A stretch of DNA of 64,000 nt from Methanobacteriota archaeon (GTDB taxonomy: Archaea; Halobacteriota; Bog-38; Methanoflorentales; Methanoflorentaceae), in the NCBI GenBank assembly GCA_963720465.1, contig OY970393.1:1-64000 (forward strand), written 5' to 3'. Both the position numbers and the translations under genes were made by a program. Position 1 is the first letter of the stretch, and every line of letters starts with the position of its first letter. Shown here in pieces: positions 1-64,000 of the stretch. A model generated the notes under the pieces. The model had not been told where the DNA came from. It ran no database searches and saw only the letters and a program-made list of their open reading frames with translations.

Positions 1-101
1 CATCAACGCAGCTTAGAACAAAGGTGGCCTTATGGTAGACAGGCTCACTAACGTAGCCTCGGATCTTCGCTCTAAGGCTAAAAAAAGCTCTCTTGTCGTC
101 G

Positions 102-764
102 TCACGGCCCTTCGGCAGTGTGCCCATATTCGACGTTGTCAAGCGTCGAGTACGCGGAGCCTCGCACATAAACAACGTTCGCATTGTTCAGTTCAGGAGA
201 TGAGTCTGCCATCTCACGGGAGGACTCTGTCCCCTCGTCAAACGAAAAAGACCAATACCGCATTACCCCAAGCACGACGATTGCAGTTCCATAACTCACC
301 AAGATTAGCCCGGTCGGACCACCTACTGCTGAAACAGGCATTAGCGCAAGAGACCCGCTACCAGCAGTTTTCACGTTTGTAGTGACGGAGTCCGCAAGGG
401 GCGCAGAATTACTAGACGCCATGTCGGCAGTGAGTCCCGCACTAGGTCCAGTTTGACTTGCCCCGATCGTCGTTAAGGCGCTCAGCGACGTAGGTTCTGA
501 AACTTTTTGATCCGCTATGGTAAGCTGAAAGGGCACTAACGGAATCGTAGGCGTTTGTGACTGTGCCGCGATTGTCGGTGTGCTTTGCGCTGGAGCTGGC
601 AAACTTAACGCTATCTCGTTAGGCGTGAGTTGCCCACTCGCCCCCGATGCGCTGACGTCAGCAGCTGCTGCTGGGCGGATCGTAGCCAGCCCAAACGCAA
701 CCACAGAGAAGCACAATAGCACGGCGACAATCGTCGTCGCACAGAACAATACCGTATGCCTCAT
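102..764 (-). CDS. Secreted/membrane-anchored Ser/Thr/Ala-rich hypothetical protein
   Basis: N-terminal hydrophobic signal (MRHTVLFCATTIVAVLLCF), low-complexity S/T/A/P body and C-terminal TM helix. Start moved to ATG 764 after a GAGGA element. Confidence 0.6.
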   Translation of the reverse strand: MRHTVLFCATTIVAVLLCFSVVAFGLATIRPAAAADVSASGASGQLTPNEIALSLPAPAQSTPTIAAQSQTPTIPLVPFQLTIADQKVSEPTSLSALTTIGASQTGPSAGLTADMASSNSAPLADSVTTNVKTAGSGSLALMPVSAVGGPTGLILVSYGTAIVVLGVMRYWSFSFDEGTESSREMADSSPELNNANVVYVRGSAYSTLDNVEYGHTAEGP

Positions 765-1435
765 TTCTTCCTCGCATTGACGGGCTGTTTGTGTGATGTT
801 CGCGGTGCTCGCTCGCACCAAAACCTCGTGAAGGGGTCATTGGCAACGCAAATCAATGGCCCGGGACGGGCGCACTTTTATCCAGTGGCGCTCTACAAGT
901 TGAAAGTTACCGAGGTGTTGTAAAGAAGACGATGCCCATGCGCAGCAGGTGATTACTCTTCACAAAGAGGTGCCACTTCTTCGCAATAAAAAGCACACCA
1001 CGCCATTGCCGTTTCTCGTCCTTACGCCACTTTTAGACTGTGCATTCGACCTAGGCCATTGCGGTTTGACTTACGTTGATTCTTGTTTCCTTGTCCGCGA
1101 TACCTCCAAACGCCCACGTACCACCTCCTCACACCTTCCTGTTTGTGGAGGCAGGTTACCCCGTGCCGCCTCTCCGTACCGAAACAGCACAGAATATCAA
1201 GCGCAATACCATTCGCATTGCATGGATATATACTAATCCCCAATAAAAAGATAACGTAAGCGCGTTATCGTATATATTTCCCTGGAGACTTTTGAAGCCG
1301 TATTAATTTCCTTTGCGAGCTTTTTTTTAATCGTGAAAACCGTTGAAGGACGAGACTCGAGATGCGATATCAATTGATTTTCGCTTCAGATGCAATTCGA
1401 CAGCCATTTATACGAGGATAATCGCCTAACACCAT

Positions 1436-1762
1436 ATGCCGCAAATTTGTACGGCAGTCAGCGACGAGCATTTTACCACAATACTCGCCCGCGCTGAAAA
1501 CGAGGGCAAATCAAAAGCGCGCATCGCTGCCGACCTCATCAGCTACGCGTTAGCGGACAACGGAAACGAGGCTACACGACTGAAACGAGAGATCGAGCTA
1601 AAAGATGCTTTAATTGAACAGCTCCGCGACGAAAATAGCTTTATGAAGTCGTCGTTTGCAACCCAAACAGATATGGCCGGTCGGCTGTTGCACCTGCTGA
1701 CCGAGGGCGTGCGAGACGACGCAGCACTCGCTGGCGACAACGGCACGGAAGATCACGCATAG
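1436..1762 (+). CDS. Ribbon-helix-helix-like protein with coiled coil
   Basis: N-terminal strand-helix-helix pattern (QICTAV...RAENEGKSKARIAADLI) followed by heptads (RLKREIELKDALIEQLRDEN). Confidence 0.55.
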   Translation: MPQICTAVSDEHFTTILARAENEGKSKARIAADLISYALADNGNEATRLKREIELKDALIEQLRDENSFMKSSFATQTDMAGRLLHLLTEGVRDDAALAGDNGTEDHA

Positions 1763-1936
1763 ATCTTTGAGCAAAAAACCGTGAGGGGGTAGGGCCTTAA
1801 CCGGTTGAATCACATAGCATTGCGTTGCGCAACCTGCTGTCAACAGGCCCAATGCTCACTCAATCAAGACTTCACCCAGTCGCACCATGCTCCTGTCAGA
1901 GGAAAAAAGCGGCTGATCTGGCGGCCGTTTTTATTT

Positions 1937-2704
1937 TCAGCCGCCGAATCTGCGAAACGCGGCCGTTTCGACAAAGATGGCGACGAGCGCAAAAACGCCG
2001 CATACCACCAACGCCTGCCCAATCGCAGTCCAGTCATAGCCCGTGAGGAACATCGGTCGCACTGCAAGGATCGCATAGTTGACAGGGTTGAACTTCATGG
2101 CGTTTTGAATCCATTGAGGAGTCAGATACGCGGGGATCAGGATGCTTGATAGGAACATCAGCGGCAGCGTGATGAGGTTCGCGATAAGCACCACGGGCTC
2201 CGGCCGCTTCATCGTGACTGCGATCGCCGCCACCAAGCCCGTAAGACCGATCCCGAGCAAGCTTACGATGACAAACGTCATGAGGACACCACCCACCCCA
2301 GTTTCCACGCGTGCGCCCATCAAGAAGGAGACGATCAACACAACGAATACCTGCAAAACCCACGTCACCGCTATGTAGAGCAGACCGCCGACGATTAGGG
2401 AGTAGCGATTGACCGGCGTCGCGATCATTTTCACGAGCACGCCGTAGTTGATGTCGTTAAGCAGTCTAAATGCCAGAGCGTTCGCGTTGAACACCGCCAA
2501 CATGACGATGAGCCCAGGGGCAAAGAACTGCACGTAACTGCCTGACGTAAAGCCAAGCGTCGTGATGCTCTGGAAGAGCTGCGTAAACAGGACAAGCCAG
2601 ACCAGTGGCTGGATCAATAGAATAAGCATCCAGAAAGGGTTGTGCACGAAGGTGCGCAGGTACCTGACCAGGGTGTACCACGTGTCCCACAATCCATTCA
2701 ACAT
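1937..2704 (-). CDS. ABC-2 (DrrB-like) exporter permease
   Basis: About six TM segments, QPLVWLVLF and NPVNYAI motifs. Start placed at ATG 2704, just after the ATPase stop. Confidence 0.9.
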   Translation of the reverse strand: MLNGLWDTWYTLVRYLRTFVHNPFWMLILLIQPLVWLVLFTQLFQSITTLGFTSGSYVQFFAPGLIVMLAVFNANALAFRLLNDINYGVLVKMIATPVNRYSLIVGGLLYIAVTWVLQVFVVLIVSFLMGARVETGVGGVLMTFVIVSLLGIGLTGLVAAIAVTMKRPEPVVLIANLITLPLMFLSSILIPAYLTPQWIQNAMKFNPVNYAILAVRPMFLTGYDWTAIGQALVVCGVFALVAIFVETAAFRRFGG

Positions 2705-2706
2705 GA

Positions 2707-3720
2707 CTATCGGGGCCTCCTGATCCACGCGGCCCTCGCGCCGACCGCCTTCCCTTTCTCCTCGCGTATTTTACGGCCCGTATATTTGAGGAAGACGTCA
2801 TCGAGCGAGGGGCGCGCGAGCGCGATCTCTCCAACCGTCAGGCCGCTTGCCTCAAGCAAACGCAGGATCTGAGGCACGGCGACGCCTCCCTGGTCAACGT
2901 AGATATTAAGTGCCTCGGCGGTGGGCTGCACGTCGTTCACAAAGGGCTGCGCAGAGAGGAGCTGTCGTACCTTCTCTATCGTCTGAGCGTGTTGGTCATG
3001 GTCCTCGACGGGCAGTGTCAGTGATACGACGTCGCCGTGAATCTCTCCCTTTAGTTCATCGGGCGTTCCGAGGGCGACGACGCGCCCGTGATCCACAATC
3101 GCGACGCGGTCACACAGTTTGTCTGTCTCCTCCAGGTAGTGAGTGGTCAGAAGGATGGACATGCCGTCTTTGTTGAGCGTGCGAATATAGTCCCAGATGC
3201 GAACGCGGGTCTGAATGTCAAGCCCGAGCGTGGGTTCGTCAACCACAAGAAGTTGCGGCCTATGCATGAGGGCGGTGCCGATCTCAAGCCGTTTGCGCAT
3301 GCCGCCCGAATACGTGGCCACCAGTCGATCAGCGGCGTCGGTCAGTTCCAAAAGCTCGAGGAGTTCATCGACCCTGCGTCGGATCGTCGGATTGTCAAGA
3401 TGATAGTAGTGCCCAAAGAGCACCAGATACTCGCGGCCAGAGGAGTATTCGTCCACCCCTGCTTCCTGAGCGGAGTAGCCCGTTATCGCTCGCACCTTGC
3501 CTGGCTCCTTGAGTACGTCAAATCCTCCCACGCGAGCAGTGCCTGAAGTGGGTCGCGTGATAGTCGTGAGCATGTGAATCGTCGTTGTCTTTCCAGCGCC
3601 ATTAGGCCCGAGCAGGCCGAATATTTCCCCTTCTTCAATCTGGATGCTGATATCGTCGACCGCGCGAATGGTCTTGTTGTAGACCTTCGTGAGATTGTAC
3701 GTTTCAACGATGTTCGTCAT
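2707..3720 (-). CDS. ABC exporter ATP-binding protein (DrrA-like)
   Basis: Walker A GPNGAGKTT, signature YSGGMRKR, Walker B VVDEPT, C-terminal PSLDDVFLKYTG. Confidence 0.95.
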   Translation of the reverse strand: MTNIVETYNLTKVYNKTIRAVDDISIQIEEGEIFGLLGPNGAGKTTTIHMLTTITRPTSGTARVGGFDVLKEPGKVRAITGYSAQEAGVDEYSSGREYLVLFGHYYHLDNPTIRRRVDELLELLELTDAADRLVATYSGGMRKRLEIGTALMHRPQLLVVDEPTLGLDIQTRVRIWDYIRTLNKDGMSILLTTHYLEETDKLCDRVAIVDHGRVVALGTPDELKGEIHGDVVSLTLPVEDHDQHAQTIEKVRQLLSAQPFVNDVQPTAEALNIYVDQGGVAVPQILRLLEASGLTVGEIALARPSLDDVFLKYTGRKIREEKGKAVGARAAWIRRPR

Positions 3721-3921
3721 TTCGGGTTCCTGAGCTGTTCTGCAGGCTTTAATATCAACGCGTTATATTCCCCAGTGCGGAAGCCGCTCGGCGCGCATTT
3801 CGAAGCTCCGCGTCCTCCAAAGAACAGCAGTAGTCGCTTGCCTTCTTTGATATCGTCTGTGACATGGTCTGGTCCTAAGCGACCTTCGTCATGCGTGAAC
3901 AGCTGTAGGTGCGTAAAAAAA

Positions 3922-4146
3922 TTATTTCGTTTCCGACTCTTTTTCCTGCTCTTCGTCGGAGAACTCCACCAGCTTGAGCAGGATAATCCCCTTTTCCGGC
4001 TTTGCTTTCATAAGGAAGTACTCGCCGCCGTCCAGGTTAAAAAGTTCCCTGATCTTTTTAGGAATGACAACGTAGTAGGACGTGCCGTCAGGGCGCATGT
4101 ACCCTTTGACGAGCACACGCTGGTGTTCTGATTTTTCCTTCTCCAT
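3922..4146 (-). CDS. AbrB/MazE/SpoVT-family DNA-binding protein
   Basis: SYYVVIPKKIRELFNLDGGEY swapped-hairpin signature. Confidence 0.8.
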   Translation of the reverse strand: MEKEKSEHQRVLVKGYMRPDGTSYYVVIPKKIRELFNLDGGEYFLMKAKPEKGIILLKLVEFSDEEQEKESETK

Positions 4147-4205
4147 TTTTTTCTCGTATAGCAGCGCAGGCCGCTAGCAGTTAGGATAGGGGTGAGATAA
4201 GGATC

Positions 4206-4424
4206 TCACCGCTCGATCCAGCCCTTCATCAAGCGCAAGGTTTCCATTTTGTGCTGCATCAGCTTGACTTTGAACTCTTTCTTCATGATCTTCTCGTCGA
4301 GCTTGCGAAGCACGTACTGCTTCTTGGCATCATCGTCGAGCTGCTCCCACATCATTTTCTTCATCATCCACTTCTTACCCATATCGTGATGGGTTCCCAT
4401 CTCACCATATTGTCTTTCGTGCAT
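4206..4424 (-). CDS. Small Met/His/Lys-rich helical protein
   Basis: MHERQYGEMGTHHDMGKKWMMKKMM...; GGAG upstream of ATG 4424; co-oriented with AbrB and ABC genes. Confidence 0.65.
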   Translation of the reverse strand: MHERQYGEMGTHHDMGKKWMMKKMMWEQLDDDAKKQYVLRKLDEKIMKKEFKVKLMQHKMETLRLMKGWIER

Positions 4425-4824
4425 AGTTTGTTCGCTCCATTTTTTTATGTTAAGTATGCTAAACAGTTTGAGCATTCTGGTAGTTATACTTATGTTTGAG
4501 CATCGTTGGCGCCTTCGGCGGCCTCTTTAAGTTAGACGTGCCCGTCCGAGCTTATGGTTGCTGAAGCGCCGCCAACGCACGTCACAAACCTAGACAGGCA
4601 ACTTGTAAACGAATGGCGTAACAGGAACCGGCCGTTAAAACGCACAGTGGTGCACGCACTCCGCTCGGAGCATAACTTTTTATTGCTTCCAACTACATGA
4701 TCACGTGCATGGACAGCAACGAAAACACGGATGCGCACAACTATAGCGCGCCCCGTGAACTGCGAAAAAGAAGACTGAGAGACGCCCTTGTAATACTGCT
4801 CCTTATTATCGTCGTCGTAGTCGT

Positions 4825-4932
4825 TATCTCCTCTTGTTTGAAGTTCGTGTAACGAACACCGTTGCTTAATTCTTCTTCTATTTTTTATCCCCTCTTATTT
4901 GAAGTTCGCAACTAATCGTTGCTTAATTCTTC
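4825..4932. repeat. Imperfect ~48-bp direct repeat, two copies
   Basis: TATCYCCTCTTRTTTGAAGTTCG...CGTTGCTTAATTCTTC at 4825-4875 and 4886-4932. Confidence 0.75.
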
Positions 4933-5080
4933 GGCATGCTCGGTCGAACTACCTGGTTCACCGCGTTAGTTAAGCGCTCTGCGCACCGTCTACAGTTCGG
5001 ATCATTGACGTTTATGCAGCCTACGTGACGCCCGTAGTAGCACGCGTTGTTTTCTGCGATCATTGTATAGTGGCGGCATC

Positions 5081-5221
5081 CTAACTCGTTCGCTGCGCGT
5101 TCTCGTGCGCAGCATCGATGATCTCTGCTACGGTGAGGTCGGTATGTACTAAGGTGTGAAGCGTGCTTTCGATGATGGCGGCGATGTGCCGCTCGTATTC
5201 TGTTACTTCCTTTTTTGCCAT
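5081..5221 (-). CDS. Small hypothetical protein (46 aa)
   Basis: MAKKEVTEYERHIAAIIES...; strong GGAGGTGA RBS before ATG 5221. Confidence 0.5.
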   Translation of the reverse strand: MAKKEVTEYERHIAAIIESTLHTLVHTDLTVAEIIDAAHENAQRTS

Positions 5222-5508
5222 CACGGTCACCTCCGAACTAGACTGCGTAAGAAAGTTTCTTAAGGCCGCGTGAGGCAGGCTTTGTGTGCGAAAGTGTGAC
5301 GACAACTGTGCGTCACACCCTTTGCCGCAAGCAAGGCACCCACCCAGTGACAAACCTTCATACGTCTATCGCTTCTGCAAGATGTTATTTTGGCATCTTA
5401 GGCGCCGCTAGAACTTTCTTCTCAGATTCAGAAATCCAGGGCAGCCGACATCGGGATCAGGCTCGAATAGAAAACTTGATACGGCTAAGAATGGCAAGTA
5501 TCGCTTGT

Positions 5509-6312
5509 ATGGCGCACAAGAATGAAGCGCATCTACAGATCGTCACAGCGCTGATCGATGAGATACGCCGGCAAGATTCGGTGCAGACCATCGTTATTCA
5601 GTCTAAGAAGATACTGCGCGGAAAAAGCGGTGCCGCTCAGCAAATTGATGTTTACTGGGAGTTTCTGACGGGCGTAAAGGCGCACAAATGCGCAATTGAA
5701 GCAAAACATTGGGATAAGCCAGTCAGTCGAAGAGAGCTTAGCAAGTTCCGTGCCGTACTGGAAGATTTGCACGGGCAGCACAAGGGGGTATTCCTGGCAT
5801 CGAGCGGGTATCAGGAGGGGGCGCGTAACTACGCCGAGCGCCACGGGATTGACGTCTACATTTTTCCCTTCACCATCGAAATGACCAATGAAGACGTCAC
5901 CTTTTTTGTCCCCAAGTTTGAGCATATCGCGCCAGTGTTTGACGAAGAATGGATAGAGCACGTTTTGATGCCTAAGCTCCGGGAGGTGAGGTCTTTAGAA
6001 GTGAACGCGCTGAGTCCTGACGATCAAACGCATCTTTTTGATGAGCACTGCGCCGCTAAAACCGTGCGAGAGGTCCTTCACGAACATTACTTGGCTGAGA
6101 TACGAGATGCCACCGCTCACGAAATCTGCATACGGTTTGATCGGCCCACGTACGTGGAGACCGGCGATCCAAACGCGCCGATGTTGAAGGTGAACGGCTT
6201 AGACGCACTTTTTTCTGTAACGTCGCACGTTGAGACATTTGATCGCATTTCGAAGGATTACGCACGCGGCGCAGTCGAATTCATGCTCGCAGACGCGTTC
6301 ATTGGGCAGTAG
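5509..6312 (+). CDS. Mrr-like (type IV) restriction endonuclease, PD-(D/E)xK fold
   Basis: QIDVY...AIEAKHWDKPV...KGVFLASSGYQEGARNYA matches the Mrr catalytic domain. Start position approximate. Confidence 0.85.
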   Translation: MAHKNEAHLQIVTALIDEIRRQDSVQTIVIQSKKILRGKSGAAQQIDVYWEFLTGVKAHKCAIEAKHWDKPVSRRELSKFRAVLEDLHGQHKGVFLASSGYQEGARNYAERHGIDVYIFPFTIEMTNEDVTFFVPKFEHIAPVFDEEWIEHVLMPKLREVRSLEVNALSPDDQTHLFDEHCAAKTVREVLHEHYLAEIRDATAHEICIRFDRPTYVETGDPNAPMLKVNGLDALFSVTSHVETFDRISKDYARGAVEFMLADAFIGQ

Positions 6313-6394
6313 CCTGATCCAGCACACCCCCGCCGCGGGGTGGCCGCTAGAAAACATTATCTTTAGTGCGGCGCTTCATTTAGGTAGGGCCCAA

Positions 6395-6940
6395 ATGACG
6401 CGCGAAAAGAAGGTTTTGGCGAATCTGTACCATCTCATGGCTCTTGCGCTAGTTGCCGGAAACTCTGACAGCAGCACCGTTTTTCAAAGTGAGACCGGAT
6501 TTGCGATCACGTATCCTACACGTTACAGAACTGACCAAGCCGAGTCCACCTCTATAAAGCTCTACATCTACCTCACCGACAGCACTCCTGTCGATGCCGT
6601 TACGGTAAGCACTGATGATAGTTTCACCGCGCAAGCGACGCTCGATACGGTCATCGAGAGGTATGCTGATGCGATAACGACCGCTTACAAAGATCTCAAA
6701 GTACTCTCGAAGGACCGCACCACGTTGGGTGGCCACGCAGCATTTCGTACGGTCTACCGAGGCGTGCTTCCTGTGCAGTACGCTAACGATACGGTACGAG
6801 CAGAGACCCTAAAAGTGAACCAGACGTGGGTCATAAAAAACGCGCGGGTATACACGCTGACCTACAAAGCGCTTGCTCGGGACTATAACAAATACTTGCC
6901 ACACGCCCGGGAGATAATGAAGTCATTCACCCTGACGTGA
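6395..6940 (+). CDS. PsbP/DcrB-like exported protein
   Basis: GFAITYP, TTLGGHAA and VYTLTYKA...IMKSF are typical of the Mog1p/PsbP fold. Confidence 0.75.
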   Translation: MTREKKVLANLYHLMALALVAGNSDSSTVFQSETGFAITYPTRYRTDQAESTSIKLYIYLTDSTPVDAVTVSTDDSFTAQATLDTVIERYADAITTAYKDLKVLSKDRTTLGGHAAFRTVYRGVLPVQYANDTVRAETLKVNQTWVIKNARVYTLTYKALARDYNKYLPHAREIMKSFTLT

Positions 6941-7011
6941 ACTCATTTCTAGGACGAAACGACGATTCTTGTGCCCTCGCAATGCTCAGAAGAGGCCCAG
7001 TGCTCAAGGGC

Positions 7012-7302
7012 ATGCTTGAGGGTGTGTGGGCAGAGATAGGCAACTGGTTTGACCATAAGTACTCGGAGTTTGCTTGCGAGCGGCTATCGCGCTATCGGCG
7101 CTAAACGAGAGAGCAGGCGCAGGCTACGCGTTGTTGTTGAACGACCTCGCAACAAAGGCTGCGATCACACGCAGCCATACAGCGTAGCTGGGGTTGTCCG
7201 GGTGCACATGGTCGCAAATAGAAGACTATGCGGTAGAGCGTGAGCCCGCCGAAACGCGGATGGTTCGAGGTAGCCCAGAGGGCGGGCTCTGCTCTCAAGC
7301 AT
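7012..7302 (+). ncRNA. Candidate structured ncRNA of unknown family (~290 nt)
   Basis: Terminal stem ATGCTTGAG/CTCAAGCAT encloses at least six nested helices; G-U wobble pairs favour the + strand; no credible ORF. Confidence 0.5.
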
Positions 7303-7604
7303 CGACACGCTTATGCTGTTTAGATCGTACTTAACAGTCTTCCGCGCACTGCGAAAGTGTTTTTTTTGCATTGCGTGAAGCAGTCTAATGCTCTTAGCTA
7401 GGCCGACGCTCCGGCTGCGAGTCAGAAGTTGTTCGCGTTACGGCGTTATGATTCAACATATCAGTAGCATCCGAGCTTACAGAAGTGCCAGTTTAGCAGT
7501 TTTAGTGACATATTCGCGAATTTGGTTAAGAACATAAAAAAACGAAATACATTTATGAAGCTCGACGGACGTTACTCGTCTATCAGCGCAGCGGAGATGA
7601 CGCA

Positions 7605-7772
7605 ATGACAGAATTAAGAACCGTCAAGAAGAGTCGCGTCGGTGCCGTGGCGTTGATTGGCGCGACAATCGGAACTGTGCCATCGCTCATCTATTAGGTG
7701 ATTCTAGTGATTTTCATCCTTATGCATGCGGCAAACCTAAACGTTCTTCTGCAAGTCAGGGCTAGTGTATAG
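7605..7772 (+). pseudogene. Membrane protein remnant with in-frame TAG
   Basis: MTELRTVKKSRVGAVALIGATIGTVPSLIY*VILVIFILMHAANL...; the hydrophobic frame continues past TAG 7695-7697; GGAGATG upstream. Confidence 0.4.
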
Positions 7773-8041
7773 CTTAGATTTTCCATACACTTAAAATACA
7801 TCATTGCTGCTAGCTTTATATCTCTGTGTGTATGTTGAATGTATCTATCTTAACTATTCCATGTATTATTTATTAGCAATTGGTTTGTTATACACTGTCC
7901 ATACACAAAATATTAAAGCATCTTTTCTTTGTATTCGTCAATTTGTGACCTTATTCGATACTTTTTTGTAGTTGGTGCATTAAAGATGTATCATTTGCAG
8001 ATAATAGTGTATCATAGGAACTCGGAACAAGGTAGATACAC
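7765..8041. promoter_or_regulatory. AT-rich region with seven GTGTAT/ATACAC hexamers upstream of the RHH gene
   Basis: Copies at 7765, 7785, 7828, 7890, 7901, 8007 and 8036. Confidence 0.55.
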
Positions 8042-8059
8042 AGGGGGGAATCTTCTCAA

Positions 8060-8761
8060 ATGGCTCGTTTCAACATCACGTTACCAACTTCCATCGCAAA
8101 AATGCTCGATCAGGACGCAGAGCATCAAGATATAGCCCGTTCGACGCTCATTGCGCAACACATAGCACAGCACTATGAAGGAAGATCAGAGGCTGACTAC
8201 GAAGCTGAGATTCGGGAGCAACGCATAGAATACGAAAAACAAGTCCAAAATCAGCGTGCGGAAAGCGCTAATATAGTGCAACGCGTTAGCGCCGAATATG
8301 AGAATAAGATTGAGAAACTTATCGCTGAGCATGATGCTGAGATACAGCAAATCCGCGCTGAATGTGAGAAGCAAATACAGCAGATTAACGCAGACCGTTC
8401 TGCAAGTATCCAACAGCTCGAGAACTCGCTCGAAGAACTGGAAAGTGTTACGCAGCAGCTCGATGCTAATCTGAAGGAATCTGGAGAGCGCAACCGCTCT
8501 TTGATGGAACAGCTGCGCGAATCGGAAGCATCGAAAAACGTTGTTGTCACTGGCCTGCAGCACCGCGTTGAACTCTTAGAAAAGGACAAAGCAAGCCTCG
8601 AAGCGGCACTGCAAGTTGAGAAGGGTCACTCACTCGAATTAAAAGCCGATAAGGAGACCCTGCAGAAGCAAGTCGAATTGCAGATGTTGCAATTGCCTGC
8701 CCCTAAAGTCGGTTTTTTGTCTCGAGGTTGGTCGCGGATATTTTCACGAGGCAAGACGTAG
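8060..8761 (+). CDS. RHH (CopG-like) DNA-binding protein with long coiled coil and amphipathic tail
   Basis: MARFNITLP...RSTLIAQHI, about 170 aa of heptads, tail LPAPKVGFLSRGWSRIF. Confidence 0.8.
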   Translation: MARFNITLPTSIAKMLDQDAEHQDIARSTLIAQHIAQHYEGRSEADYEAEIREQRIEYEKQVQNQRAESANIVQRVSAEYENKIEKLIAEHDAEIQQIRAECEKQIQQINADRSASIQQLENSLEELESVTQQLDANLKESGERNRSLMEQLRESEASKNVVVTGLQHRVELLEKDKASLEAALQVEKGHSLELKADKETLQKQVELQMLQLPAPKVGFLSRGWSRIFSRGKT

Positions 8762-8876
8762 GCCCTGGAGAATGAAGACCGTGCCGTCACGGAAGTTAAC
8801 AAGGCGCTCCTTTGGATACCCGCACCCAACCGCACCGCAACAGCTGCACGCTACTTTCAGCGTTCAAAGCGCAAAG

Positions 8877-9713
8877 ATGAGGCTCGATCATACCGCCGCG
8901 TTAGTCACATCGTGGGCAGCGCCCTTGTACGCGGAGGGCCCGACCGCGGCATTCGTAGGTCAGCTCGACCTCTCGCAGGGACAGGAGCTCCTCGCGCGTT
9001 GTGACGGCATATGCCCCTGGTACGGCGAAGTAATCCGCGACCGAAAGCACTTTTTAAGCCATTTCATTCAAAAAGAACTGGCGACGCGGGCTGAGCAGTG
9101 TCAGGTGGTGATCCCCGCGGCTGGAGTTTCCCCTCTCGCGTTCGAGCTTCTGCTCTCACAGCGCGACCGCGTAAAAAAGGTAATTGAGGTCGATATTGCG
9201 GGCACGGCAGAGAAACATCGGCTATATTCAACCGTGGCGCCACATCTGGCGGATCGGATTGCCTGTGTCACCGCCGACATTACCACAGCTGGATTTTCTG
9301 CCGGAATGCTCGAAACCGAAGGCGGTTACCAGCCCGATGTGCCCACGATCGTGCTTTTCGAAGGAATCAGCTATTACATAACGGAAGCTCAGCTCCGTCG
9401 CGCGATTGCGGTATTTCGATCTGCACAACAGCAGAACCTCATCGTCCTTGAACACCTGGTTCCCTGCGCGCTTGTCAACGAGGCGAGGCGCTCAATACCT
9501 TCAGGGATCTTCCGAACGATCGGAACCTATGTGGGCCTGTCGAACATTCGGTGTTACAGTCCGGCCCACGTAGAAGCACTCTTTCAAAGCGTGCGCTGCT
9601 CGGAAGTCCAACACTACTCGTCAACCGATATGGAGCGCGTGCGAAAAGGGAAACCGCAACGATTTGTCGAAGACGGTGATGGGTGGATCGGATGCGCGGT
9701 CGGAGCGATATAA
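8877..9713 (+). CDS. Class I SAM-dependent methyltransferase (LCM-like)
   Basis: QVVIPAAGVSP, IEVDI, ADIT and PTIVLFEGISYY motifs. Confidence 0.85.
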   Translation: MRLDHTAALVTSWAAPLYAEGPTAAFVGQLDLSQGQELLARCDGICPWYGEVIRDRKHFLSHFIQKELATRAEQCQVVIPAAGVSPLAFELLLSQRDRVKKVIEVDIAGTAEKHRLYSTVAPHLADRIACVTADITTAGFSAGMLETEGGYQPDVPTIVLFEGISYYITEAQLRRAIAVFRSAQQQNLIVLEHLVPCALVNEARRSIPSGIFRTIGTYVGLSNIRCYSPAHVEALFQSVRCSEVQHYSSTDMERVRKGKPQRFVEDGDGWIGCAVGAI

Positions 9714-9938
9714 TGAGGCCAGTTACGGGCAAACGGAGGGATACAGAGCACGAGCTACAAATAGACGCTGGGACTCCGAAAAACGCAAAGCAGTCCAATA
9801 CAGCCTCCGCAACGTTAGCAGTAGGCGTTCAATAGAGGCTCAAGCTAGCCTGATTGTGTGGCTGCCGCCTAAGAATGCTTGGGCTTTTGACCGGGTTGAT
9901 TAACTGCAGCTACCTCGCGCACTTTATTGTTATTTTAT

Positions 9939-10250
9939 TTAATCGTAGAATTCTTCGTAGTGCACCCCGTTAACTGCAATATCAAGCAGCACGTCAGAAG
10001 ACTTACATTGCGGGCACCGAGGAGGGGCATTGACCTTGAAGCTCCCGCCGCAGGCGCACTTTCCTGCATACTTCTCTACGTCGATAGGATCATGCCAGTT
10101 GTGGTCCAAGTCCATGTAGTCCACCCACCGCTCTCTTCCACACCCGTCGCAATGCAGAAAGTGGGCGCTCATTGATGGTCCGGATCTAACCTTGAAGGTG
10201 TGACCACATTCGTTGCACCGCGCACAAAAACTTCGTCCCACACATAACAC
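9939..10250 (-). CDS. Multi-CxxC zinc-ribbon protein
   Basis: CNECG, CDGCG, CACGG and CPQC motifs. Confidence 0.75.
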   Translation of the reverse strand: MLCVGRSFCARCNECGHTFKVRSGPSMSAHFLHCDGCGRERWVDYMDLDHNWHDPIDVEKYAGKCACGGSFKVNAPPRCPQCKSSDVLLDIAVNGVHYEEFYD

Positions 10251-10651
10251 AGCTGAGTTATTTAGTGTACTAGAATAATGGGAGAACGCAGAGAAATGCG
10301 TTAGCTAGGAATCCTGGTTCAATCTATAAACAATAGATGGTTAGCTGATGGTTAGCTACGTATTGCATAACGCCGTACGCGAGATTGACCTCTATTTAGA
10401 GGAGTTTCCAGTACTTTCTACCGAGTACCACGCCGATATTCTAAGGGTGCGGGCGGCTCCGGATCACGTGATCCAATTGCAGATGTGGAATCGCGGCGCG
10501 GAACCCGCGCACGTCCACGCGTGAACGGCTAACCTTATCTCGTTAGAACACAGACGATTATACGTGCTGAGAGATTTTAATCACCGAACGCCGCGATCGC
10601 GCTATGATCGCCACACCGTCCGCGCTCGCGACATTAGGTATGGAGCTATAT

Positions 10652-12076
10652 ATGGATGAAAAGGACGACATCGTTTTTCACGGAACTCTGCAGCAGCTCG
10701 TCGAGAAGGTCGAAGCGGGCGAGATGGTTCCCAAGCTGCAGGCATCGCACGCGCCGATGTGCAAGTTCTTTACTTCGTTTTATGTCATAAACGGGATTCG
10801 TCACGTGGTCCCTCTTGTGCACGGTCCAACCGGATGCCCTCTGTGGGTCTCAGATATTGTCAGGACGAGGGAGTGCTGCGAGTTCCGCGGCGTCCCCCTC
10901 GAGCCAACCGCATGCACCTCCCTTGACGAGACGAACGTCATCTACGGCGGCGAAGGGAAGCTGCTCGAAGCGGTCAAGGAGGCGGACGAGCGCTACCATC
11001 CCGACCTCATCGTGATTCTGTCCTGCTGCTGTTCCGGGATCATCGGCGACGACGTCGAAAGCGTCGCCGGTGAGGCCGAAAAGCTCGTGCACGCCCGCGT
11101 GCTCGCGCTTCGCAGCGAGGGGTTTGGCGGCGACTTCCGCAGCGGCTACGAAGACGCTTTTGAGCTCATTATGGACCTGATGGAGCCGCCGAAAACCACT
11201 CGGAAGGGAACGATCAATCTTATCGGGGCGCGAATGGGCCCCTCACTGACCGAGTTCAGCGACGACCTTGATGAGATTACGAAGCTGCTGCACGAGGTGG
11301 GGGTTAAGGTCAACGCGGTGATCGCTGGCGGATGCACGGTCGACGAGATCAGAAGGGCGCGCGAAGTTGAGCTCAACGCCTCGTGGTGTTACGATTGGGG
11401 TCAGAAGCTAGGTGACGCCATGGAAGCGCGCTTCGGCATCCCGTACAGCAGGACTGGACAGCCGTACGGGCTCAAAGCGACAGAGGAATGGCTTATGGGC
11501 ATCGCGGGCCCGCTCGGCATGAGGAAGGAGGCCACACGGGTGATACAGCGCGAGACGGAACGCGTTCGGCCTGATTTAACCTACTTGCACGACACGCTCG
11601 ACGGCAAGACTGCCGTTATCGAGATATCAGAGTTTCCCGGTCCGATACGGGCGCTCTCTCTTGCGCGTATGGCAGAAGAGTGCGGCGCTCATCCGGTTGT
11701 CATCAACGTGCATCCTTATACGATCAAGGAGCGGATGCCTAGCATCAAGTTCCTTTTGGACACTGGGGTCAACCCCGAAGTGATTCTCACGAAAGGCCTC
11801 TTTCGTCTAGGCAGCTTCCGTTCGTCGCGCGAGACGGAGGGCGAGCTCGAGGCAATCGCAGAGGGCCTTGACGACCCGATCTTCTTCGGCAACGCCGCCC
11901 GCTACCCCGGGTGTCCGGTTGTCAACCTTACGCTCCTTAATCCTGCGTACCTTCCCCACTATGGCTTCCGGGGCATTCACAACATCGCTGCCCTGCTCAG
12001 ACAAGCCATGGAAAACCAGCGCCTGCCGCGGTCAACGCTTTTTCGAGGGATGCTCTACGGAAACGAAACAAACTGA
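10652..12076 (+). CDS. Nitrogenase-like component I, alpha (NifD/NifE-like) subunit
   Basis: MCKF, HGPTGC, LDETNVIYGG, SCCCSGIIGDD, LNASWCY and YGFRG motifs; GGAG RBS before ATG 10652. Confidence 0.92.
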   Translation: MDEKDDIVFHGTLQQLVEKVEAGEMVPKLQASHAPMCKFFTSFYVINGIRHVVPLVHGPTGCPLWVSDIVRTRECCEFRGVPLEPTACTSLDETNVIYGGEGKLLEAVKEADERYHPDLIVILSCCCSGIIGDDVESVAGEAEKLVHARVLALRSEGFGGDFRSGYEDAFELIMDLMEPPKTTRKGTINLIGARMGPSLTEFSDDLDEITKLLHEVGVKVNAVIAGGCTVDEIRRAREVELNASWCYDWGQKLGDAMEARFGIPYSRTGQPYGLKATEEWLMGIAGPLGMRKEATRVIQRETERVRPDLTYLHDTLDGKTAVIEISEFPGPIRALSLARMAEECGAHPVVINVHPYTIKERMPSIKFLLDTGVNPEVILTKGLFRLGSFRSSRETEGELEAIAEGLDDPIFFGNAARYPGCPVVNLTLLNPAYLPHYGFRGIHNIAALLRQAMENQRLPRSTLFRGMLYGNETN

Positions 12077-13415
12077 TCAGACGCGCACCGCGCGAACGAC
12101 GCCCACTGACGCGTGCCTTGACCCATATATCAGATGTGCTCTTAGCGGCGCAGCCCAAACGGCGTTGGGAGTTAGTGACAGCGCCGTTCTCGCGCACGCA
12201 CCGCAGGGGTGCAATTATCTTGTTGACGGTGCTTTTTCATGGCAGGACTGCGACTACGCCCAAACGACGACGCTGTGCACCAAGCTCTGCGAGGATGAGA
12301 TCGTCCACGGTGGCGAGGAGCTCCTCGCCCGCACGATCCTTGAGGCCAAAGAGCTCGACATCGCCGCGCTCTTTGTTCTAAGCGCGTGTGGGCCCGAGAT
12401 CGTGGGCGACGACATCGTTGCGGTGTGCGAGGAAATGCAAGCCCAGGTTGACTTTACGATTGTTCCCATCGAGTGCGCCGGCTTTCGCGGTTCGCAATAC
12501 GATGGCATCGACCTCGCGCTCGACGCGATGCTTCGCGCGCTTGCCGGAAATGGGCGTCCTAGGATCCCGCACTCGGTGTGCCTCATCGCTCCCCATGCGA
12601 ACGCCAATCCGACGTGGATGGCCGATCTGGCGTGGGTAAAGGACGTTCTTGCCCGGCTTGGCGTTCAGGTGCTCGCCACGCTCACCCACGCAACGGCGCT
12701 TAGCGAGTTTGCACGCGTGTCCGCCGCTGAGGGGGTGCTTCAGTTAAGCCACGACGCCGGCTATCGCGCGGTCGAATATCTTATCGACACGTTTGGGGTC
12801 GAACCGCTTTGTAGGGATCTCCCCCTCCCCATCGGGATGACCAACACGCGGCGCTGGCTTACCGCCCTGGGGGAGCGGTTCGATGCGGAGCGCTCGGCCG
12901 AGGAGCTGATCGCCGAAGGCGAGCGGACGATAATGGAAACATGTCGCCGCCGCTGGCCAGTGGCGCGCTTTTTTTACCGGACGCCCGCGGCGGTCGTGGC
13001 TGACGCCACGGTTGGCATCCCGCTTGTCCGCTTTGCGACTGAGGAGATGGAGCTGACGCCCGCGCTCGTTGCCCTTCGCTCCGCGCACCCCGAAGCACAG
13101 CGCCTGCTTGAAAAAGAGCTGAACGACCTCGGCCTGGCGCCGCAGGTCGCGTATGGGACTGATGTCTTTGCGACGCGGCAGAGCCTTGAGCAGGTACGCC
13201 CGCGGGTGGTTTTCGGAAGCACGATCGAGAGACACGCAAGCGAGGGGTTGGACGTTCCGTACATCTTTGAGGTCGTGCGCCCTGTCAGGCAGTTCCGGCT
13301 GCTCAATCGGGAGTACTTCGGTTACCGCGGCATCCTCAATCTGCTCGAGTGCATCCAGAACGAGTGGAGCGACCGGTGGCGGTCAACCCAACGGCGTTAC
13401 GCTGCACGCTGGTAG
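12057..13415 (+). CDS. Nitrogenase-like component I, beta (NifK/NifN-like) subunit
   Basis: DPYIRCALSG, HAPQGC, EDEIVHGG, SACGPEIVGDD, LPIG and YFGYRG motifs. Start uncertain (ACG 12057 or ATG 11961). Confidence 0.9.
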   Translation, partial: TETKQTDQTRTARTTPTDACLDPYIRCALSGAAQTALGVSDSAVLAHAPQGCNYLVDGAFSWQDCDYAQTTTLCTKLCEDEIVHGGEELLARTILEAKELDIAALFVLSACGPEIVGDDIVAVCEEMQAQVDFTIVPIECAGFRGSQYDGIDLALDAMLRALAGNGRPRIPHSVCLIAPHANANPTWMADLAWVKDVLARLGVQVLATLTHATALSEFARVSAAEGVLQLSHDAGYRAVEYLIDTFGVEPLCRDLPLPIGMTNTRRWLTALGERFDAERSAEELIAEGERTIMETCRRRWPVARFFYRTPAAVVADATVGIPLVRFATEEMELTPALVALRSAHPEAQRLLEKELNDLGLAPQVAYGTDVFATRQSLEQVRPRVVFGSTIERHASEGLDVPYIFEVVRPVRQFRLLNREYFGYRGILNLLECIQNEWSDRWRSTQRRYAARW

Positions 13416-13428
13416 AGGAGACATCACA

Positions 13429-14283
13429 ATGAAACAAATCGCAATCTATGGCAAGGGAGGAATCGGAAAGAGCACCATCGCATCAAACATCTCAGCGGCC
13501 CTCAATGAGTGGGGGGTCAACGTCATGCAGGTCGGCTGCGACCCAAAGCGAGACTCAACGAGGATACTCGCGGGAGGGCACCTCATCCCCGCTGTCCTTG
13601 AGATCTACAGAGACAAGCTGCGGCACGGACAGGACGCGCACGCCATTTCGCTCGACGACATCGTCTTCAAGACGCCTAGCGGCATCTACTGCGTCGAAGC
13701 GGGAGGTCCGGAGCCTGGAATCGGCTGTGCCGGGCGCGGGGTTCTCACGGCGCTCCAAATTCTGAAAGACCTCAAGGCGTTTGAAACCTACGCGATTGAT
13801 GTGGCTATCTACGACGTTCTCGGCGACGTCGTGTGTGGCGGGTTTGCAATGCCCATCCGCGAAGGGTTTGCGAGTGAGATCTACCTCGTCTGTTCCGGAG
13901 GCTTTATGAGCATCTACGCGGCGAATAACATCGCGAGGGCGGTACAACGTCTCGCGCGCCGCGGCGACACCGGACTGTCCGGAATCATCTGCAACAGCAA
14001 CGGTGATGAGGCGCTGGAGCGGGCTGTGGTTCCCGCGTTTGCTCAGCGTTTGGGCAGCGCGTTCGTGGAATTTGTTCCGCGCAGCCCCGTAATTCAAGCG
14101 TGCGAACTTGAAGGGCGCGCGGTGGTTGAACACGCCCCTCAGTCAGAGGAGGCGGCGATTTTTCGGGATCTTGCGCGGAAGGTGATGGAAAACGACGTGA
14201 AAGTGATCCCGACGCCTGTGGAGGAACTGCCCGAGCTCGAAGAGTTATATCGGCGACACTTGGCAAGGCCTGAGGCCGTGTGA
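13429..14283 (+). CDS. NifH-like Fe protein (ATP-dependent reductase)
   Basis: YGKGGIGKST, GCDPKRDST, EAGGPEPGIGCAGRG and YDVLGDVVCGGFAMPIR; both [4Fe-4S] Cys present. Confidence 0.97.
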   Translation: MKQIAIYGKGGIGKSTIASNISAALNEWGVNVMQVGCDPKRDSTRILAGGHLIPAVLEIYRDKLRHGQDAHAISLDDIVFKTPSGIYCVEAGGPEPGIGCAGRGVLTALQILKDLKAFETYAIDVAIYDVLGDVVCGGFAMPIREGFASEIYLVCSGGFMSIYAANNIARAVQRLARRGDTGLSGIICNSNGDEALERAVVPAFAQRLGSAFVEFVPRSPVIQACELEGRAVVEHAPQSEEAAIFRDLARKVMENDVKVIPTPVEELPELEELYRRHLARPEAV

Positions 14284-14557
14284 ATCGGCGTCGTGGTAAG
14301 ACCGTTGTCCGCATGTGAGGCGACGTGAAACAAAAAAACGTGCTGCTGTGTTTAAGTTGTAAGAACTACGTCAGCCCTCGCGTATGTCAGGCCTTTGCTT
14401 CGATACCTTCGGAGATATGGGAAAATCGCTTTCGCCATACCGAGCCGTACCTCGGCGACAACGGGAAGCGTTTCACACCAAAATTCGGGTAACTTCGCTT
14501 GCGCGCGTCGGCACGCCGAAGCCCTCTAGTTGGCACCAAACGTGAAGCTTTGTTCCC

Positions 14558-15199
14558 ATGAAGCGCATCGAGATTGACGAGATTTACCAAAAAACACCGT
14601 TGGAGCTGATTCCCTGGAACATAGAAACCCCACCTCCGGCGCTAGTTGCGCTCGTCGACAGTCGAATCGTCACTCCGTGCCGAGCGATTGATCTCGGCTG
14701 CGGCGCCGGCAATTATGCAGTGTGGCTCGCGAGCAGTGGGTTTGAGGTCATGGGAGTAGATAGCGCCCCCACGGCGATCAAGCGCGCCAAGGAGAATGCG
14801 ACGAAAAAAGGGGTCGAGTGCACGTTTCTCGTTGCCGATGTGCTCGGCGATTTTGAAAACGTTACCGGCACGTTTGATTTTGCCTATGATTGGGAGCTGT
14901 TACATCACATTTTCCCTGAGCAGCGCCAGCGGTACGTAGCGAACGTGCATAGGCTCCTTAATCCAAAAGGGAAGTATCTTTCCCTGTGCTTCAACGAGAG
15001 AGATCCCGCTTTTGGCGGCGTGGGAAAGTATCGAAGGACGCCGTTGGGTACCGTGCTGTATTTCTCATCCGAAGGCGAGCTGCGTGCGCTTTTCGATTCC
15101 AATTTTAGGATTCTTGATTTGCGTACCGTTGAAGTGCACGGCAAATCTGCTTCACATCTTGCCAGCTACTGTTTCATGGAGCGAAAAGAGCCGCCTTAA
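14558..15199 (+). CDS. Class I SAM-dependent methyltransferase (TPMT/TehB-like)
   Basis: IPWN, IDLGCGAG, GVDSAPTAI and FDFAYDWELLHH motifs. Confidence 0.88.
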   Translation: MKRIEIDEIYQKTPLELIPWNIETPPPALVALVDSRIVTPCRAIDLGCGAGNYAVWLASSGFEVMGVDSAPTAIKRAKENATKKGVECTFLVADVLGDFENVTGTFDFAYDWELLHHIFPEQRQRYVANVHRLLNPKGKYLSLCFNERDPAFGGVGKYRRTPLGTVLYFSSEGELRALFDSNFRILDLRTVEVHGKSASHLASYCFMERKEPP

Positions 15200-15292
15200 A
15201 ATAGCGGGCGCTACGAATGGTGAGCGTGTCTCCGATCTGAGGCTATGAGCAATCGCACGCGAAATGCTCGCTTACTCGCGCAATACATAGTC

Positions 15293-15323
15293 GTTAAGTT
15301 TGGTTAAGTTTTGGTTAAGTTTG
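15293..15323. repeat. Three tandem GTTAAGTTT(T)G units
   Basis: gttaagtttg gttaagttttg gttaagtttg, with a 10-11 bp period. Confidence 0.7.
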
Positions 15324-15528
15324 CTAAAGTCAACGTGCTTAACGTGGGTGAAGATTTCCCGCACCACGTCAAGGTCGCGACCGTCTCAAACCAGAAATGG
15401 CTGACGAGGAAAGCCCCCGGTTTATCTAGTTAGCAAGGCCGAAGAGCGCACCGACGCGCTTTTCGGATCCTACAAGCGAGAAGGCTTGAAATACTAAAAG
15501 CAGCACATTCTTAAAAAAGGTGAAACAC

Positions 15529-16140
15529 GTGAACGAAGAAAAATGTGCACAATGCGGCACTCCAGCGTCGCCAGGTGCCCAATTCTGCGCGGCCTGCGGC
15601 GCGACGCTGACCGATCACAGGGCGCGCCCTTCCCAACGGGTTCCTCCTACGATGCAGCCTGCTCCGACTTATCAAGCGCCTGCTTACTACACGGGCACTC
15701 CTACGCCCTATATAGGCGTTGCCATTCGCTTTGTCGCGACAATCATTGATGCCATCATTATCGTGGTTATTGTTAGCATACTAACGATCCCTCTCCTCGT
15801 CGCGGCTATCGCCGTGAACGTCGGGAACGGAAACGTGTCAGCGATTTCATCGGGGCCTATTGTGGCACTAACTGTCGTAGGATTAGTCGTTTGGTTCCTC
15901 TATTTTACGCTGCTGGAGGGGCGCTATGGGCAAACGGTCGGCAAGATGGCACTCAGCATCAAGGTCGTGCGAGAAGCTGATGGAGCACCGATCGACTATG
16001 GAGAAGCGGCTGTGCGCACCGTCCTTCGCATCATCGACGGTTTGTTTGATTATCTCATAGGGGCAATTTTTATCTGGACCTCAGACAAGAAACAGCGCCT
16101 CGGCGATCGCGTCGCGCACACCGTCGTAGTTAGCCAGTGA
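15529..16140 (+). CDS. Zinc-ribbon + RDD-family membrane protein (paralog 1)
   Basis: CAQCG/CAACG; RFVATIID, GQTVGK and QRLGDRVAHTVV motifs; GTG start after AGGTGA. Confidence 0.9.
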   Translation: MNEEKCAQCGTPASPGAQFCAACGATLTDHRARPSQRVPPTMQPAPTYQAPAYYTGTPTPYIGVAIRFVATIIDAIIIVVIVSILTIPLLVAAIAVNVGNGNVSAISSGPIVALTVVGLVVWFLYFTLLEGRYGQTVGKMALSIKVVREADGAPIDYGEAAVRTVLRIIDGLFDYLIGAIFIWTSDKKQRLGDRVAHTVVVSQ

Positions 16141-16422
16141 TAGGCGTGAGTCCCCCCTTTTTGTGTTCTGGAGTAGCTTCATGTTTCGCAGAACATGCGT
16201 GGCTGGCCATATAGCTTCTACCAGTCTACCTCCTCATAGCCCCTCATTTTTGGTTCTGCGAACGGCACAACGACTCAAAGTGGCTGGTGCAGTGCGTTGA
16301 CCGACAGTACTTATCGTTCTATCGTTCGTAGCGAATAAGGCCACAGAACAGCGGCCGCGTAAAACCGCAAGAAAAGATTAAAAGGGTGGCTTTCCTATGG
16401 CTTAAGAAAGGAGGCGAAATGT

Positions 16423-17034
16423 TTGAACACAAATCAATGCGCACACTGCGGAACTCCCGCGTCACCGGGCGCTAAATACTGCGAAAGCTGTGGCGCCACA
16501 CTCGGGACGCAACCGGCTCAAGCGCTGCAGCCTTCGTTTGCTCTGGCATCCGGGTATCAAGCACCTCGTTCTTACGTGCCGCGCCTCGCGCCGCCCTACC
16601 AAGGCGTTGCCATTCGCTTTGTCGCGATTCTTATTGATACTATAATTATAGCGATCATCGGAGGTATATTGTCCGCCCCGTTCAACGCGCTCACAGTCAT
16701 TCCGAACAGCGCGTCAGGAACCGCCACTATTTCACTGGCCACTGCTGTCGGGGGACTTGTTTCGCTGGCGGTCTTTGTTCTGTACTTCACGTTGCTCGAG
16801 GGCCACTACGGACAGACTGTCGGGAAAATGGCCGTCAAGAGCAAAGTCGTGCGAGAAGCAGATGGCGCACCGATCGACTATTCCGAAGCTGCAGTCCGAA
16901 CGATCCTGCGGTTTCTTGATCTGATCCCATTCATAATCCCCTATCTGCTCGGCGCACTCCTCATTTGGTCCTCCGAAGAGAAACAGCGCCTCGGCGACCG
17001 CGTAGCGCATACCGTTGTGCTTAAAGCTGAATAG
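16423..17034 (+). CDS. Zinc-ribbon + RDD-family membrane protein (paralog 2)
   Basis: Same motifs as paralog 1; TTG start after GGAGG. Confidence 0.9.
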   Translation: MNTNQCAHCGTPASPGAKYCESCGATLGTQPAQALQPSFALASGYQAPRSYVPRLAPPYQGVAIRFVAILIDTIIIAIIGGILSAPFNALTVIPNSASGTATISLATAVGGLVSLAVFVLYFTLLEGHYGQTVGKMAVKSKVVREADGAPIDYSEAAVRTILRFLDLIPFIIPYLLGALLIWSSEEKQRLGDRVAHTVVLKAE

Positions 17035-17300
17035 ATTCAGTGCTCCATTTTCTTATTACTACCGCGGACAGAGTCTTTGATCTTTGCTGGGCTTGCTCTG
17101 TAATCGGACACATCGCCCTACGAAGAGCGTTTTGGCTTAGTTATAAGCGTGACAAGTCTTTGTGGCGAGGACTGGTTCCTGGTGCCCAAGCGCGAATCGA
17201 GCTTCTATAGCTGCCGATCGAGAACATGCTTATAACTGAGCAGTTTGACTGCAAATCGTAAGAAAGATTAAAAGGAACGCTCCTCTATGACTTAAAAAAA

Positions 17301-17642
17301 GGAGGTGAAACACGTGGAAGAAGACAAATGTGCACAATGCGGCACTCCTGCACCACCGGGCGCTAAATACTGCGAAAGCTGTGGCGCTCCGCTTGCGGCT
17401 GCTTCGCAACCTGCGGAGGTGAAACACGCCGACGAAGACAAATGTGCACAATGCGGCACTCCTGCACCACCGGGCGCTAAATACTGCGAAAGCTGTGGCG
17501 CTCCGCTTGCGGCTGCTTCGCAACCTGCGGAGGTGAAACACGCCGACGAAGACAAATGTGCACAATGCGGCACTCCTGCAGCACCCGGGGCCAAGTTCTG
17601 TGAAAGCTGTGGTGCACCACTAGCTGCCGTTACACAACCAGT
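17301..17642 (+). repeat. Three tandem 114-bp repeats (38 aa Zn-ribbon unit)
   Basis: GGAGGTGAAACACG recurs at 17301, 17415 and 17529; units 1 and 2 are nearly identical. Confidence 0.95.
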
Positions 17643-18111
17643 CCAAGGCCCAGCTGCCGCGGAACCTGCTGCTGCGTACACAGCACCACGGGCGCAAGCG
17701 CCTTACTCAGCACCAGGCGTTGAAATGCCTTATCAGGGCGTCGCCATCCGGTTTGTAGCGTTACTCATTGATGCCATTATTTTAGGGATTATCACTAGCG
17801 CAATTTCGTTTGTCGCTGTGAGCTACGCAGCTATCGTTTTGGGCATTGTGATCGACCTGCTCTACTTTACGCTCCTCTTGGGGCGTTATGGGCAATCGGT
17901 CGGAATGATGGTAGTCAAGATAAAAGTGGTCAGTGAGGCGGACAGCTCACCGATCACTTACGGAGCGGCGTTTGTGCGTACGATTCTTTTGTTGATCGAT
18001 GCTATCCCGTACGTCGTCCCTTACCTGCTCGGAGCAATCCTCATCTGGACCTCAGACAAGAAACAGCGCCTCGGCGATCGCATCGCGCACACCGTCGTAC
18101 TGAAAGCGTGA
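17314..18111 (+). CDS. Triple zinc-ribbon + RDD-family membrane protein (paralog 3)
   Basis: Three CAQCG...CESCG units followed by an RDD domain; GTG 17314 after GGAGGTGA. Confidence 0.9.
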   Translation: MEEDKCAQCGTPAPPGAKYCESCGAPLAAASQPAEVKHADEDKCAQCGTPAPPGAKYCESCGAPLAAASQPAEVKHADEDKCAQCGTPAAPGAKFCESCGAPLAAVTQPVQGPAAAEPAAAYTAPRAQAPYSAPGVEMPYQGVAIRFVALLIDAIILGIITSAISFVAVSYAAIVLGIVIDLLYFTLLLGRYGQSVGMMVVKIKVVSEADSSPITYGAAFVRTILLLIDAIPYVVPYLLGAILIWTSDKKQRLGDRIAHTVVLKA

Positions 18112-18385
18112 TAGGGGCGCAAGCCCCATTTGTCTTTTTTGTCACCAATAAGCGGCTAGCTTCGTCCATAGCTGTCGCTCTGAGCCTGGAAGCAGACCCC
18201 GGAGGCAGGCATCAAGTGAAACTATTGAAACGAGAACAGCGCGTTGCGATTCTGCAATGCTGGGTGTGGCGATTGTCGTGCCACGTCAAAATGAAACCGA
18301 AGCACGCACACTGCCAGCAAATCGCAAGAAAGATAAAAAGGAACGCTCTTCTTATGGCGTAACAAATGCAAAGGAGGTGAAACGC

Positions 18386-18991
18386 GTGAACGAAGAAAAA
18401 TGTACACAATGTGGTACTCGTGCAACCCCTGGCGCACAATACTGCGCGGCGTGTGGGGCGGCATTCACCAGCCAAGCACCAGCCGGTGAACCTGGGGAGG
18501 GTGCATATGCACCCTGGGCGGCAAATGAAACACGGGCGCATTACGCGGCCTCGCCGCTATTGCAGGGAGTTGCTATCCGCTTTGTCGCACAACTCGTCGA
18601 TGTAATCATACTTGCTGTCATCTTTTTGATACTGGGCTTCTCCGGCGCTGGCACCATCACCATCAATGCGTCAACAGCACAGGTCTCAATCAGCCCTTTC
18701 TTTGGCTCGCTCATCTTGATCGATATCATCATCGCATTCCTTTACTTCACGCTGCTCGAGGGACGAAACGGACAAACAGTTGGCAAGATGATCGTTAAGA
18801 TCAAGGTAGTAAAAAAAGTGGACCACTCTCCGATCACTTACGCTGAGGCTGCCGTGCGGACGATTTTGCGCATCATCGATCTGATTCCGTTCATCGCCCC
18901 GTATCTACTCGGAGCGGCACTCATCTGGGCATCTGAGTATAAGCAGCGTCTCGGCGATCGCGTCGCAAACACCGTCGTCGTGCCGTCGTGA
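18386..18991 (+). CDS. Zinc-ribbon + RDD-family membrane protein (paralog 4)
   Basis: CTQCG/CAACG and RDD motifs; GTG 18386 after GGAGGTGA. Confidence 0.9.
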   Translation: MNEEKCTQCGTRATPGAQYCAACGAAFTSQAPAGEPGEGAYAPWAANETRAHYAASPLLQGVAIRFVAQLVDVIILAVIFLILGFSGAGTITINASTAQVSISPFFGSLILIDIIIAFLYFTLLEGRNGQTVGKMIVKIKVVKKVDHSPITYAEAAVRTILRIIDLIPFIAPYLLGAALIWASEYKQRLGDRVANTVVVPS

Positions 18992-19286
18992 GTCCTCGCC
19001 TTGCACGCCTTCAATGCGCCACGCGTGGCCCGATTGGCACACAAGCTTTGCCCAGTCCGTCAGTGAAAGTTCGCCCTTTTTCCGACGCGGTCGGCGGTCG
19101 CGTGTTTTAAGCACCGACGAATCCGAGGAACAGATAAGCGCCTCAATGTTCTCGCAGTAGCGGCGGACGCGAGAGGAGCGTGCGCCACACGTCTTCGCAG
19201 CGAGGTGAAAGCGTGCTTACGTGGTCAAAAGATAGTGACTTATCTATGTTCGGTTCGTAAGAGTAATACGCATTCAAGGAGGCAGC

Positions 19287-20141
19287 ATGAAAGTCTTAGG
19301 AGGTCCAGCTTCTCAATTGCTCGGTTCGCGGGTTGCGCGCGAAATCGGGTGCGCACTCGCCATTGTTGAATTTAAGCAGTTTCCTGATGGTGAACTGTAT
19401 TTGCGCATCGCAGAGGAACTCGACGGCGACACGCTCATCGTGCAGAGTACGACAACGAATGACGATATCGTTTACCTTCTACAGCTCATCGACGCCGCCT
19501 CTGACGGCTACCTGAGGGCGGTGATTCCTTATTTTGGCTATGCGCGGCAAGATAAGCGATTCAAGCTCGGCGAACCGGTCAGCGCTCGTGCCATCGCGCG
19601 GACGATCGACGTTGACGAAGCTTATGTTGTCAACATCCACGACCCCGCCTCGCTTGACCATTTTCAGCTCCGAAGTGGCAAAAAGGCGGCGAACCTGTCT
19701 GCTGCAGGCCTCGTTGGCACGTACTTGAAGAGTATGGAGTTCCCGTCACCCTTGCTCATCGCTCCTGACGAAGGCGCCACCGCCTTAGTGCGCGACGTTG
19801 CTCAGGCCATGGGCTGCGAGTTCGACGTGCTAGTCAAGAAGCGGGTGACATCTGAACTCGTTGAGATACAACCAAAGACTGTGGACGTCGACGAACGCGA
19901 CCTGGTCATCGTAGACGACATGATATCAACCGGGGGTACGATGGCCGAAGCGATCAAGCTTCTGCGAGGACAAGGGGCGCGGCAGGTGCACGTTGCGTGC
20001 ATTCACCCTGTTCTCTCTCTGAATGCGCGGCTTCGCCTATATCGCGCAGGGGTCGACAGCATCATAGCGACCGACACTATCGAAAAAGCGGAGAGTAGCA
20101 TAACCGTCGCGCCGCTAATAAAGCAAGGCGTGGGACTTTAG
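19287..20141 (+). CDS. prs: Ribose-phosphate pyrophosphokinase
   Basis: FPDGE, PYFGYARQD and IVDDMISTGGT motifs. Confidence 0.97.
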   Translation: MKVLGGPASQLLGSRVAREIGCALAIVEFKQFPDGELYLRIAEELDGDTLIVQSTTTNDDIVYLLQLIDAASDGYLRAVIPYFGYARQDKRFKLGEPVSARAIARTIDVDEAYVVNIHDPASLDHFQLRSGKKAANLSAAGLVGTYLKSMEFPSPLLIAPDEGATALVRDVAQAMGCEFDVLVKKRVTSELVEIQPKTVDVDERDLVIVDDMISTGGTMAEAIKLLRGQGARQVHVACIHPVLSLNARLRLYRAGVDSIIATDTIEKAESSITVAPLIKQGVGL

Positions 20142-20542
20142 CGACGAACAAGCGAATCGCTGATGATCTGTGCGTGATCAAATGCCAGCGGCGGCAGGTC
20201 GGCGATATCCCAAAGCATCGCTTCACTTGCATCAGAGCCGGCTGCTCGCGTACCTCCCACTATATCCGCCGCAAACGCGATTGAGACGACATGTCCGCGA
20301 GGATCGCGATCAGGGTCGGAATAAACGCCCACGAGTGATTTTATCTTCGCAACGAGTCCAGTTTCCTCGAGGACTTCGCGCCGCACGGCTGCCTCAACGG
20401 TTTCGCCGTATTCCACAAAACCGCCTGGAAGTGCATATTGTCCTCGATACGGCTCGCGCTTTCGTTTTATCAGCAAGATCTTTTTGTTTTTCACTATCAC
20501 TGCGTCAACGGTGAGCGCCGGATTCCTGTGCATCAGGTGCAT
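20138..20542 (-). CDS. NUDIX hydrolase
   Basis: Nudix box GGFVEYGETVEAAVRREVLEETG; RDPRGH and AFDH motifs. Confidence 0.93.
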   Translation of the reverse strand: MHLMHRNPALTVDAVIVKNKKILLIKRKREPYRGQYALPGGFVEYGETVEAAVRREVLEETGLVAKIKSLVGVYSDPDRDPRGHVVSIAFAADIVGGTRAAGSDASEAMLWDIADLPPLAFDHAQIISDSLVRR

Positions 20543-20669
20543 AGTGAGAGCGTCGATACTTGAGGCTGCCGATTAACTGCCAAGCGGGGCGTTTCAGCAA
20601 AAAAGCCCGATAGCGCTACCGACCTCTGCCGCCGTCGCAACCGTAAAAGCTATTCGGCTCACGCCCTAT

Positions 20670-21860
20670 TTGTTCTCAATGTATGACGTTTATGCGATAC
20701 GGAAGGATTTCCCGGTTCTCGAGCGCGTCGTGTATCTCGATAACGCTTCGACCAGCCAGACGCCGAAACCCGCTGTCGAGGCGATGAACGAGTACTTCTT
20801 TCGCTACGCTGGCAACTACGGAAGGGGAGCGCACCGCTTGGCCCAGCAGACGACTGAACACTACGAAGCCGCACGCGAGACGGCAGCTGATTTTTTTACA
20901 AGTGAGCCTCGCAACGTTATCTTCACCAAAAACACGACGGAGAGCATCAACATCGTCGCTCACGGTCAGGATTGGACGCCCGGAGACCACGTCATCACGT
21001 CGATGATTGAACATCACTCGAACTACCTGCCGTGGGTTGCTCTCCGTGCGCGAGGCGTCGTGCTCGACTTAATTGAAGCGAATCAGGAAGGCATCGTTGA
21101 TGCTTCTAAGATAGAGAAAGCAATCACTGACAGAACCAAGCTCATCGCGCTTTCTCACGTGTCAAACGTCTTTGGTTCTGTCCAAGACATAAGCCGTATA
21201 GTCAAGATTGGGCGTAAGAACGATGTGCCAGTGTTGATAGACGCAGCGCAGTCTGCTGGTCATATGGATCTGTCCGTCAAAGACTTGAAATGCGACTATC
21301 TAGCCGTGCCGGGCCACAAGGGGCTGCTCGGTCCGCAAGGGACGGGCATCTTGATCCTGCGTGATCCGGAGGAGCTGCGTCCAACTGTGCTCGGCGGCGG
21401 CGCGGTCGAATGGGTGCGCGGCTGCGAATATGAACTGCTCGAACCGCCCGCCCGTTTTGAAGCGGGTACTCCCAACATACCGGGAGTCATCGGCCTCGGG
21501 CGATCCGTGGAATACGTTAGCGCGCTGGGCGTTGCAAACGTCGAAAAGCACGTCGAGATGCTGGCGAGAGTCGCCGCAAAGAAATTGGCAGAAATCGATA
21601 ACGTGACGGTCTATGGGCCAAAAGACCGCGCTGCGGTGGTTCCCTTCAATGTCGGAGAGCTTAACCCGCACGACGTTTCGATGATCCTGGATGAGACAAG
21701 CAAGATCTGCACGAGGAGCGGGTACCACTGCGCTATGCCGGCCTTAGTGTCTCTTGGCATCAACGGAACCGTCCGGGCGTCGTTCGGGGCGTATAATACG
21801 GCTGAAGAGGTCGACCTTTTAGCAGGATCGGTGAGTCTTATTGCGACCTCGCTCGTCTAA
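20670..21860 (+). CDS. SufS-like cysteine desulfurase (class V PLP enzyme)
   Basis: YLDNASTS, EHHSN, PGHKGLLGP and RSGYHCA motifs. Confidence 0.92.
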   Translation: MFSMYDVYAIRKDFPVLERVVYLDNASTSQTPKPAVEAMNEYFFRYAGNYGRGAHRLAQQTTEHYEAARETAADFFTSEPRNVIFTKNTTESINIVAHGQDWTPGDHVITSMIEHHSNYLPWVALRARGVVLDLIEANQEGIVDASKIEKAITDRTKLIALSHVSNVFGSVQDISRIVKIGRKNDVPVLIDAAQSAGHMDLSVKDLKCDYLAVPGHKGLLGPQGTGILILRDPEELRPTVLGGGAVEWVRGCEYELLEPPARFEAGTPNIPGVIGLGRSVEYVSALGVANVEKHVEMLARVAAKKLAEIDNVTVYGPKDRAAVVPFNVGELNPHDVSMILDETSKICTRSGYHCAMPALVSLGINGTVRASFGAYNTAEEVDLLAGSVSLIATSLV

Positions 21861-22669
21861 TCCGGCGCGTCAAGTTCAAGGCTGAAATCGAGCCACCGCG
21901 ACGAGTGAGTTAGGTACCCGAGCGAGAGCACGTCGACGCCGGTCGCAGCGTATTTCCTGACGTTGTCGGGCCTGATGCCGCCTGACGCTTCGAGTAGCAC
22001 GTTGCCGCGCAAATTGAGCTCCGTCAATTTGCTAACGGCCGCGGTGATCTGTTCGACGTCCATGTCGTCGAACATGATGATGTCTGCCCCAAGCTCTGCT
22101 GCCTTAACGCACTCGTCAACGGATTCGACTTCGATTTCCACTTTCTTCGTGAAGAACGTCTTTTGCCGCAGGGCGTCTTCTGCAGACATTACTTTCAGAT
22201 GGTTATCCTTGAATAGATAAGCCTCAGAGAGGGAGTAGCGGTGTGGGTCTCCTCCTCCGATCGCAACCGCTTTTTTTTCATAAAGTCTGAAGCCCGGCGT
22301 GGTCTTCCGGGTCGCAGCAACAGTCACCGTGCCAGCGGCTTTTGCACAGCGGCGCGTGATCGTGGCAATGCCACTCATGTGGCAAAGGAAGTTGAGCGCG
22401 ACGCGTTCAGTGACAAGAATATCCCTGACCGCTCCTACCACTCGTAAAATGATATCGTCTTTCTTTATGCCGTCTCCATCGCAGCACAGCGGGGCGGTCA
22501 CGAGGTTATGGTACGAAAAAATGCTTTGTGCCTCTGATAAGCCTGCTACGACTCCGTCTTCGTGTGCGATCACGTTTGCAGACCCCTCGACGTCGGGCAG
22601 AAGAGCGGTCGTTATGTCGCCAAATCCTTCATCCTCAGCCAGAAACCTCTCAATGTCGCGTGAATTCAA
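21857..22669 (-). CDS. nadC: Quinolinate phosphoribosyltransferase
   Basis: TRKTTPG, HRYSL, KDNH and EASGGI motifs. Confidence 0.96.
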   Translation of the reverse strand: MNSRDIERFLAEDEGFGDITTALLPDVEGSANVIAHEDGVVAGLSEAQSIFSYHNLVTAPLCCDGDGIKKDDIILRVVGAVRDILVTERVALNFLCHMSGIATITRRCAKAAGTVTVAATRKTTPGFRLYEKKAVAIGGGDPHRYSLSEAYLFKDNHLKVMSAEDALRQKTFFTKKVEIEVESVDECVKAAELGADIIMFDDMDVEQITAAVSKLTELNLRGNVLLEASGGIRPDNVRKYAATGVDVLSLGYLTHSSRWLDFSLELDAPD

Positions 22670-22719
22670 ACGATCACCACATACGCTTTTCTATCTTAAC
22701 TACCTTAAAGGATTTCAAG

Positions 22720-23514
22720 ATGATCATCGGAATTATTGGATGTGGCGTGATAGGAACCGAAATCTGTCGTGCGCTGGGGGCTGATGATTTCCGGAGCAAA
22801 CTCCTCCTTATGGACAGGCACCTTGATCGCGCTCAGCATCTGGCAGATGTGACCCCTGCGGCATCGGCCGTCGTCTCACTGTTCGACGTCATCGACCAAG
22901 CTGACCTCGTCGTGGAATGCGCCTCAATCCAGGCAGCACGCGATATCGCGCTCACCGTTTTGACAAAGGGTACGGATTTGATGCTGCTCAGTATCGGCGC
23001 GCTGGTTGACGCGGACTTTCGACATCAGGTATACGCGGCAGCGCGTGCGCACGACTGTCGCCTTTATGTCCCATCAGGCGCCATCGGGAGCATCGACGCA
23101 CTCCTTGCGGCATCACAAGGGACGATCAACCGGGTGACCCTCACTACGACCAAGCCTTCAGCGGGCCTCGAAACCGCCCCCTACGTCATCCGTAATACCA
23201 CTGATCTGTCCCGCCCCACCCTCATATTTGAAGGTACCGCCGATGAGGCGATTCAAGGCTTCCCACAAAATATTAACGTCTCAGCGACGCTCGCGTTAGC
23301 TGGCGTCGGATTTGACCGAACGATCGTTCGCATCGCCGTTGATCCAGCGCTGACAAGAAACGTGCACGTCGTCGAAGTCGAAGGGGATTTTGGGACGTTT
23401 ACTGCCCAATTTGACAACGTTCCGGCCGAAAATGAGCGCACGAGCAAGCTCGCGGCGTACTCAGCGGTCGCGTCACTCAAGAAAATTACCGATGCGGTCA
23501 AGCTCGGAACGTAA
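22720..23514 (+). CDS. nadX: L-aspartate dehydrogenase
   Basis: GCGVIG, VVECAS, PSGAIG and FPQNINV motifs; divergent from nadC. Confidence 0.93.
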   Translation: MIIGIIGCGVIGTEICRALGADDFRSKLLLMDRHLDRAQHLADVTPAASAVVSLFDVIDQADLVVECASIQAARDIALTVLTKGTDLMLLSIGALVDADFRHQVYAAARAHDCRLYVPSGAIGSIDALLAASQGTINRVTLTTTKPSAGLETAPYVIRNTTDLSRPTLIFEGTADEAIQGFPQNINVSATLALAGVGFDRTIVRIAVDPALTRNVHVVEVEGDFGTFTAQFDNVPAENERTSKLAAYSAVASLKKITDAVKLGT

Positions 23515-23552
23515 ACCCGTCAGATCTAAGAGAAGCTGATTCGATTAGGCCC

Positions 23553-24383
23553 ATGCGATCACGCACCCGCACGTACATTGCAGAGATACGGGTCGTCAAC
23601 TGTCTGATGGCGGCATTTGCTTCGCTCATTGGCGTCTTTGTGAGCAAGGCGCCGCTCGCCTACGGCGTCATTGTGCCGGCGCTTTTGGCATTCGTCGCGG
23701 TGTTTCTCGTCACCGCCGGGGGCAACGTCATCAACGACTACTTTGATGTCGATATTGACCGTGTCAACAAGCCACGTCGCGCCCTTCCAAGCGGGCTCAT
23801 CGCGCGGCGCAGTGCGCTCATATATGCACTCACGCTCTTGCTTTTCGGCGTTGCTGCGTCTCTATTCATCAACCCGGTCTGTTCTGGGCTAGCGGCGCTT
23901 AACGCCGTGCTCCTCGTCTTATACGCGTGGAAGCTGAAGAGATCGGTGCTCATCGGCAACCTGTTGATTGGATACCTGGCGGGGTCGATCTTTCTGTTCG
24001 GCGGGGCAGCCGTTTATTCGTTCTTCATTCCTGGTGTGCTCTTTGTGAGCGCAATGCTCGCAATCACCTCACGTGAAGTCGTTAAGGATATTGAGGATCT
24101 CACGGGGGACCGGCGAGCGGGCGCGTCGACGTTGCCTATTCGGTATGGGGTGTCCCGTTCGCTAGCAGCTGCTGCACTTTTCATGCTCGCGGCGGTTGCC
24201 GTCAGCCCTCTGCCGTTCATTATCGGTGCGTCCGGTTATCTCTACCTTGTAATCGTCATTGCGGCTGACGTGACGCTCCTGTATGGCATCGTGCTCTCAA
24301 GGAGCGCTCCGGCGAGGGCGTCAACCGTTATTAAGTACGGCATGCTCGTGGTATTGCTCGCCTACGTCGTCGGTGGGATATAA
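23553..24383 (+). CDS. Digeranylgeranylglyceryl-phosphate synthase (UbiA family)
   Basis: INDYFDVDIDRVNKPRR and REVVKDIEDLTGD motifs. Confidence 0.9.
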   Translation: MRSRTRTYIAEIRVVNCLMAAFASLIGVFVSKAPLAYGVIVPALLAFVAVFLVTAGGNVINDYFDVDIDRVNKPRRALPSGLIARRSALIYALTLLLFGVAASLFINPVCSGLAALNAVLLVLYAWKLKRSVLIGNLLIGYLAGSIFLFGGAAVYSFFIPGVLFVSAMLAITSREVVKDIEDLTGDRRAGASTLPIRYGVSRSLAAAALFMLAAVAVSPLPFIIGASGYLYLVIVIAADVTLLYGIVLSRSAPARASTVIKYGMLVVLLAYVVGGI

Positions 24384-24470
24384 CGTATTACAGGCCAAAA
24401 AAGTAAATAGCTCTTCGGCTGAAATACGGTTGCATTTGAGGCACGGACTTTACAGAGGCCTCGGTGGATC

Positions 24471-24911
24471 ATGAAAGCGGATGACGCAGCACGCCTTGTT
24501 CGAAAGCACGTTAAGAGCAACACGTACATTATAAAGGATGACGCATTTTTTGAAAAGAGCGTTCACGTGCGCGGTAGTCTGATCACCGGCACTCACGTCG
24601 GCTTTTGGGGCGATCTGATCGTCGAAGGGTCGTTTAGTCTAGGCAACAGGTCGACCGTTCGCGGGAACGTTAGGGCCGAAAGTGCTTTTATTGGAAACGA
24701 CGCTGAGATAAGCGGCATATTGACGACGACGGATGACACGACGCTTTTGGAAGGGGTCCGCCTAAGAGAGATAGACAGCTCCGGGAGTGTTACGATCAAG
24801 CCTGACGCGGTCATTGACCGGATTGTTGCAGAAGGAAACGTGGAGATATATGGGAAGGCAAGCATTGGCTATATCTCTACCAAGGGCAAGGTCATCGTGC
24901 GAAAGACGTAG
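24471..24911 (+). CDS. Bactofilin-like beta-helix protein
   Basis: Repeating V/I-x-G-x-L pattern (VRGSL, FWGDL, VRGNV). Confidence 0.65.
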   Translation: MKADDAARLVRKHVKSNTYIIKDDAFFEKSVHVRGSLITGTHVGFWGDLIVEGSFSLGNRSTVRGNVRAESAFIGNDAEISGILTTTDDTTLLEGVRLREIDSSGSVTIKPDAVIDRIVAEGNVEIYGKASIGYISTKGKVIVRKT

Positions 24912-24969
24912 CCGGCCCCGGTGGACCTTGCGCGGCCAAACGCTGCCCGACGACACTCTCAGTGGCGCT

Positions 24970-27237
24970 TCACGTTGCAAACAGTTTCAAATCGTAGCTC
25001 CCGCTTTTGGCCATAGCGGTGAGAATTGCCTGGCCGAACGAAATGCCTCCGTCCCCTCGGGGAACCTTTGTATTGGTAAAGAGGGCGAGGTCGCGCTCAT
25101 CACACACCTCGTTGACCGTCGTGACAATCGCCTTGTTATACGCGACGCCGCCAGATAGTCCGATGTTACTCGTTCCGATAGCTTCTGCTGCGTCGGCGGC
25201 TATCGTTGCAATCCCGCGCGCGATCGTGACCTGCGCCGAGGCGGCAATGTTCTTTGTGCTTTTGCCTTGTTTTTTCGCGTGGAGGATTTCGGCCAGCACC
25301 GATCGAGTGTCGAGGATCGGTCGATCCTGGTAGGTTGAAATCTCGAGCGGCATCGCGACGTCCGGGTAACCGTAGCGCGCGACGCCCTCCAACGTCATCG
25401 CTGGTTCGCCGTCGTAGGTCCGCTTTTGACATATCCCAAGCGCTGCAGAAACAGCATCAAGCACGCGCCCGGTGCTTGAGGTCATCGGGACGTTTACTTT
25501 CCGTTCAATTTGCTGCAGGAGAATCAACGACTCGAGTTCGCTAAGACCAAGGGAGGTGAGCGTCGCTGCAAGCTCTCGCTCATCGCAGATGCTGTGCAGG
25601 ATGCCAGCTACCATCCGCACAGGATGCCTCGTGGCCAAATCGCCTCCTGGCATCGGCACCGGTATGAGACTCCCCACCCGTTCCAGGGTGGGCAGGAATA
25701 CCTCCCCGCCCCAAATAGTGCCGTCGTACCCGTAGCCAATACCATCGATGGCGATACCTATAAGGTTATCTGGGGCGCCCTCGCCAATGAGTGACGCGAT
25801 ATGCGCTTGGTGGTGTTGAACGGCGTAAGCGGCCCCGAGCTCGGCAGCGAGACGCGTGGAGCGTAAGGTCGGATGGTAGTCGTGCGCGATAACGCTCACG
25901 TCGACGCCGCTCATTTCGATAAGGCTGTGGACGGAAGCTTCAAGGTAGTCGAAGGTCTTCGGCTTGTCGATGTTACCCACGTGTTGGCTGATATAGCATC
26001 GGCCGTCTTTATAGGTCGTCACGGTCGCGTTCATCTCTGCGCCAAGCGCGAGAATGTTCTTGTCGTACGCTACAGGCACTGCAAATGAGACGGGTGCGTA
26101 CCCGCGTGACATCCTGATAAATGCAGGCTGGTCGAGCACTCGCATTACCGAGTCGTCACAGCGGTTGACTATCCGTCGATTGTGGAGGAGGAAAAAATCG
26201 GCCTTCTCTCGCAGGTTTGCGAGAGCGTCATCAGTGGCGATAATCATCGGCTCGCCCGGCGTATTCGCGCTCGTCATGATGAGTGGCTGATCTACAATAT
26301 CAAAGAGGAGGTAGTGGAGGCCGCTATAGGGAAGCATTACGCCTATGTTATGGAGATTCGAGACTTCGATGAACGTGCCTTCAACACGTTTATCTAAAAC
26401 CATAATGGGCCGTTTGTTTGACGTGAGCAGTGCGCGCTCGTCTTCGGTTGCGAGGAGATTGTCCTCAACCCACATCTCGCTCGGTGCCATAATCGCTAGG
26501 GGCTGCGTAGGTCTGCCCAAACGTCGCTTTAGCTCTCTTGCGGAATCGAAGACGCAGGCGAGGTGAAAGCCGCCAATCCCTTTTATCGCCAGAATGTGAC
26601 CTTCAAGCAGCAATCGCCCGGCCGTGCTAATTGGCTCGTTCAAGCGCTGCAAATCCCGGTCGACCAGCGCGAGCGTCGGGCCACAGCGTTCGCACGCAAT
26701 GGTTTGCGCGTGATGACGACGATCTTTTGGGTTGCGGTACTCCCGTTCACATTCCGAGCACATGGGAAAGTCGATCATCGAGGTCGTCTCGCGGTCATAC
26801 GGGAGTCTCTCGGTCACGGTGAATCGTGGACCGCAATTTACGCACGAAGTGGCCCAGTATTCTTCGTACCTCCTGCTTTCCCTCAAATCCCGCAGACAGT
26901 CGTCACAGATCGCGATGTCTGGCGACGTGAAGCCAAACTCGCCCTCGCCGCTGGCCGCAATGGTGAACTCGGTGTAGTTGCGTGGACGGCCCCATTCCAC
27001 GCTTACATCATCAATGCGAGCGATGGGTGGGCCCTGTCTGAGAAATTCGATGAACTGAACTATAGCGGTGCGCGATCCCTCGACCTCAATGTCTACCTGC
27101 GCACCGAGGTTCTTGACGTAGCCAGTCAGGTGCAGTTCTGTCGCGTGCGCATAAACGAACGGCCTGAAGCCTACTCCTTGCACAACGCCCTTCACACGTA
27201 TCTTCGCTCGTATGCGCTCGCTCGCCGGTGGTTCCAT
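24970..27237 (-). CDS. hypF: Hydrogenase maturation carbamoyltransferase
   Basis: VQGVGFRP, two Zn-finger repeats, KGIGGFH, QHHQAH and DGGISFGQ motifs. Confidence 0.98.
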   Translation of the reverse strand: MEPPASERIRAKIRVKGVVQGVGFRPFVYAHATELHLTGYVKNLGAQVDIEVEGSRTAIVQFIEFLRQGPPIARIDDVSVEWGRPRNYTEFTIAASGEGEFGFTSPDIAICDDCLRDLRESRRYEEYWATSCVNCGPRFTVTERLPYDRETTSMIDFPMCSECEREYRNPKDRRHHAQTIACERCGPTLALVDRDLQRLNEPISTAGRLLLEGHILAIKGIGGFHLACVFDSARELKRRLGRPTQPLAIMAPSEMWVEDNLLATEDERALLTSNKRPIMVLDKRVEGTFIEVSNLHNIGVMLPYSGLHYLLFDIVDQPLIMTSANTPGEPMIIATDDALANLREKADFFLLHNRRIVNRCDDSVMRVLDQPAFIRMSRGYAPVSFAVPVAYDKNILALGAEMNATVTTYKDGRCYISQHVGNIDKPKTFDYLEASVHSLIEMSGVDVSVIAHDYHPTLRSTRLAAELGAAYAVQHHQAHIASLIGEGAPDNLIGIAIDGIGYGYDGTIWGGEVFLPTLERVGSLIPVPMPGGDLATRHPVRMVAGILHSICDERELAATLTSLGLSELESLILLQQIERKVNVPMTSSTGRVLDAVSAALGICQKRTYDGEPAMTLEGVARYGYPDVAMPLEISTYQDRPILDTRSVLAEILHAKKQGKSTKNIAASAQVTIARGIATIAADAAEAIGTSNIGLSGGVAYNKAIVTTVNEVCDERDLALFTNTKVPRGDGGISFGQAILTAMAKSGSYDLKLFAT

Positions 27238-27355
27238 GATGATCCAATTGCCGCAATTCGTGTTGCATTCTATAAACGCGTTCCTATCTAATGTCTATTC
27301 CGGAGTTCAAAAAGTTTAATTACTTTTGCGACGTTCTACCATGCGAGGTAGTCAC

Positions 27356-27859
27356 ATGAACAACAGGACCCGCATCGTTAATGACCCGGCTGATCTAGTC
27401 CCGCTCCTACGAGTTTTTAAGTCCGACGCCCACAAGAAGGTCTTTAGCTCACTGCTTAATGGCTGGAGAACCGAAGACGAACTAAGGGAGATGTTGCAGG
27501 AAGATATCTATTACAGCCTCGACATGCTTCAAAGGACTGGCCTCGTGGAGACCAAGTGGCGCATGCCAGAGCAAGGAAATACGCCGCAAATTGAATACCA
27601 CACTTCTTATTCGAAACTTCGTGCCGACTTTCAGTGTTCGATTTCTGATATATGTGACCTCATCCGTATCGCGATCACCGATGACGAAACGCTGCGCGAC
27701 GTGGCCGATGCTATGGAATTCGAGGTGAGAAATGGCAATAGTTCAGTCCAAAACCTTTCACGCACCCTGAACCAGAGCCCGACGTTTCTCAGGGGCATCG
27801 CCAAACGGTCGCAGAATCTACTGGTAAAGGGTCATCGATTTGAGCTGGCTAAAAGATAG
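27356..27859 (+). CDS. Archaeal ArsR-like winged-helix regulator
   Basis: RIVNDPADLVPLL and GLVETKWRMP, recognised from a family common in methanogen-related archaea. Confidence 0.8.
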   Translation: MNNRTRIVNDPADLVPLLRVFKSDAHKKVFSSLLNGWRTEDELREMLQEDIYYSLDMLQRTGLVETKWRMPEQGNTPQIEYHTSYSKLRADFQCSISDICDLIRIAITDDETLRDVADAMEFEVRNGNSSVQNLSRTLNQSPTFLRGIAKRSQNLLVKGHRFELAKR

Positions 27860-27874
27860 CCTCTTTTTTTGCCG

Positions 27875-28657
27875 ATGAAAAAAGGAAAGAGCACCAAGAT
27901 GCAGGTGCTTGTTGAAGTAGCCGCGCTCCAGCCCAAGATCCGGCAAAGAGAAGTTGCTGACCGGGTTGGGGTCACGCCTCAAGCGGTCTCCGAGCACCTC
28001 AAGGAGCTTGCCACAGACGGGTACGTGAAGTTTGACAAGCGTGGACAGTACGAGGTCACCAAGGCAGGCATTGAGCTCATCATCGAGTGGACGAACGAGC
28101 TCAACAAGTACATACGATATGTCACGGAAGACGTCGTAGGCAAGGTGGCAGTGTGGACGGCTATCGCGGAAGAAGACGTCAGCAAAGGGACAATCGTGGG
28201 GCTGAAGATGCGCGATGGCTTTCTTTATGCGTTTCACTCGGACAGCGATGAGTCGCGCGCGCGCGGAACCACGATAGGTGATGCGCGCACCGGCGACGAC
28301 GTCGGCGTCGAGCACTTGAGTGGGATCATTCCAATGGACCGAGCGCACGTGACGATCGCAGTCGTTCCTCGGGTTCAACGAGGTGGGTCAGCGGCCGTGG
28401 ATCTGGAAGGGCTAAGGCGGATTGCGGCGGGCAAGCCTGTCGCGATTCTTGGTTTGGAAGCGCTGGTTTCGGCAAGAAAAGCGGGCATTTCACCCTTGAT
28501 GCAGTACGGTGCCGCTGAGGGCGTCATCGAAGCGGCATTTCGGGGGCTCTCAACAGTGGTCGTCGCGGTCGATGAGGCGGTACCGCCTCTCATCGCGAAC
28601 CTCATGTCTCACGAAATCTCCTACGAATCCGTCGATCTCAGCGCAGGAAACCAGTAA
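27875..28657 (+). CDS. Winged-helix transcriptional regulator
   Basis: RQREVADRVGVTPQAVSEHLKEL helix-turn-helix. Confidence 0.85.
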   Translation: MKKGKSTKMQVLVEVAALQPKIRQREVADRVGVTPQAVSEHLKELATDGYVKFDKRGQYEVTKAGIELIIEWTNELNKYIRYVTEDVVGKVAVWTAIAEEDVSKGTIVGLKMRDGFLYAFHSDSDESRARGTTIGDARTGDDVGVEHLSGIIPMDRAHVTIAVVPRVQRGGSAAVDLEGLRRIAAGKPVAILGLEALVSARKAGISPLMQYGAAEGVIEAAFRGLSTVVVAVDEAVPPLIANLMSHEISYESVDLSAGNQ

Positions 28658-31090
28658 ATGGCTCACCTGATCGCCCACGCTCAGCGCTCTAATGTTAAGG
28701 TTTTTTCAACCCAGCCCGCGCAATGTGACCTCGACGCGACGCTGACGCTTGGCCCGACTCCTAAAGGGCCGAGGCCGAAGCGATTCGTGGAGATCCGCGG
28801 CGGGAAAGTGCATCTTAGAAGGCCAGCTGAAGTCTTTGAGGTTTTGCGGCAGCACGACATCACGCTTGTCGAGCGCCAAGGTGCCGCGTCAGAGTATCAG
28901 AAGGTGTTTCAAGATCTCGTAGAACTGTTTAAGGCGTACCAGATTCCCTATGATCGGGTACGCGTCTGCGGGTTTTGTATCGGAAAGCACCGCTTCAGGC
29001 CCGTCGATGCCAATTTCGTGCGCCACCATGGTGAGCTGATCTGTATGGAATGCGCCCAATCAGAACTGCGAAGAGAGCTCAGTTTTCATGGTTTTGTGCA
29101 CAAGGATCACTTCAATACACTCCTTGACAAAGTCCGCGACCTCGACCGCGTTATCCGTTTCCTTGACTCCGGTGTCGATCCTGAGCTTACACGGTACGAC
29201 GTGCTTTCGCGCCGCACCGAGCGCTACCCGTGCGTTACCGTCGACGAACTCGAAGTGGACAGTAGGCTGAAGCGGCTGCTTAAGAAACGGCTATCAGCGT
29301 TGCTTCCCGTTCAGTCTCTTGCGGTGGAGCATGGGCTATTGAAGGGCAAGGATTTTCTGGTAGTGTCGGCAACGGCCACGGGGAAAACGCTTATTGGAGA
29401 GCTGGCAGGCGTTAATAACCTGCTCAGCGGCGGCGGAAAATTATTATTCGTGGTGCCCCTGGTCGCCCTTGCGAACCAGAAATACGACGATTTTGACGAC
29501 CGCTACTGCGACCTCGGCCTGAATGTAAGCCTCAGAATCGGCGGTAGCAGGATTCGGACGCGAGACTGGACGCGAGTGGAGCCCGATTATTCAGCTGATA
29601 TTCTCGTGGGGACGTACGAAGGCATCGATCAGGTACTTCGCACGGGCGACGCTGAGCTCCTCGGCGAAATCGGGACGATCGTGGTCGACGAAGTGCACAT
29701 GCTTGAAGACGAAGAGCGCGGAAGCCGGCTTGATGGACTCATCTCACGGCTTAAGACGTTAGCCCCGCGTTCACAGCGTATTTACCTGTCTGCAACCGTC
29801 GGGAACCCGCACGCACTCGCTCACGAGCTTAGTGCTGAGCTCATCGAGTTTGAAGAACGCCCGGTGCCGATCGAGCGCCACCTCGTCTTCGCTAATGAGC
29901 GGGACAAGCTGGCTATCATCAACAAGCTCGTTCGACACGAAATCTCGCGGACATCGAGCAAGGGCTATAGGGGCCAGTCGATCATTTTTACGAACTCCCG
30001 GGCGCGCTGTCATAGGCTGTCCAGATCACTCTCGGCGAAGAGCGCCCCCTATCACGGAGGCCTCTCGTACGGCGAACGAAAGAAGGTTGAGACCAACTTT
30101 GCCAAAGGCGCCGTAGAAGCGGTCGTAACCACCGCGGCGCTCGGGGCAGGCGTTGATTTTCCCGCGTCGCAAGTTATCTTTGAGTCCTTGGCGATGGGCA
30201 TCAACTGGTTGACTGCGCAAGAGTTTCAGCAGATGCTTGGGCGTGCTGGGCGGCCGGACTATCACGACATCGGCAAAGTCTTCCTGCTTGCTGACCCCAA
30301 CCGGAAATTCAGGACGGGGGAAACGGAGGATGAGATCGCGGTCAAACTCCTCTCAAGTGCCGCAGATAGTGTCGATATCGAATACGACGACGACCAGCAG
30401 GCAGAGCAGGTGCTCTCGAACCTCACGTTCGGCCGAAGCGTCAAAATGCTCGCCCACTACGACGGCAGCGCTCAGATGCGGCGCCTCAAGCGTCTGGGGT
30501 TTGTATCCGGGGATGGCCGCGCGACCAAGCTAGGACGCGTCGTCGCTGCTGATTTTCTCACTATCCCCCAAGCCGTTCAAATGGCCGAGGCCGTGAAGAA
30601 AGGCGACGCTCCGTTCGAGACGCTGCTAAAGCTGCAAGTTTTTACGCAGGTATACCTCAACAACGTGCAACGCTACGCTAAGGCGCTCCGAGTAAACGTA
30701 TCTCCTAATGTTTTCAGCGGAGGAAACCTTGAGATGCTATTCTCAGGAAATGGCGACGAGCTGACATATCTCGAGCAAAAAGAGCTTGACAGCGTACTGG
30801 CTTTTTCAGTGGCATTCGTTGATTGCAGCTGCGAAGGGTCGCCATTTTGTGGATGTCCTGAACGGAACTTCTCGAAGTGGGTCATCGACCAACGCGTGGC
30901 TGGTCTCGATCCGGTAGAGATCGTAGAACGGATGTCCGAATTTGGTATTCATGCATATTCAGGCGACGTGCTGAACTATCTCGATCAAGCGGTGCGACTG
31001 ATGGAATCTATTGCGAAAATGGCCACTATTTTGAACAAAACGGACATGGCGCGTCAGGTTCTTAGGATAAGATCGCAGATCGAAGGTTAG
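28658..31090 (+). CDS. Archaeal SF2 DExH-box helicase
   Basis: TATGKT, DEVH, SAT and QMLGRAGR motifs; C-terminal CxCxxxxxCxC. Confidence 0.93.
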   Translation: MAHLIAHAQRSNVKVFSTQPAQCDLDATLTLGPTPKGPRPKRFVEIRGGKVHLRRPAEVFEVLRQHDITLVERQGAASEYQKVFQDLVELFKAYQIPYDRVRVCGFCIGKHRFRPVDANFVRHHGELICMECAQSELRRELSFHGFVHKDHFNTLLDKVRDLDRVIRFLDSGVDPELTRYDVLSRRTERYPCVTVDELEVDSRLKRLLKKRLSALLPVQSLAVEHGLLKGKDFLVVSATATGKTLIGELAGVNNLLSGGGKLLFVVPLVALANQKYDDFDDRYCDLGLNVSLRIGGSRIRTRDWTRVEPDYSADILVGTYEGIDQVLRTGDAELLGEIGTIVVDEVHMLEDEERGSRLDGLISRLKTLAPRSQRIYLSATVGNPHALAHELSAELIEFEERPVPIERHLVFANERDKLAIINKLVRHEISRTSSKGYRGQSIIFTNSRARCHRLSRSLSAKSAPYHGGLSYGERKKVETNFAKGAVEAVVTTAALGAGVDFPASQVIFESLAMGINWLTAQEFQQMLGRAGRPDYHDIGKVFLLADPNRKFRTGETEDEIAVKLLSSAADSVDIEYDDDQQAEQVLSNLTFGRSVKMLAHYDGSAQMRRLKRLGFVSGDGRATKLGRVVAADFLTIPQAVQMAEAVKKGDAPFETLLKLQVFTQVYLNNVQRYAKALRVNVSPNVFSGGNLEMLFSGNGDELTYLEQKELDSVLAFSVAFVDCSCEGSPFCGCPERNFSKWVIDQRVAGLDPVEIVERMSEFGIHAYSGDVLNYLDQAVRLMESIAKMATILNKTDMARQVLRIRSQIEG

Positions 31091-31093
31091 CTT

Positions 31094-32284
31094 TTAGGTG
31101 GTATATTCGGCGTTGATGCGCACATAGTCGTCAGTGAGGTCGCAGCCCCAGGCAGTGGCCGCTGCGCCCCCCACCCCCAAATCCACGAGGATCGAGATCT
31201 CTGTACTGTTCATTATTTCCGAAAGCGTCTCCTCGTTGGGTCTATCAGCGCTCGCGCTTTTTATGATGCCTTTTTCGACCAATACAACGGGGGTACACTT
31301 TCCATTTGATAGAGCGAGTGACAGAGCCTCTGGATCCACGAACGCACCAGAGTATCCAACGGCAGTAACGATCCTACCCCAATTGGGATCCGCTCCAAAA
31401 AGCGCCGTCTTTACCAGGGGTGATCGTGCGACAGCCTTTGCCGCCTTGACCGCCTCCTCATGATTTCGTGCGCCAGTGACGGTCACTTCCATCATTTTCG
31501 TCGCGCCTTCGCCGTCTCGCGCGATCATTTTCGCCAGCTCAACACACACAAAGTTCAGCGCGTTTTGAAACTCACCAACGTCAATGGCCGAAGAGCTCTC
31601 GCCGGTAGCTATGAGGAGAACCGTATCGTTCGTGCTCGTATCGCCATCGACGACGACCATGTTGAAGCTCAGATCGGCTGCTCTTTTCAGACACGTCTGC
31701 AAAACATCCGCAGTGAGCCGGGCGTCCGTATAGATAAAGGCGAGCATCGTGGATAGCTGCGGTTCAATCATCCCCGCGCCCTTTGCTATGCCGCCTAGTG
31801 CGACGCCGTCGACCTCGACCGCCATTTGTTTCGGCGTGGAATCAGTCGTCATTATCGCTCGTGCCGCTTCAAGACTGCCATCGGCCGTATCGGTTATCGT
31901 CGACAGAACCTCGACAATCTTCGAATCGATCCAGCTCACGTTGAGTGGCGTTCCGATGATGCCAGTTGACGCAACAGCAACGTCGGCTGTGCGAATGTGC
32001 AAGCGGCGCGCAAGGGATTCGGCGACCCGTTCGGCATCTTCTATGCCGTTCGGTCCCGTAAAAGCATTGGCGCTCCCGCTGTTTGCCACCACCGCCAAGA
32101 TCTGCTGACTATCGATGAGGTGTTTTCGCGTGACGACGACGGGAGCTGCGGTGACTTTGTTGGTGGTAAACACCCCTGCTGCTTGCCCGCCGCCGGTGAT
32201 GACCGCGACGCCGTTTTTGCCCTCCTTGCGACCAGAGGCTTTCACTCCGCGTACAGCGCAGACGCCTCCTTCCACGATGCGCAT
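31094..32284 (-). CDS. argJ: Ornithine acetyltransferase / N-acetylglutamate synthase
   Basis: IMTTD, AKGAGMIEP, DGDTSTND and DGEGATK motifs. Confidence 0.97.
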   Translation of the reverse strand: MRIVEGGVCAVRGVKASGRKEGKNGVAVITGGGQAAGVFTTNKVTAAPVVVTRKHLIDSQQILAVVANSGSANAFTGPNGIEDAERVAESLARRLHIRTADVAVASTGIIGTPLNVSWIDSKIVEVLSTITDTADGSLEAARAIMTTDSTPKQMAVEVDGVALGGIAKGAGMIEPQLSTMLAFIYTDARLTADVLQTCLKRAADLSFNMVVVDGDTSTNDTVLLIATGESSSAIDVGEFQNALNFVCVELAKMIARDGEGATKMMEVTVTGARNHEEAVKAAKAVARSPLVKTALFGADPNWGRIVTAVGYSGAFVDPEALSLALSNGKCTPVVLVEKGIIKSASADRPNEETLSEIMNSTEISILVDLGVGGAAATAWGCDLTDDYVRINAEYTT

Positions 32285-32757
32285 CAACTGCCCTCTGCAA
32301 TCCCTCTTATGATATCGCCGCGCGTGACGATTCCGATCAATTGACCAGCTGCGTCGACGACGGGAAGGCGGTTGATTTTGTGTCGTATCATGTGCTCGGT
32401 AGCGGTTTCGATATCCGCATCGCCATCGATGGTGTGAACCGGCTTTTTCATGACGCGATCGACCGTCCACTCGCCCACGTCTTCGCTCACCGAGTCTCTC
32501 AGCTCGAGGCGCTCGATAATTTCGCGTACCGGAACCTCGATGATCTCGAGGGGGCTCGGGAGCCAGTACCCGGTGTGTTCTGGTATCTCGAGGAGCGAGA
32601 GTAGGTCGTTTTCCGTTATGATGCCGACGAGGTTTCTATCAGCCACCACCGGAACGCCGCTTATCTTGTTTTCCCGAAAGAGCTTGATACACTCGCGCAC
32701 CGTTGTGCTGGGCGTCACCGAAATGACGGTTGGATTCATGACGTCTACGACTTTCAT
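32284..32757 (-). CDS. Tandem CBS-domain protein
   Basis: ISGVPVV...GIITEND and INRLPVV...GIVTRGD motifs. Confidence 0.93.
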   Translation of the reverse strand: MKVVDVMNPTVISVTPSTTVRECIKLFRENKISGVPVVADRNLVGIITENDLLSLLEIPEHTGYWLPSPLEIIEVPVREIIERLELRDSVSEDVGEWTVDRVMKKPVHTIDGDADIETATEHMIRHKINRLPVVDAAGQLIGIVTRGDIIRGIAEGS

Positions 32758-32764
32758 TGCTACC

Positions 32765-33757
32765 TCAGAGTGACAGTGCTGGAGACCAGAGGCCGGTCGT
32801 CTCATCGAGACCGAGCATGAGATTCATGTTCTGGATTGCTTGGCCTGACGCGCCCTTCCCCATGTTGTCGATAGCGGAGATGACGACGACGCGGTTTGTC
32901 GATGCGTCTCGCTCAATGAACAGGTCGCAAAAATTCGTGCCGCGGACCGACCCGAGCGACGGAACGTTGAACCGAATGAACGGACTGTTGGCGTAGAACG
33001 CTTCGTAAAGTGATCGGATCCGATCTTCATCGAGTTCAGCGTTGGTGAAGATGTGCGCGGTCGTGAGAATGCCTCGAATGGACGGGATAATGTGAGGCGT
33101 GAAGTTCACGGCGACGTTTCCAAGTCGCTGGAGCTCTTGAACGATCTCGGCTTTGTGCCGGTGTTTAGTTAGTTGATAAGGGACTACGTTCTCAGCCAAG
33201 TTAGGATAGTGCGACGCCTCCGTTGGAGCGGCCCCTGCGCCCGAGATCCCGGACTTGGAATCGAATACTGCGTGATCGACGAGTCTTGCTTTGACGAGTG
33301 GCGCTGCAGCTAAGATTGCGCCCGTAGGGTAGCAGCCGGGGTTGGCGCACAGGTCGGCGTCGGCAACCTCGGGGTGCAACTCGGGCAGCCCGTAGACGGC
33401 GTCTCGAGGATCGGTGTGCGGGCCGTACACCTCCGCATAGTTCCGTCCGAGGCGATAGTCGGCGCTGAGGTCAATAATGCGAACCTCATCGATGAGATCC
33501 GGCACGATTCCCATTGCGGCCCCGTGGGGGACCGCGAGAAACACGACGTCCGATTGTTCGGCAACTACCTTCGCTTCGGCGTTTACAAATCGGAGTTCAT
33601 AAAATCCCTTTAGATAGCGATGAGCATCGGCGACAGGAACACCATTGAGCGCCCGCGAAGTCACAATAGTGACGTCGACGTCTGGATGCCGAACAAGCAA
33701 TCTCAGTAATTCTCCGCCAGTGTAGCCAGATCCGCCTATTATTCCAACTCTGATCAT
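32765..33757 (-). CDS. argC: N-acetyl-gamma-glutamyl-phosphate reductase
   Basis: GGSGYTG, NPGCYPT and IDNMGKGASGQA motifs. Confidence 0.98.
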   Translation of the reverse strand: MIRVGIIGGSGYTGGELLRLLVRHPDVDVTIVTSRALNGVPVADAHRYLKGFYELRFVNAEAKVVAEQSDVVFLAVPHGAAMGIVPDLIDEVRIIDLSADYRLGRNYAEVYGPHTDPRDAVYGLPELHPEVADADLCANPGCYPTGAILAAAPLVKARLVDHAVFDSKSGISGAGAAPTEASHYPNLAENVVPYQLTKHRHKAEIVQELQRLGNVAVNFTPHIIPSIRGILTTAHIFTNAELDEDRIRSLYEAFYANSPFIRFNVPSLGSVRGTNFCDLFIERDASTNRVVVISAIDNMGKGASGQAIQNMNLMLGLDETTGLWSPALSL

Positions 33758-33942
33758 CGATCCCCATTAGAGCTGATCTTAGAAAGCCTTTTTCGTCACG
33801 TGAGCGCGTCACGGACACCGCCAAACGTCATAAGCGCCGATTTGCGGATGGCTAAATGACACCTTGCTTCAACAAGCTTCGTTATCGAGCGCGCAGTGAG
33901 CAGAGGAGCTACAAAAGATAAGCCAAAAAAAGATGTCAGTTC

Positions 33943-35556
33943 TTAAACCCTTCTTAGCAACAGGTACAGAACACCGACGAGGAGCGTTGGAGCTCCTAGC
34001 CCCAGTAGAGAGAACTCAAACACGGACTGCGCGGGCAAGGTGGCTGTGGTGCCCGTTTGGGCTCCCGGCAAGCTCATACTCGCCACTGAGCCATTCTGTG
34101 ACAGCGCAGATGCTTCGGCTGCTATCGCAGACGCTTCTCCAAACGCGTTTGACGAGACTGCTGGCACTAGCAATGAAGGGCTGTACACTAAACACTTCTG
34201 CGACGCGCTAAGCAGACACGTGCGTTGGGATGGTGGCGCACTGCAGTTCTCAGGGTCTGCACTTAGCGCCATTTTTCCAGCGGCCAGCTGCGTAGCATTT
34301 GTCGGCGACGGGCTTGATTGGGGTTTTTCAGTGGAGCTTGCAGCAACTTCACTCGAGTGCTTTGATTGTGAGGCGACAACTGTGGGGGTAGCAGGGGTCG
34401 GCTTCGCTTGTGTCGGAGGCACTGGACTGACGGTCGGATCACTTGGGGTTCCGTTCGTCGCTGAGTTCGTCGTTGAGTTCGTCGTTGAGTTCGTCGCTGA
34501 GTTCGTCGCTGAGTTCGTCGCTGAGTTCGTCGTTGAGTTCGTCGTTGAGTTCGTCGCTGAGTTCGTCGCTGAGTTCGTCGCTGAGTTCGTCGCTGAGTTC
34601 GTCGTTGAGTTCGTCGCTGAGTTCGTCGCTGAGTTCGTCGCTGAGTTCGTCGTTGAGTTCGTCGCTGAGTTCGTCGTTGAGTTCGTCGCTGAGTTCGTCG
34701 CTGAGTTCGTCGTTGAGTTCGTCGCTGAGTTCGTCGTTGAGTTCGTCGCTGAGTTCGTCGTTGAGTTCGTCGCTGAGTTCGTCGCTGAGTTCGTCGCTGA
34801 GTTCGTCGCTGAGTTCGTCGCTGAGTTCGTCGCTGAGTTCGTCGCTGAGTTCGTCGCTGAGTTCGTCGCTGAGTTCGTCGCTGAGTTCGTCGTTGAGTTC
34901 GTCGCTGAGTTCGTCGTTGAGTTCGTCGCTGAGTTCGTCGTTGAGTTCGTCGCTGAGTTCGTCGTTGAGTTCGTCGCTGAGTTCGTCGTTGAGTTCGTCG
35001 CTGAGTTCGTCGCTGAGTTCGTCGCTGAGTTCGTCGTTGAGTTCGTCGTTGAGTTCGTCGCTGAGTTCGTCGCTGAGTTCGTCGCTGAGTTCGTCGCTGA
35101 GTTCGTCGCTGAGTTCGTCGTTGAGTTCGTCGCTGAGTTCGTCGCTGAGTTCGTCGCTGAGTTCGTCGCTGAGTTCGTCGCTGAGTTCGTCGCTGAGTTC
35201 GTCGCTGAGTTCGTCGCTGAGTTCGTCGCTGAGTTCGTCGCTGAGTTCGTCGTTGAGTTCGTCGCTGAGTTCGTCGCTGAGTTCGTCGCTGAGTTCGTCG
35301 CTGAGTTCGTCGCTGAGTTCGTCGCTGAGTTCGTCGTTGAGTTCGTCGCTGAGTTCGTCGCTGAGTTCGTCGCTGAGTTCGTCGCTGAGTTCGTCGTTGA
35401 GTTCGTCGTTGAGTTCGTCGTTGAGTTCGTCGCGCTTGTTTGTAGCGTTCTTTGGACGTTTTGTGCGCTGGGCAAAGAAGCAAGAGCTGGAGCGATAGTA
35501 AATGCTATCAACACTATGAAAATCGCTACGATCGGAACGATACGCTTAATCGCCAT
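33943..35556 (-). CDS. Surface glycoprotein with (A/T)TNS repeat stalk and PEF-CTERM-like tail
   Basis: Signal peptide, 81 TNS(A/T) units, and tail VFEFSLLGLGAPTLLVGVLYLLLRRV. Confidence 0.85.
   Translation of the reverse strand: MAIKRIVPIVAIFIVLIAFTIAPALASLPSAQNVQRTLQTSATNSTTNSTTNSTTNSATNSATNSATNSATNSTTNSATNSATNSATNSATNSATNSATNSTTNSATNSATNSATNSATNSATNSATNSATNSATNSATNSATNSTTNSATNSATNSATNSATNSATNSTTNSTTNSATNSATNSATNSTTNSATNSTTNSATNSTTNSATNSTTNSATNSTTNSATNSATNSATNSATNSATNSATNSATNSATNSATNSATNSTTNSATNSTTNSATNSTTNSATNSATNSTTNSATNSTTNSATNSATNSATNSTTNSATNSATNSATNSATNSTTNSTTNSATNSATNSATNSTTNSTTNSATNGTPSDPTVSPVPPTQAKPTPATPTVVASQSKHSSEVAASSTEKPQSSPSPTNATQLAAGKMALSADPENCSAPPSQRTCLLSASQKCLVYSPSLLVPAVSSNAFGEASAIAAEASALSQNGSVASMSLPGAQTGTTATLPAQSVFEFSLLGLGAPTLLVGVLYLLLRRV
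34453..35433. repeat. 12-bp tandem repeat GAGTTCGTCG(C/T)T, about 82 units
   Basis: Unbroken 12-bp period with one variable position; manual count 58 C and 23 T. Confidence 0.99.
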
Positions 35557-35605
35557 TATGGTTAATGCATCTTAGCTATCTGCCGCTAAATATCTTTCGT
35601 TTTGT

Positions 35606-35638
35606 AAAAAATAAAAAAAGACCGGACGATCGGCGTCC
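35606..35638 (-). terminator. Hairpin plus oligo-T terminator
   Basis: GGACG/CGTCC stem followed by a long T tract on the minus strand, after the 35646 stop. Confidence 0.5.
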
Positions 35639-35645
35639 GTGTCAC

Positions 35646-35900
35646 CTACAAAAGTTGAAGAACGATGTTTGCAAGATTCACTTGACTCGGGCTCGTAAAT
35701 GCCGTTGAAGGGTCAAGGATCGAGAGCGGCCCGCTCTGAGTCGGAGCGCTCTGCGGCGCCGAAGCGGGAGTATTAACAGTCATAACATCGTTGCCGTAGT
35801 GGACTTGACAAGTGGGGCAGTACGCAGCTGACACTTGGAATGAAAGCACCATGATAACAACTCCGATTAGGAGCGTCATCACTATTTGCCTCGGTTTCAA
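35646..35900 (-). CDS. Small secreted protein with CPTC motif
   Basis: GGAGGT RBS, signal peptide ending VSA/AA, mature N-terminus YCPTCQVH. Confidence 0.7.
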   Translation of the reverse strand: MKPRQIVMTLLIGVVIMVLSFQVSAAYCPTCQVHYGNDVMTVNTPASAPQSAPTQSGPLSILDPSTAFTSPSQVNLANIVLQLL

Positions 35901-36108
35901 CGAATTACCTCCTGTGCCCCCGTGGGGGCGCTATTGGCATTACCGAGTGAAATCTTTTAGCGTTGTATAAATAGCTTCTCTTTTGCTTCCGTTGTTTCCA
36001 TTGGAGCAATTGAGCTAAAGATGTTTTTTCGCCAGAACAAAGCGATCGCTGACCAAACTGGCGTTGCGGAACAAAAAGGAATAAAAAAGGGTTAAAAGAA
36101 TAACCCTA

Positions 36109-36822
36109 TTAACGTCTTCTCAAGAACAGGTATATAGCGCCTACCACTATTGCAGGGGCACCCAGTCCGAGCAGTGAAAATTCTGGGACTGTCTGCGTTG
36201 AAGTAGTTGGCGTTTGGGTTGCTGTAACCACTTGAATCGATGGCTGCGTGGCGGGCTTTGCTGCCGTCACAACCTTAGGCGTTGCTACAACCTTAACTAC
36301 CGCCTTAGGCGTTGCTACAACCTTAGCTACAGCCTTAGGCGTTGCGACAGGCGTTGCGACAGGAGTCGGCGTCGCTTTTACAACAGCTGGCGTTGCGACA
36401 GGAGTCGGCGTCGCTTTTACAACAGCTGGCGTTGCGACAGGAGTCGGCGTCGCTTGCGCGACTTTAGGCGTTGAGGAGCCCTGGGCTGCTTGGATGGCTG
36501 CGACGATCTGTGCTTCGGTGACAGAGCCCGTAAGAGTCTGTCCTCCTTGAATGACTATCGTTGGTGTTTCAGTAACGCCATTTGCTTGTGCGATCCCGGC
36601 TCCTGGTGACGTACTTACGTCATAATAAGTGACCTGCACGCCGGTCTGCGCAGCCGCTTGTTCCATAAGCGGCTTCACCGCTGCGCAGACGCCGCACATG
36701 GGCGACTCGAAGAACAGCACTTGAATGTTGCTTGTTTGGGCCGACGCAACTGCCACTCCCGAAAATGCCACGCATGCGATAAGGACTGTTGATAACGCTA
36801 ATAAGCCAATTTGCTTTTTCAT
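36109..36822 (-). CDS. Surface thioredoxin-fold protein with Thr/Pro-rich linker and PEF-CTERM tail
   Basis: Signal peptide, CGVC, ETPT cis-Pro motif, VATP repeats, and tail VPEFSLLGLGAPAIVVGAIYLFLRRR. Confidence 0.88.
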   Translation of the reverse strand: MKKQIGLLALSTVLIACVAFSGVAVASAQTSNIQVLFFESPMCGVCAAVKPLMEQAAAQTGVQVTYYDVSTSPGAGIAQANGVTETPTIVIQGGQTLTGSVTEAQIVAAIQAAQGSSTPKVAQATPTPVATPAVVKATPTPVATPAVVKATPTPVATPVATPKAVAKVVATPKAVVKVVATPKVVTAAKPATQPSIQVVTATQTPTTSTQTVPEFSLLGLGAPAIVVGAIYLFLRRR

Positions 36823-36978
36823 CTATTTTTGGCACCTCTTCGTGATGGTTGTCTTCCTTACGTATACTAAGCATTGCCGATTTATCTTATAAATAATGAT
36901 CGATTTCGACCAAATCCGAAAATCAAGCGTGAACTGCGCAGGTCTTATAGAAAGAAAAGAACGCCATATTGCACACAT

Positions 36979-37860
36979 TCAGACTGCATCGGACCGGTTG
37001 AAGAAGTAGTAAGCCAGTATCAACGGAACGACGATCGAGGCGATAAGGAAAATCACGTTCGCCGTATAATCAAGTCCTGAAGTCAGCTTGAAGAAGTCTC
37101 CGGCGAGCGACTGGATAGCGACGTTGTGGCTTCCAGGATTGATCCAAACCAATATTTTCGCGTACCCAGGGAACTCCGTGTAAGGGATGTCTGAAGTGGG
37201 GCTTAGATTTATCGCACCTAGTCCGAGTGCGACGCCTGCATAGGTGAATATCAGGAGCAGGATCCAGACAAATACGGCGCCAAGCAATGAGTCGAGGCTC
37301 GTGCGCGTCAAGCTTGAGATCAGGAGCCCTATCGCGATGAAGGACATAACGTACAACAATATGATGCCCATAGAGAGGATCAGATAGCCTACGTCGCTCG
37401 AGCTTGGAAATGTCCGCGTGGTGATCGAGAGACCGATATACAGCACAAGCGTCGTGATGACAAACAGTCCGCCTGCGGCTGTGAGATAAGCAACGAACTT
37501 GCCAAAAAGTATCGTTCTGCGTGTAATGGGTCGCACTACGAGCTGTACCAGCGTCCGTGCTGACCGCTCACCGCTCAGGGCGTCGTAGGAAAGCGCAAGC
37601 GCGAGTATCGTCAGAACAATTTCGCTATATGAATACGACACACTAATCGCATAGTTGACTGGCTGCGTGGCGGGATTTGGCGCCCCGCTTATTTGCGAAA
37701 TCCCTCGTGCGACATCGGCATTGCCATAGTACGCGCCGACAAGCGCAAGCAACACAAATATGACTCCAAAGATGATGAAGCGCTTCGTCTTCACCGCGGA
37801 CTCAAAATCCTTTTGCGCGATGGCAAGAAACTTGTACGCAGACTCCGTGAACTCACTCAA
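36979..37860 (-). CDS. ABC-2 type permease
   Basis: YDALSGER...RPITRRTILFGKF motif and multiple TM segments. Confidence 0.88.
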   Translation of the reverse strand: MSEFTESAYKFLAIAQKDFESAVKTKRFIIFGVIFVLLALVGAYYGNADVARGISQISGAPNPATQPVNYAISVSYSYSEIVLTILALALSYDALSGERSARTLVQLVVRPITRRTILFGKFVAYLTAAGGLFVITTLVLYIGLSITTRTFPSSSDVGYLILSMGIILLYVMSFIAIGLLISSLTRTSLDSLLGAVFVWILLLIFTYAGVALGLGAINLSPTSDIPYTEFPGYAKILVWINPGSHNVAIQSLAGDFFKLTSGLDYTANVIFLIASIVVPLILAYYFFNRSDAV

Positions 37861-38783
37861 CGCGTTCTTCCTCCCATCTTGCGAACATATGCCTCTTCGA
37901 GCGACGGCGATTCGCGCAGGGAGCGCAAACGGCCTCCTGCGCGCGTGATTACATAGTTTACGTCCTCGTTGATGCCAGGGCGGTACTCAAGACTTATCTT
38001 GAGCCCTTCGCATTGGATCGATTTGACGCCTTTCACGGATCTTATGGCCTGGAGAATGCGTTCGTTTATGTTGGCGACGTCGGCTTCGAGTTGCACGGTT
38101 TTGCCGCGCACGTCCGCCACGAAGTCTTTAGTCGTGGTCGGCGCAGCAACGTGCCCGGCCCTCATTGTTGCCACCACGTCGCATATTTCTGCGATATCTC
38201 TAACGTTGTGCGTGGCGAGAAACAGCGTGACGTCATGGACGTTGAGTTCGTGTATGAGCGCCATTATGTCGCGCCGTCCCTGGGGGTCAAGCCCCGTGCT
38301 GGGTTCATCAAGAATAAGCAATTCTGGCTCGTTTAGCATCGCTGCAGCGATGCCGAGTCGCTTCCGATCGCCAAGTGAATAGGCGCTGACGAGGGTTGTC
38401 TCCTTACCCTCAAGTCCTGCTAGGTTAAAGAGCTTCTCAATCTTCTCTTCGCGCTCTTCGCGCACGTTCGAGAGATTGGCAAAGAATTTGAGGTTCCTTT
38501 CCGCGGAGAAATTGCCGTAGAAGCCTGGGCGCTCAGGCAGGTACCCGATCCTGTGTCGCACCTCGTGAAACTGTGCGGGGATCTCGCGATCGAGTGTTTT
38601 GATCGTTCCAGCGCTGGGCTGAATGAAATTAAGCAGCATGTTGATGATGCTTGATTTGCCGGCGCCGATCGGTCCCAGAAGCCCGAATGCGGTTCCTTGT
38701 GGCACTGTGAAGCTTGCGTCTTCGACGGCAACAACGCCCTTCTTATAGCGCTTTGTAAGCCCTTGGACCTCTATCGCGTTCAT
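37857..38783 (-). CDS. ABC transporter ATP-binding protein
   Basis: GPIGAGKS, YSLGDRKR and LILDEP motifs. Confidence 0.92.
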   Translation of the reverse strand: MNAIEVQGLTKRYKKGVVAVEDASFTVPQGTAFGLLGPIGAGKSSIINMLLNFIQPSAGTIKTLDREIPAQFHEVRHRIGYLPERPGFYGNFSAERNLKFFANLSNVREEREEKIEKLFNLAGLEGKETTLVSAYSLGDRKRLGIAAAMLNEPELLILDEPSTGLDPQGRRDIMALIHELNVHDVTLFLATHNVRDIAEICDVVATMRAGHVAAPTTTKDFVADVRGKTVQLEADVANINERILQAIRSVKGVKSIQCEGLKISLEYRPGINEDVNYVITRAGGRLRSLRESPSLEEAYVRKMGGRTR

Positions 38784-38926
38784 GATAGCCCACCGCTCAG
38801 AGCGGTCGTATGCATGCAAGACCAGATACTATTATATAAACTAGGCGTATTGAAGCGTGAGCTAGCCCTTCGCTAGGCGACACTCTGACGCATCGGTGCT
38901 GCTGAGAGGAAACAAACGGTCTCGAG

Positions 38927-39214
38927 TTATCCATACTCCTTGAATATCCGATCGACTGCTTTTGACGTCGCTGCCTCCTCATCTGCGTAGCGCGTCCGCA
39001 GATCTAGCTCGAAAAGGCGCAGTGACAAGTCAGTCTTGACAGCCACATATTCTTTGATTAGGGCCGCGACGCTGTCACCGAGGCTACCTTGGAGTGATCC
39101 AAGCAGGGCGCCCTCTCGCTCTTTCAGCTTCTTGATCTCGGCCTCGTACTCCCGTATGAGATCGAGCAAGTCCTCTGCAACTTCCTCCTCAGCGTAGTTT
39201 CTATCTTGAATCAT
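38927..39214 (-). CDS. Helical hypothetical protein
   Basis: Acidic, coiled-coil-like 95-aa ORF with an upstream TTTAAA element. Confidence 0.6.
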   Translation of the reverse strand: MIQDRNYAEEEVAEDLLDLIREYEAEIKKLKEREGALLGSLQGSLGDSVAALIKEYVAVKTDLSLRLFELDLRTRYADEEAATSKAVDRIFKEYG

Positions 39215-39511
39215 AGTCTGACGTATAAATTGATTGATTTAAATCCTTTGGGGGATGCGTTGCCGTTCGTTCGACCACACTGCACGTGAGGGACTAGTAG
39301 TCTTCTGCCTGCAGCGGCGTCGCCGCGAGGTGCGAACAACGGATGCCAGTTCCTTGAGACACGGTTTTGTCGTTTCTGCCTCACACGAATCGCGAATTGC
39401 GTAAAATCATATATAAATAGCATCGTCGATGAAGCAATCATGCGTGGAGCCCGATTTCATCGGCAGGACTGCAGGAAACCGAAGCCCATCAGGCCTAGCT
39501 AGGAGATTGTT

Positions 39512-40558
39512 ATGCGCCTTTTGAAGAAATCTCTCGTGAAGCTTGAGGGTGAAATCACTCTTCTTCCCGAGTCAATCGATGATCTGTGGCATTTGAGGCA
39601 CCTCGTTGAGAAGGGTGACCTCGTCTTTGCGCTCACCTTTCGAAAAGTTGAAAGCGCGAGCGACAAGTTGCGGCCGGAGAAGACGGAGCGAAAACCCATG
39701 CGTCTTGGCGTGCGCGTCGATTCGGTCGAGTTTCATCGGTTTGCCAACCGTCTCCGCATTAGCGGGATCATCGAGTCCGGCCAAGACGTGGGTTCACATC
39801 ACACGCTAAGTATCGAACCGCTGCGAGACCTTTCGATAATCAAGCGGTGGCGACGAGACCAGATAGATCGCATCACAAAAGCGATACAGGAATCAAATCG
39901 CCCTGAAATCGCCATCGTTACGATTGAGTCAGGACAAGCGCATATTGGCGTGCTGCGGCAGTATGGCATTGAGGAGGTAGCAAGCATATCGCAAAGTGCC
40001 GGTAAGCTGGACGAAAGCTCACAACCGGAGTTCTTTGTGCAGATATACAATCAGTTGCTCAATACAGATGCTGATGACTACATTGTCGCTGGCCCAGGGT
40101 TTATTAAAGACGATTTTGTTCGGTTCGCGATACAGAAGGACAATAGTTTTCCAGATCGGCTCATCGTCGAAAACACAACGTCAGTTGGTATTTCTGGCTT
40201 TCAAGAGGTGCTGCGGCGCGGCGCCGTAGACAGGCTCATCACGGATGCCCACTTGGTGCGTGAGGCGCGCCTGATCGACGCTCTGCTTCGGGAGATCGCC
40301 GTCAACGGTAAAGCAGCATACGGAATGGCCGAGGTCGCGAAAGCGCATGAATGGGGCGCCATCGACACGCTACTCATAAGCGACGAGACCTTACGAGGCG
40401 AACGGGAAAAGGGAACGGCCATCGATGACCTCCTGACGGCAGTTAGTAATTCGAATGGCCACGTGGTCGTTTTTAGCACCGAGTTCGAGCCGGGAAAGCG
40501 CTTAGAGAAACTAGGGGGCATCGCCGCGCTATTGCGGTTCAAATTGCAGGACGGATAA
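39512..40558 (+). CDS. pelA: mRNA surveillance protein pelota
   Basis: PESIDDLWHL, GSHHTL, AGPGFIK and LGGIAALLRF motifs. Confidence 0.97.
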   Translation: MRLLKKSLVKLEGEITLLPESIDDLWHLRHLVEKGDLVFALTFRKVESASDKLRPEKTERKPMRLGVRVDSVEFHRFANRLRISGIIESGQDVGSHHTLSIEPLRDLSIIKRWRRDQIDRITKAIQESNRPEIAIVTIESGQAHIGVLRQYGIEEVASISQSAGKLDESSQPEFFVQIYNQLLNTDADDYIVAGPGFIKDDFVRFAIQKDNSFPDRLIVENTTSVGISGFQEVLRRGAVDRLITDAHLVREARLIDALLREIAVNGKAAYGMAEVAKAHEWGAIDTLLISDETLRGEREKGTAIDDLLTAVSNSNGHVVVFSTEFEPGKRLEKLGGIAALLRFKLQDG

Positions 40559-40606
40559 CGCGTGTCGACGACCCACGCACATATCGTGCAGGCCTTTCCG
40601 GCTGAC

Positions 40607-41191
40607 TCAATACTCTTCGCATTTTAGCTGGTAATAGGCCCGGTCGTGGTCGCAAGCGGGACACTTTTCGGGAGGTTCTTGACCAACGTGCACGTAGCCG
40701 CATTCTCGGCACACCCACTCTACCTTCCGATCCTTCTTGAAGAAGGTGCCTGCTTCCACTTGTGCAAGCATTTTCTTGTTTCTCTCTTCGTGGTGAGCTT
40801 CGGCTACGCCGATTGCCCGTAGCCTTTTAGCGATTTCAGGTAATCCTTCGCTGTCGGCTACATCAGCGAATTCGGGATACATCGTGGTTGTTTCGTAGTG
40901 CTCACCTGCTATTGTCGCTCTGAGATTCGCTGCTGTGTCGCCCAGCGCTGTGTCGACGGTAGCCTCTATGTGTATTTCGTCAGCGTTTCCTGCAGCGCCC
41001 GCTTTGAGGGCGTTGATCAGCTTGAGATTCCAGCTCGCGTGCTCGCGTTCATTGTCTGCTGTCGTGAGTAACGCGTCGGCAATCTGTTCATAGCCCTCCT
41101 TCTTCGCGATCTTGGCGAATGACGTGTACCGATTTCGCGCCATGCTTTCGCCAGCGAAGGCTTTTGCAAGATTTTCCAATGTTCTTTGCAT
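40607..41191 (-). CDS. rbr: Rubrerythrin
   Basis: AFAGESMARNRY, EREHA and EAHHE motifs; C-terminal CRECG/CPAC. Confidence 0.96.
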   Translation of the reverse strand: MQRTLENLAKAFAGESMARNRYTSFAKIAKKEGYEQIADALLTTADNEREHASWNLKLINALKAGAAGNADEIHIEATVDTALGDTAANLRATIAGEHYETTTMYPEFADVADSEGLPEIAKRLRAIGVAEAHHEERNKKMLAQVEAGTFFKKDRKVEWVCRECGYVHVGQEPPEKCPACDHDRAYYQLKCEEY

Positions 41192-41493
41192 TGTTTTACC
41201 TCAGTGCTCTCAATACCAGCAACGCTTATATAAACAAGGCTGCAGCGACGACCGCAGCTCCTTTCTTCTGACAGAGCGCGGCTTGCAACGGCAGCTAATG
41301 TCACGACCATCATTATAGCAAGAGCCCTATAACCCAGAAAGCAGGCGTGCAAACCGCTGTATAGCGTGACCGCGCGATCGCGTCATTGATCGGCTCTGGT
41401 TCGCGCTTCCATTTTTGAGCTCGGCGGGGTCACGTCGGCGATTAGTAAAAAAAATCGAAGCTGCAAAGGCCCCCCTTTTCGTCGGTGCGTAGG

Positions 41494-42066
41494 CTACTCC
41501 GAAAAGTCTACAGTGATTATTCCCGTCTTTAACTGGTGAGCTTCGCTTTCAGAGAGCGCTCTATGCTGGGCTCGCGGCGAAATAATAGCGCTGTTACCAA
41601 ACGGGTCATCTATAACAAGGGTCATCATTCCTTCGCCCCGTCGCACGGCATCGATCCTCTCAAGCAGTTGGTTCCCCAGCTCGAACTTTGTGGGATCGTC
41701 CGACGACCACTTGGTGGCCATTCGGATGACCTCTTGTACTCTGCAGAGCACACCTTCCACGTTGGAAATAAAAGCCTCTGATGCGGAGCCTGGTTCGATA
41801 GTCACGCCTAGTTCAGGAATCTGCACGGTGCCGGATGACGACCTGATCACGCGAGTCGCAAAGTCATCGCTGTCAAATTCCAATTGATAGCGTGCGGCTT
41901 CGCGTTCGCGAAGCGATATTGTGTCTGCGTACTTGAAACCACACCCGCAGCTCGCACTTACGAGCATTATTTCGCCGAAAAAGGGTATCTCGTCGGTATT
42001 GAACCTGAAGGCGAGCTCGTGTGCGCATAGAGGGCACGTGCTCACGATCGATGTCTGCTGTGTCAT
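41494..42066 (-). CDS. ZPR1 zinc-finger protein
   Basis: CPLC, IPFFGE, SNVEGVL and DDPFGNS motifs. Confidence 0.93.
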   Translation of the reverse strand: MTQQTSIVSTCPLCAHELAFRFNTDEIPFFGEIMLVSASCGCGFKYADTISLREREAARYQLEFDSDDFATRVIRSSSGTVQIPELGVTIEPGSASEAFISNVEGVLCRVQEVIRMATKWSSDDPTKFELGNQLLERIDAVRRGEGMMTLVIDDPFGNSAIISPRAQHRALSESEAHQLKTGIITVDFSE

Positions 42067-42102
42067 ACTTAAAAATGGTGGCGTGACGCGGGCTTGTCGA
42101 AA

Positions 42103-42483
42103 CTAATAGGAGCCGGCCCCGAGCTTCTTGCGGTCGATCTTGATCGACATCGGGGTCACAACAATTTGGTCATCTCCAAGCCCTGCGATATCGCCGTGAA
42201 TATCCGTTGCTACTTGTCTCAGTTCCTTGACGATTCGGTCGAGGGTGACGCGATCTTGCTTCACGTGGGAGATGTCAATGATGACGATGTTGCCTTTATA
42301 AACCTCATCTTTTAGTTGCGTGAGATTGCTCACGTTGATTAACTCTGCGACCTTGACATACGTGCCTGCAGGTTCCTCCTCAAACACCTCTTCGTACTCT
42401 CCAAGGTCCAGCTCCAGGTATTCATCTGGTTCTGCATGAGGGCGACTCCCAAAAATTCTATCGATCAGACTTTTTTGCGCCAT
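42103..42483 (-). CDS. sepF: Cell division protein SepF (archaeal)
   Basis: GNIVIIDI and GDIAGLGDDQIVVTP motifs. Confidence 0.92.
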   Translation of the reverse strand: MAQKSLIDRIFGSRPHAEPDEYLELDLGEYEEVFEEEPAGTYVKVAELINVSNLTQLKDEVYKGNIVIIDISHVKQDRVTLDRIVKELRQVATDIHGDIAGLGDDQIVVTPMSIKIDRKKLGAGSY

Positions 42484-42665
42484 TTGGAACTTTCACCTAC
42501 AATCGACTTCTTACCATGTTACTAGATTTGCATCTTATAGTTTTTGTGCTTCGCTCGTTAGAAGTCTCGTGCAGATACATAGCGCTACTACCATTGATAT
42601 AGTTACCTCGGCCCTCAGGGGCAGCGGGAAGCACTATCTGCTCGTTTGAATTGCAAGGACCCGAG

Positions 42666-43142
42666 CTAAGGCGACACATACCAGATCTTGTCGCCCACGT
42701 AGTGCACGATGCGCACCGCCTTCCCTTTCCTCGCGCGAACCATTTCGACGCCAGGGATGAGCGCCGTTCCGATGCCGAGCGGCTTTTTGTGTCTTTCATC
42801 GACCACGACGACCAGATCGTCAGGCTCTATGTTCTCATCGGCATCTACGATACCGGGACTCATAACGTCCGCGCCGTTTCTGATGAATCGCACCGCGCCC
42901 ATATCAACGGTGACGAGGTTTTTTCGGGGCTTGAGTTCCGCGGCGCCGCGTACCGTAAAAAAGGGCGTGTTGTTAATGCATAGCGCCACGGGCACCCCGT
43001 TCAAAAGAATGAGAGTGCGCTCCGGTGTCGCGAGTACTTCGAGCCGCCCCTCTAACGTGCTCGTGGTGTCGTACGCGCTGAGCGCGGCCACTATGCTCCG
43101 GGCCGCGTCTGCCTTCATGAAATGTCGTTGCTTGCCAGCCAC
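42666..43142 (-). CDS. PUA-domain RNA-binding protein
   Basis: VDMGAVRFIRNGADVMSPGI motif. Confidence 0.92.
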   Translation of the reverse strand: MAGKQRHFMKADAARSIVAALSAYDTTSTLEGRLEVLATPERTLILLNGVPVALCINNTPFFTVRGAAELKPRKNLVTVDMGAVRFIRNGADVMSPGIVDADENIEPDDLVVVVDERHKKPLGIGTALIPGVEMVRARKGKAVRIVHYVGDKIWYVSP

Positions 43143-43180
43143 GCATGCAGACGTTAAAAGGCGCTTAAAGATAAACTTAA

Positions 43181-43438
<258 letters not shown>

Positions 43439-43460
43439 GGACGCTCTACGAGGCAACTGA

Positions 43461-43625
43461 ATGACAAAGGGAACTCCTTCGATGGGCAAGCGGCAGAAAC
43501 GCTCGCACGTGATGTGCAGGCGTTGCGGCTCTGTCTCCTATAATTTCCGCAAAAAAACGTGTGTTCACTGCGGATTTGGTCGCTCTAAGAGGCTTCGGAA
43601 GTATAGCTTCCTCAATAAGTACTGA
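43461..43625 (+). CDS. rpl37e: 50S ribosomal protein L37e (not in ORF track)
   Basis: Manual translation [23 protein letters not shown]...[11 protein letters not shown]; conserved LSm-rpl37e gene order. Confidence 0.97.
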
Positions 43626-43649
43626 TTTTATCCTTGAAAAGGGACAGGG

Positions 43650-45092
43650 ATGAAAGACAAGTGTGGCGTGTTTGGAATCGCCTTGGATTCCAAAAATGCC
43701 GCATTACCTATCTACTACGGGCTTTACGCGCTGCAGCACCGCGGCCAAGAATCGGCCGGTATCGCCACGCACGACTCGGCAATCCACATTGAGCGCGGCA
43801 TGGGTCTCGTACACGAGATATTCGACGAACATCGACTCGGGCATCTCAAGGGAACTCGAGGGATCGGTCACGTGCGGTACTCCACCACGGGCCTCAGTAG
43901 AGTAGAAAATTGCCAGCCTGCCCTCGTAAACTATCGAGGAGGCACCATTGCCATCGCGCACAATGGTGACATCGTGAACTCTTTTGATATTAGGCAGGCG
44001 CTTGAGGCCGAAGGTCGTATTTTTGTGTCAGATTCAGACACTGAGGTCATCGCCCACCTGCTTGTGAAGGAACTCATGCGCTACGACACGATCACTGCCG
44101 TTCAAGAGCTGATGAATAAGCTGCGTGGGTCCTATTCGCTTACGCTGCTCGTCAACGATACCGTCATAGGCGTCCGCGACCCCTTCGGCATAAAACCGCT
44201 CTGCATAGGCAGGTTCGACGATGGCTACGTCTTGTCGAGCGAGAGCGCTGCCATCGACACGCTTGGAGGGGAGCTTCTTAGAGACGTCCGCCCGGGAGAG
44301 ATTGTCGTCCTTCATCCAGACGGGTTCGTGAGCCAAAGGGTTTCAAAAAAGGCCGTGACGGCGCACTGTATGTTCGAGTATGTCTACTTCGCCCGCCCGG
44401 ATTCGATACTGGACGGATCTTTGATCTACGAGGTGCGGCGCAAAATTGGTCAAACGCTCGCAGAGGGCGACGTTGAGGCAGATATCATCATTCCAGTTCC
44501 TGATTCGGGAATCGCCTTTGCTATTGGCTATGCCGAAAAATCTAAACTGCCTTACACCGAGGGTTTGATAAAGAACCGCTACGTGGGCAGGACCTTCATC
44601 ATGCCCGGCCAGGATCTGCGCGAAACCGCCGTGCGACTGAAGCTTAACGTGATCAAGAAGCACATCGCGGGCAAGCGGGTTGTGATGATCGATGACTCAA
44701 TTGTGCGCGGAACGACGTCGCGGAAGATCGTCGACATGCTTCGGGCAGCTGGGGCAGAGGAAGTGCACATGCGCATAGGAACGCCGCCAATCGTCTCTCC
44801 GTGTTATCTGGGGATCGACATGCCAACGTACGGGGAGCTCATTGCCGCCCGTAAAAGTGTGGACGGCGTAAAACTGATGATTGGCGTTGATTCACTCAAG
44901 TATATCACTCTTGCCGGCCTCATCGACTCTATTGGCCTTCCCCGTGAGAAGCTCTGTCTGGGCTGTCTGACCGGCATGTACCCGATCGAGAGACCTCTTG
45001 AACGGGCGATGCAGCTGAAACTCGATGCGTTCGCCGACAGCGCGAAGAAGAAAGGTGACCGCGTTCCTGCTTCTCCGCTACCATCTCCTTAG
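43650..45092 (+). CDS. purF: Amidophosphoribosyltransferase
   Basis: CGVFG, LQHRGQES and DDSIVRGTT motifs. Confidence 0.98.
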   Translation: MKDKCGVFGIALDSKNAALPIYYGLYALQHRGQESAGIATHDSAIHIERGMGLVHEIFDEHRLGHLKGTRGIGHVRYSTTGLSRVENCQPALVNYRGGTIAIAHNGDIVNSFDIRQALEAEGRIFVSDSDTEVIAHLLVKELMRYDTITAVQELMNKLRGSYSLTLLVNDTVIGVRDPFGIKPLCIGRFDDGYVLSSESAAIDTLGGELLRDVRPGEIVVLHPDGFVSQRVSKKAVTAHCMFEYVYFARPDSILDGSLIYEVRRKIGQTLAEGDVEADIIIPVPDSGIAFAIGYAEKSKLPYTEGLIKNRYVGRTFIMPGQDLRETAVRLKLNVIKKHIAGKRVVMIDDSIVRGTTSRKIVDMLRAAGAEEVHMRIGTPPIVSPCYLGIDMPTYGELIAARKSVDGVKLMIGVDSLKYITLAGLIDSIGLPREKLCLGCLTGMYPIERPLERAMQLKLDAFADSAKKKGDRVPASPLPSP

Positions 45093-45148
45093 GCGCTGAC
45101 CTAGGGTGAGGGCAGCTTGAGCACGCTGGCGTGTGTTTTCAGCGTGTT

Positions 45149-46117
45149 TCAGCCGCGTGAGAACTCGTCTAAAGCGTACTCACTCAGATCTCGCTTCCCG
45201 AGTACCATCTCAAACTCGATTGGCGTCAGCATCGGGGCTTTAAAAAGGCTTGCATCATCTATAGCGATGCGCGGGCAGGCGGTGTTGACGTACGCTTCCG
45301 CGGGAAACTGGTAAAGCGTCCAAGGAGTTAGTTCGTTTATCGTTACCGTGTACGCGTCGTAACCGCGCTCTACGGCCTGTTCGACGAGTTCGAAGGCAAG
45401 GTCGAGCCGCCGTTGTCCCGTTTTTGTGCCAGCGAGAATGCAAAATGTACGTGCGTCGAGTGCCTTCGCAATGAGAGCATAACGCTGCTTGACAATGAGG
45501 TCAGCATCAGGAATGGAGGTTCTGTGCAGAAACGGATCAGCGGCGATGACCCGCTTGCCAGTTGCCAGCGCCACGCCGAGAGCGTGAAAGGCGCCGCCTC
45601 CGATGTAAAGATACTCGTCAACGTCGGCGGCGCGTGCAGATGAAAAATTGCAGCCCAAGACCTGGCCGGGGTATCTGATTCTCCCGTCACCGGATCCGAT
45701 GGAACACTGTAGCCCAGCCGATTCGAGACAACGGCGGACGGAGCCCAACGTATGGACGTGTTGGACGTTCGTCACGATGCCCACCCGGGGGCCTTTAATA
45801 AGTCCGAGCGCCTCATTTACGACTGGAATGACGTCGACGTCGCTACGCACCTCGACGAAATGCACCTTTTGAACTGCGAGCTCAGGGATCTCCGCGTGAC
45901 CGAAATGAACTAGCAGGTCCGCTTCTCCGTCACAGTCAAGATCGCACGCCCCGTAGCATGGGTTGCCTGAGAGTAACACGGTCACGTCGATCTGTTGCTT
46001 GATGCGCTTCGCTACGTGAGGCCCGTAACGCTTCAGCCCTTCAGGAAATTGAAGCTGTATGACGCGGGCTTTTCCCTCCTCTACGAGTTCAGCTATTCGC
46101 TCAATTTCAAAGTCCAT
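45149..46117 (-). CDS. dph2: Diphthamide biosynthesis enzyme
   Basis: LQFPEGL, CYGACD, QVLGC and TACPR motifs. Confidence 0.95.
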   Translation of the reverse strand: MDFEIERIAELVEEGKARVIQLQFPEGLKRYGPHVAKRIKQQIDVTVLLSGNPCYGACDLDCDGEADLLVHFGHAEIPELAVQKVHFVEVRSDVDVIPVVNEALGLIKGPRVGIVTNVQHVHTLGSVRRCLESAGLQCSIGSGDGRIRYPGQVLGCNFSSARAADVDEYLYIGGGAFHALGVALATGKRVIAADPFLHRTSIPDADLIVKQRYALIAKALDARTFCILAGTKTGQRRLDLAFELVEQAVERGYDAYTVTINELTPWTLYQFPAEAYVNTACPRIAIDDASLFKAPMLTPIEFEMVLGKRDLSEYALDEFSRG

Positions 46118-46172
46118 TTCTACGCTTCGTCGGTCAAACGCGTTCTCGGCACTGGCGTGGGAGCAAATGTGA

Positions 46173-47258
46173 TTACCGGTCACCTTTCACGATTTCCCTT
46201 AAGTCGTCGACAAACTGTAGGATCGTCGCTTCGTCGATATGGGGCATAATGACAAGTCGCAATGCGCCGCCCATTACCGACACGCGCCAGCCGCGCGCCG
46301 TGAGTCGTAGTACGACACGCTGTAGGTTAGGCAACTTAAATGCGACGATGTTCATCACAGGCGTCACTATGGGATAGATCCCAAATTCCGCAGCTCTTTC
46401 AGCACACAGGTTGGTCAGCCGCATGCATTCACGCACAACGTCTCTATATCCGTCGAACCCAAGATGCTCGAGCACTGCTAGCGTCGCAGCTACCGCAGCG
46501 CCGCTTCGTGTGCCCGTCATGGACCGCTCCACTGAGTAGAACGTATTCGTGCTCAGGGCGTCGAAATCAGTCGGCTTCTTGAATAGGAGCCCGCCTGACG
46601 GTATTGTGCTCATGCCCATTTTGTGCGGATCGACCGCTATTGATCGCACGCCCTCTACTCGGAAGTCAAAACGGTACTTTTTTTCAAGGAATGGGAGAAC
46701 GAAGCCCCCAAATGCGGCATCAACGTGCAGAAAGGCGTCGTTTTCACGCGCCACGCGTGCTAAGGCGGGAATCGGATCAACAACGCCGAGAGCCGTAGAA
46801 CCGGCGATGCCGACGACGCACGCGGTATTCTCATCAACGAGCTCTTCGACAGAGCCGATGTCAACGGCATAGCGCTCGTCTAGCCGTGCTTGGCGCACCT
46901 CTACTCCGGTAAAGTCTCGAGCCTTCTCAAACGACTGATGCGCAGATTCAGGAACAACAATGTTTGGTTTTCGCACCCCGCAGATCAGCTTGCTCGCCCG
47001 CACCGCCTGGATGTTCGACTCGGTGCCGCCTGAAGTGATGTACCCGACAACGTCAGCAGCGCCGAGGAAAGACCCGAGGATGGCAATGGCGCGCCGTTCG
47101 AGCGCGGCCATTTCAGGGAATAGGTTGGGATCGCCTAAGTTCGTGTGGATGTGGTCGATATGTGCCTGGACGGCGGCTGGGTGCGGGTATGTGCACATAG
47201 AGCTGAGGACTCGCTCGTAGCCTCTATTCGCCCGCCTTAGTTCCCTGGTATCGTGCAT
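46173..47258 (-). CDS. mfnA: Tyrosine/aspartate decarboxylase MfnA
   Basis: SSMCTYPH, NLGDP, HVDAAFGG and DPHKMG motifs. Confidence 0.92.
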   Translation of the reverse strand: MHDTRELRRANRGYERVLSSMCTYPHPAAVQAHIDHIHTNLGDPNLFPEMAALERRAIAILGSFLGAADVVGYITSGGTESNIQAVRASKLICGVRKPNIVVPESAHQSFEKARDFTGVEVRQARLDERYAVDIGSVEELVDENTACVVGIAGSTALGVVDPIPALARVARENDAFLHVDAAFGGFVLPFLEKKYRFDFRVEGVRSIAVDPHKMGMSTIPSGGLLFKKPTDFDALSTNTFYSVERSMTGTRSGAAVAATLAVLEHLGFDGYRDVVRECMRLTNLCAERAAEFGIYPIVTPVMNIVAFKLPNLQRVVLRLTARGWRVSVMGGALRLVIMPHIDEATILQFVDDLREIVKGDR

Positions 47259-47286
47259 TGCTTAATTATGACTGAACGAAGCTACC

Positions 47287-49578
47287 CTAGTCTTCGTTCG
47301 TCAGATCACGTGAAGCCTCAAGGATGATGCGCATCTCGGTTCGCGCTACAGCTTGCCTGACGCGTTCGACTGCATCAATGTTCGACGAAATGCTGCTAAT
47401 CCCCATACGCACCAGTTTCTCCGCCATTTTTGGATTTGAGCCTGCCTGACCGCATATTGATGTGACAACGCCCGCTTTGTTGCAGCACTGAATAACGTAG
47501 TCCATCAGCTTCAGCACTGCCGGATGCTGCTCGTTGTAGAGGGCGGCGACGTTTTCGTTGTTACGATCGACTGCGAGCGTATATTGGGTGAGATCATTCG
47601 TCCCGAACGAGACGAAATCGATTCCCTCGGCGATAAGGTCTTCAATAATGAGCGCCGATGCTGGGATCTCGATCATGATACCGACGTCCACCTGTTCAAA
47701 ATCAATGCCTATTTCTGCGATCTTCTCTTTCGCTCCTCGCACTTCGTCCTGGTGTTGAACGAGGGGCAGCATGATGCCGATGTTGGTATAGCCGTCGTCG
47801 ATAAGGTTCTTGAACGTCTGCAGCTGCATCGCAAAGACTTCAACATCACGGAGATCGCGCCGTATACCACGCCAGCCGAGCATCGGGTTCGGCTCGATCG
47901 GCTCCTCCTCGCCGCCTTCCATTTGCCGGAACTCGTCCGTAGGGGCGTCGAGCGTGCGCACCCACACGGGTCGTGGGAAGAACGCGTCGACTACTGTCCG
48001 GATGCCCTTTTCCAGCTCACTAATGAATGCTTCTTTTTCGTTATGCTCGATGTACCAGTGCGGGTGTTTGCCCATGCCGATGATCATGTGTTCGACCCGT
48101 AAGAGTCCGACCCCATCAGCTCCGGTCGCAACGGCTCGTTCTGTGGCCTGAGCAATTGAAACGTTTACCTTGACTTCAGTGGCAGTGATGGGTTTTGTCG
48201 CGCTTACGGTAACCACTCCCTCGGCGGGCGCCGCCGCTTCAGCCCGTTCGAGTCGTCCCGAGAAGACAAGCCCCCTCTCGCCGTCAACGGTGATGAGCAT
48301 GCCATCCTTCAGCTTCTTCGTGGCCTCCTTCGTTCCCACTACAGCGGGTACTCCGAGTTCCCTGGAAACGATGGCCGCGTGACTGGTCAAACCGCCTTCG
48401 TCGGTAACGATCGCCGCTGCCCTTTGCATCGCGGGAACCATGTCTGGGGAGGTCATCGCGGTAACGAGGATGTCCCCGTCCAGAACCCTGTCGAGCTCGT
48501 CCACGCTCCTAATGATCTTGACTTCGCCAGACGCTTGACCAGGAGATGCCCCGAGGCCTTCGAGCAACTTCTCTGCCGCGCCTGCTGCGCTGGTCTGTTG
48601 TGCTTCTTCTCCTTTCCTAATTGTCGTCACAGGTCTCGATTGCACGATAAACACCGCGCCCTTTTCGATCGCCCATTCGATGTCTTGAGGGCTGTCGTAA
48701 TGCTCTTCGATGAGTTCGCCTAGGTCGAGAATGGTATACAGCTCGGCGTCACTAAGGACTCTCTTGTTCTGCAGGTCTGCAGGGACGTCTTTGGTAATCG
48801 TAGCGCCCGTTTTTTGGTCCTTTACGACCATAATTGTCTTGGTGGCGACATTTACTTTGATTTGACGGGTCTTCCTATCGATCAGGTATGTGTCCGGCGA
48901 GACGGAGCCTGACACGATGGCCTCTCCGAGACCCCAGGACCCCTCGATAATCGCTTCTGGGCCACCGGTCGTCGGGTTGGACGTGAACATGACACCTGAC
49001 CTGTCCGCATTGACCATCTTCTGGACGACGGCGGATATGTTCACCGACTCGTGCTCAAAACCTTGCTTGACGCGGTAGAAAATGGCCCGAGCCCCGTACA
49101 GGGATGCCCAGCATTTTTGAACTGCGACGACCACTTCGTTGGCGCCTCGCACGTTGAGAAATGTCTCCTGTTGTCCTGCAAAGCTTGCTTCGGGCATGTC
49201 TTCGGCCGTAGCGCTCGATCGCACGGCTACCAAAGGCTCACCCCCTTCCCTCTTTGCCAGCTCGTTGTAGGCACTCACGATGTCGCTGCGCATGTGCTGC
49301 GGCATCTTCGTCTTCAGCACGAGCTTCTTGGCGCTAGCGGCAGCCGCTTCCAGTTCCTTTGCATCGTCGACGTTCACGCGGAGCGTAGCAAAAAGTTGCG
49401 ATGCGATGCCCGTTTCGTCTAAAAAGCGTCGAAACGCTTGCGCGGTGACAGCGAAACCCCGTGGCACAGGAATTTCCGCGCTTATCATCTCTCCGAGGCT
49501 TGCCCCCTTTCCGCCCACGGAAGGAACGTCTTCAATGCGGACGTCCTCAAGCCAGACGACAGTTGGTTTATCTTTCAT
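47287..49578 (-). CDS. ppsA: Phosphoenolpyruvate synthase
   Basis: VRSSATAED, GGLTSHAAIVSRE and SFGTNDLTQ motifs. Confidence 0.98.
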   Translation of the reverse strand: MKDKPTVVWLEDVRIEDVPSVGGKGASLGEMISAEIPVPRGFAVTAQAFRRFLDETGIASQLFATLRVNVDDAKELEAAAASAKKLVLKTKMPQHMRSDIVSAYNELAKREGGEPLVAVRSSATAEDMPEASFAGQQETFLNVRGANEVVVAVQKCWASLYGARAIFYRVKQGFEHESVNISAVVQKMVNADRSGVMFTSNPTTGGPEAIIEGSWGLGEAIVSGSVSPDTYLIDRKTRQIKVNVATKTIMVVKDQKTGATITKDVPADLQNKRVLSDAELYTILDLGELIEEHYDSPQDIEWAIEKGAVFIVQSRPVTTIRKGEEAQQTSAAGAAEKLLEGLGASPGQASGEVKIIRSVDELDRVLDGDILVTAMTSPDMVPAMQRAAAIVTDEGGLTSHAAIVSRELGVPAVVGTKEATKKLKDGMLITVDGERGLVFSGRLERAEAAAPAEGVVTVSATKPITATEVKVNVSIAQATERAVATGADGVGLLRVEHMIIGMGKHPHWYIEHNEKEAFISELEKGIRTVVDAFFPRPVWVRTLDAPTDEFRQMEGGEEEPIEPNPMLGWRGIRRDLRDVEVFAMQLQTFKNLIDDGYTNIGIMLPLVQHQDEVRGAKEKIAEIGIDFEQVDVGIMIEIPASALIIEDLIAEGIDFVSFGTNDLTQYTLAVDRNNENVAALYNEQHPAVLKLMDYVIQCCNKAGVVTSICGQAGSNPKMAEKLVRMGISSISSNIDAVERVRQAVARTEMRIILEASRDLTNED

Positions 49579-49727
49579 GCTCGGTATCCTTTGCAGTTTT
49601 ATTACTGCTACTTGCGGCAGTAATTACATAAGCCTTTCCGACCAAAACTAGAAATACGCTTTCGACGTGTAGGTAATGCTAATAGCGTTGACGCGCTCTG
49701 TGCGCTTCAATTTTTTGATGAGGAAGT

Positions 49728-51296
49728 ATGAGGATACTTGTAAGTGACCCCCTATCCCAAGCCGGTGTCGATCTACTCAAAAGAGACCACCACGTCGACG
49801 TGAGGACTGATCTTTCGCCAGAACAGTTTATCCGCATCGTCGGCGACTATGATGCGCTTATTGTCAGAAGTGGCACACAGGTAACGAAAGACGTCATCGA
49901 AGCATCAAACCTCAAGGTGATCGGACGCGCGGGCGTAGGCGTCGACAACATCGACGTTGACGCTGCGTCGGCGAAGGGCATCATCGTCATAAACGCGCCT
50001 GAGGGGAACATGATCTCCGCCGCAGAGCACACTATAAGCATGATGATGGCTCTTTCGCGCAGCATCCCGCAGGCAAACGTTTCGGTCAGGAAGGGCGAAT
50101 GGAACCGCTCGCGGTTTCTCGGGGTCGAAGTATTCGGCAAGACGCTCGGCGTTCTCGGCCTCGGACGCATCGGGGCCGAAGTGGCCAAGCGGATGCGCGC
50201 CCTCGGCATGAACGTCATTGCATACGACCCCTTTATTACCGTAGGGCGCGCTAAGGAGCTCCGCGTTGACCTAGCATCGCTTGATGAAGTTCTCGCTAAA
50301 TCGGACTTTATCTCCGTTCATACGCCACTGACCAAGGACACGCACCACTTGATCGGCGCCAAAGAGATCGCAAAAATGCGCGACGGCGTCCGTATTTTGA
50401 ACGTTGCGCGTGGCGGTATTATAGACGAAGAAGCGCTGTACGAGGGCCTCAACAGCGGCAAGATCGCCGGAGCAGCGCTAGACGTCTTTGAACGTGAGCC
50501 CCCCACGGGAAGTCCGCTCCTCTCGCTCGACAACTGCATCTTGACGCCGCACCTCGGCGCCTCGACCGTCGAGGCGCAGATCAATGTAGCTGTTTCTATT
50601 GCAGAGCAAACGCTCGGCGCGCTCAAGGGCGAACCCGTCAGAAATGCGATTAACGTGTCGATACGTGCGGAGACGTTTGGAGCGGTGCGGAGCTATATGC
50701 CGCTTTCGGAGCAACTCGGCAGGTTCTGCATCCAGCTCGTCGAGGGGCAGATTCAAGGCATCGGCGTCACGTATACCGGCGAGGTTGGCCAGTGCGACGT
50801 TCACCCGCTAACTATTGCCGTGCTAAAAGGCGTCCTTGACCACGTGCTACAATCGCCAGTCAATTTTGTCAACGCAGAAATATTTGCCAAAAAGCGGGGC
50901 ATTCGGATTACGGAGACGAAGACGGAGAAGCTCGAAGACTTCCAAAGTCTGATAACGGTCAAAATAAACAGCGACAAAGGGGATTGGTCGGTGTCCGGAA
51001 CCCTCTTCTTGGGGGATCAACCACGGATAGTCAAGATCGGCAATTATCACGTCGACGCAGAGACGCAAGGATGCATGCTGATTACGTCCCACATCGACAA
51101 GCCCGGCGTCATCGGCGAGGTCGGCACGCTACTCGGTAATAACAATATCAACATCGCCGGTATGAACGTCGGCCGCGACAAAGTTAGGGGCGGCGCGGTC
51201 ATGGTGCTCGCCCTCGACGATCCTATTCAAGATGCGGTCTTGGCGGAGATCCGCGAGATCGACGGGATTTCGGTAGCGACAGCCGTTGTGCTGTGA
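49728..51296 (+). CDS. serA: D-3-phosphoglycerate dehydrogenase
   Basis: GRAGVGVDNID, GLGRIG and TPHLGAST motifs; C-terminal ACT domain. Confidence 0.98.
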   Translation: MRILVSDPLSQAGVDLLKRDHHVDVRTDLSPEQFIRIVGDYDALIVRSGTQVTKDVIEASNLKVIGRAGVGVDNIDVDAASAKGIIVINAPEGNMISAAEHTISMMMALSRSIPQANVSVRKGEWNRSRFLGVEVFGKTLGVLGLGRIGAEVAKRMRALGMNVIAYDPFITVGRAKELRVDLASLDEVLAKSDFISVHTPLTKDTHHLIGAKEIAKMRDGVRILNVARGGIIDEEALYEGLNSGKIAGAALDVFEREPPTGSPLLSLDNCILTPHLGASTVEAQINVAVSIAEQTLGALKGEPVRNAINVSIRAETFGAVRSYMPLSEQLGRFCIQLVEGQIQGIGVTYTGEVGQCDVHPLTIAVLKGVLDHVLQSPVNFVNAEIFAKKRGIRITETKTEKLEDFQSLITVKINSDKGDWSVSGTLFLGDQPRIVKIGNYHVDAETQGCMLITSHIDKPGVIGEVGTLLGNNNINIAGMNVGRDKVRGGAVMVLALDDPIQDAVLAEIREIDGISVATAVVL

Positions 51297-51346
51297 CCCT
51301 ATAAACTCTCCGTGTGATGTGGCACTAATGTGGGTTCGCGCCCGCT

Positions 51347-51814
51347 TTAGCGCTTTTTCTTCTTGGTGCTCTTCTTGCGGGCTTTGCTCTGGGCTTTTCG
51401 CCTCACTTGCGGTTGCGCGGCAGGATGTTGGGTCGATTTTTCGACGACGTCAACGAATGGCTCGCGTTTCTCGCCTTCTTCGAAAAGAGGTCGCCTGGAC
51501 CGGACCTTTCGCTTTTTCTCCTCGCCGGTGAGTTCTTCAAGTGCTTCGATCGGTGCGGGAACGGCGCGCTTGACCGTCGTCTTTCTATCTTTGGGGCCTT
51601 TGCGCTGTCGTGTTACTGGCGTTTCGAGCGGGACGAACAGCCACAGCGTGACAACTAGAACGGTAAAAATAATGAGAATGACGATTGCGGGTGGATCGAC
51701 ACTGTTCAAGACGGGCAGAAAGAACAGGGCGACGATGATTGCCAAGGGGATTCCGGCAAAGATTCCGACATACAACATAGCCGTCATCAACTTCTGCGTT
51801 TTCATTCGTGTCAC
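51347..51814 (-). CDS. Two-TM membrane protein with basic tail
   Basis: Two hydrophobic helices followed by a Lys/Arg-rich C-terminus. Confidence 0.6.
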   Translation of the reverse strand: MTRMKTQKLMTAMLYVGIFAGIPLAIIVALFFLPVLNSVDPPAIVILIIFTVLVVTLWLFVPLETPVTRQRKGPKDRKTTVKRAVPAPIEALEELTGEEKKRKVRSRRPLFEEGEKREPFVDVVEKSTQHPAAQPQVRRKAQSKARKKSTKKKKR

Positions 51815-51963
51815 ACAAGTTCCATGAGCCGCGCCCTTGGCGCACGGCGGCCGATACTAGCTGTGCCAGATGTTCTACTAATCTCTTTTGATTGCTGCAG
51901 GTGCCCTCGAGAGTTAGCCTCGTGAACCTCACCCTGTTGCGTCCGTCCTTCCTAAGGCGAAGC

Positions 51964-53817
51964 TCACGCACTTCGCAGCGTGATCCGTGCGCCGCGGTCA
52001 AGCGCGTCTAAGATGCGATTAGCGATGTTGGTCCCCTTTGTCACCTTGATCTCACCGCCTCGCCCGATGGTAGCTGTGAAGAGGTACTCATCATCGATCA
52101 GCACGTCTACGATGTCGCCAGGCCGGGCATCTGACGTCACAATCACGTGGCGGTCGGTGACCTCAACGTCGGCCTGTGCCGCAGCTTTTTGCGGGGACCC
52201 CTTCTCACGATTTTTGGCCTTCTTTCGTGGCTCTTCCGTCGTCTGCAGAACGTCAATGTCAATTCCGAGGACGTCTTCAACTTTTTCGATATTTTTGCCT
52301 CCCTTGCCGATCACGTGCGATATGTCCTTGTCGCTCACATAGACGTTGGCACGAGTGTCGGAGAGGATCTCGACGGTGACCGGCTCTTTGGCATACTTGT
52401 CGATCTCCTTCTCAATCTCTCGGGCGGCGAATTTCCACGTTGGTTTTGCTTTGCCTCTTTCCCGCGGGCCTACCGCCATAACAACGACCTGCCTGCTGAA
52501 GAGGTAGATCTCATGCTCGACCTTGTTCGTCTCGAAGTTCCTGACCTCGATGACCGGCCGTGCAAGATCTGCTTCGGTCATTCCCGCTGGCACTTTTACG
52601 GCAAAATGGACGTCATATACGGATTCAATCTCACCTTTCTTGAGGAATATGATCGTGTCAACAACCTGAGGAATAATACCAAATTCGACGCGGCCTATCA
52701 AGCGCTGAAGCGCATCGATCCCGCGCGTTGTATGTACGACGCCTACCATGCCCACGCCTGCGAGGCGCATGTCGGCGAACGTCCTGAAGTCGCTGGTCTT
52801 GCGAACCTCGTCATAAATCGTGTAGTCTGGTCTCACTAGCAGCAGAATGTCGGCTGTCTTGGCCATGTCGCCTTCTAGCGCGGAGTACTGCGTAATGTTG
52901 TCCGGAACCTGCAAATCGCGTGGACTTTCCATCGTCTTGACGATAAACCCTTGACCAGCAAGAAACTCTGCGACGCTTTGCGCTAACGTCGATTTACCTG
53001 ATCCTGGGGGGCCTGCGATCATTATTCCTCTTGTCGATTCGCTCAGCCGACTCTTTAGCTCGTCGGCGAATTTGTAGTCGTCGAGTTTCACTGTCGCTAT
53101 CGGGCGCACGGCCGTTATTTCGATGCCATCAGAAAACGGAGGTCGAGCAATGGCGATTCGTAACGAGCCGAGCTGAACAATCGTAGCGCCGCGGCGTTCC
53201 AGTTCAATAAAACCGTCAGAGCGTGACTTAGCTTGTTCAATAACGTCTGTAGCAATAGCGCGAATCTCCTTTTCAGTCATCCGCGTCTTTCTTATATTGA
53301 CCAATCGGAGGTCGCTTATCGAACCACGTTTTGCTCGTGGTGGTACGTCCTCTTTCAGAAACACCGACATCGTGTTACGCGTGAAGAACCGCTGCAGCAA
53401 AAGCGGCCGTTCTGCCTTTTTTTCGGGGTAGAGATATGTAACGTCCAAGCCTTTAGCGCGCGCGACCTCGCTTTGGACGATATCACTCGTAATGAACGTT
53501 GCTCCATTCTCGGCCGCGACGGTTCGTATAATCGCGTCAATCTCCCCAACTGAGGCAAGCTTGATCTCATCAGCGGTGGGTCGCCTTCCGACGTAGAGCA
53601 AGTCGACTTGACCCGAGCGTTTTCGCTCGTCGAGCGCTTTGAGCTCATTTAGTCCTTTGAAGCCGATCTCGCGTCCTTGATTCGCTTGGGCTTCGAGCTC
53701 GGAGATTACCGCTTCTGGGATGATGATAGTCGCTCCGCGAAGTTCGCCGTCGTCTATGAGCTTCGTGATCCTACCATCGATCAACACGCTTGTGTCGGGA
53801 ACGTACTTGGCTGTCAT
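51964..53817 (-). CDS. PIN-domain ATPase with KH domain (PINA family)
   Basis: VPDTSVLIDG PIN motif, GPPGSGKST Walker A, VIGKGGKNI KH motif. Confidence 0.95.
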   Translation of the reverse strand: MTAKYVPDTSVLIDGRITKLIDDGELRGATIIIPEAVISELEAQANQGREIGFKGLNELKALDERKRSGQVDLLYVGRRPTADEIKLASVGEIDAIIRTVAAENGATFITSDIVQSEVARAKGLDVTYLYPEKKAERPLLLQRFFTRNTMSVFLKEDVPPRAKRGSISDLRLVNIRKTRMTEKEIRAIATDVIEQAKSRSDGFIELERRGATIVQLGSLRIAIARPPFSDGIEITAVRPIATVKLDDYKFADELKSRLSESTRGIMIAGPPGSGKSTLAQSVAEFLAGQGFIVKTMESPRDLQVPDNITQYSALEGDMAKTADILLLVRPDYTIYDEVRKTSDFRTFADMRLAGVGMVGVVHTTRGIDALQRLIGRVEFGIIPQVVDTIIFLKKGEIESVYDVHFAVKVPAGMTEADLARPVIEVRNFETNKVEHEIYLFSRQVVVMAVGPRERGKAKPTWKFAAREIEKEIDKYAKEPVTVEILSDTRANVYVSDKDISHVIGKGGKNIEKVEDVLGIDIDVLQTTEEPRKKAKNREKGSPQKAAAQADVEVTDRHVIVTSDARPGDIVDVLIDDEYLFTATIGRGGEIKVTKGTNIANRILDALDRGARITLRSA

Positions 53818-53914
53818 TTCATCACGTGCGTACGATATTACTGAAGTTCGTCATATTAATCCTGCGCTCGCGCTGGTTGCGAACCCGTGAGCTTGTCGAC
53901 GGACTAGGAGCAAT

Positions 53915-54390
53915 CTACGCGTTCTTAAGGGCCACGATTTCGTCTACGCTCTCAAGTTTCCATATAAGGCTTCGGTTCTCGTTCACGATAGATTCGAGAG
54001 GCTCAGCGGGTGAATGGCCGAGGGCAGCAGCGACGTTGCTTGAGAGTTCTTTTCTCGTTATCATATTAACGAACTTTTGTCGGACACGCCGACCGTCTGT
54101 GCGATCGGTGACTTCAGCAAGCCGGCCTAATAGTGTGACGAAGGTATAGGAAGACATGTCTTTGCTGAACCTTTCGATCTCGACCGCGACGTTTGGATTC
54201 TGGCTGAAGTACTGGATCTTTTTTCCCTACCTAGTCGAGAGAAAATAGAGGTAATGCCCGTCGAAAATATAGAGGAAAGGTGCGACATGAGGATACGCGT
54301 CGCCCTTGAAGGCAATCCTGCTCACGTAATTCTCACGGATTAGCGTGTCATACTCTTCTTTTTCCATATGAGGGATCTTCAGAAGTCCAT
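53915..54390 (-). pseudogene. Pyridoxamine 5'-phosphate oxidase-like flavoprotein, disrupted
   Basis: In-frame TAG at 54227-54229 between YFLSTR and GKKIQYFSQNPNVAVEIE; ATG 54390 lies one base out of frame with LLKIPHMEKEE. Confidence 0.8.
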
Positions 54391-55009
54391 TTTTATCGCC
54401 AGTCAGATCTAAGAGCTTCTGCTTTATTACGGTTATTTTGATGAAAAATCGGGCAGCCAGTTTTGAGCGCTTGGTCGCGCATCTGCCCACGGCCGCGGAC
54501 GGTGCAGCTTCTTCAACAGTCACCAAGTTGGCAGCGTTTGCAGTCACCGTGTTCATGCTGCTTCCTTCGTTAGTCCCGCCCGACGCGGTTGCGTCTTTTG
54601 CCACTTTTTCGTCCGGTGCTTTAGGCGCGACATTTCTTGCTCCGTTTGCCACAAACGCTACTACTAAAAACGGGCCCAACGGCAGGCGCCATCAGCGGCA
54701 TGGTTGCTTGCGCAACGCTGTTATGGTATATTTTGGTTTCCAGCAAACAGCCCCTCAGATAACCGGAATCAACGTAGCGTCCCTCCTCTAGGCCTACTCG
54801 ATCTGCATTTCATCGGGATCCCTGTCTCATTTGTAGTGGTTATCGTGTTAACCTCATCACAAGAAACCGGCTGAAGAGCATATTACAAAAGCGCTCACGG
54901 AAATATCGTAGGCAATCGTTGGTCAGTTATCGATTCACGCTGAGCGTAAGCCGGGCTAACGAATGCTTGCAGGTAGCTCGGAGTGCGGAGCTTTGCTACG
55001 TTACGCGTT

Positions 55010-56329
55010 CTAGGATCGGGAAAAAGCGTTGGCGTTGGCGACAAATAAGTCAAACTCGTGCGGCAGCGAGTAAACGTGCGTGTGGAGATATGACGCTAAA
55101 ACGTTGCCCTCCACGATGCCATCGCGGCCATCGATTCCATCACCTTTCGTTACGCGATACGCGAATCGCGCGTCGCGATCTACTGATGCGGTCGAGTAGT
55201 GATATTCGTGGCCGCGCAACGTGTCGCCGCTGCGTGCGATCGCACAATCTCGGACGGCTTCCACCTCCGCGTGTCCGAGTGCTTGTCTTTTCTGGGTCAT
55301 TTGGATATCTACAGGGAGAATATTGGTCAGTGAAACTCTCTTGCGCTCAACCGTAGACAGCGACCGCGACAGATACATAAGCCCCCCGCACTCCCCATAT
55401 ACCGGCATGCCGTCGTCTGCATTTGTTTTTACGCCCTCGAGAAGGCGACGATTTGCGCTTAGCTGCGTAGCGTGAAGTTCGGGATAGCCGCCGCCGAAGT
55501 ATAATCCGTCTACATCGGGCAGGGCGTCGCGAATCGGAGAGAAATAGACGACTCGGGCGCGCTTTTGTATCGATTCTATGTTTGAGCGATAATAGAAGCA
55601 GAACGCAGCATCCATCGCGATTCCGATCACCGCATCGCGCGTTCTTTTGAACTCCGACGGTCTGTCGAGCGTGAGTTCGGCCGCTGCTTGTTGGATGAAC
55701 TCGATATCGAGCGAGTCGTAAATTGACTTCAGGGCAGAAGCAGTCAACGACGTTTCTGCTCCCATGTACAAACCTAGGTGGCGTGATGGAATTCCAGAAG
55801 CGTCCCGTTCAATGGTCCCTATCAGTGGGACTTGTATTGCCTTCAATGACCGGCGAATGCTTTCAGCGTGCTTTCCACTGCCAACGCGGTTCGCTATGAC
55901 GCCGGCGATCGTCAGTTTGTACGGAGTGAACGACGAGTACTTGATAAATCCCAAGGCCTGCGCCGCGACGCTTTCAGATGAAGTGCTCGCATCGACCACG
56001 AGAAGAATAGGAATCTTGAGGAGGTCTGCGATCTTAGCGCAGCTTGATACCCCATCATAGAGGCCCATTGCGCCTTCTATAACTGCATAGTCGGCGTCGC
56101 CTTTTGCAAGCTCTCGCTTGATTCCTTCCTCTCCCATCATAAAGGAATCAAGGTTGTAACAGGGCGCGTTTGTCACCTTCTCGAGGTGACTGGGATCGAT
56201 GAAATCCGGGCCCACTTTGAACGATTGGACGCTATATCCTGATTCTTTTAGTGCTTTCAGAATGGCCAGCGTGATCGTGGTCTTGCCTATCCCGCTCTGA
56301 GTTCCTGCGATGAGGAGGCCCTTCATCAT
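55010..56329 (-). CDS. Cobyrinate a,c-diamide synthase family (CbiA/CfbB)
   Basis: SGIGKTT, FKVGPDFIDP, EGAMGLYDG and glutaminase GECGG/GHEYH motifs. Confidence 0.93.
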   Translation of the reverse strand: MMKGLLIAGTQSGIGKTTITLAILKALKESGYSVQSFKVGPDFIDPSHLEKVTNAPCYNLDSFMMGEEGIKRELAKGDADYAVIEGAMGLYDGVSSCAKIADLLKIPILLVVDASTSSESVAAQALGFIKYSSFTPYKLTIAGVIANRVGSGKHAESIRRSLKAIQVPLIGTIERDASGIPSRHLGLYMGAETSLTASALKSIYDSLDIEFIQQAAAELTLDRPSEFKRTRDAVIGIAMDAAFCFYYRSNIESIQKRARVVYFSPIRDALPDVDGLYFGGGYPELHATQLSANRRLLEGVKTNADDGMPVYGECGGLMYLSRSLSTVERKRVSLTNILPVDIQMTQKRQALGHAEVEAVRDCAIARSGDTLRGHEYHYSTASVDRDARFAYRVTKGDGIDGRDGIVEGNVLASYLHTHVYSLPHEFDLFVANANAFSRS

Positions 56330-56514
56330 CCGTCAATGCAGGATACGTGTTAATAAATGTGCCTCACCGCCGTGCAGTGCGCATAGTGCGATAGAACTAC
56401 CAACGACGCATAGAAGCAAAAAAAAACAGAAGCCGGTGACTTAGGGAGACCCACACCGTTAAAGTAACGCTATGTCAGAAAAAAGCGGTGACGCTTGGTC
56501 CCCAAAACAATAGC

Positions 56515-56655
56515 CTATTCACTTTCCTTTTCAAAAAAAGATTTGTCGACGCCGCACGCTGGACACACCCAGTCGTCGGGAAGTTCATCAAACGGAACGC
56601 CCTCAACTTCTTCATCGTAGACCCATTCACAAATACCGCAAATCCATTTTCCCAA
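56515..56655 (-). CDS. Rubredoxin (not in ORF track)
   Basis: Manual translation [41 protein letters not shown]; TTG start after GGTGA. Confidence 0.93.
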
Positions 56656-56896
56656 CTAGCATCACCGTACCCTATTTTTGTGGTTGGAACGTAAATAATT
56701 TCTCCAGCTGTGGTTTGACCAACGCCTGCGTCCGAATGCATCTTCGTCACCAGGGTGCCTTCTGTTGTAATTTTAGCAGTACACCCTAACATCATCCATC
56801 GATTTCGGTGCCGTTTATCAAACGTTAAGGCCCTAGAAAGACGGAGGCGTGTCTCTTTTGCGAACGCTTATCTCGTTTGACGGAGCATGTTCGCCC

Positions 56897-57367
56897 GTGC
56901 CAATCCGTGTCTCATCTGCGATCGAAATAAGCGCCACATCACAGCTTGTTTGGGAGGTGTTCACGGACATACATCGCTGGAGCGATTGGAATCCGCTCAT
57001 CATCGAGGTGACTAGCATATCGGGAGGCACCATATGGGCGCCCGGAGGCGCCTTTGTTATGCGATACAAAAGTGAGTTCACGCCGATACAGGCGATTACT
57101 CGCTCGTTCGTACAGCAGGTCCTGCCGGGACGGAGGATTGTGTTAAGCGGCGATGTACTCGGTTCGAGAGGGACCATAATGTATAATTTCACCTCGTCTG
57201 GTCCAAAGACCATCGTATCTGCCACAGAAGTGTTTGCTGAGACTGATTCCGATTATCGCAACTATGTGATTAGCAGCAGTACGCAGCGACTTTTGACGGC
57301 GTTGCTGCGCGGGTTGAAAAACCATATCGAGAACATGGGGCATAAAGCCCGCGTGGGGCATATCTGA
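56897..57367 (+). CDS. SRPBCC/START-fold protein
   Basis: IEISA...VWEVFTDIHRWSDWNP...LKNHIE pattern. Confidence 0.82.
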   Translation: MPIRVSSAIEISATSQLVWEVFTDIHRWSDWNPLIIEVTSISGGTIWAPGGAFVMRYKSEFTPIQAITRSFVQQVLPGRRIVLSGDVLGSRGTIMYNFTSSGPKTIVSATEVFAETDSDYRNYVISSSTQRLLTALLRGLKNHIENMGHKARVGHI

Positions 57368-57595
57368 CCTGTTCACTCAATTTGCTGTCTCTTCTGTCAG
57401 GATGACGTTGCAGGGACAGAAGTGCATCTTTTGGCAAGAACGGATTAACGAAGAGACCGGCGAAGCTTGCCTCGTCACGAAGACTGAGGAGCAAACTGAG
57501 CGGCCGAACATTTGTCAGGTGCAGGCTTTGTCGTCCCCATCACAATAAGGTGAGTTGAGAATGATCAGACAAGAAACTTAGATGTGGATGCCGGG

Positions 57596-57907
57596 TCAGC
57601 CTTTGCTCTTACGCTTGTTGTTGTACTTCTTGTCCTCAGCCACGATTCGCGCTATTTCTTCCTCGTCGCGGGGAAGCTTCAAAACAAAAGACCCGTGGCA
57701 CGGCTTTACATACGTGAGCATGATGTAGTCGGGACCCACGCCAACGGGCACAGGTGGAACTCCGATTAACCGTCGGTCAAAGACCTTGAATCCAGGTCCG
57801 ACGTAATACACCTTTGGAGCGTGTTCGGCGATGTAGCGTAACGTATCTTTGAACGCCGCATTTTTGAGCAAAATCTCATAATCCATTTGTTCGATACAGC
57901 CAGCCAC
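57596..57907 (-). CDS. DUF1894-like protein
   Basis: GCIEQMDYEILL...YVKPCHG motif. Confidence 0.75.
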   Translation of the reverse strand: MAGCIEQMDYEILLKNAAFKDTLRYIAEHAPKVYYVGPGFKVFDRRLIGVPPVPVGVGPDYIMLTYVKPCHGSFVLKLPRDEEEIARIVAEDKKYNNKRKSKG

Positions 57908-58094
57908 TTTTCTTCCCTCAAAGAATATGCTTTACTTGAACGGCGACCGAGCTTGCGATCCTTGCATGCAAGGAACTTTTTGTAGGTCTGATTCCGTTCT
58001 GATTAAGGAGTATGTAATAGATCAGCCAACTTCTTCTGGGTGCTGGCGATCCACACTCGCCCTCCGAGCACTCTTGAGCAGCTTGTTGGAGCGC

Positions 58095-58343
58095 TTACGT
58101 GAGTTCCAGGACTTCTTGGAGTCGCACTCGATTGAACCCGACGATTACGGTGTCGCCTACGACGATGACGGGAAATGAATAACCTCCGGTTAGTCGATAC
58201 ACTTCGCGCAAAACCTCTGTGCGCTTTTCGCCAGTTAGCAAATCGACGTCAACATACTCAAATTCTACGTTGTTGTCCGTGAGAAATTCCTTGGTCATGC
58301 GACAGTGCGGACACGTACTGAGAGTATAAGCCTTAACCTTCAC
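58095..58343 (-). CDS. Glutaredoxin-family protein
   Basis: STCPHC and SFPVIVVG motifs. Confidence 0.93.
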   Translation of the reverse strand: MKVKAYTLSTCPHCRMTKEFLTDNNVEFEYVDVDLLTGEKRTEVLREVYRLTGGYSFPVIVVGDTVIVGFNRVRLQEVLELT

Positions 58344-58619
58344 GCTCTATCCTTTCATTTGGCTGCTATTTAAGGGTTATGAAGACGCCAACGTGGGGAC
58401 CGATCGTTCGTCTCTCAGGCGTCATCCGAAAAAATAGATCGCGGAAAAGAGGTGGAACCGCGTACAGGGGACTGAAAGGAAGCGCGTGTTTCGAGATCCT
58501 TTAGGTGTGGCACCGCAGTCAGATGCGGCATACGTGGGGCGTTTGCCGCAGGGTTCATAAAGTCGCGGGGCAATAACTTCTCGTGAGTTGTGCCTACAAC
58601 ACAGACGTGGGAGTCGGAT

Positions 58620-59561
58620 ATGCACGAGTTCACGCGCGCGAGTCGCTTGCTTAACCAGGTCAGGGTCGGAACGAGCGGGTGGAGCTACGACGACTGGGTA
58701 GGCCCCTTTTATCAGTCCAACGAAAAGCCGAAATGGCTTGACTTCTATGCCAACCTCTTTCCAACGGTGGAGATAAACAGCACGTACTATCACATCCCTA
58801 ACCAGAAGCTCACCGATATCTGGATCGAGAAGGGCCTGAAGTACGAGAGCTTCAAATACTCGCTCAAGTTCCCACGTTTCTATGAGCTTGAAGATCTTCA
58901 CGAATTGGCCTCCGAATTTGAGAACACCGTTGTTTCGCCAATTAGTCAAAACGAGCTGCTCGGCGCCATTCTCATCCAGCTTACGCCCTACGTTAAGCGC
59001 ATTGAGCACGGTTACAGGACAGGCAACTTGGAGAAGCTTGATGCGCTTCTTGCCGCGCTTCATACAGACGAATATGCTTATTTCGTCGAGTTTCGACACG
59101 CCTCATGGCTTGACAGCATGCGGCTTGATTTTGAGCCAGGAACGAAAGCGATGCTCGAACGCAACAATGTCAAGCCGTGCATCGTCGACGGGCCGTCGTT
59201 TCCGACCGTGATTGCGGATTCGGCCGTGAAAACAGGTGCGTACGTACGGTTGCACGGCAGAAACACGGAAGAGTGGTTTAAGCGGCACAGGGGGGATGAT
59301 CTCGACCAGTCGCAACGCTATGATTACAGCTACACCGAGCAGGAGTTAGTGCCGTGGAAAGAACGGATTACGAAGATCAAAACCGACCTTGGCGGCACAG
59401 AGCCGGTCTGGGTGTACTTCAACAACCATCCTCGCGGCAACGCGCCGCGTAATGCGCTAATGCTCATGCAGCTCCTCGGAATCGGCCAATCTGCGGTTGA
59501 TGCGGAGGAAACGGCAAAAAGCCCGAGTCCGACCACGCTTCAGGATTGGGCGTACCGCTGA
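58620..59561 (+). CDS. DUF72 family protein
   Basis: GTSGWSY, VEINSTYY, YVRLHGRN and YFNNH motifs. Confidence 0.93.
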   Translation: MHEFTRASRLLNQVRVGTSGWSYDDWVGPFYQSNEKPKWLDFYANLFPTVEINSTYYHIPNQKLTDIWIEKGLKYESFKYSLKFPRFYELEDLHELASEFENTVVSPISQNELLGAILIQLTPYVKRIEHGYRTGNLEKLDALLAALHTDEYAYFVEFRHASWLDSMRLDFEPGTKAMLERNNVKPCIVDGPSFPTVIADSAVKTGAYVRLHGRNTEEWFKRHRGDDLDQSQRYDYSYTEQELVPWKERITKIKTDLGGTEPVWVYFNNHPRGNAPRNALMLMQLLGIGQSAVDAEETAKSPSPTTLQDWAYR

Positions 59562-59583
59562 TGGCACCCCAAGCGTCAGTCCT

Positions 59584-59820
59584 CTATAGCTCCGATTCAG
59601 CCTTTTGGTCCTTTACGCTTGCGGGCAGGTCGTCGTACATGTCGTAGACCGCGCTTGCCCCCTCTGAAACGACCACGAACTTGCCGTCTTCGGTTCGGAA
59701 GATCACTCCATCAGCGAGGTCTGTTTCGCTAACCACTGCGGCTATAGCGTTTTTCGGCTTGCATCGGTACTCCCGCACGTCGATGCCTGTCTTCTTCTTG
59801 ACCACGAATTTCTTGGTCAC
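59584..59820 (-). CDS. Small hypothetical protein
   Basis: GGAGG RBS before GTG; follows the ABC permease. Confidence 0.6.
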   Translation of the reverse strand: MTKKFVVKKKTGIDVREYRCKPKNAIAAVVSETDLADGVIFRTEDGKFVVVSEGASAVYDMYDDLPASVKDQKAESEL

Positions 59821-59842
59821 GTTCTCGCCTCCTTCGGTGTTT

Positions 59843-60670
59843 CTACATCTCCCTTCGCTGGGCTAAGAAAATACTCAACACGAATGCGACGATAAAGTAC
59901 ACCGCCATCACGATGAGGCTCAGGCGTACGTCAGGATAGTATTGCGCAAGCGAATACGTTTGCACGCCAACGCCAGAGGCTCCTGGGGCGGCAGTCGTGA
60001 AGATCTTATCAGTCGGGTACGGGTTTTGGAATATGTACTGCGAAATTCCGTTTGCGAAGGTAATGGAGAACCACGGCTTGAACTTCGCGACTGAACCCAC
60101 GGCATCGATAATCGGCAGTATGAGAAAGAAGGTGAAGAACGTAAGGACGAGCGAGTACACCGAACTGCGCATTATGGCGCTGAAGAGATAGGCGATCGCA
60201 AGGATGGCGAACAGGTACACGAGCGAGTACGCAAATGACAACCCGGTGTTCGCCGGGATGCTGCCATCGATGACGCGCACCGACACAACCGCTATCACGT
60301 AATAGAGCGCGATAGCGCCTACAGAAACGAGCGCGCTTGCAATGAACTTACCGACAAATATCGCCGTCTTCGTGATCGGGTTTGGAAACAGGAAGTACCC
60401 GGTTTTGGATTCGTACTCGGAAACGATCGCGTCAGCGCCAAAAAAGGTTGCGCTCAGTATAGAGAGGATGCCCAGAAACGAGAGGACGTTCAGCGTAAAC
60501 TGTGTCGGGTCTTTGGGGTATTGGGAGCCGATCGCCGGCGGAACGATCAGAAAAATGGCGCTGACGATAATCGTTAGCAGAACAATCGCAAGCAGTCGTC
60601 GTCCGCGAAGGTACTTCAAGAGTTCGTATTTCGCTACGGTCGCAATTTGTCGGACGCTGTTGGGGGCCAT
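59843..60670 (-). CDS. ABC-2 permease
   Basis: DAIVSEYESKTG...FVGKF motif and TM segments. Confidence 0.88.
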   Translation of the reverse strand: MAPNSVRQIATVAKYELLKYLRGRRLLAIVLLTIIVSAIFLIVPPAIGSQYPKDPTQFTLNVLSFLGILSILSATFFGADAIVSEYESKTGYFLFPNPITKTAIFVGKFIASALVSVGAIALYYVIAVVSVRVIDGSIPANTGLSFAYSLVYLFAILAIAYLFSAIMRSSVYSLVLTFFTFFLILPIIDAVGSVAKFKPWFSITFANGISQYIFQNPYPTDKIFTTAAPGASGVGVQTYSLAQYYPDVRLSLIVMAVYFIVAFVLSIFLAQRREM

Positions 60671-60672
60671 GG

Positions 60673-61605
60673 CTACGCCTCTCCTTCAGGCACGAGTTGC
60701 AGATAGACGTCTTCTATCGCCGCGCGCTGCGGCGTGTAGGAAACGACCTTGACGCCCGTGTTTAGAATCCCCCGCAGCACTCTGAACTGTGCTTCCGGAC
60801 CCCCGCTGAAGCTCACTTTGAGCGCGAGCGTTTCGGAGCGTTTCACGGACGTGATATCGTGTAGCGCTTTGATAGCTCTAAACTCGGGTGGCGTGATCGG
60901 CTCGAGTGTGTTGATGGTCACGGTGATGTCGTGCCCCGAAGAGAGGTTCGCGACTGAATCGTAGGTCAGGAGGGTTCCGCGGTCGATGATCGCCACTTTG
61001 TCACATACCTCCTGCACCTCGTACAGTAGGTGTGAGCTCATCAGTATGGTGATATCGGTCTTTATCAGTCCCTTGATAATCTCCCGCACTTCGACCATGC
61101 CGCGCGGGTCGAGGCCTGCCGTAGGCTCGTCAAGGATCAGTATGGATGGCTCGTGCAGGAGCGCTTGGGCGATTGCCAATCGCTGTTTCATTCCTTTTGA
61201 AAATTGCCCCGTTCGCTTATCAGCCACTTCGAGGAGCTTGACCTGCTCTAGAACAGCGTGCGAACGCTCGGCAATCGCTTCGCCGCGCATGCCCCGGATC
61301 GTTCCGACGTATGACAAGCATTCGTAAGGTGTCAGTTGTGGGTAGAACTCGGGCGTTTCCACGACCGCGCCCACTCCGTCAAGTGCGGCTTTGGGATGGT
61401 GGATGACGTCAACGCCGTTGAGATAGGCCTTGCCGCTCGAGGCTCTAAGCAAGTTTGTCATCACCTTTATGGTGGTCGTTTTGCCCGCTCCGTTAGGGCC
61501 GAGATATCCCACACAAATGCCCCGTTCGACGGTCAAACTGAGGTCGTTTACCGCAACGAACTGTCCGTACTTTTTCGACAAATGCTCGATTACTATCGGT
61601 TCCAT
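60673..61605 (-). CDS. ABC transporter ATP-binding protein
   Basis: GPNGAGKTT, FSKGMKQR and LDEPT motifs. Confidence 0.95.
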   Translation of the reverse strand: MEPIVIEHLSKKYGQFVAVNDLSLTVERGICVGYLGPNGAGKTTTIKVMTNLLRASSGKAYLNGVDVIHHPKAALDGVGAVVETPEFYPQLTPYECLSYVGTIRGMRGEAIAERSHAVLEQVKLLEVADKRTGQFSKGMKQRLAIAQALLHEPSILILDEPTAGLDPRGMVEVREIIKGLIKTDITILMSSHLLYEVQEVCDKVAIIDRGTLLTYDSVANLSSGHDITVTINTLEPITPPEFRAIKALHDITSVKRSETLALKVSFSGGPEAQFRVLRGILNTGVKVVSYTPQRAAIEDVYLQLVPEGEA

Positions 61606-61927
61606 CGTTGATCAACCTTCTCTGAGTGCCGCCTTTTGCATTCGCGTTTAAGAGCTAATTTGCTGCTGTCTATAAAGCGCATTAACCGTTTTATACATTT
61701 TGGTTGCGTGTTTATGCGAACGTAGGTGAATGTGCCCGTAGGCTCAAGGTCGCTTAAGCGAAGACTCCACTACCGCCGGTACCGCCTATTGAGTAGCATC
61801 TGCATCGTCACGTACAGATAGACGTACGCCGTGGGTTGGCGACTGCCCCTTCGCTATAGTCTAAGAAAATTAGCTATTTTGGCTTGACAATAGGTTTATT
61901 AGAGATAGATCAGATAGCAATGCGCTA

Positions 61928-62001
61928 GGGCTCGTGGTCTAGGTGGTTATGACGTCGCCTTGACATGGCGGAGGTCGCCGGTTCGAATCCGGCCGAGCCC
62001 A
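61928..62001 (+). tRNA. tRNA-Val(GAC)
   Basis: GGGCTCG/CGAGCCC acceptor stem, TCGCC-TTGACAT-GGCGG anticodon arm, GGTTCGAATCC T arm; TTTATTA about 30 bp upstream. Confidence 0.97.
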
Positions 62002-62357
62002 TCGTTCTTTTTGGGTGCTTTTACGAAATGAGGGCTCTGGGGAGCTATTTGATTTTCAGTTGTGAGAAGAAGTGATTTGAGTTCCGCAATCTGTGATTCG
62101 AGAGCAGAGAAACGAGATTCTGCTTCGGTTTCTAAACCAAGTTTAGAAACTTTTGATTTTGATTCCGCCATCAATTGTGCACTTTCTTGAGTATAAGGGA
62201 CAACCAAAAATGCTGGTTGACCGTCGTGGTCTGTTTTGTAGACATGTGCTCTTTGACCTATGATTTGGACGTATTCTTGCGGTAAACGGATCATAGGATA
62301 TTTCACATTTGGCTTTGACTTTATCGAACCGATTTTCGAGTCTCCGATGTGCTGCAA
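61947..62357 (-). CDS. AbrB-like/coiled-coil protein running antisense into the tRNA
   Basis: KYPMIRLPQEY...IGQRAHVY; the last ~17 codons overlap the tRNA. Confidence 0.65.
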   Translation of the reverse strand: MQHIGDSKIGSIKSKPNVKYPMIRLPQEYVQIIGQRAHVYKTDHDGQPAFLVVPYTQESAQLMAESKSKVSKLGLETEAESRFSALESQIAELKSLLLTTENQIAPQSPHFVKAPKKNDGLGRIRTGDLRHVKATS

Positions 62358-62547
62358 ATAACCACCGCGTTTTCAATGATGATAATTCAGGTGTGTTCTA
62401 ATGAAGCATATTCGCTCCGATTGACATGCAGAAAAGCTTGCGATTTCTCTGCTGGAAGTCTATGAAGAAAGGAAGTCGCCTAAACAACTTACGTGCTATA
62501 AATGACACCGGTGATAAGAGTCGATAAGAGTCAACGTAATTTTGCAA

Positions 62548-63441
62548 TTATTCCTGGCGTGGCTGATAGCCGAGCCGTCCGCGTGTCATAATGATAATTA
62601 GCAGTGCTGGCACCCCAAAGGCGATAAGGTTGGCCAAGTCCAGGGTCGTCTCATTCACGGGGCGAAACAGTGGTATCCACACAACTTGCGGGGTATTGAT
62701 GCTGGTGTGCAGCACGCTGGCGATGAAGACGCTTCCTTGAGTGTGGTTGAAAACCCACGTCATGATTATTGCGATTGCTATGACCATCATAAGAAAAATG
62801 AGAAAGCCCGTAAGGACGGTAGAGAAACTGGTGCCTGGGCCTCCTCCGTGATCCGGCGTCAAGAAGTACAACGAATACCATAATCCCCATAAGACACCAA
62901 GAAGCAGCGTACCCCGCAGTGGCCCGTAGCGCGGTTGCATACGGGGCAGCGCGAAGCCGCGCCAGCCGATTTCTTCGGGGAGCCCAGTCTGAAGGAAGAC
63001 GGCGAAAAAAGCCACTGGATAGACCAGCAAGACGGGGCTAAGACCTTCAAATCTCGCAAGCAATCCTGGCTGGATGATGATCCCAAGCAGGAGTAGTGCA
63101 GGGATGCCGATGAAGATGAACAGATACCATTGCCAACCAGCGCGCCATTGCGTAAGACGGTGCCGCAGGCCACGCAAGCCTGATTTTCCTGCGGTGATAC
63201 TGGTCATGATGATGGCGGCTAGGGCCGGCCCCGCGTACGCCTTTAAGAAGGTGAACAAGAGCAGTGCAATTCCGCCCCCGTTAGGCAAGAGGCCCCAAAC
63301 TGAGAGCACGTAGGGGATAGAAATAATCCAGGAGAATGCGTATGCCATGAAAAAGAAGAAGAACAAGGGATGGTGGCGCATCGTCTCTCGCGGGCCTCTG
63401 GGAGGTGCTGCTGATTGACCCGATGCCTCTAAAGATTCCAC
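62548..63441 (-). CDS. CPBP (Abi/CAAX) intramembrane protease-family protein
   Basis: EEIGWRG and HTSIN motifs; motif-2 His appears replaced by Tyr. Confidence 0.88.
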   Translation of the reverse strand: MESLEASGQSAAPPRGPRETMRHHPLFFFFFMAYAFSWIISIPYVLSVWGLLPNGGGIALLLFTFLKAYAGPALAAIIMTSITAGKSGLRGLRHRLTQWRAGWQWYLFIFIGIPALLLLGIIIQPGLLARFEGLSPVLLVYPVAFFAVFLQTGLPEEIGWRGFALPRMQPRYGPLRGTLLLGVLWGLWYSLYFLTPDHGGGPGTSFSTVLTGFLIFLMMVIAIAIIMTWVFNHTQGSVFIASVLHTSINTPQVVWIPLFRPVNETTLDLANLIAFGVPALLIIIMTRGRLGYQPRQE

Positions 63442-63563
63442 GACAACGATCCTGCGCTATAGTCCTATCTCTCGACCTTTCTCCGGAATAAACGGTATTT
63501 GACGCTATTTTTCCGATTGCGATGCATTGCTGCTTTTCAAGGTGCTGCAGCTTCTGAATAGGT

Positions 63564-63993
63564 TTATAGCCGCGCTAAGAGTTCCTTACGTTTCTCTATG
63601 AATTGAGTTTCCGTAATGATCCCTTCGTCTAGCAGCTCTTTTAAATCGCGGAGCATCGCTGGAATGTCCTTTGGATTGAGCGCTGTTTCAGTTTGCATTC
63701 TTCGTGGCGATGGTTCCACGTTCCCCTTTACAAATAGCTCGTCAACTGAGACGCCTAGAATCTCAGCTATACGCCGTACGATCTCTTCGTCCGGTTGCTG
63801 TATAGAGCCGCTCTCAATGCGGCTGTAAGTCGGTTGCGTTGTACCGACGAGACGAGCCATTTCCTCCTGTGAAACGCCTTTCTTCTGGCGCGCTGTCTTC
63901 TTCTAATTTATTTTCTTTGACTGCTTTTTCTGTTGGTAGGCGCCTGATTTCGTCCGTTGCTTCGCTTATCAGCAATTTCCACTCATCATCCAT
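63564..63993 (-). pseudogene. XRE-family HTH regulator with C-terminal SHOCT domain, frameshifted near 5' end
   Basis: KTARQKKGVSQEEMARLVGTTQPTYSRIESG HTH and LKELLDEGIITETQFIEKRKELL SHOCT; the ATG 63993 frame shifts near 63903. Confidence 0.65.
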
Positions 63994-64000
63994 AAAATCA

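Follow-up and report, generated by a model that had tools for sequence, protein, structure and literature searches.

Genes and features of the locus

The window, by which we mean the whole 64,000-nt stretch of DNA analysed, comprises bases 1–64000 of a single 2.31-Mb contig of a Methanobacteriota archaeon. An intergenic stretch reaches from 6941 to ~7600, between a weakly PsbP-like open reading frame (ORF) on the left and a second ORF on the right (Table 1). Upstream of the PsbP-like ORF lies an ORF with an Mrr-type restriction endonuclease domain (PF04471; 5284–6312), and this adjacency is kept in six relatives. Farther to the right, the ORF 10604–12076 matches the nitrogenase component 1-type oxidoreductases (Pfam PF00148, 242.9 bits) and is followed by the overlapping ORF 11868–13415, an arrangement that suggests a Nif/Nfl-like or cofactor-biosynthesis gene pair. 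A 55-codon ORF at 6937–7104, overlapping the upstream stop codon, was rejected as a coding gene; it has an in-frame stop in one relative (L008), and only one genome (G009) keeps it, at 71% amino-acid identity.

On the minus strand of the intergenic stretch, 7197–7310 very probably belongs to a family of small RNA (sRNA) genes, a judgement drawn from comparative sequence analysis. This gene, which we call type A, matches our covariance model R1 with 87.2 bits (E 2.9e-24) and the broader model R2 with 72.3 bits, while the same place on the + strand gives just an R1 echo of 21.7 bits. Orthologs of the type-A gene occur in 14 other genomes of the genus.

Table 1. Features of the small RNA locus, its two flanking ORFs and the paralogs in the same genome
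Feature	Coordinates	Strand	Remarks
Weakly PsbP-like ORF	6230–6940	+	Left neighbour of the intergenic stretch
ORF	8060–8761		Right neighbour of the intergenic stretch
Small RNA gene, type A	7197–7310	-	Covariance-model match (R2, 72 bits); likely transcript from ~7308 down to ~7216
Conserved block upstream of TATA-like box	7335–7373	-	Type-A specific; kept in all 15 type-A loci (alignment A1)
TATA-like box	7327–7334	-	Reads TTAAGTAC; TTAAATA in 14 orthologs
P1 5' arm as remaining (AUGC)	7299–7302	-	Pairs with 7228–7231; MFE fold of 7213–7308
P2 5' arm	7291–7295	-	Pairs with 7235–7239
P3 5' arm	7281–7289	-	Same as 3' arm of the last helix of the + strand fold
Apical-loop motif CUACCUCGAA	7264–7273	-	Near-invariant
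P3 3' arm	7242–7250	-	Same as 5' arm of the last helix of the + strand fold
P2 3' arm	7235–7239	-	From alignments and MFE fold
P1 3' arm substitute (GCAU)	7228–7231	-	4-bp substitute helix
U-rich 3' end, GUCUUCUAUUUGCG	7213–7226	-	Candidate termination region, probable
Paralog, type B	1765827–1765952		R2 match
Paralog, type C	1806932–1807058		R2 match
Paralog, type F	1833976–1834105		R2 match
Paralog, type D	1835774–1835899		R2 match
Paralog, type E	1910716–1910834		R2 match

In alignment A1 a block of conserved sequence is shared by the 15 orthologs and by five copies of a second locus. Written on the + strand, it extends from GGUCAAYAC to CAGCAUCGACAC and is followed by a variable 20 nt and then TATTTAA; on the minus strand the same elements read as TTAAATA, a spacer and a conserved RNA beginning GUGUCGAUGC. 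The type-A-specific block upstream of the TATA-like box is a possible BRE or regulator site.

The window copy departs from its relatives in several respects. In other members the P1 helix has 8 bp, GUCGAUGC with GUAUUGAC, whose normal 3' arm is missing here because of a 6-nt deletion next to position 7234; the deletion stands out against all 19 other sequences of alignments A1 and A2 and appears as a gap in the covariance-model alignment as well. The U tract is interrupted, the TATA-like box carries an A-to-G change (TTAAGTA) relative to the 14 orthologs, and the R1 score is the lowest of any type-A gene, 87 bits against 95–121. The P1 deletion and the altered TATA box may have weakened this copy. 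Four relatives (L004, L006, L008 and L009) carry 147–350 nt of A/T-rich, promoter-like sequence at 7108/7109 that is missing in the window genome, so that the window lineage has lost sequence next to the sRNA gene as well as the 6 nt within it.

The probable minus-strand RNA family: structure, promoter and distribution

Several lines of evidence point to the minus strand. RNAalifold arrives at a consensus of 21 pairs and -21.66 kcal/mol there, compared with eight pairs and -5.83 kcal/mol on the plus strand. Our first alignment, A2 (plain MAFFT, not fitted to the model), gives the same helices, with a C.A mismatch in P3 on the modelled strand in four of the five type-B sequences. In A4, an alignment of 56 members from reference genomes whose fit to the model biases its pair counts towards that model, 93.2% of 1027 cells pair, compared with 31–45% when the partners are slid; 10 of the 19 pairs change on both sides, in 40 cells, and the covariation score was reached by none of 500 shuffles, as was the case (0/500) for four of five measures. 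In A6, made from 56 distinct metagenome sequences, subject to the same bias and gathered by a search pattern in which parts of P1, P2 and the loop were fixed, 95.3% of cells pair, seven pairs change on both sides and again no shuffle among 500 reached the score.

Each helix contributes in its own way. P2 is paired in 99.5% of A4 cells and shows a C-G to U-A exchange in three sequences, P3 changes on both sides at four of eight pairs in A4 and at seven of eight in A6, and P1 is rewritten between types (GUCGAUGC/GUAUUGAC, UUAGC/GCUAA, CCGUGA/UCUCGG). Cells with G.U outnumber those with A.C on the modelled strand, by 201:40 in A4 and by 245:31 in A6; at one P1 pair, all 55 distinct metagenome sequences have G.U. 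Read on the + strand, these G.U cells would be mismatches. Minimum free energy (MFE) folds of single members reproduce P1–P3 (z -1.6 to -2.6), and the loop motif is unpaired in all five members folded, bar two or three isolated pairs in some.

Sequences flanking the structure agree with this orientation. The string TTAA[AG]TA ends 17–18 nt before the model start in 42 of 56 reference members and in all 77 metagenome members with enough flank, and GAAA occurs within 10 nt upstream of it in 27 reference and 53 metagenome members, the order expected of a BRE and a TATA box, which fixes the orientation of the promoter. Types D and E (14/56) have different A/T-rich upstream boxes. Downstream of P1 a run of at least four U is found in 40/56 reference and 55/77 metagenome members, and of at least five in 26/56 and 37/77; it follows P1 directly in type F, and in types A, B and D a further short hairpin stands between the two. 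Of the features generally looked for in an archaeal sRNA gene, the family shows a BRE/TATA promoter at the right distance and in the right orientation and an oligo-U signal after the structure.

Searching this genome with R2 gave six members, types A–F (Table 1), and a second closed genome (G011) has the same types at matching positions and in the same order. Most relatives carry three to seven copies, and three incomplete assemblies carry one. The stems differ widely between types, while the architecture is common to all six, as are P2 and the exposed loop CUACCUCRAA with the pyrimidine-rich stretch that follows it; the exact loop string is present in 50 of the 56 A4 members. Type A adjoins different genes in distant species, and around the five other paralogs we found no common neighbour theme (radical SAM, histidine kinase, geranylgeranyl reductase, GNAT, flavin reductase, PadR and others); such changing neighbours indicate free-standing genes. 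At least four genomes (including L185, L195 and L196) have types F and D as a conserved tandem pair with the same orientation, separated by 1–2 kb. At type-C loci (L060, L184, L186 and others) a conserved BRE/TATA-like sequence lies ~60 nt downstream on the opposite strand, facing the 3' end of the sRNA, and could possibly be an antisense promoter.

Within the genome the 660-nt region occurs once, the only other match being one of 52 nt to a paralog at 1765829–1765880. With BLAST, the core 7235–7307 was matched in 14 of 17 other genomes of the genus, in none of six sister-genus genomes and in none of 17 genomes of other families. All 14 matches have in common only this core (extending to ~7365 in some); 7134–7235 is also common to eight closer relatives and 6801–7108 to four, and seven more distant species of the genus keep only 7235–7307, or up to ~7370. 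Model R1 found the family in 16 of 17 genus relatives, the genome without a match being 61% complete, and in none of the six sister-genus genomes, the same 24 genomes making up the whole class. Model R2 found it in all 13 genus relatives sampled, and in none of five sister-genus genomes or 132 genomes from 25 other families of the phylum. A scan of metagenome contigs with a specific motif returned at least 120 contigs, and among the matches listed 79 of 80 were strong R2 matches (58–110 bits). A looser two-block pattern, which is uninformative on the wider distribution, gave among the matches listed one true member in 80 (L125, labelled as an uncultured Methanomicrobia archaeon, 108.1 bits), the rest being chance. 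As far as searched, the family appears limited to one genus of uncultured archaea.

Known RNA classes do not account for the family. Scanning the whole window with Rfam 15 (4227 models) at the gathering threshold returned a tRNA-Val at 61928–62001 alone, and an E-value scan of 6800–7700 returned only SNORD57 at chance level (15.5 bits against a gathering score of 47, E 5.1). At the paralog loci L042, L060, L061 and L062 there was no match at E up to 1; the Rfam scans covered five of the six paralog loci, those of types A–E. The novelty inferred in the earlier note stands with respect to Rfam, as does its exclusion of SRP RNA and RNase P RNA, the genes for which lie elsewhere in the genome (RF01857 at 2168682–2168994, 179.7 bits; RF00373 at 654285–654574, 213.4 bits). 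The 5S rRNA (RF00001 at 930881–931002, 94.6 bits) and the 23S rRNA likewise map elsewhere. SRP, RNase P and 5S RNAs resemble the family in being structured RNAs of 120–320 nt, and the family length of 95–125 nt is near that of 5S rRNA, but their genome copies score far above threshold at other places, and the family is a single unbranched hairpin. The C/D box and H/ACA guide sRNAs, like the family, are archaeal RNAs of small size and of the abundant type, and their ends are paired. None of the 56 A4 sequences and none of the 79 in A6 contains a box C (RUGAUGA), the box D string CUGA is present in just 15 and 25, and no K-turn was seen. For H/ACA, an ACA follows the hairpin only on the + strand and ~10 nt off, the RNA strand being the minus one, and the folds have neither a pseudouridylation pocket with an upper stem nor a K-turn. 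ARAGORN found the tRNA-Val alone in the window and nothing in five type-B loci.

In the portion of the literature returned by full-text searches by topic and motif, no published description of the family was found; among the matches listed for its motif strings, the 17-mers were absent and the 11-nt strings occurred in unrelated papers. The family is new and absent from Rfam, and it is of an already known kind, the promoter-driven archaeal small RNAs; what is notable about it is the set of six paralogs with an invariant loop and the narrow taxonomic range.

The longer fold on the plus strand

The earlier note, made from the window sequence alone, had read 7012–7302 as a ~290-nt multi-branched + strand RNA, an undescribed ncRNA or ribozyme, or else as a non-autonomous mobile element. 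Its seven helices exist as drawn, with all 59 pairs standard in the window. Ten of the 59 are G.U on the + strand, which the note took as a sign of selection on RNA structure; this holds for the count, but across the genus the wobbles of the seventh helix point to the opposite strand. That helix, which is P3 of the minus-strand RNA, is the only one of the seven conserved across the genus and the only one belonging to the conserved RNA. The 3' arm of the closing stem (7294–7302) is the 5' part of the minus-strand RNA, and its 5' arm (7012–7020) repeats the sRNA 5' motif, tracking species-specific sRNA variants in three of five genomes.

Folding energy gives modest support. On the + strand the MFE fold of 7012–7302 is -120.5 kcal/mol, includes the closing stem and is better than dinucleotide shuffles, but weakly so (z = -2.48, with 2/200 as good); on the minus strand z = -1.60 and 12/200 are as good. 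The 64-kb window contains 83 perfect inverted repeats of 9 nt whose loop is no longer than 300 nt, ~1.3 per kb. Alignment A5 compares the + strands of the five genomes in which both ends are present. Three of the five have lost the 5' arm of helix 2, helix 3 pairs in 62.5% of cells and helix 4 in 60%, while the closing stem is 86% paired with one pair changed on both sides. Overall pairing in A5 is 81.7% against a shuffle mean of 80.2%, a level reached by 7/500 shuffles, for a structure derived from one of those five genomes. Between 7108 and 7134 relatives carry 147–350 nt, against 14–40 nt in the window. With a lost arm, two poorly paired helices and inserts of this size, the 290-nt unit is not conserved. 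An undescribed structured ncRNA very probably does lie here, as had been proposed; its size, strand and architecture are otherwise, a conserved RNA of ~95–125 nt on the minus strand forming a three-helix hairpin.

Parts of the flanking DNA have + strand features of their own. In five close relatives the hairpins 7157–7176 and 7208–7229 retain G.U pairs on the + strand, with one A-U pair exchanged for G-C, and the consensus fold of 7109–7235 (eight genomes) is -17.5 kcal/mol on the + strand and -9.9 kcal/mol on the minus strand. The block 6941–7108, directly after the PsbP-like ORF, has 72–87% identity in four close relatives, and within it a local hairpin at ~7001–7020 has a 3' arm and loop resembling the 5' motif of the sRNA family.

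Five RNA-library runs from two studies each contain 5–6% of the words sampled from 5000–9000. Assembled contigs from a relative 90–95% alike cover 7235–7366 in three of four runs, all of one study; in those three runs the contig consists of 6343–7106, then 310 other letters, then 7235 to 7366, 7403 or 7632, and in run X4 it stops at 7085. These contigs show neither strand nor ends, and DNA carry-over is possible.

Taken together, these data leave little room for a functional 290-nt RNA on the + strand, which we regard as very improbable. The complete set of pairs, the z-score, the wobbles of helices 5 and 6 kept in five relatives, the closing stem and the better + strand consensus of 7109–7235 all fit it, yet the fold is broken by deletion and inserts in relatives, inverted repeats of the closing length are common, and seven distant species keep the core alone, a core with minus-strand wobbles, a promoter and a terminator. 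Nothing was found in support of a ribozyme. Slightly better, though still improbable, is a + strand transcript in the window's clade that would run into the sRNA gene and form a cis-antisense pair with it, possibly as the 3' UTR of the PsbP-like gene by way of 6941–7108. This block is conserved in four relatives without an ORF, the RNA-library contigs of one study bridge 6343–7106 and 7235–7366 or beyond in three runs, and two hairpins keep + strand G.U pairs; against this, the contigs reveal no strand, do not establish one continuous transcript and may contain carried-over DNA, and consensus folds of 6941–7112 favour neither strand (-21.0 versus -22.2 kcal/mol). A non-autonomous mobile element bounded by the inverted repeat 7012–7020/7294–7302 is scarcely credible, for all that the 9-bp terminal repeat is perfect and a restriction-endonuclease-like gene lies nearby. 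The region is single copy, where a MITE or non-autonomous transposon would be present in several copies with terminal repeats and target duplications; both ends are kept in relatives while the interior changes, repeats of this size are frequent by chance, and the would-be right 'end' falls within conserved sequence of an RNA gene family that has a promoter of its own and whose members moreover occupy matching positions and order in two closed genomes. It is also very doubtful that the conserved block yields no RNA at all and acts in the DNA, as a regulatory region or a palindrome bound by a transcription factor. Such a reading would suit the nearly symmetric TATA-like box, but neither the strand-asymmetric excess of G.U over A.C nor compensatory changes in helices up to 80 nt apart would be expected of it.

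Proposed function of the loop and its alternatives

The explanation that we prefer combines a free-standing archaeal sRNA gene on the minus strand with sibling regulators that pair through their loops, the 290-nt + strand fold then being a join of this gene to unrelated neighbouring non-coding DNA; as a whole we give it a probability of roughly one half. Transcription would start near 7306–7310 from an archaeal promoter, with its TATA box at 7334–7327 and the conserved block upstream. The ~95-nt RNA is predicted to form one long hairpin in which P1 joins the ends and is followed by an internal loop, P2, a second internal loop and the G+C-rich P3; an apical region of 30–35 nt would display the single-stranded CUACCUCRAA and then the pyrimidine-rich stretch, and the RNA would end in the U-rich tract. 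The six siblings would be trans-acting regulators, whose shared loop would base-pair with G-rich sites in mRNAs, either ribosome-binding sites resembling GAGGU or others, while variable stems and tails, and possibly promoters, would set them apart from one another. The gene family itself is much the firmer part of this explanation, and pairing by the loop is put forward tentatively.

Several observations bear on the pairing proposal. The 16S rRNA ends at its 3' side with GAUCACCUCCU, and the anti-Shine-Dalgarno core ACCUC is common to it and to the loop. Of the marks of sibling base-pairing sRNAs, the family has several paralogs that share an unpaired candidate seed motif. In 90 instances across the genome, GAGGUA precedes the start of an ORF (80 codons or longer) by 3–11 nt; the short GAGGU core is by nature common at starts. 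The extended complement T[CT]GAGGTA is not enriched at start codons, where 8 of its 162 sites fall (4.9%), the figure for the reverse-complement control being 58 of 805 (7.2%). Two stretches of this genome (G000) beyond the window, ~1167142–1176327 and 1218712–1219021, carry the 9-mer T[CT]GAGGTAG repeatedly, ~300 and ~600 nt apart; the pattern probably stems from repeated protein domains in large genes and not from sRNA target sites.

The main rival to the antisense model accepts the same minus-strand family and makes it a protein-binding or scaffold RNA, with the loop as the recognition site of a protein, for example an Sm-like protein. We consider this rather unlikely, although an 11-nt loop nearly invariant across six diverged paralogs, together with an invariant P2, is typical of protein recognition sites, U-rich tails are present and complementary sites are not enriched at start codons. 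On the other side, the alignments show neither a K-turn nor another known protein-binding motif, no protein gene proved to be a conserved neighbour, and a set of six paralogs that coexist with differing stems is a better fit to regulators than to one component of an RNP. A further reading, to which we attach very little weight, is that the six siblings would mimic rRNA as decoys titrating an rRNA-binding factor (for example a modification enzyme, an assembly factor or a ribosome-targeting nuclease). Its starting point is that the loop, (G/C)CUACCUCGA, has 9–10 nt of identity with the single-stranded strand of this genome's own 23S peptidyl-transferase ring (GCUACCUCGAUGUCGG), besides the ACCUC in common with the 16S 3' end. 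The identity does not exceed chance, shuffles as good numbering 107, 262, 239, 221, 14 and 54 of 300 for types A–F; the best matches of types C–F are elsewhere in 23S rRNA, and a G of the rRNA is an A in types C and E.

Bacterial sibling sRNAs with C/U-rich seed loops, such as those of the LhrC, CcsR and RsaE types, mask ribosome-binding sites. The siblings proposed here resemble them in consisting of several ~100-nt paralogs per genome, each with its own promoter and terminator, and in sharing an unpaired C-rich, anti-SD-like loop among variable stems. They differ in having an archaeal BRE/TATA promoter and an oligo-U end in place of a sigma-70 promoter and an intrinsic terminator, and one long hairpin with a single conserved loop in place of repeated C-rich loops; there is no sequence or Rfam relationship between the two. 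Regulatory sRNAs of methanogens, for example those of Methanosarcina mazei, are intergenic, promoter-driven and found in a narrow taxon, and are presumed to pair near translation starts. The family shares all of these properties with them, base pairing being presumed here too, but we detected no similarity, with Rfam 15 giving no match for the five paralog loci scanned and R2 none in 132 genomes from 25 other families of the phylum, and we know of no six-member paralog family with an invariant loop described among methanogen sRNAs.

The locus also teaches caution with long folds drawn from one sequence: a thermodynamically attractive one can turn out to be pieced together around a smaller gene encoded by the other strand. 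Hardly anything is known about regulatory RNAs in uncultured archaea, and the host lineage is known here from assemblies alone; the outcome for it is a defined sRNA family with a covariance model, a promoter, a structure, six paralogs per genome and many metagenome contigs. If it is true that the anti-SD-like loop pairs with ribosome-binding sites, the family would be a clear archaeal counterpart of the bacterial sibling sRNAs.

Follow-up and report, generated by a model that had tools for sequence, protein, structure and literature searches.

A nitrogenase-like D-K-H operon of a methanogenic archaeon belongs to a separate, uncharacterised clade, and its Fe protein probably also serves F430 synthesis

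The nitrogenase-like genes D, K and H, three same-strand ORFs at positions 10652-14283 (+) of the window, i.e. of the whole 64,000-nucleotide stretch of DNA that was analysed, represent, in comparison with the NifDK, NifEN, VnfDK and Mar-like sequences, a separate and uncharacterised clade. With moderate confidence we propose that they encode a self-contained member of the nitrogenase superfamily, an ATP-dependent reductase of two components, whose Fe protein H would also act on CfbD. We found no description of the D-K-H family in the literature, and the Group IV classes listed in the main texts of the mBio 2026 and Science 2020 papers are bacterial only.

Gene calls and cluster-ligand positions

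The alpha-type subunit D (10652-12076, +, 474 aa) matches PF00148 with 243 bits, the beta-type subunit K (11961-13415 in the frame 11868-13415, +) matches PF00148 with 252.8 bits, and the NifH-family Fe protein H (13429-14283, +, 284 aa) matches PF00142 with 318.4 bits. The operon had been proposed in a sequence-only reading, and both the ORFs and the motifs quoted there (MCKF, PTGC, SCCCSG, IRCAL, PQGC, SACGP, LNASWCY, PVVNLTLL, EGFGGDFRSGY and RECC) are found in the translations. The start of D at 10652 agrees with the N-termini of 18 homologues. The D/K junction was compared among 8 sequences. The conserved core of K begins at 12078 (445 aa), no ATG, GTG or TTG for K lies between the D stop codon (12074-12076) and the first Cys of K, and the sole canonical start, ATG at 11961 with an overlap of 115 nt with D, is a candidate start only.

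Each subunit keeps three cluster Cys, as had been read from the motifs. Cys62, Cys126 and Cys246 of D align to Cys91, Cys158 and Cys270 of MarD (9fmg_A), which correspond to Cys88, Cys154 and Cys275 of the Av protein in the numbering given by the review PMC13474568. Cys37 of D precedes Cys62 by 25 residues, the same spacing as between Cys66 and Cys91 of MarD, and its column also holds the initial Cys of VnfD and of every other alpha-type row of the alignment. With K numbered from window position 12078, its Cys45 and Cys104 align to Cys56 and Cys121 of MarK, and Cys20 stands in the column of the first Cys of VnfK. Six Cys of the P-cluster type are present in these alignments to MarD/MarK and VnfD/VnfK, and Cys37, Cys62 and Cys126 of D are predicted to be ligands of a P-type cluster. 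The earlier statement that such a set is unlike NifEN, DPOR/COR and CfbD does not extend to all E/N-type proteins, since the vnf-linked E/N-like sister pairs described below keep all six as well.

At the cofactor site the earlier motif comparison was accurate: the equivalent of Cys275 (Cys270 in MarD) is retained as Cys246, and the other nitrogenase positions are replaced. Thr427 (in NLTLL) stands where Vnf has its cofactor His, i.e. at the His442 position, which is never His in the own-family and sister rows shown (11 of 11), and Phe162 and Tyr166 take the VnfD columns of Gln191 and His195. His354 in the NxHP motif is invariant in the alignment. The column of MarD His429 holds Asn414 in D and Ser/Asn in the rest of the D-K-H family, and Gly413 of D takes the place of Arg428; His is present at the 429 column in the Mar-like rows P0249, P0221, P0233, P0242 and P0254, and the D loop at this site is 5 residues shorter than in Mar. 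No second protein ligand for a cofactor was identified in D, which fits a loosely held and a catalytic cluster alike.

The NCBIfam scores of both subunits lie far under the cut-offs. The top match of D is nifE (162.2 bits against 505.1), with nifD (121.6 against 653.55) and N2-ase-Ialpha (137.9 against 486.05) also below threshold; K scores 40.9 bits on nifK (cut-off 427.3), 25.7 on nifN (326.8) and 61 on vnfK (873.95). In profile searches the scores against NifEN, NifD and MarD are nearly equal (169, 168 and 159 bits). The AlphaFold2 model of D (pLDDT 78.9, pTM 0.81) has MarD 9fmg_A as its best fold match (E 1.8e-23, TM 0.68), and the top PDB match of K is MarK 9d9u_C with 89.4 bits. Together with the missing nitrogenase ligands and the tree below, the NCBIfam scores bear out the earlier view that the operon does not encode a nitrogenase.

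Phylogenetic position and the vnf-linked sister clade

In the IQ-TREE phylogeny (57 rows; support given as UFBoot/SH-aLRT), NifD, NifE and VnfD form a clade with 100/100 support from which the D-K-H family is excluded, and the Mar-like rows make up a supergroup separate from the family. D and K form a clade of their own outside both NifDK/NifEN/VnfDK and the Mar-like group, and nest in none of NifDK, NifEN and MarDK. Of the two placements offered in the sequence-only reading, Mar-like or a new clade, the latter stands and the former is weak. MarBHDK (Group IV-C; PDB 9FMG, 9D9U) shares with the family the P-cluster Cys set, the Cys270 equivalent, an aromatic residue at the position of MarD Trp195 (Phe162 in D) and a four-gene set-up that includes a NifB homologue and does without E/N. 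However, identity to the Mar proteins is only about 24-30%, and D scores 110 bits with MarD (9fmg_A, its top single-sequence PDB match) in comparison to 211.9 bits for the Mar-like P0249. Asn414 and Gly413 stand in for His429 and Arg428, the gene order is D-K-H-B in place of B-H-D-K, and, unlike for Mar, no sulfur-gene neighbourhood was found.

Among the matches listed, the closest clade for both subunits consists of vnf-linked E/N-like pairs, a relationship that the sequence-only reading had not foreseen. The sister proteins are 37-40% identical to D, group with it at 94/84 (100/99 with P0121 included) without nesting D among them, and the sister K proteins group with K at 100/99; canonical NifE is distant in the tree. 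The sister pairs lie directly after vnfHDGK, where vnfEN would be. In locus L083, VnfD exceeds its cut-off with 939.4 bits and the PF00148 gene that follows it is VnfK-like with 847.6 bits. The sister pairs carry the same six Cys, the Cys275 equivalent and the NxHP His as D-K, likewise lack a His at the 442 and Mar-429 positions, and have a NifB-like gene nearby. They differ in following vnfH-vnfD-(G)-vnfK and using VnfH, whereas the D-K-H family carries a separate H gene behind K (order D-K-H(-B)) and is mostly found in genomes without any nitrogenase. We infer that the sister pairs are probably the “early diverged VnfE homologs” of Garcia et al. 2022 (PMC8890362).

Because these nearest relatives occupy the place of vnfEN, a scaffold or carrier role is a real alternative: D-K would hold or modify a NifB-made L-type cluster with the help of H and pass it on to a non-homologous enzyme. 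In all 7 sister loci the ORF immediately 5' of the sister D gene is VnfK-like (cluster 19), early-diverged VnfE homologues and ancestors resembling maturases are described by Garcia et al., and both known second-ligand positions of D are without His, a feature reported for E-type proteins (PMC8890362). NifEN and NifDK share with D the fold and the Cys275 equivalent, and His442 is missing in D as in the E-type. However, K retains three Cys, differing in this from NifEN, and provides a P-type site that would suit electron relay, as does the sister clade. The maturase surface Cys48 (NifD numbering), which some VnfE homologues also lack (PMC8890362), is absent from D since residues 1-36 of its translation are free of Cys. 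Of 20 family-carrying genomes, 17 encode no alpha subunit of nitrogenase that passes the TIGR01862 cut-off and 3 have a true nitrogenase, and in all 8 bacterial carriers D and K are the sole PF00148-like genes. In G000, the closed 2.31 Mb genome that carries the operon, the PF00148-like set comprises D, K, CfbD and one 401-aa paralogue, with neither NifD nor VnfD. D-K-H is therefore not a nitrogenase maturase. For a different recipient, no conserved gene was found nearby, and activation of MCR is impossible as a target in Chloroflexota. We consider the scaffold or carrier role unlikely.

Distribution and genomic neighbourhood

A family scan with one genome per species matched at least 599 stretches, of which at least 571 encode a relative. 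Among the matches listed, the family occurs in many methanogens, including major wetland, peat and digester groups, and in Chloroflexota and Armatimonadota. Of the family loci (L008-L079), all 51 with a recognised H ORF keep the order D-K-H. H was not seen in the other 21, most of which end too early for it; L058 and L075 have room 3' of K and still show no H. A NifB-like radical SAM gene (TIGR01290 248.8 bits, under the cut-off of 343.65) directly follows H in 11 of the 13 bacterial loci that extend at least 900 nt beyond H and stands about 1.1 kb further on in the remaining two. Apart from it, no neighbour is conserved in 24 bacterial loci: a single ORF cluster, encoding an ABC ATPase, reaches the listing threshold of 3 loci, with 4. 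Genes for sulfur, nitrogen or tetrapyrrole metabolism are not conserved beside the module, and the neighbourhood gave no clue to the substrate.

The absence of nifB noted earlier is true of the window and not of the genome, where a genome search found NifB at G000:C1:91551-92393 with 361.6 bits, over the cut-off. The cofactor, previously left entirely open, is narrowed by this gene and by the bacterial NifB-like neighbours. Needless to say, NifB in G000 is not specific evidence, because methanogens require NifB anyway for the MCR activation complex (PMC12176620).

Downstream of the operon, a SAM-dependent methyltransferase of the TPMT/TehB-like type is encoded at 14558-15199 (+, 213 aa; PF13649 72.5 bits, PF05724 (TPMT) 54.7 bits). 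A homologue directly 3' of H is found in L019, L020, L027, L028, L032, L033, L042 and L075, is split in L011, bears a deletion in L101 and was not found in L009, L010, L013, L014, L049 and L076; by ORF-cluster count it lies beside the module in 6 of 35 archaeal loci. The gene is possibly associated with D-K-H through what is a weak link.

The non-coding stretch 5' of the operon (10251-10651, +, read directly) is the presumed promoter region and contains GGTTAGCT three times at about 10301-10358, upstream of D. The pattern GGAA-N6-TTCC, which we take to be that of an NrpR-type operator, is absent from the region 5' of D; its sole match in the window, at 14970, compares with a chance expectation of 0.94. 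In all 4 RNA-library runs compared, contigs of close relatives (90-95% alike) overlap parts of D-K-H, and one of 4306 nt spans D, K and the start of H; such contigs may contain DNA, and transcription is not proven by them. Close DNA matches come from metagenomes of peat, wetland and freshwater sediment.

This habitat, the P-type site, the Cys275 equivalent and the presence of NifB would suit an alternative N2 fixation of the Nfa kind in nitrogenase-free peat methanogens, all the more as Nfa (Group IV-A) is reported to be weakly diazotrophic without key nitrogenase residues (PMC13474568). However, the family falls outside the Mar/Nfa-like supergroup of our tree, in which IV-A rows are unlabelled, and neither nifI nor glnB nor amtB adjoins the operon. 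In addition to the missing operator pattern, the true nitrogenase of 3 of the 20 carriers also argues against nitrogen fixation, as does the finding that the [8Fe-9S-C] cluster of Mar does not reduce N2 (PMC12552129). We regard such a function as very unlikely.

The Fe protein, the proposed reaction and its meaning

H contains a Walker A motif (GKGGIGKS) and the two [4Fe-4S] Cys in CAGRG and VCGGF, and far exceeds the PF00142 cut-off of 25; it stays below the curated cut-offs of the CfbC model NF033200 (345.5 against 402) and of the nifH model (345.6 against 394.35). In the H tree it clusters with D-K-linked H proteins, outside the CfbC clade (99 SH-aLRT) formed by CfbC of G018, G019, G026, G028 and G029. 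G000 encodes mcrA, CfbE and CfbD, the latter apart from D-K-H and with 499.9 bits on its model, on which D and K reach 30-46 bits. Compared with the order cfbE-cfbD-cfbC-next gene in G018 and G026, the cfbE-D-[C]-B operon of G000 contains no cfbC: cfbD ends at 595743, the next gene starts at 595792, and nothing lies between. H is the only NifH-family match over the cut-off in G000, and since the canonical cfbC is gone, H probably reduces CfbD too. In G009, a genome of the same genus (completeness 85%), D and K are missing and H, 97% identical, is retained among the same neighbouring genes; at least this one sister species can do without D-K, and the retention of H after the loss of D-K likewise suggests that H serves CfbD. 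This partnership, deduced from gene loss, resembles CfbCD (Group IV-B) in that a NifH-family ATPase would substitute for CfbC in this genus, and differs from it in the position of H outside the CfbC clade and under the CfbC model cut-off. H is not private to the operon, and the earlier description of the system as stand-alone applies to D-K and not to H.

Sharing of H would also be explained if D-K-H were itself a reductase of tetrapyrroles or other large cofactors like CfbCD or DPOR, making for example a modified F430. Many nitrogenase-like systems are biosynthetic (PMC8890362), and a methyltransferase follows H in some methanogens. However, among the matches listed many family members come from Chloroflexota and Armatimonadota, there with a NifB-like gene, and the six Cys and Cys275 equivalent of the family contrast with CfbD, DPOR and COR, whose pattern is one of [4Fe-4S] clusters only (review PMC13474568). 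On the BchN, BchB, BchY, BchZ and CfbD models, which have cut-offs of 268-529, the scores lie at 30-101 bits. Such a role is, in our estimation, highly improbable.

For the self-contained reductase that we favour, homology suggests the following course. A dimer of H with one bridging [4Fe-4S] cluster would hydrolyse ATP and reduce a P-type [8Fe-7S] cluster whose ligands would be the three Cys of D and the three of K. From there, electrons would reach the cofactor of D, an iron-sulfur(-carbide) cluster of the NifB-co/L-cluster type. Cys246 would anchor this cofactor and the invariant His354 would line it, with neither the His442/homocitrate end of nitrogenase nor the His429 end of Mar. With the canonical cfbC gone in this genus, H would most likely also reduce CfbD for F430. 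By analogy with Mar and Isr, the putative substrate could be a small carbon-heteroatom compound that is reductively cleaved for nutrients, a suggestion that we hold to be doubtful.

In conclusion, complex-cluster nitrogenase-like enzymes have so far been associated with nitrogen (Nif, Nfa) and with bacterial sulfur scavenging (Mar, Isr), and the D-K-H family adds a separate, widespread and uncharacterised clade within this known kind of enzyme. Because it adjoins the disputed early VnfE/N branch, the clade bears on the question of whether the ancestor of nitrogenase was maturase-like or reductase-like. We speculate, tentatively and as a combination that is rather unlikely to hold in full, that the clade is a living free-standing relative of early E/N-type nitrogenase ancestors, still catalytic through a bare iron-sulfur-carbide cluster that is made by NifB and held by a single Cys, and that in this genus as many as three catalytic partners (D-K, CfbD and the 401-aa paralogue) are driven by a single Fe protein. 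If true, H would be the first natural Fe protein common to a cluster-bearing reductase and F430 synthesis. The loss of cfbC offers a directly testable case of Fe-protein partner specificity, a matter named as open in PMC13474568. In these peat methanogens, nifH-type genes are a sign neither of diazotrophy nor of a canonical CfbC.

Operon genes and phylogenetic placement

The operon comprises three genes on the same strand: D (window 10652-12076, 474 amino acids), K (reading frame 11868..13415) and H (13429-14283, 284 amino acids). D and K match the Pfam family Oxidored_nitro with 243 and 252.8 bits and H matches Fer4_NifH with 318.4 bits, and every motif that the sequence-only reading had quoted was found in the translations. 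All three miss the cut-offs of the NCBIfam equivalogs by a wide margin: D reaches 162.2 bits for nifE (cut-off 505.1) and 121.6 for nifD (653.55), K reaches 101.4 for BchB (490.35), 40.9 for nifK (427.3) and 25.7 for nifN (326.8), and H reaches 345.5 for CfbC (402) and 345.6 for nifH (394.35). Between the stop codon of D and the first cysteine of K there is no ATG, GTG or TTG, and the sole canonical start available to K is ATG 11961, which lies 115 nt inside D and is created by the Tyr-Gly codons of a motif conserved in D. In an alignment of window 11950-12150 with its relatives (A2), a canonical K start near the stop is absent in the window, L009 and L010, while the same-genus loci L011 and L049 have no counterpart of ATG 11961 and have other possible K starts. 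Three copies of the octamer GGTTAGCT, possibly a regulator site, stand in the non-coding DNA ahead of D (10301-10358); a search of the DNA upstream of D for an NrpR-type operator pattern gave no match.

When 1.84 billion cluster representatives were scanned with HMMER, a single one covered the entire D family (77% identity, 851.8 bits). After a gap follow matches with 38% (369 bits) and 35% (324 bits) identity, and the remaining full-length matches have at most 33% identity and 197 bits. Single-sequence matches of D in the PDB are nearly tied (MarD of methylthio-alkane reductase, Mar, 110 bits; C. pasteurianum NifD 107.5 bits; a NifEN fusion 105 bits), the D family profile gives 169 bits for NifEN, 168 for NifD and 159 for MarD, and the fold search has no discriminating power, with MarD, NifD, NifK and NifEN all at TM 0.58-0.68.

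A tree of 57 rows was calculated with IQ-TREE (LG+C20 PMSF; support as UFBoot/SH-aLRT) from a hand-picked set of 37 of the best 150 HMMER representatives and proteins of the compared loci, the first tree being built without fragments shorter than 370 amino acids. Since none of 16 cluster representatives (10 + 6) exceeded any NCBIfam cut-off, proteins encoded in loci served as the named anchors after an NCBIfam check: NifD, NifK, NifE and the gene in the NifN position (below the NifN cut-off) from genome G026, and VnfD and VnfK (the latter just below its cut-off) from the vnf-linked locus L083. The D family forms a clade (100/100) whose sister comprises proteins of loci L080 and L083-L087 (94/84), and both together with representative P0121 reach 100/99. 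NifD, NifE and VnfD form a separate 100/100 clade apart from the D family. The Mar-like rows, so named because representative P0249 matches the MarD structure 9fmg_A with 211.9 bits, make up another supergroup. On the beta side, K and the sister K proteins (100/99) are separate from NifK, NifN and VnfK (100/99). P0157, from a neighbouring 17-row clade beside a 3-row clade, has no PDB match at E ≤ 1e-20. Nesting within NifDK, NifEN or MarDK, which would have refuted the sequence-only reading, was not found in the tree.

As a kind, nitrogenase-like two-component systems are already known; the D-K-H clade is an uncharacterised member. The literature searches gave no description of an archaeal or Chloroflexota D-K-H(-B) family. 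The clade may overlap with Group IV-D or IV-E of the published phylogenies. The main texts of a 2026 review (PMC13474568) and a 2026 mBio paper treat Group IV in bacterial classes only, CfbCD excepted.

Cluster ligands and the vnf-linked sister clade

In the alignment to 9fmg_A (native numbering), Cys62, Cys126 and Cys246 of D pair with Cys91, Cys158 and Cys270 of MarD. According to the passages of the review on MarD, the first two are P-cluster ligands and Cys270 is the equivalent of nitrogenase Cys275 (PMC13474568). Cys37 of D shares its column with the first cluster cysteine of all alpha-type rows, two VnfD sequences over the VnfD cut-off among them. In K, Cys45 and Cys104 pair with MarK Cys56 and Cys121, and Cys20 stands in the column of the first VnfK cysteine. 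The histidine positions of D were assigned through the family profile and MAFFT alignments. In the latter, Thr427 (NLTLL) occupies the column of the VnfD cofactor histidine, a pairing repeated by the family profile against solved NifD, although this profile alignment is weak on its own; Phe162 and Tyr166 stand in place of Gln191 and His195. Mar uses a cofactor histidine different from that of nitrogenase, His429 with Arg428, as the same part of the review describes (PMC13474568). In the D-K-H family, Gly413-Asn414 stand at this column, fixed in D from the printed MarD alignment, and the loop is five residues shorter, whereas five Mar-like rows keep a histidine at the His429 column. The ligand columns of D therefore suggest a cofactor pocket that is anchored by one cysteine and has neither of the known histidine ligands.

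Cys37, Cys62, Cys126, Cys228, Cys246, His354 (NxHP) and Arg361 of D do not vary among the 19 family and sister sequences aligned. His354 adjoins the column of MarD His374/375, which the review describes as close enough to a belt sulfur for a hydrogen bond (PMC13474568). The C-terminal 158 amino acids of D, searched alone against the PDB, gave no nitrogenase match. The AlphaFold2 model of D has a pLDDT of 78.9 with low confidence in precisely the loops around residues 74-96 and 158-161, which would face the cofactor.

In locus L083, to which the NCBIfam check of vnf genes in sister loci applies, NifH (459 bits) and VnfD (939.4 bits), both over cut-off, and a VnfK-like protein (847.6 bits, cut-off 873.95) are encoded upstream of the sister D-K pair. 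In all seven sister loci (L080, L082-L087) the sister D is immediately preceded by a VnfK-like ORF, and in six of them H plus an alpha-like ORF lie further upstream; L085 starts too far downstream to show this. The sister pair occupies the place expected for vnfEN. The clusters have the layout vnfH-vnfD-(G)-vnfK-D'-K', often with a NifB-like gene, and their hosts are Archaeoglobus, Clostridium, Ruminococcaceae, a Deltaproteobacteria MAG and Telmatobacter bradus. Six cysteines are retained in the D'-K' pair, whose nifE score is only 176 bits. We infer that this clade corresponds to the early-diverged VnfE homologues with long branches mentioned in the text of Garcia et al. 2022 (PMC8890362). 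Because all three cysteines are also present in the sister K-like proteins, the six-cysteine site does not divide the D-K-H family from all E/N-type proteins.

Distribution, neighbourhood and possible function

In a scan of one genome per species, at least 599 stretches matched; among the matches listed, 571 code for a relative, and 80 loci were retained. Among the matches listed, family members have 49-97% identity, and the nearest belong to MAGs with the label Euryarchaeota, Halobacteriota or Methanomicrobia. Further labels in this list are Methanoregulaceae, Methanolinea, Methanomicrobiaceae, Methanosarcina, Methanothrix, Methanolliviera and Thermococci among archaea, and Chloroflexota (Dehalococcoidia, Anaerolineae) and Armatimonadota among bacteria. 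In databases, relatives are named only 'nitrogenase associated protein' or 'nitrogenase component 1', among them one of Methanocella paludicola (80%), whose genome paper mentions only its two nifH homologues. Isolates of Methanoregula or Methanolinea carry the family as well.

The order D-K-H was found in 51 of 51 family loci (L008-L079) with a recognised H ORF. The other 21 have no H, most of them ending before it could appear; L058 and L075 have room after K, yet no H was seen. Among the 13 bacterial loci whose sequence extends 900 nt or more beyond H, a radical SAM gene directly follows H in 11 and lies ~1.1 kb further on in the other two; its representative scores 248.8 bits against the nifB model, below the cut-off of 343.65. 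In archaeal loci such a NifB-like gene adjoining H was found in none of 35; the window's own genome encodes a NifB elsewhere (361.6 bits, over cut-off). At a listing threshold of three loci, the only other ORF cluster in the 24 bacterial loci is an ABC ATPase (four loci), and some Methanomicrobiales loci have ABC-2 transporter genes upstream. Of 20 carrier genomes, whose completeness is not stated, 3 encode a nitrogenase alpha subunit that exceeds the TIGR01862 cut-off, and in the eight bacterial ones D and K were the only genes of this kind.

The NifB-like gene inside bacterial clusters, the lack of nitrogenase in most carriers and the lack of a conserved partner gene together favour an end-user enzyme whose cluster is made by NifB. 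This resembles marBHDK, for which no E/N scaffold is required. An EPR signal at g(av) 1.91 is reported for the [8Fe-9S-C] cluster in Mar and NifEN. On balance, we lean towards D-K-H being a reductase of some substrate. Its parts match the Mar/nitrogenase layout as the review outlines it (PMC13474568), so that an Fe-protein dimer would be the electron-donor component, a P-type cluster would lie at the D/K interface, and a cofactor would sit beneath the Cys275 equivalent of D. A role of D-K as scaffold or carrier would fit its kinship with the vnf-linked E/N-like pairs and the missing second cofactor ligand in D; we consider it unlikely, if worth keeping in mind. Nfa-like N2 fixation appears very improbable, and tetrapyrrole-type reduction is if anything slightly less probable still; what remains falls to some other function.

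A TPMT/TehB-like methyltransferase gene follows H in the window (14558-15199, intact) and in eight Methanosarcinaceae and Methanoregulaceae loci. Close relatives that retain D-K-H lack the gene or have it in split or deleted form: the copy in L011 (12386-14311) is split by ~1.2 kb, and none was found in L009, L010, L013, L014, L049 and L076. These relatives indicate that the gene is decaying within the genus, and its link to D-K-H was downgraded. In the same-genus genome G009, which has no D-K, the copy (L101, 2286-2765) has a 206-nt deletion; this was rejected as a co-loss with D-K because the gene is also absent or split in D-K-bearing relatives.

RNA-library contigs of close relatives lie over parts of D-K-H in four of four runs, and one contig bridges D, K and H. 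As all four runs are contigs, their depth gives no gene ranking and uncovered stretches are meaningless; such contigs can contain DNA, and the evidence of expression is limited to them. The run shares of 0.07-0.09 are no evidence of habitat. Contigs of runs X17 and X19 starting at 13417, with unlike sequence before, were considered as a sign of a promoter and rejected, since they match the G009-type arrangement; the break at 13417 is common to RNA-library contigs from two studies.

Elsewhere in the window, a tandem array of four paralogues codes for zinc-ribbon plus membrane (RDD-like) proteins (15520-18991), and in one of them (17305-18111) a 114-nt unit repeated 2.7 times triplicates the CxxC-containing N-terminus. 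At 34453-35433 the 12-nt unit GTTCGTCGCTGA is repeated 81.8 times with 96% match, where bin 34001-36000 also shows a strong anomaly in AT skew and GC skew.

H and the missing cfbC

The window's own genome (G000) is a single contig of 2.31 Mb, 91% complete by markers and with mcrA present. It has four PF00148 genes, namely D, K, CfbD of F430 synthesis and a 401-amino-acid paralogue. The H of the operon is its sole NifH-family gene above cut-off; the only other match has 21.4 bits. CfbD (499.9 bits) adjoins CfbE (296.2 bits). G018, from another genus of the same family, and G026 have the gene order cfbE-cfbD-cfbC-next gene, whereas the cfb operon of G000 (C1:593814-597210, L004; compare L088 and L090; mcrA nearby at 586427-586804) is without cfbC, with 49 nt between the end of cfbD at 595743 and the start of the next gene at 595792. 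When CfbC of G018 and G026 was searched across G000, the best match was H (43-45% identity). In a 45-row tree, which includes the spurious ORF of L025 on a very long branch, H falls among the H proteins of D-K-H loci, outside NifH/VnfH and outside the clade (99% SH-aLRT) of cfb-type proteins from G018, G019, G026, G028 and G029.

Among 17 same-genus genomes (59-91% complete), NifH-family matches at E ≤ 1e-20 number none in four, one in 11 and two in two, the extra matches being a nifH-like one in G012 (412 bits) and a partial one in G003. D was found in 11 of the 17 and in G018, whereas 12 genomes from other families had none. G009 (85% complete) keeps H with 97% identity in the same neighbourhood, ~1.1 kb replaces window 8781-13417, and its PF00148 genes are only CfbD and the 401-amino-acid paralogue. 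Comparison of L101 (G009:C28, 2286-5821) with window 8045-15256 places one ORF of 265 amino acids in the ~1.1 kb replacing D-K.

The 401-amino-acid paralogue (G000:C1:1777667-1778869; L001, 1432-2637) matches PF00148 with 287.5 bits, has three cysteines at cluster positions and fits no NCBIfam model. It has neither a K-type nor an H partner alongside and was found in 13 of the 17 same-genus genomes as well as in G018, G020 and G030. Possibly H serves this paralogue too.

We infer that H probably also reduces CfbD. We propose that an ancestor would have had both D-K-H and cfbC, and that cfbC would have been lost with H taking over its role; D and K would be losable afterwards, H would not.
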